Positions 1 to 14,922 of a DNA stretch of 14,922 bases are shown here, in pieces. Position 1 is the first letter of the stretch; each line of letters starts with the position of its first letter. Origin of the DNA: Promethearchaeia archaeon (lineage in GTDB: Archaea > Asgardarchaeota > Lokiarchaeia > Sigyniarchaeales > SOKP01); the NCBI GenBank assembly GCA_029856125.1, contig JAHQWJ010000140.1:1-14922 (forward strand). Direction: 5' to 3'. The position numbers and the translations under genes are program-made. Below the pieces are notes generated by a model. It saw only the letters and a program-made list of their open reading frames with translations, had not been told where the DNA came from and did not search any database.

Positions 1-833
1 CCGCAATACTGGCAATAAACAATATCTTCGGGGGCTTTATTTTTTAAGGAGGGACGGATTAGGAGTTGAGGTGCCATTTCGAAATCGTCTGGCGGGTTTG
101 GAGGGGTGAAAATGTATGGATATGGGAATCGATCATCGCCTTCATCATCGTAATCGTTTCTTTTCTTAGTCTCATCATCCTTTAATGACTGAATAATAGT
201 GTCTTTATCATTATTAGAAGAATCTCGAAATTTTTCAAGGAATAATCTCAAGTAAAGGTGCCAATTTGGAAATATCAGGCTTTCCTTTAATGACTGAATA
301 ATAGTATCTTTGTCATTATCAGAAAAATCTCGAAATTTTTCAAGGAATAACCTCAAGTATACCCTTTTCTTGGAAGAATTTCTCTGAATGTTTGTGACGA
401 GATTAGTAATTAGCAATTTCGCCTCTTTCCCAAGATTTTCTTGTTCGGGAAGGGGATCCGTGACTTCCATAGATTCCAGCCTAAATGCGTTTAAAATTTC
501 TTGCATCTTTTTTTCTAAAAATCCAAGTCTAGCGTCTTTCGTAGTAGATACCAGCAAGACTACCTTTGGGCCAATTTGTGTTACCAAGAGATATCCTTCG
601 CTTCCTTTTATGTATAATTGATCGAAATCTCCTCTTCCCATTTCTATAATTGCCCTTTCGGATAAAGATAGTAAAGCTCCAGTCATTCCAGAGATTCTCG
701 TTTCATCAACACCTTGCGGAAGTGCAGATCCAATGGGAAGCCCTTCAGTAGACATAATAGCAACAGACTTTATTTCGGGGATTGCTCCTAGTAACTTTTT
801 TAAAAGGTCATCCAGGGTATCGACGCTTTCCAT
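1..833 (-). CDS. Roadblock/LC7 (MglB/LAMTOR2-like) domain protein with long C-terminal extension (2x helical repeat, acidic + Pro-rich motif, start of a Zn-ribbon); 3' end truncated by the window edge
   Basis: Not in the ORF track. Manual translation from ATG 833 (in-frame TTG at 842 is an alternative start) is open to position 1: MESVDTLDDLLKKLLGAIPEIKSVAIMSTEGLPIGSALPQGVDETRISGMTGALLSLSERAIIEMGRGDFDQLYIKGSEGYLLVTQIGPKVVLLVSTTKDARLG... This matches the archaeal roadblock pattern (S.EGLPI.S, DE.RI..M..ALLSL.ER, LYIKG..GY, RLG). It continues through ...DDEGDDRFPYPYIFTPPNPPDDF...VYCQYCG. AGGAG Shine-Dalgarno at 846-850. Confidence 0.93.
   Translation of the reverse strand, partial: MESVDTLDDLLKKLLGAIPEIKSVAIMSTEGLPIGSALPQGVDETRISGMTGALLSLSERAIIEMGRGDFDQLYIKGSEGYLLVTQIGPKVVLLVSTTKDARLGFLEKKMQEILNAFRLESMEVTDPLPEQENLGKEAKLLITNLVTNIQRNSSKKRVYLRLFLEKFRDFSDNDKDTIIQSLKESLIFPNWHLYLRLFLEKFRDSSNNDKDTIIQSLKDDETKKRNDYDDEGDDRFPYPYIFTPPNPPDDFEMAPQLLIRPSLKNKAPEDIVYCQYC
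178..359. repeat. Intragenic direct repeat, two 77-bp copies (178-254 and 283-359), period 105 bp = 35 codons
   Basis: Manual alignment gives 5 mismatches in 77 bp. The copies encode YLRLFLEKFRDFSDNDKDTIIQSLK and YLRLFLEKFRDSSNNDKDTIIQSLK in frame. Confidence 0.97.
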
Positions 834-845
834 TACTGACAATTT

Positions 846-905
846 CTCCTTCGCACTAAATACCTATTTTTATTAGATATAAATAGTTTAATAGAAGACT
901 ATTAA
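846..905 (-). promoter_or_regulatory. Putative promoter and RBS of the roadblock gene
   Basis: Minus-strand AGGAG at 846-850, TTTATA box at 878-883, and an adjacent perfect inverted repeat TTAATAG-aaga-CTATTAA at 888-905. Confidence 0.45.
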
Positions 906-1118
906 GAATATATTTTCACTAATAATTTAAATAGATTGGGTATCTTCCCTAACAATCTCAGAGTTTATGGAATCTAAAATCGTTTTTTATCCAATCCTAC
1001 AATTATTAAGAACATTCAGGCTAATAAATTTCACAGTTCTCTCGCTTTTTCACGGGACATAAAAGAAGTTGTTCGATCTAACTATTTTCTACAGATAAGT
1101 ATCTTAAAAATTACGCTC

Positions 1119-1142
1119 AAAAAAATTAAAAATAAATAAAAA
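1119..1142 (-). terminator. Putative archaeal oligo-T terminator after the thiolase
   Basis: The minus strand reads TTTTTATTTATTTTTAATTTTTTT directly after the TAA at 1143-1145. Confidence 0.45.
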
Positions 1143-2333
1143 TTATTTATCGTTTTGTCCCAAAATGGTGATTGCAGCAACGCTAAAGGCTCCACCGAGG
1201 TTGTGACAAAGACCAATTTTCGCGTCTGGAACTTGTCTTCCTTCAGCACGCCCTTGAACTTGCTTGCTAATTTCAGTGAGCATCCGGCAACCGGTACTTC
1301 CAATTGGGTGGCCAAAACTTTTCAATCCACCAGATGGATTTACGGCAGTTTCTCCGTCCCAATTGAATGTGCCATTCTTAAGTTCTTCAGCTGCTTGACC
1401 CCTATCACAAAATTGTAAGTCTTGACAATTTATGAGTTCTGTGATCGTAAAGCAGTCATGGACTTCTGCGGCGTCAATTTGCTTTCTTGGATCGGTGATT
1501 CCCGCTTCTTTATAAGCATATTTCGCTGCTTTAACGGTCGATGGGAACGCAGTAAAGTCTGCTCCAGGTCCACCAGGAGGCACGTACCAAGGAAAATTGG
1601 TGTGAGCAGAAATCGCATTGGCTTTCACCACTACGTAATCATCCGCATGAGCGTAAGATTCTGCGAGTTCTGGTCTTGTAAGGATCAACGCGGCAGCTCC
1701 GTCTGACATTGCACAACAGTCGAACCTACCAAGAGGATCAGCAATCATAGGAGCACTCATCGCAGCATCAATGGTTATTGGTCTTCTGAAATGTGCTTTT
1801 GGATGATGAGAACCATTATCATGGTTTTTTACAGCAACTCGAGCTAAATCTTCCTTTGTCCAACCGAATTCATGGAAACATCTGGTTGCAGCCATCGAAA
1901 ACATTGCGGGTGCAGAAGGTGTTGGGTATAGTGGATGTCCAAATTGCTTAAATCCAGGCAAACCACTGCCTCCTTCGTCCATTAGCTTCTCTACTCCACA
2001 AGCGAGAGCAATGTCATATGCCCCAGAAGCTACAGCAAAAGAAGCGTTACGGAACGCGTCCATACCCGAAGCACAATAATTTTCCACTCGAGTGGCAGGT
2101 TTACCATCCAATCGTAGGATATCTTCTACCATTGCACCTGATAATCCAGTAAAATAGTAAAATATTCCAATCCAGCTCGCATCAACCTCATCCTTGGTGA
2201 TTCCGGCGTCCTTTATTGCGCTTTGGAACGCTTCGAAGAGCAGGTCATGTTGCGACTTGTCCCACCGTTCTCCATATTTTGTCATATCGCAACCGATAAT
2301 CGCGACTTTGTCTTTAATACCATGTCTTACCAT
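1143..2333 (-). CDS. Thiolase, SCP2/archaeal type (acetyl-CoA acetyltransferase family), 396 aa
   Basis: Motifs ENYCASG (nucleophile Cys87), NH.NG, EVHDCFT (HDCF signature) and GHPIGSTG. Start moved from 2381 to ATG 2333 because AGGAGGT lies at 2341-2347 (7-nt spacer) right after the upstream stop, and the conserved KVAIIG strand begins shortly after. Confidence 0.95.
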   Translation of the reverse strand: MVRHGIKDKVAIIGCDMTKYGERWDKSQHDLLFEAFQSAIKDAGITKDEVDASWIGIFYYFTGLSGAMVEDILRLDGKPATRVENYCASGMDAFRNASFAVASGAYDIALACGVEKLMDEGGSGLPGFKQFGHPLYPTPSAPAMFSMAATRCFHEFGWTKEDLARVAVKNHDNGSHHPKAHFRRPITIDAAMSAPMIADPLGRFDCCAMSDGAAALILTRPELAESYAHADDYVVVKANAISAHTNFPWYVPPGGPGADFTAFPSTVKAAKYAYKEAGITDPRKQIDAAEVHDCFTITELINCQDLQFCDRGQAAEELKNGTFNWDGETAVNPSGGLKSFGHPIGSTGCRMLTEISKQVQGRAEGRQVPDAKIGLCHNLGGAFSVAAITILGQNDK

Positions 2334-2340
2334 ATTTATT

Positions 2341-2347
2341 ACCTCCT
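2341..2347 (-). promoter_or_regulatory. Strong Shine-Dalgarno (AGGAGGT) for the thiolase, abutting the upstream stop codon
   Basis: The minus strand reads TAA AGGAGGT AATAAAT ATG. Confidence 0.8.
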
Positions 2348-3793
2348 TTAAGTTCTCCCCCTCACGGGTCGACATTTCCAATAATAATTTTTAAATTCAG
2401 CACCTTCGTGTTCTTTTCTGAATGTTAGCTCGACTCTCATTCCAATTTTGACGTTTTCTTCGGGTTTTTCAATTTCAGTCATATTAACGAGCACCCTACC
2501 ACCACCGTCAAGGTCTATCACGCATCGTGGGACGGGTGTATTGAGATATGCTCCACCAACCAAGTGATCGAGTGTATATGTAAAGAGTTCTCCTTTCTTT
2601 TGGAGTTTCACGGATTCAAGTTGATCATCAGCCCTGCAGACGGAACAAGCTCGTGACATGTCTGGATATTGCACGGTTCCGCAATTCTTGCACTTTACAC
2701 CATACCACTTGTAAACTGAAAGAGTATCACGCCAGATTAATACAGCTGAGCTCTTACGTGTATATCTGTCCTTATTGAGTAATTCTTTAAACTCAATGAA
2801 TTTGTTGTAATTCTTTAGAAGCGTCATCGATTTTTGGTGACCGACAAAACCCATTCTCCCCTTGCTAATAGCTTTAACGCCATCTTTATCTCGAACTTGC
2901 ATTAGAAATGCATCAGCGCCATCTCCAAAACCAGCCATAATGATCTTGGCATCTGGTTTAGGCCTTCGTAAGCTCGCAATGAGGAGCATGAAGGGCATTG
3001 GTGTTCCCGTGTCACCTACTTGAAAGAATGCGCCATTTTGAGCGACTCCCTGGCCAAATTTCATCATTTTAGAGATTCTACTGTGCATTCTTGGGTTATT
3101 ATAGTAATAAGCTGCAATTGCAATGTCCTCAGAAGGATTTAAATTATTGCGTTTCAAAATTTCAGACATAACTTTGGTGATGCTTTCCACATAAAACTTC
3201 GCGTCCATTTTAACTTCAAAAGTTCTGATAAATTCATCCTTATCCGCTCTTTTCCACGGTCCAGTCACATTCGCTGAGACAGAGTAATAATCATCAATCG
3301 AAATTGGGATATTTTCTTCATCCGCAACGAGTAAAGCTGCCGCACCATCTGCAAACCCAAATTCCCACATAGTTGAGGGTTCAGGTTTTCGAGTATCAGC
3401 TGCTACTACCAAAATACTGTTGATATCTTTGTTAGCTTTGACTGTATCAACTGCCCTAGCTAAGGCTGTTGTACCTGCTTTAGTAGAGTCCGTGAAATCT
3501 GCGGTAATGATATCTTCTCTCATATCGAGTACGGTAGCGATTAGTGACGCTGAATCTTTTTCGGTATACACTTGAGTTGTTGAAGCAAAGAATATTCCAT
3601 CAACGGTCTTAGGGTCAATTCCCGCTAAGCAATCGAGTCCTGCTTCTACGGACATTGTTAAGCTGTCCTCATCTACCATCGCTACTGCTTTCGTCCCAGG
3701 AACTGCTGGAAAATCCCATGCTTTCGAGATGAGTTCTCGGGGTAGCATGTACTTAGGTAAATAAGCACCATAACTTTTAATACCAATTGGCAT
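2348..3793 (-). CDS. HMG-CoA synthase/FabH-like domain (catalytic residues lost) fused to DUF35 Zn-ribbon + OB-fold domain, 481 aa
   Basis: N-terminal GIKSYGAYLP, DEDSLTMSVEA, KAGT, DGAAALLV and GFGDG fit the HMGCS fold. C-terminal CKNC(368-371)...CSVC(383-386) followed by G.LFTYT, V.IGMRVELTFRK and YYWK fit DUF35. GAGGT at 3805-3809. Confidence 0.92.
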   Translation of the reverse strand: MPIGIKSYGAYLPKYMLPRELISKAWDFPAVPGTKAVAMVDEDSLTMSVEAGLDCLAGIDPKTVDGIFFASTTQVYTEKDSASLIATVLDMREDIITADFTDSTKAGTTALARAVDTVKANKDINSILVVAADTRKPEPSTMWEFGFADGAAALLVADEENIPISIDDYYSVSANVTGPWKRADKDEFIRTFEVKMDAKFYVESITKVMSEILKRNNLNPSEDIAIAAYYYNNPRMHSRISKMMKFGQGVAQNGAFFQVGDTGTPMPFMLLIASLRRPKPDAKIIMAGFGDGADAFLMQVRDKDGVKAISKGRMGFVGHQKSMTLLKNYNKFIEFKELLNKDRYTRKSSAVLIWRDTLSVYKWYGVKCKNCGTVQYPDMSRACSVCRADDQLESVKLQKKGELFTYTLDHLVGGAYLNTPVPRCVIDLDGGGRVLVNMTEIEKPEENVKIGMRVELTFRKEHEGAEFKNYYWKCRPVRGRT

Positions 3794-3804
3794 TTTATTT
3801 TTTT

Positions 3805-3854
3805 ACCTCTATTTCCTCTTATTTTTGTTGTTTGGATATAAATTATTAATTATA
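3805..3854 (-). promoter_or_regulatory. Putative promoter and RBS of the HMGCS-like/thiolase operon
   Basis: Minus-strand TTTATA at 3837-3842 and GAGGT at 3805-3809, upstream of ATG 3793. Confidence 0.4.
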
Positions 3855-3982
3855 TGATTCTCAATTTTTTAAATTAAATATATTTTGGTTTTTAATTCTG
3901 ACAGAAGATGTTTTTCAAAAACCATTTTTTTTAAGAATGAGGTGGATGCTATTCAATACGAGATGTATTTTGGTACATTCAT

Positions 3983-4477
3983 TCAATCGTTTTCAAATTT
4001 TTTTTCTAAAACAGTAATAATTGGTTTAAATCCCACTTTTCCAAAAACATCTATTAATTTTTGTAATTTTGCGCCTCCGCCATAAGCCATATTGATCCTT
4101 ACGGCCTCACAGCCCCACGATTTAAGTATCTGTGTAGCCCGATCTGCGAGAATTTGACCAACACCTTTTCCGATAAATTCTTTTTTAGTTGCCCAATTAT
4201 TTAGATATCCAATGTACTGTCCTAAGTTGTTTTTCACTGCTTCCAACATTCCCATTGACGCGACTTGACCTGTTGATTTTAGTTCAGCTATTAAGGTTAT
4301 TCGTTTTAAATTTGGTTTAAATTGTCTTAAGCCAGATGTTTCTCGCCACTTTGACTCTACGAATCCGATGTTGAACTTACTTTGAAGTTCTAATAAGATT
4401 TTTAAAGTAGCTTGGTAATCAGATGTTCTATAATTTCTGATGATAATATCTTTTTCTTTAATTAAATCGTCGGACAT
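3983..4477 (-). CDS. GNAT-family N-acetyltransferase, 164 aa
   Basis: IIIRNYRTSDY N-terminal strand and helix; GYLNNWATKKEFIGKGVGQIL acetyl-CoA-binding motif A; FGKVGF equivalent of the Y.K.GF motif; typical length. Confidence 0.85.
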   Translation of the reverse strand: MSDDLIKEKDIIIRNYRTSDYQATLKILLELQSKFNIGFVESKWRETSGLRQFKPNLKRITLIAELKSTGQVASMGMLEAVKNNLGQYIGYLNNWATKKEFIGKGVGQILADRATQILKSWGCEAVRINMAYGGGAKLQKLIDVFGKVGFKPIITVLEKKFEND

Positions 4478-4501
4478 ATTTTTCTACCAATTTTTTATGT
4501 G

Positions 4502-5533
4502 CTATGTAGTTTTTAAGAGTGTTAAATCAATTCTTTTTGATAATAATTTTTCATTGCTCACTTCGTCAATGATAAAGAATATGTACTCGTCAATATGAGG
4601 TATGATAGGTGATATAAAAACTAGTTCTTCTTGTGGAAACCAGTTATCGATGGTTTCAATCATAATTTCTTTTTCAAAATACTCTTTTAGATGATTAATT
4701 TTTACAATTATCCCCTTAACTTCTTCTAGGGAATTATTTTGAACAAGTATTTCCAATTCTTGACTATCTTCTATAATATTTATTTTAAGTAGTATAAACT
4801 GTTTTTTATCGGCAAAGTTCACTTCTCCTTTTTTCTGAGGGTCAAATAATTGAATGCTGGAGAAAGAGCCTTTATAATCCTTACTTTCTATATGCGATAC
4901 ATCTAACCCTTTAAACGCTAAATATGCTATAGCTTTTTGCATTCGTATAGATGTCGCGTCTGAATTTTTTATCACATTAGAAAAAAACGTATTCGTTGTT
5001 TTTTCGATCGAATCCCTAAGTAATTTTTTGATTGATTGGCCAATTTCTATGCGTTTTTTAATTTTCGGAGTTTTAATTACTTCATCCTGCAATATCTCAG
5101 AGTCAATTATTTCAAACAACTTATCTTCATATTCATCTTTAACTTCTTGAGTTAAAATTCGTATAAGTTCGTCCCCAAAAAGCTCAATATTGTTTGGTAG
5201 TGATACTATTATCACAATCGTTTCAGGTGTATCCTCTTGAAGTCCAGATCGTCGTTTTTCTCTTTTTGATTGAGTGAGAAATTTTTTACCGAAGAATGTG
5301 TATCCCTTATACTCAAGATCTATGTGATCTAAAGCATCTGATTCGTTTAAGCTTAAAAACCAAATTGGATGATATTTAATCGGGCGCATAAATGCTTTGT
5401 CGTTCTTATACTTTTCAACGGGATATATTAACAAAGGCATATGCCCTTGAGATTCGTCAAAATATAGGACGTAAACTACTGCTAATTCTTCAAAAGGATT
5501 TTTTTCTGATGTTGATTCAAATAATTCAGCCAA
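4502..5533 (-). CDS. Hypothetical protein, 343 aa, with putative N-terminal longin/uDENN-like domain and beta-rich C-terminal domain
   Basis: Long ORF with TTG start. VVYVLYFDESQGHMPLLIYP resembles the hhhhFD..xG..h...YP first beta-hairpin of uDENN/longin domains. C-terminal LEILVQNNSLEEVKGIIVKI resembles an Ig-like strand pair. The ORF is solid; the domain call is tentative. Confidence 0.7.
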   Translation of the reverse strand: MAELFESTSEKNPFEELAVVYVLYFDESQGHMPLLIYPVEKYKNDKAFMRPIKYHPIWFLSLNESDALDHIDLEYKGYTFFGKKFLTQSKREKRRSGLQEDTPETIVIIVSLPNNIELFGDELIRILTQEVKDEYEDKLFEIIDSEILQDEVIKTPKIKKRIEIGQSIKKLLRDSIEKTTNTFFSNVIKNSDATSIRMQKAIAYLAFKGLDVSHIESKDYKGSFSSIQLFDPQKKGEVNFADKKQFILLKINIIEDSQELEILVQNNSLEEVKGIIVKINHLKEYFEKEIMIETIDNWFPQEELVFISPIIPHIDEYIFFIIDEVSNEKLLSKRIDLTLLKTT

Positions 5534-5649
5534 GAACGGACCCTTATAATCGTTTTTTTTGAACTGCTAAAGAAAGAAATAATTCTTTGTCTAAAAGTTT
5601 AATTAAAAAATATGTATTATTAATTATAACAGTTTTGGAGTGAATATTT
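5534..5649. promoter_or_regulatory. Divergent promoter region
   Basis: 116-bp very AT-rich gap between divergent genes, with TATA-like TTTAATTA and TAATTATA, and GGAG at 5637-5640 before ATG 5650. Confidence 0.45.
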
Positions 5650-6741
5650 ATGCAAATAACTGATGTTAAGACTTATATTTTACAATTGGATTTTAAGATT
5701 AAAATAGGAAGTATGCCGAGACTTCAAGCAAGTGGGCTTTATACAAATCTTAAAACAGATGAAGGAATTGATGGATGGGCCTTGTCGCACTGGAACTTAA
5801 GTAATTTAACTCAGAAACATTTCATTGACAATGCGCTAAGGAAGATGGTTTTAAAAAAAGATCCATTCATGGTCGAAGAAATCTTTCACGAACTATACCA
5901 AAATAGCAATAGGATTATGTTTGGAATACCTCAAGCTACTTCTGCAATCCAAATTGCATGCTGGGATATAATTGGAAAAGCTACGAAACAACCCATATAT
6001 AAACTTCTCGGAGGTAGAAAAAGAGAAGTAAAATGTTATGCGTCAATGCCTCGAGGTTATAAGCCAAAAGCAGCTGTAGGCGCAGTTGGAAGCGCGTTAC
6101 AGCCGGAACTCGGTGGTTTTAAAGCCGTTAAGCTCCGTATCGGGAATGGCGTCAAGAAGGACGAAGAATTGATAAAAGAAGTAAGGGATGCATTTCCAGA
6201 TATCGCTATCATGGTGGATGCGAATTCAGCGTATCATTCTGTTAACGACGCTTTAAAGGTTGCTGAAGTGTGTTATAAACACAGAGTCGAATGGTTAGAG
6301 GAGCCCATACCTACTGATAATCTCGCTGGACTAGCAAAAATACGAGAAAAATCACCTGTACAGATTGCAGGTGGAGAAAATGATATGGGGATTTTTCGGT
6401 TTGAGGATATTCTCTCGAAGGAATGCTTTGATATTGTCCAACCTGATGTGACTCGTAGTGGAGGGTTCTTACAACTAAAAAAAATTGATGCGATGGCAGA
6501 AGTGAAAGGAGTGCAATGTATACCACACATATTTGGCTTTGGACATATCCTGGCTGCTAATCTTCATTTTGTAATGGCCTCTCGCTGCGAATGGTGCGAA
6601 TTTCCGTTTATTCCAGACGAGTATCAATTACTTGAGGAACCTATAAAATGCGTTAAAGGGAAAGTAAAAGCGCTAGATGAGCCTGGCTTGGGAGTAAAAA
6701 TTAATAAGCAGATGTTTGAAGAAAATATTTTAAAAATATAG
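5650..6741 (+). CDS. Mandelate racemase/muconate lactonizing enzyme family protein (enolase superfamily; probable acid-sugar dehydratase), 363 aa
   Basis: SAIQIACWDIIGKA..QPIYKLLGG signature; metal ligands in VDAN, EEP and GGEN; QPD and PH (His-Asp dyad); PGLGV at the C-terminus. Confidence 0.93.
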   Translation: MQITDVKTYILQLDFKIKIGSMPRLQASGLYTNLKTDEGIDGWALSHWNLSNLTQKHFIDNALRKMVLKKDPFMVEEIFHELYQNSNRIMFGIPQATSAIQIACWDIIGKATKQPIYKLLGGRKREVKCYASMPRGYKPKAAVGAVGSALQPELGGFKAVKLRIGNGVKKDEELIKEVRDAFPDIAIMVDANSAYHSVNDALKVAEVCYKHRVEWLEEPIPTDNLAGLAKIREKSPVQIAGGENDMGIFRFEDILSKECFDIVQPDVTRSGGFLQLKKIDAMAEVKGVQCIPHIFGFGHILAANLHFVMASRCEWCEFPFIPDEYQLLEEPIKCVKGKVKALDEPGLGVKINKQMFEENILKI

Positions 6742-6760
6742 TTTTTTTTCTCTCTATTTA
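6742..6760 (+). terminator. Putative oligo-T terminator
   Basis: T8 at 6742-6749 immediately after the TAG stop. Confidence 0.5.
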
Positions 6761-6905
6761 ATTTATACTGTTTAAAATAAATTTTAATCTGATTTTACAT
6801 TACATACATCGAGATTTAAATTATACAAGCATTAAATATTAGAAAATCTATAAAGAAAAATCATTATTTATGTTGTTAATCTTTGATTTGGAGCCCTATT
6901 GATTT

Positions 6906-9900
6906 ATGAAACTTGGTAATAAACTCGAATTAATTTATATTCCCGCATCTTATTGGAATGAGCCATTAAGTGGGTTTGAATTAATTTCTAAAGCAAAACA
7001 ACTTCCTAAAAATTCTAGTTTTTTTCTATTGTGGAATCCAACAAATCCATCAGAAAAGGAGCTTAATGAGATAATTAAGCTCAGCTTTCCAACTATTCCA
7101 GCAAGTAAGTTATTAACTTGTAAAATCAACTTTGCGGTTCCGGTACCTTCATTAAAAGCCGATGGAAATATGGCATCTTCCACGCAATTTTTTGATGTAT
7201 CGTCATTCAATGGAAAAATCATGCCTATTGCACCTACTGTAAAATTACTATTTCAATTGGAAATAGTTGGGAGCCAAGATAGAGGTAAGAAGCGTTTTAG
7301 TAATTCTATTAAGACGTGGGCATTTTTAACAAAATTAATATATGAATTACTAAACAACGGAAAATTCGTTCCTACTTTAGAACCAGCTACAAGGGAAATA
7401 TACACTGGTCAATGGCGCTTATTACTAAAGTCTCAAGAAGATAAAGATCGTTTTAAAACGATCTTAACTAATAGTTCTTGGCCCGCTTTTTGTCTTCCTA
7501 TAAATTTCATTCGAGTAAATGGAGCAATTAAAGCAGATGGCCTTTGGCACCCATCCTACATTTTTTCAAACTTCATGGATACTATAGGAGATTATTTAAT
7601 TCGTTCCACGCTTAATAAAAGTGATTTTCAAACGTTTAAAGAATTTTATAGTACAGAAATTAAAAAAGAAATGGATCCAGAGTTTAAATTGGGTTGGGAT
7701 TACAAATTTCTTAAAGCCCTCATCAGTAAAGATCCTAGTTTCAAAGTAGAAGAATTTTATGAAACTATTTTACCAACACTAATTACGAATTGGACTCAAT
7801 CTGCTCAAGGACTTACGCTAAAGCACGGTTTTACGTTCAATTTAGAATTAAAATACCCTAAAAAACCAGAAGATGATTGGCCATTATCATTTTACCTTTC
7901 TTCACAAGACGGTACAAAACCTATTCCTTTAAGTGAACTATGGGAAGGTAGTAGCATTAAAAGAAATTTTGAAACCGATGGACAATTTTTAGAAATAATT
8001 CTAAGAGCATTGGGTGCAGCATCAAAAATATTCCCACCAATTAAAAGAGCTCTATTAAAAACCATAAAAAGCGAGATTAAACTTACATCCAGAGAAGTAA
8101 TGGATTTTTTAAGATATCCAAAAGATTTATTGATCCAAAGTGGATTTAATATTATTCTTCCTGATGTATTCAATAGAGGAGGAAAACAACGTTTATCAGC
8201 AAAGCTAATTATTCGTTCAACAAAAGATGATAAAAAGGTAAAAAAAGGGACTTACTCCGTTTTACCATCAATGTTTGATATCGATTCAATGTTAGAATCT
8301 AGATGGGAGGTCTCTCTTGAAGGAAAAATAATTTCTGATGAAAAATTCGATAGTTTGATTAGCTCCAGCGAACCGTTAATCAACTTAAGTGGAAAATGGA
8401 TATTAGTTGATCAGCAAGATATTGAAGATTTAAAGAGCATTAAAGATGCTGGAATAAAAAATTACATGGATGCTCTTAAACTTGGATTAACGGGAAAGAC
8501 TCAACTACAAGAAAACGGTATTAAGTACGATGTTATTGTCGAAGGAGAATTAAGCGAGATTATCGAAAAATTACAAACTATAGAATCATTTGAAGAAATT
8601 CCTTCTTCTTCATCGTTTAACGGAAACTTGCGCCATTATCAGCAGGAAGGGCTAACATGGATGGCAAATATGGCAAGATTCAACTTTGGATTATGTTTAG
8701 CTGACGATATGGGACTTGGAAAGACTATTGAAGTCATAGCTTTTTTAAGTTATCTTAAAGATCAATTTCCTAATAATCTGGGAAGTGTTTTAATTATATG
8801 TCCTACTTCAATATTATTCAATTGGCACCGTGAGTTAAAGAAATTTGCTCCGGATTTAGATGTAGTGCTTCACCATGGAGCTAAGCGAATTACGGAAGCA
8901 TCAGGAATTCCTGAGTTTTTAAAACCGCATCGAATTTTTCTTACTTCCTATGGAACTATTAGAAATGATATTGATTTTTTAGAAACAATTGATTTTAGCG
9001 GAATCATCGTTGACGAGAGTCAAAACATGAAAAATTACGCTTCAAAACAAACTAAAGCAATAAACAAGTTAAAAAGCCAATTTAGAATTTGTTTAAGCGG
9101 TACTCCAATAGAGAATCGTTTACTTGAGCTTTGGACGCTTTTTAATTTCTTAAATCCCGGTTTATTAGGAAACAGGGTGGATTTTCAAAAAAAGTACGTC
9201 TTGCCAATTGAGCGATTTCAAAATCAAGAAATAATTGATAATTTAAAGCTAATTATTGCTCCCTTTATCCTACGTCGCGTCAAATCAGATAAATCCATCA
9301 TAGATGATTTACCAGAAAAGAATGAAATGAAAGTAATTATCGAATTGACTGAAGACCAAGTTAAACTCTACAAAGAACTTGTAGAAAATACGTTGAAAGA
9401 GATTGAAACTTTGTCAATAGATAAAAGAAAGAAAAAAGGGTTAATATTAGCCTTATTAGTAAAATTGAAACAGATTTGTAATCATCCCTTTCAATATCTG
9501 AAAATCGATATTACATCATTAGATCTGGATGAAAAAATGGAGGAAATTGTCTCCCAATCACAAAAATTAAAGAGATTATTAGAAATGACTGATGAAGTAA
9601 TCTCAAATGGAGAAAAAGTCTTGATTTTCACTCAATTCACGCAAATGGGGAATCTCTTACAAAAAATTCTTGAACACAAGTATAAATTCAAGATTCTTTA
9701 CTTTCATGGAGGCGTGCAAGAAAAGAAACGAAAAGAAATTGTTGATGAATTTCAATCAGAAAATATCGATAGCCCTCCAATATTAATTTTGTCTCTGAAA
9801 GCGGGTGGAACGGGCTTAAACTTGACCCAAGGAACTACAGTTGTCCATATTGATCGTTGGTGGAATCCCGCAGTTGAGGATCAGGCAACGGATAGGGCGT

Positions 9901-10091
9901 ATCGAATTGGTCAAAAATCAGTAGTAAATGTTTATAAATTCATTTCTAAAGGAACTATTGAAGAAAAAATCGACTACTTATTAGAAGAAAAGCGAGATCT
10001 AGCAGATAAAATCGTTGAATCCACAGGAGAGTCTTGGATCTCAAATTTAGATGATGAAAAATTAAAAAAATTGTTATTATTAAGTAATTAA
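6906..10091 (+). CDS. Snf2/Swi2-family ATPase (prokaryotic SSO1653/YwqA-like), 1061 aa
   Basis: LRHYQQEG Q motif, LADDMGLGKT (I), CPTS (Ia), VDESQ (II), SGTPIEN (III), LRRVK, IFTQF (IV), SLKAGGTGLNL (V), WWNP and QATDRAYRIGQ (VI). About 570 aa of N-terminal region, including a PLINLSGKWILVD segment typical of the DUF3670-like region. Confidence 0.96.
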   Translation: MKLGNKLELIYIPASYWNEPLSGFELISKAKQLPKNSSFFLLWNPTNPSEKELNEIIKLSFPTIPASKLLTCKINFAVPVPSLKADGNMASSTQFFDVSSFNGKIMPIAPTVKLLFQLEIVGSQDRGKKRFSNSIKTWAFLTKLIYELLNNGKFVPTLEPATREIYTGQWRLLLKSQEDKDRFKTILTNSSWPAFCLPINFIRVNGAIKADGLWHPSYIFSNFMDTIGDYLIRSTLNKSDFQTFKEFYSTEIKKEMDPEFKLGWDYKFLKALISKDPSFKVEEFYETILPTLITNWTQSAQGLTLKHGFTFNLELKYPKKPEDDWPLSFYLSSQDGTKPIPLSELWEGSSIKRNFETDGQFLEIILRALGAASKIFPPIKRALLKTIKSEIKLTSREVMDFLRYPKDLLIQSGFNIILPDVFNRGGKQRLSAKLIIRSTKDDKKVKKGTYSVLPSMFDIDSMLESRWEVSLEGKIISDEKFDSLISSSEPLINLSGKWILVDQQDIEDLKSIKDAGIKNYMDALKLGLTGKTQLQENGIKYDVIVEGELSEIIEKLQTIESFEEIPSSSSFNGNLRHYQQEGLTWMANMARFNFGLCLADDMGLGKTIEVIAFLSYLKDQFPNNLGSVLIICPTSILFNWHRELKKFAPDLDVVLHHGAKRITEASGIPEFLKPHRIFLTSYGTIRNDIDFLETIDFSGIIVDESQNMKNYASKQTKAINKLKSQFRICLSGTPIENRLLELWTLFNFLNPGLLGNRVDFQKKYVLPIERFQNQEIIDNLKLIIAPFILRRVKSDKSIIDDLPEKNEMKVIIELTEDQVKLYKELVENTLKEIETLSIDKRKKKGLILALLVKLKQICNHPFQYLKIDITSLDLDEKMEEIVSQSQKLKRLLEMTDEVISNGEKVLIFTQFTQMGNLLQKILEHKYKFKILYFHGGVQEKKRKEIVDEFQSENIDSPPILILSLKAGGTGLNLTQGTTVVHIDRWWNPAVEDQATDRAYRIGQKSVVNVYKFISKGTIEEKIDYLLEEKRDLADKIVESTGESWISNLDDEKLKKLLLLSN

Positions 10092-10100
10092 AAACTAAAA

Positions 10101-11054
10101 GTGATAAAAATAGACAATCGTAAAAAAGAATTCATGGAAAATCGTCGTATTAAGCGCAAAGGGCCAGATAAACCCCAAAGAAAGAGTGAATACGAGAAAG
10201 AACGCACTCGTGAAGAAGTTGAGCAAATTAAAAAAAATCTCGTAAATTTTGCCAAAACTTCCTGGGGAAAACAATGGATTCAATCTAATTTACAAATAGG
10301 ACGGCCCTTTAGAATGCAAAGGGGGATTGAATATGTTAAAGATGAACGACGAATTGAAAATCTTTCTATTAGTACAGGTCAAATCTTCGCAACCGTACAA
10401 GGTACCGCTCCAACGCCATATAGAGTGAAAATAAATTTTGAACCGATCCTCGAAGAAGGATGGAAAATCATACTTAAAGAACTAACAAAAAAAACCATCA
10501 ATCTGATAGAATTATTAGAAGGATTATTACCAGAAGATATAATTACAATTTTTGACGAGAATGGATATTCGCTATTTCCAAACGCTTCGAAAGGCTTAAA
10601 TGCAACTTGTTCTTGTCCCGATACGGCAATTCCATGCAAGCACATTGCTGCTGTAATTTTATACATCGCCCGCGTTTTGGATTATAATCCATTTCTACTG
10701 TTAGAATTGCAGGGAAAATCTAAAAGCGAAATTCTTAACGAATTAAGTTTAGGGCAAGGAGCAAAAAGTAAAAATGAAGCAGAAAAAATGTCTACTACAA
10801 GTAACGTTGAGTTTAAATTTAACGTTCCAAAAATCTCTATTGTAGAATTATCAAGCGAACAAAAAAAATCAGGCACAGATATTGAAGATTATAATATTGG
10901 GTTTACATTTAGAAAACCGGGAAAAATTATAGAAACTTTAGAAAATCTAGGCGTTCCTCAAACTATAGAAAATAAGGCTTTTGAGATCGTATTAAGATCA
11001 ATTTATCGCAAAATTACATCAAAAATACATGACACATCTTTAGAACTAGGTTAA
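10101..11054 (+). CDS. SWIM zinc-finger protein (YwqB-like partner of Snf2)
   Basis: CSCPDTAIPCKH = CxCxnCxH SWIM motif; WGKQW, RMQRG..Y, ATVQGT..PY.V and PFLLLELQG are typical of the family. Starts 9 bp after the Snf2 stop (GTG 10101; alternative ATG 10134). Confidence 0.92.
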   Translation: MIKIDNRKKEFMENRRIKRKGPDKPQRKSEYEKERTREEVEQIKKNLVNFAKTSWGKQWIQSNLQIGRPFRMQRGIEYVKDERRIENLSISTGQIFATVQGTAPTPYRVKINFEPILEEGWKIILKELTKKTINLIELLEGLLPEDIITIFDENGYSLFPNASKGLNATCSCPDTAIPCKHIAAVILYIARVLDYNPFLLLELQGKSKSEILNELSLGQGAKSKNEAEKMSTTSNVEFKFNVPKISIVELSSEQKKSGTDIEDYNIGFTFRKPGKIIETLENLGVPQTIENKAFEIVLRSIYRKITSKIHDTSLELG

Positions 11055-11132
11055 TTTTATATTTAGAAGTTCCTGAGCGAAAAATTAATTACTAATTGAG
11101 ATTATTTTATCAATATAAAACAAGGTGAGCTA

Positions 11133-12278
11133 ATGAAACCTATTACAGAAGAAAAATTCGAATCTATTTTGAAATTTTTAGATGAAAAGAAAATAGATGT
11201 TTTAATGATAAATGATTACGAAGACAGTCGGAATGTTAACTTACAATATCTTTCTGGTCATCCTACCGACGCAACGATATTAATAAATTCAAGTGGAGAA
11301 ACGATCTTAATACCATGGGACGTACCTTTAGCCGAAAAACAGTCGGAGGTTGATGAAATTATAAATCCTGCTAATTTCAAATTCAATCCATCTCTAGCAA
11401 TAAAAGATTTATTTGAAAACCGTTGGAAAAAATCTTCAATTACAGTTGGGGTCCATTCAATGACAACATATGGATTAATTGTAAAAATGAAAGCAATAAT
11501 GGCCGGAATTAAGTTTTTTGAAGAACCAATCCAAATAACGCAACTTTTCGAAAAACTGAGATCTACTAAAACAGAATTAGAGATTAAGAATTTATTAAAA
11601 GCAGCTCAAATTGGAAATAGAATTATCGATGATATCCAAGATTTCTGCATAAACAATCCTGACGGTACAGAAAAAGATTTATCATTTCTAGTGCGTAAAA
11701 AAATCGGGGATTATGGTGGTGATGATGTAGCTTTTGAACCTCTTGTTGGAAATTCATCACGAGCTCATGAAATTCATCAGCATCCTTTTGCTAGCGATCA
11801 GAGATTTGGTTTACCAGGGTTAGGTTTAATCGATTTTGGGGCAAAATATCAAGGATATAATAGTGACATTACAATTCCGATTAGTTTTGGTAAATTATCA
11901 GACGAACAGAATAAAATGCGAGAAACAACTGTCAAATCCTATGAAGCTGCCATTGAAATGATTGACATGGATGTACCCCTATGGAAAATCCATGTTACAG
12001 CAGAACAAATACTTAAGAATAGTGGTTATCTCATGCCTTATTCTTTAGGTCATGGTTTAGGGTTAACTGTACACGATTCACCGTTTATATCTCGAAAACC
12101 TACAGATGAGTATTCAAAAAAACATTGGAATGAAGAGACAATTCAAGACGGAATGGTGTTTACGATAGAACCTGGAGCTTATAAGCAAGGATTAGGCGGT
12201 CAAAGACTTGAGAACGATGTTTTAATTCGGAATGGAAAAGTCGAAGTTATAACTAACTCAGAACCGTTGAAATTTTGA
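11133..12278 (+). CDS. Xaa-Pro aminopeptidase/prolidase (peptidase M24B), 381 aa
   Basis: NLQYLSG creatinase-N motif; metal ligands in IDFG, SDIT, GHGLGLTVHD, TIEPG and RLEND. AGGTGA RBS at 11123-11128. Confidence 0.94.
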   Translation: MKPITEEKFESILKFLDEKKIDVLMINDYEDSRNVNLQYLSGHPTDATILINSSGETILIPWDVPLAEKQSEVDEIINPANFKFNPSLAIKDLFENRWKKSSITVGVHSMTTYGLIVKMKAIMAGIKFFEEPIQITQLFEKLRSTKTELEIKNLLKAAQIGNRIIDDIQDFCINNPDGTEKDLSFLVRKKIGDYGGDDVAFEPLVGNSSRAHEIHQHPFASDQRFGLPGLGLIDFGAKYQGYNSDITIPISFGKLSDEQNKMRETTVKSYEAAIEMIDMDVPLWKIHVTAEQILKNSGYLMPYSLGHGLGLTVHDSPFISRKPTDEYSKKHWNEETIQDGMVFTIEPGAYKQGLGGQRLENDVLIRNGKVEVITNSEPLKF

Positions 12279-12327
12279 AAATTTTGGTTTATAATATTTT
12301 TATTTATTTCTTTTCCTAAAGCTGAAT

Positions 12328-12345
12328 AATAAGTTTTAAATTAGT
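12328..12345 (+). promoter_or_regulatory. Putative TATA box for a leaderless or short-leader transcript of the MBL hydrolase
   Basis: AATAAGTTTTAAAT, with TTTAAA at 12335-12340 about 24 nt upstream of ATG 12364. No SD is visible. Confidence 0.35.
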
Positions 12346-12363
12346 GTTCTAATTATAGCTTTT

Positions 12364-13164
12364 ATGGCTAATTCAGAAGATTGGTATGAAGTATCAGAGC
12401 ATAAAGATTACTTATATGTTATCAGAGAAAGGCTAGATGAGCTTGATCCTCGCTTTTATACCACTTATGTAAATATATACTTAGTACTCGGCCATGAAAA
12501 AGCTCTATTAATTGATACTGGTTGTGGTCTTTTTCCTTTAAAACCGATTGTAGATGAAATTATCGGAACAAGAAAGCTATTAGTAGTTAATTCTCATTTT
12601 CACTTTGACCATAGAGGGGCAAATAGTGAATTTCCTGAAATATATATCCATGAAAGTGAGAAAAACGCGGTTTCTTTGCCATTAGATATGTCTTATATAA
12701 AAGATTCCTCAAAGGAATTAATAAGTGAGTATCGTAAAAAGGATTTTATTTTAACACCTGCACTAATCGCAAATTCATTAAAAGAAGGAGATGAGTTTGA
12801 TTTAGGAGGGATCAAGGTTAAAGTTTTTCATACGCCCGGTCATTCCGTAGGCTCAATATCTCTTTTAACTGATAAGGGTGATTTATTTACGGGAGATACT
12901 GCTCATTATGGAGCAATGTACCTACCAAAAAAACGACAATTTTCTGTAATTTTAGATAGCATTTCAAAATTACTAGGGCTTTTTGATGATTCGAATGTAC
13001 AAGAAATATATCCTTCACATGAAGAATACCCCGTGGGAAAAGAACTATTAGAAAAACTCTATGAAGGTATAACTAATATTGAAAACATTTGGGATACTAA
13101 AACTAAAGATAAGTTTTTGGGTTCGTGGATTTTAGAAGATGAGAATTTTATATATATAATTTAA
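12364..13164 (+). CDS. Metallo-beta-lactamase-fold hydrolase, 266 aa
   Basis: LLIDTG, SHFHFDH (HxHxDH), HTPGHS, FTGD and PSH motifs. Confidence 0.93.
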   Translation: MANSEDWYEVSEHKDYLYVIRERLDELDPRFYTTYVNIYLVLGHEKALLIDTGCGLFPLKPIVDEIIGTRKLLVVNSHFHFDHRGANSEFPEIYIHESEKNAVSLPLDMSYIKDSSKELISEYRKKDFILTPALIANSLKEGDEFDLGGIKVKVFHTPGHSVGSISLLTDKGDLFTGDTAHYGAMYLPKKRQFSVILDSISKLLGLFDDSNVQEIYPSHEEYPVGKELLEKLYEGITNIENIWDTKTKDKFLGSWILEDENFIYII

Positions 13165-13174
13165 GTTGCTGATC

Positions 13175-14922
13175 ATGGAAAAAGTAGAAAAGATTATTTT
13201 ATCGGAAAACTGGACATTATTGCACAAAGAGAAAGGCCTTAATGTACCTACAAATGTTCCTGGTTCTATATTTGAAACATTATTAGATAATGAAAGAATA
13301 GAGAACCCCTTTTATGGTTTAAATGAGCATAAGATGAGTTGGGTGTACGAATCAGAATGGGATTATGAAATAGAATTTGATTTGAATCCAAGTTTTTTAA
13401 AACACAAAGTAATATTACTCCGATTTTACGGACTGGATACCGTATCAGAAATTGTTTTAAATCAGGAGCATCTTGGATTTACAGATAATATGTTTGTTAG
13501 ATACGATTTTAACGTAAAAACTAAACTTAAGAGTAAAAAAAATAGATTGGTTGTTAAATTTAAAAGTCCAACTTTAAAAGCCCGAACAGAGATTGAAAAA
13601 GAAAGTATAAATTTAAACACGGGTTATGCTGCAATTCCGGGAGTACCGTATCTCCGTAAGGCACAGTATTCTTTTGGCTGGGATTGGGGGCCAAAATTAC
13701 CAGACATAGGGATATGGCAACCAATTGAACTAATTGGATATGATAATCTTAAAATCGATTCTATTTACATAACTCAGAAACTTCACTATAATAAAAATGT
13801 TAACGATTTAACTGAATTAGAAGAAATAACTGATATTGGGGTTATGTCAGCAGATTTATCAATCAAAATAAATTTGGAGTCTGATTTACCAACCACTGAC
13901 CTCAATAATTATAGTTTAGAGGCGGAGTTGAAAGCTCCTGATGGTAAGATATTTACTTCTGAGAAAGATGTCAACAGCGTAACCCCTAAAGTTGAATTTA
14001 CCCTTGAGTACCCATATCTTTGGTGGAGCCACGATCTGGGTACACCTAATCTATACGACCTTTCAATTATAATTAGTAAAAATGGGATAATAGATACCTT
14101 CCAGCAGAAAGTGGGCATAAGAGAGATACGACTAATACAAAATACTGACGAATGGGGAGAATCTTTTTTCTTTAGATTAAACGGCATTCCTATTTTTGCG
14201 AAAGGGGCTAATTGGATTCCAATAGATAGCTTTATTCCGAGAGGGAAAAAAAGAGGTTTATACCAATCAAATCTAGTTAACGCTAAAGAAGCTAACATGA
14301 ATATGATTCGCGTTTGGGGTGGGGGAATCTATGAAGATGATTTGTTTTACGATTTATGCGATGAATTAGGTATTTTAGTGTGGCAAGATTTCCCCTTTGC
14401 ATGTGCTGTTTATCCTTATAATGAAGATTTTCTTGAGAATTTTAAAACAGAAGCTACTCAAAACATTCAAAGATTGAGGAATCACCCAAGTTTGGCTTTA
14501 TGGTGTGGAAATAACGAAATTGAATGGTTATGGAAATGGGAACTACATAATGCTGAGATTACTCAAAAAGATAAACTAAATGAATTCAAATCGGGATATT
14601 TAGCAGTTTTTGAGAACATTTTACCGGAACTAATAATTACATACGACCCTAACCATCCTTATTGGCCTAGTTCTCCTTCTAACGGGTTTGTGGGAAGTAG
14701 TCTTGGAGCTCAAAATTCAAACTCACCAGATACTGGCGATTCGCACTTTTGGGACGTCTGGCATAGAAATAAACCATTTAAAGCCTATCGAAAATTTGAT
14801 TCGCGCTTTATGTCAGAATTCGGTTATGAATCCTTTCCTTCCATCAAAACAATTGAAGACATCTGCCCTACTGATCAATTTGATTTCTTCTCCCCTATAA
14901 TGGAAAACCATCAAAAAAATTC
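13175..14922 (+). CDS. Beta-mannosidase, glycoside hydrolase family 2; 3' end truncated by the window edge
   Basis: Not in the ORF track. Manual translation from ATG 13175 gives VPGSI, NPFYG.NE, GLDT, DNMF, RKAQYSFGWDWGP, KGANWIP, RVWGGGIYE, WQDFPFAC, WCGNNE (acid/base Glu at 14516-14518), WPSSP, GDSHFW and SEFG (nucleophile Glu at 14516+300 = 14816-14818). Both catalytic motifs are in frame with the start. Confidence 0.95.
   Translation, partial: MEKVEKIILSENWTLLHKEKGLNVPTNVPGSIFETLLDNERIENPFYGLNEHKMSWVYESEWDYEIEFDLNPSFLKHKVILLRFYGLDTVSEIVLNQEHLGFTDNMFVRYDFNVKTKLKSKKNRLVVKFKSPTLKARTEIEKESINLNTGYAAIPGVPYLRKAQYSFGWDWGPKLPDIGIWQPIELIGYDNLKIDSIYITQKLHYNKNVNDLTELEEITDIGVMSADLSIKINLESDLPTTDLNNYSLEAELKAPDGKIFTSEKDVNSVTPKVEFTLEYPYLWWSHDLGTPNLYDLSIIISKNGIIDTFQQKVGIREIRLIQNTDEWGESFFFRLNGIPIFAKGANWIPIDSFIPRGKKRGLYQSNLVNAKEANMNMIRVWGGGIYEDDLFYDLCDELGILVWQDFPFACAVYPYNEDFLENFKTEATQNIQRLRNHPSLALWCGNNEIEWLWKWELHNAEITQKDKLNEFKSGYLAVFENILPELIITYDPNHPYWPSSPSNGFVGSSLGAQNSNSPDTGDSHFWDVWHRNKPFKAYRKFDSRFMSEFGYESFPSIKTIEDICPTDQFDFFSPIMENHQKN

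Follow-up and report, generated by a model that had tools for sequence, protein, structure and literature searches.

The roadblock gene at the left end of the window, the 14,922-nucleotide stretch of Lokiarchaeia DNA analysed here, is, as its sequence comparisons indicate, a real patchwork of pieces from three core genes of its own genome and a fixed end-piece. Each part matches a separate gene of the same genome, and the donor matches extend to the DNA level. An origin of this patchwork by recurrent DNA recombination is strongly supported. The function proposed below is held with moderate confidence. As a whole, the explanation that we modestly favor is that of a tagged variant subunit that would join the core roadblock dimer and that was made by recurrent DNA recombination.

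The chimeric ORF occupies positions 833 to 3 of the minus strand and encodes residues 1–277 without interruption until the frame exits the contig. Because window position 1 is the start of the contig (G000:C139:1), no closed ORF was called for this gene. In independent assemblies, the complete protein has 298 residues (P0002, 99% identical; full gene L001:8001-8897, the remainder lying past the end of our contig). At least 24 contigs carry it, drawn from several samples of two data sources (ENA and JGI), and its sequence closes with a CxxC-x11-HxC zinc knuckle. Four homologous variants at 90–70% identity (P0003–P0006) keep the layout unchanged. A contig from a separate study covers window positions 1–1368 with 13 differences and no gaps, and a stop, a frameshift or a misassembly is therefore excluded. 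Assembly artefact as the source of the chimera is likewise ruled out by the independent assemblies together with this gap-free contig. A sequence-only reading of the stretch had proposed a roadblock domain running in frame into a long tail and had suggested a search for a stop or frameshift behind the domain and an extension of the contig; the open frame, its continuity and the recovered C-terminus all agree with that proposal. Short contigs in one RNA-seq run cover positions 332–556 across the joints, with none at the thiolase end, which hints weakly at transcription; run X19, probably of DNA, was left out as expression data.

All parts of the chimera lie on the minus strand. Residues 1–104 (positions 522–833) are a copy of the core roadblock gene C12:44152-44517, with 84% amino acid and 79% DNA identity and 15 substitutions, one of which falls on the modelled dimer interface. 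The homology to C12 reaches 103 nt upstream of the start codon, and positions 834–937 represent non-coding DNA from upstream of C12:44152 that was copied along with the gene. Pfam Robl_LC7 (PF03259) is matched at residues 8–96 (E 4.7e-14, 52.3 bits against a cut-off of 23). This match fits the roadblock domain of about residues 1–117 proposed earlier, but only residues 1–104 are of roadblock descent. A six-residue joint and a gelsolin C-terminal piece follow (residues ~105–139, positions 417–521), with C19:6159-7091 as source. Residues ~111–139 match the last part of the gelsolin domain in this gene together with its linker (83% DNA identity over 59 nt). The donor contributes just its last helix and linker (donor residues 96–139), and the Pfam scan gives no PF00626 match that would indicate a whole, actin-binding gelsolin domain in the chimera. 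The swapped-in helix accounts for the unusual last helix that the sequence-only reading had correctly noticed in the roadblock domain, together with the change from AAMTA to SGMTG.

The next part is a three-helix piece (residues 140–184, positions 282–416) that matches the C-terminal helices encoded by a core gene for a 140-residue helical protein, C126:291774-292196, with 67% amino acid and 75% DNA identity. It is followed by a nine-residue spacer and an in-frame second copy of two helices (positions 168–281), residues 140–222 being two copies of part of the helical gene. The internal repeat, already suspected earlier, is 77 nt long and 94% alike with a period of 105 nt (positions 178–254 and 283–359), and is found in every variant examined. 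The helical donor is single-copy in 22 of 24 genomes of the genus, and the core roadblock is 89–100% identical across five relatives, compared with 41–87% for tail-bearing copies; for these reasons we regard the donors as core genes. The helical gene itself (L043) has no Pfam or NCBIfam match; its best structural match has a Z of 6.0 among helical bundles, which is uninformative, and Atlas matches score 0.90–0.91. The chimera ends with a tail of ~70–75 residues (residues 223–298). Its first part (positions 84–167) holds an acidic run and the motif FPYPYIFxPPxPPDD, which is predicted to be disordered and whose prolines are invariant across the family. The second part (positions 3–83) holds a linker and the first CxxC of the CxxC-x11-HxC knuckle, which takes the form CxxC..CxxC in other family members.

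The tail is a conserved and reused unit, apparently an undescribed family that terminates more than 100 different patchworks. A profile search among 1.84 billion representatives returned 133 clusters at E<=1e-10, and the tail is C-terminal in their proteins except for two long repeat proteins. Its prolines and cysteines are invariant across 146 divergent proteins. No family or structure was matched in Pfam, NCBIfam or PDB sequences, in line with the earlier expectation that this architecture is not an annotated family, and the best ESM Atlas match (0.78) lies under the lead level. We found no description of the tail motif, its arrays or the recurrent recruitment from core genes in the literature accessible outside subscription. 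The knuckle most likely derives from the abundant Lokiarchaeia zinc-ribbon family PF13240/PF13248/DZR; 66 of the 146 tail-bearing proteins match PF13240. It differs from these ribbons in that its last ligands are HxC in this clade and in that it is tied to an acidic aromatic-proline motif.

The passengers of the tail map to about 35 genes of this genome. They comprise gelsolin-domain genes, roadblocks, Rab- and MglA-like GTPases, longin-like proteins, response regulators and profilin, and further a coiled-coil/polyproline protein, an Elf1-like protein and a RING protein. A donor in this genome could be assigned for 100 clusters, 73 of them with an ESP-type donor, where 16 'longin-like' labels, which are not confirmed, and 6 'gelsolin?' labels were assigned by eye; 17 of the 100 combine at least two donors. 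Pfam recognizes roadblock (20), Ras (12), receiver (7) and gelsolin (6) domains among the 146 tail-bearing proteins. By a rough count, the donor families make up ~83 of ~3300 ORFs of the genome, and no ribosomal or metabolic donors are found among the passengers. The survey of Asgard genomes suggested earlier was run on 400 genomes and places the tail in two genera of one Lokiarchaeia family (33 of 134 family genomes, 0 of 265 others), with 15 of 41 and 18 of 54 genomes per genus; as the profile was built from this clade and 14 candidates were scored per genome, 'not found' outside the two genera does not equal absence. The NCBI labels Hermod-, Hod- and Thorarchaeota on some tail matches were not taken as range. 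Tail-bearing genes often stand in tandem arrays.

The thiolase gene (positions 1143–2381, minus strand) lies outside the chimera and is the fixed left anchor of a hypervariable site. At this site, G007 has roadblock plus tail alone and G044 two tail genes; L057 carries five chimeras together with a remnant of the tail, L062 has chimeras built on Rab, and G011 and G004 contain unrelated genes. The syntenic gene of G007 and G044 consists of roadblock and tail without the middle. Between the chimera and the thiolase gene lies a block of ~100 nt (positions 984–1084, minus strand) with a BRE/TATA-like core at 1024–1052. The block also precedes many other chimeras as well as a Rab paralogue on C140, and it forms the left boundary of the unit common to relocated homologues. 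In L056, the chimera is flanked on both sides by direct copies of it. From its consensus, the block is a putative promoter; a sigma-70 scan, whose model is unsuited to archaea, gave nothing. The same chimera occurs in at least three contexts and is carried with ~240 nt of upstream DNA.

Several observations trace the route of the pieces. The gelsolin piece of chimeras is marked by derived residues (E-R to D-P/T, and V/I to P). These residues and the helical-to-tail joint are common to P0103, P0125, P0064 and P0122 and do not occur in six core gelsolin orthologues; the middle therefore comes from the chimera pool, not directly from the core genes. Between P0002 and P0003, dS is 0.58 in the first part, 0.03–0.09 in the middle and 0.71 in the last part (permutation p 1e-4), which therefore indicates recombination between close homologues. 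In the tree, each lineage's tail-bearing roadblocks fall with that lineage's core roadblock. Their monophyly is rejected by the AU test (p 3e-4 with and 1e-4 without long branches; 4e-3 for third positions of the 255 nt), and capture of, or conversion by, the resident core gene is therefore recurrent. A single ancient roadblock-tail fusion with vertical inheritance is rejected by the same tests on 255 nt. The tail tree mostly follows host clades, and some tails disagree with the host genus. Concerted evolution of tails within genomes was discarded, as the nearest neighbor lies in the same genome or contig for just 11 of 33. Tail remnants are present. The reading frame is preserved at every joint, across two different deletions and through the duplication. 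No terminal inverted repeats or target duplications of note were found in four loci, where direct repeats were restricted to the tail and the promoter block. Reverse transcriptase (PF00078) was not found in G000, and no transposase or integrase is evident among the neighbors by similarity to the ORFs of this genome. The copied promoter-like DNA, the homology upstream of the C12 start codon and the TATA-like block seen also at a Rab paralogue, together with the negative searches for a reverse transcriptase and for element ends, favor DNA recombination over an RNA-derived retrocopy. A viral origin was rejected, since three 16-residue matches in viral contigs belong to unrelated proteins.

The evidence supports well an origin in which, in two Lokiarchaeia genera, core regulatory genes are copied piecewise and time and again by DNA recombination into sites bearing the constant ~70-residue tail, and in which tandem members then reshuffle through crossover or gene conversion. 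In this account, a roadblock-plus-tail gene took up its middle, that is the gelsolin end and the helical piece already joined to a tail, from the older chimera pool, and the helical piece was duplicated in frame afterwards. The proposal that a roadblock paralogue captured a C-terminal module thus holds as far as a paralogue with an added C-terminal module goes, but the extension consists of three unrelated pieces. It is also not one adaptor module, as the middle was recently shuffled and is absent from the relatives' syntenic gene, and the tail alone is conserved and reused.

The surroundings of the chimera offer further observations. In L001, its neighbors are the thiolase, a second roadblock-plus-tail gene and a beta-helix protein, and no GTPase gene adjoins; the small GTPase sought beside the roadblock gene is not there in this species. 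The second chimera (L001:8916-9422) starts 18 nt past the stop and joins a copy of the short roadblock C9:36107-36391 (90% amino acid identity) to the same tail; it is absent from the G000 assembly, where it falls in the gap between C139 and C40. In the L057 array (526-7461), the thiolase is followed by a tail remnant, a Rab, gelsolin, helical-piece and tail fusion, gelsolin plus tail and the roadblock chimera. The array continues with Rab, profilin piece, receiver and CDC48-N, and then with a receiver-kinase N-terminal piece fused to Rab. These last two members lack the tail, so mosaics also form without it. Two other composites without the tail, the receiver-domain gene C40:2-1881 (L053, downstream of the chimera locus in L001) and the Rab gene C140:69969-71144, are fused to the same unnamed Lokiarchaeia domain. 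Clusters in which roadblock, Rab, gelsolin, profilin and Elf1-like genes are duplicated, some bearing and others lacking the tail, occur at more, unrelated sites (L136 in G054:C30, L137 in G255:C72, L139 in G239:C2 and L151 in G222:C37). A frequent chimera donor is the 147-residue core gene G000:C63:109233-109676 (L045), a candidate actin regulator that has a coiled coil, a polyproline run and, by eye, a WH2-like C-terminal helix but no Pfam match. A profilin-plus-tail gene with an internal stop (L167) in a MAG labelled Patescibacteria is probably on a misbinned Lokiarchaeia contig. P0110, a roadblock N-terminus in frame with an rve integrase domain, probably reflects an insertion sequence within a roadblock gene.

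Elsewhere in the window, positions 1143–3793 (minus strand) encode the thiolase and, overlapping it, an HMG-CoA-synthase-like protein with a fused ChsH2/DUF35 zinc-ribbon and OB-fold. A conserved 343-residue gene at 4502–5533 (minus strand), beside a GNAT gene, has no Pfam or PADLOC match and an N-terminus that appears longin-like by eye. An SNF2 helicase followed by a zinc-finger gene of SWIM type, assigned by eye, is found at 6906–11054 (plus strand); SNF2 and SWIM are the usual prokaryotic pair.

Despite the replaced helix, the AF2 model shows a roadblock fold with helix 7–17, five strands, helix 44–64 and helix 103–116, and the gelsolin-derived helix 103–116 occupies the place of the last roadblock helix. 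This is the arrangement of a full roadblock domain, whose five-stranded sheet has alpha2 on one face and both terminal helices on the opposite face. The pLDDT of blocks is 70–92 over the roadblock including the swapped helix and 66–92 over the helical bundle. Fairly confident helices are predicted for residues 136–228, a folded structure for the knuckle and disorder for the motif. Top Foldseek matches are Asgard roadblocks, with an rmsd of 1.5–2.1 Å to 9JUE and 7F8M. Dimerization of roadblock domains is a textbook case. For residues 1–124 with the core roadblock, ESMFold2 scores 0.82 against 0.02 for the best control, all runs agree in 100% of contacts and the partner has a pLDDT of 82; the mark is reached by 51 of 78 solved and 2 of 108 mismatched pairs. 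Since like complexes are already solved, this model demonstrates likeness, and at this level a heterodimer with a stand-alone roadblock, as suggested before, is predicted. The alpha2/beta3 dimer surface is intact in the model; the interface comprises 36 positions, and one of the 15 substitutions falls within it (p 0.01). When 31 tail-bearing roadblocks are compared, conservation at the interface does not significantly exceed that of the remaining positions (p 0.067). A48S, A49G and A52G lie on alpha2, outside the modelled dimer interface.

On this basis, the product would fold as a full roadblock in which a gelsolin helix replaces the last helix and the alpha2/beta3 dimer surface is kept, and it would pair with the core roadblock, or with itself, as a variant subunit. 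The tail, with its disordered aromatic-proline motif and zinc knuckle, may act as a shared docking or address tag on roadblock-GTPase complexes. The three substitutions on the outer alpha2 face may alter GTPase regulation, and the middle would serve mainly as a folded spacer.

Selection acts unevenly along the gene. pN/pS, estimated from pooled, non-independent pairs, is 0.34 for the roadblock and 0.36 for the tail, with both confidence intervals below 1, and the sequences thus indicate that both parts are under purifying selection. Constraint on the core roadblock gene is far stronger (dN 0.009, dS 0.64). The middle, with 0.69 (CI 0.44–1.12), is not distinguishable from neutral; its helical part gives 0.54 (0.31–1.03) and its gelsolin piece 1.2 (CI 0.6–6.8). 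The low values of roadblock and tail may in part be imported by recombination with older paralogues. Positive selection is not shown by the pN/pS analysis. The patchy family and the tail remnants imply that members are dispensable.

This dispensability touches on a different explanation, that the genes are by-products of a recombination hotspot in which duplicated pieces pile up behind the repeated promoter block and tail, most members, the present gene among them, being useless and selection merely purging misfolded or interfering products. Patchy presence, the rapid turnover at the thiolase site, broken remnants and the near-neutral middle are all in its favor, as is the fact that protein searches detect intact frames only. 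We nevertheless consider it unlikely, given the invariant prolines and cysteines across 146 divergent proteins, a pN/pS of about 0.35 in roadblock and tail, and joints, deletions and duplication that are all in frame. The donors also form a narrow functional set, and in the model the fold survives the helix replacement. Far less probable is a single capture of a coherent adaptor of repeat, motif and zinc ribbon, a stable scaffold whose helical repeats recruit partners. The fair folding confidence of the helical part and the layout kept in five variants down to 70% identity would suit it, but the extension comes from three sources and was gained stepwise, the relatives' gene lacks the middle, and the middle is near neutral.

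The mobility of the chimera, with at least three contexts sharing ~240 nt of upstream DNA, the direct promoter-block copies around it in L056 and some tails at odds with the host genus, could point to a non-autonomous mobile element or a virus that picks up host gene fragments in the manner of Pack-MULEs or Helitrons and carries the chimera as cargo, with the tail as element end. We rate this as improbable, given that neither terminal inverted repeats nor a transposase among the neighbors, a reverse transcriptase in the genome or a true match in viral contigs was found, that the tail is protein-coding and conserved as protein, and that its tree largely tracks host clades. Equally improbable to us is, by analogy, a decoy or sensor array, in which a constant tail, joined to copies of hub proteins under attack by viruses or competitors, would report the bound effector or remove it. 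Plant NLR receptors carry integrated decoy domains, and the constant part with variable copies of conserved host hubs, the hypervariable tandem loci and an evolution faster than that of the donors resemble such a system. Against it, the tail has no effector or enzyme domain, a PADLOC search of eight member proteins and of the neighbors gave no anti-phage defence match, no defence genes were seen around the loci, and positive selection was not shown. We would give only a small chance to the broader idea that tail, promoter block and hypervariable sites form a dedicated diversification system building signalling proteins from ESP modules (roadblock, Rab, longin, gelsolin, profilin and RING under one docking tag), its products possibly being decoys or sensors.

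The tagged variant subunit that we favor can be compared with several known systems. Pack-MULEs and Helitrons capture gene fragments, integrons hold cassette arrays and NLRs carry integrated domains. Our loci resemble these in having host pieces in new ORFs, variable arrays behind a shared promoter and constant plus variable parts, but no transposase, integrase, element ends or effector domain was found, and the evidence points to ordinary recombination among repeats. Structures of Asgard roadblocks have been published (Tran et al. 2024, PMC10933270). These stand-alone proteins (Thor-RB 7F8M, MK-D1 RB 7YH1 and 9JUE), the top Foldseek and sequence matches, share the fold with its N- and C-terminal helices. 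They are single domains of ~120 residues, whereas the chimera has a C-terminal helix of gelsolin origin followed by ~175 residues and is a fast-evolving accessory copy, not the core roadblock gene. MglB of Myxococcus and Thermus (PMC3199381) and LAMTOR2/3 of Ragulator have the same fold and the dimer mode modelled for the chimera. MglB dimerizes via alpha2/beta3 and binds the GTPase on the alpha2 side of the dimer (PMC3199381), and three substitutions of the chimera fall on this MglA-binding face. In contrast to MglB, the chimera has no cognate GTPase in its operon, and its tail is unrelated. Liu et al. (10.1101/2020.10.19.343400) report ESP domains in architectures restricted to narrow Asgard lineages and ascribe them to duplication and domain shuffling. 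There, shuffling is inferred from domain lists, and the passages considered describe neither a constant tail on more than 100 sub-domain mosaics nor hypervariable sites with tandem arrays, nor a resident core gene that is recruited repeatedly. Relative to the literature covered, the tail, the arrays and the recurrent core-gene recruitment are new, while Asgard roadblock structures and the inferred lineage-restricted ESP shuffling were known.

The chimeras were found in two genera only, and Lokiarchaeia are not the lineage closest to eukaryotes. Within this range, our findings indicate that domain shuffling is still under way in relatives of eukaryotes. As a rule, ESP shuffling is deduced from architecture lists; here a single set of genomes lets one read donors, recipients, intermediates and joints side by side, and the rate, the route and the selection of shuffling thereby become measurable. 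In practical terms, when ESP paralogues or 'novel architectures' are counted in these genomes, chimeras inflate the totals. The constant tail on more than 100 passengers points to one putative binding partner through which small-GTPase, roadblock and actin-regulator modules would be linked in Lokiarchaeia. If the reading as a diversification system were true, these loci would be a living model for the formation of new multidomain architectures in Asgard archaea.
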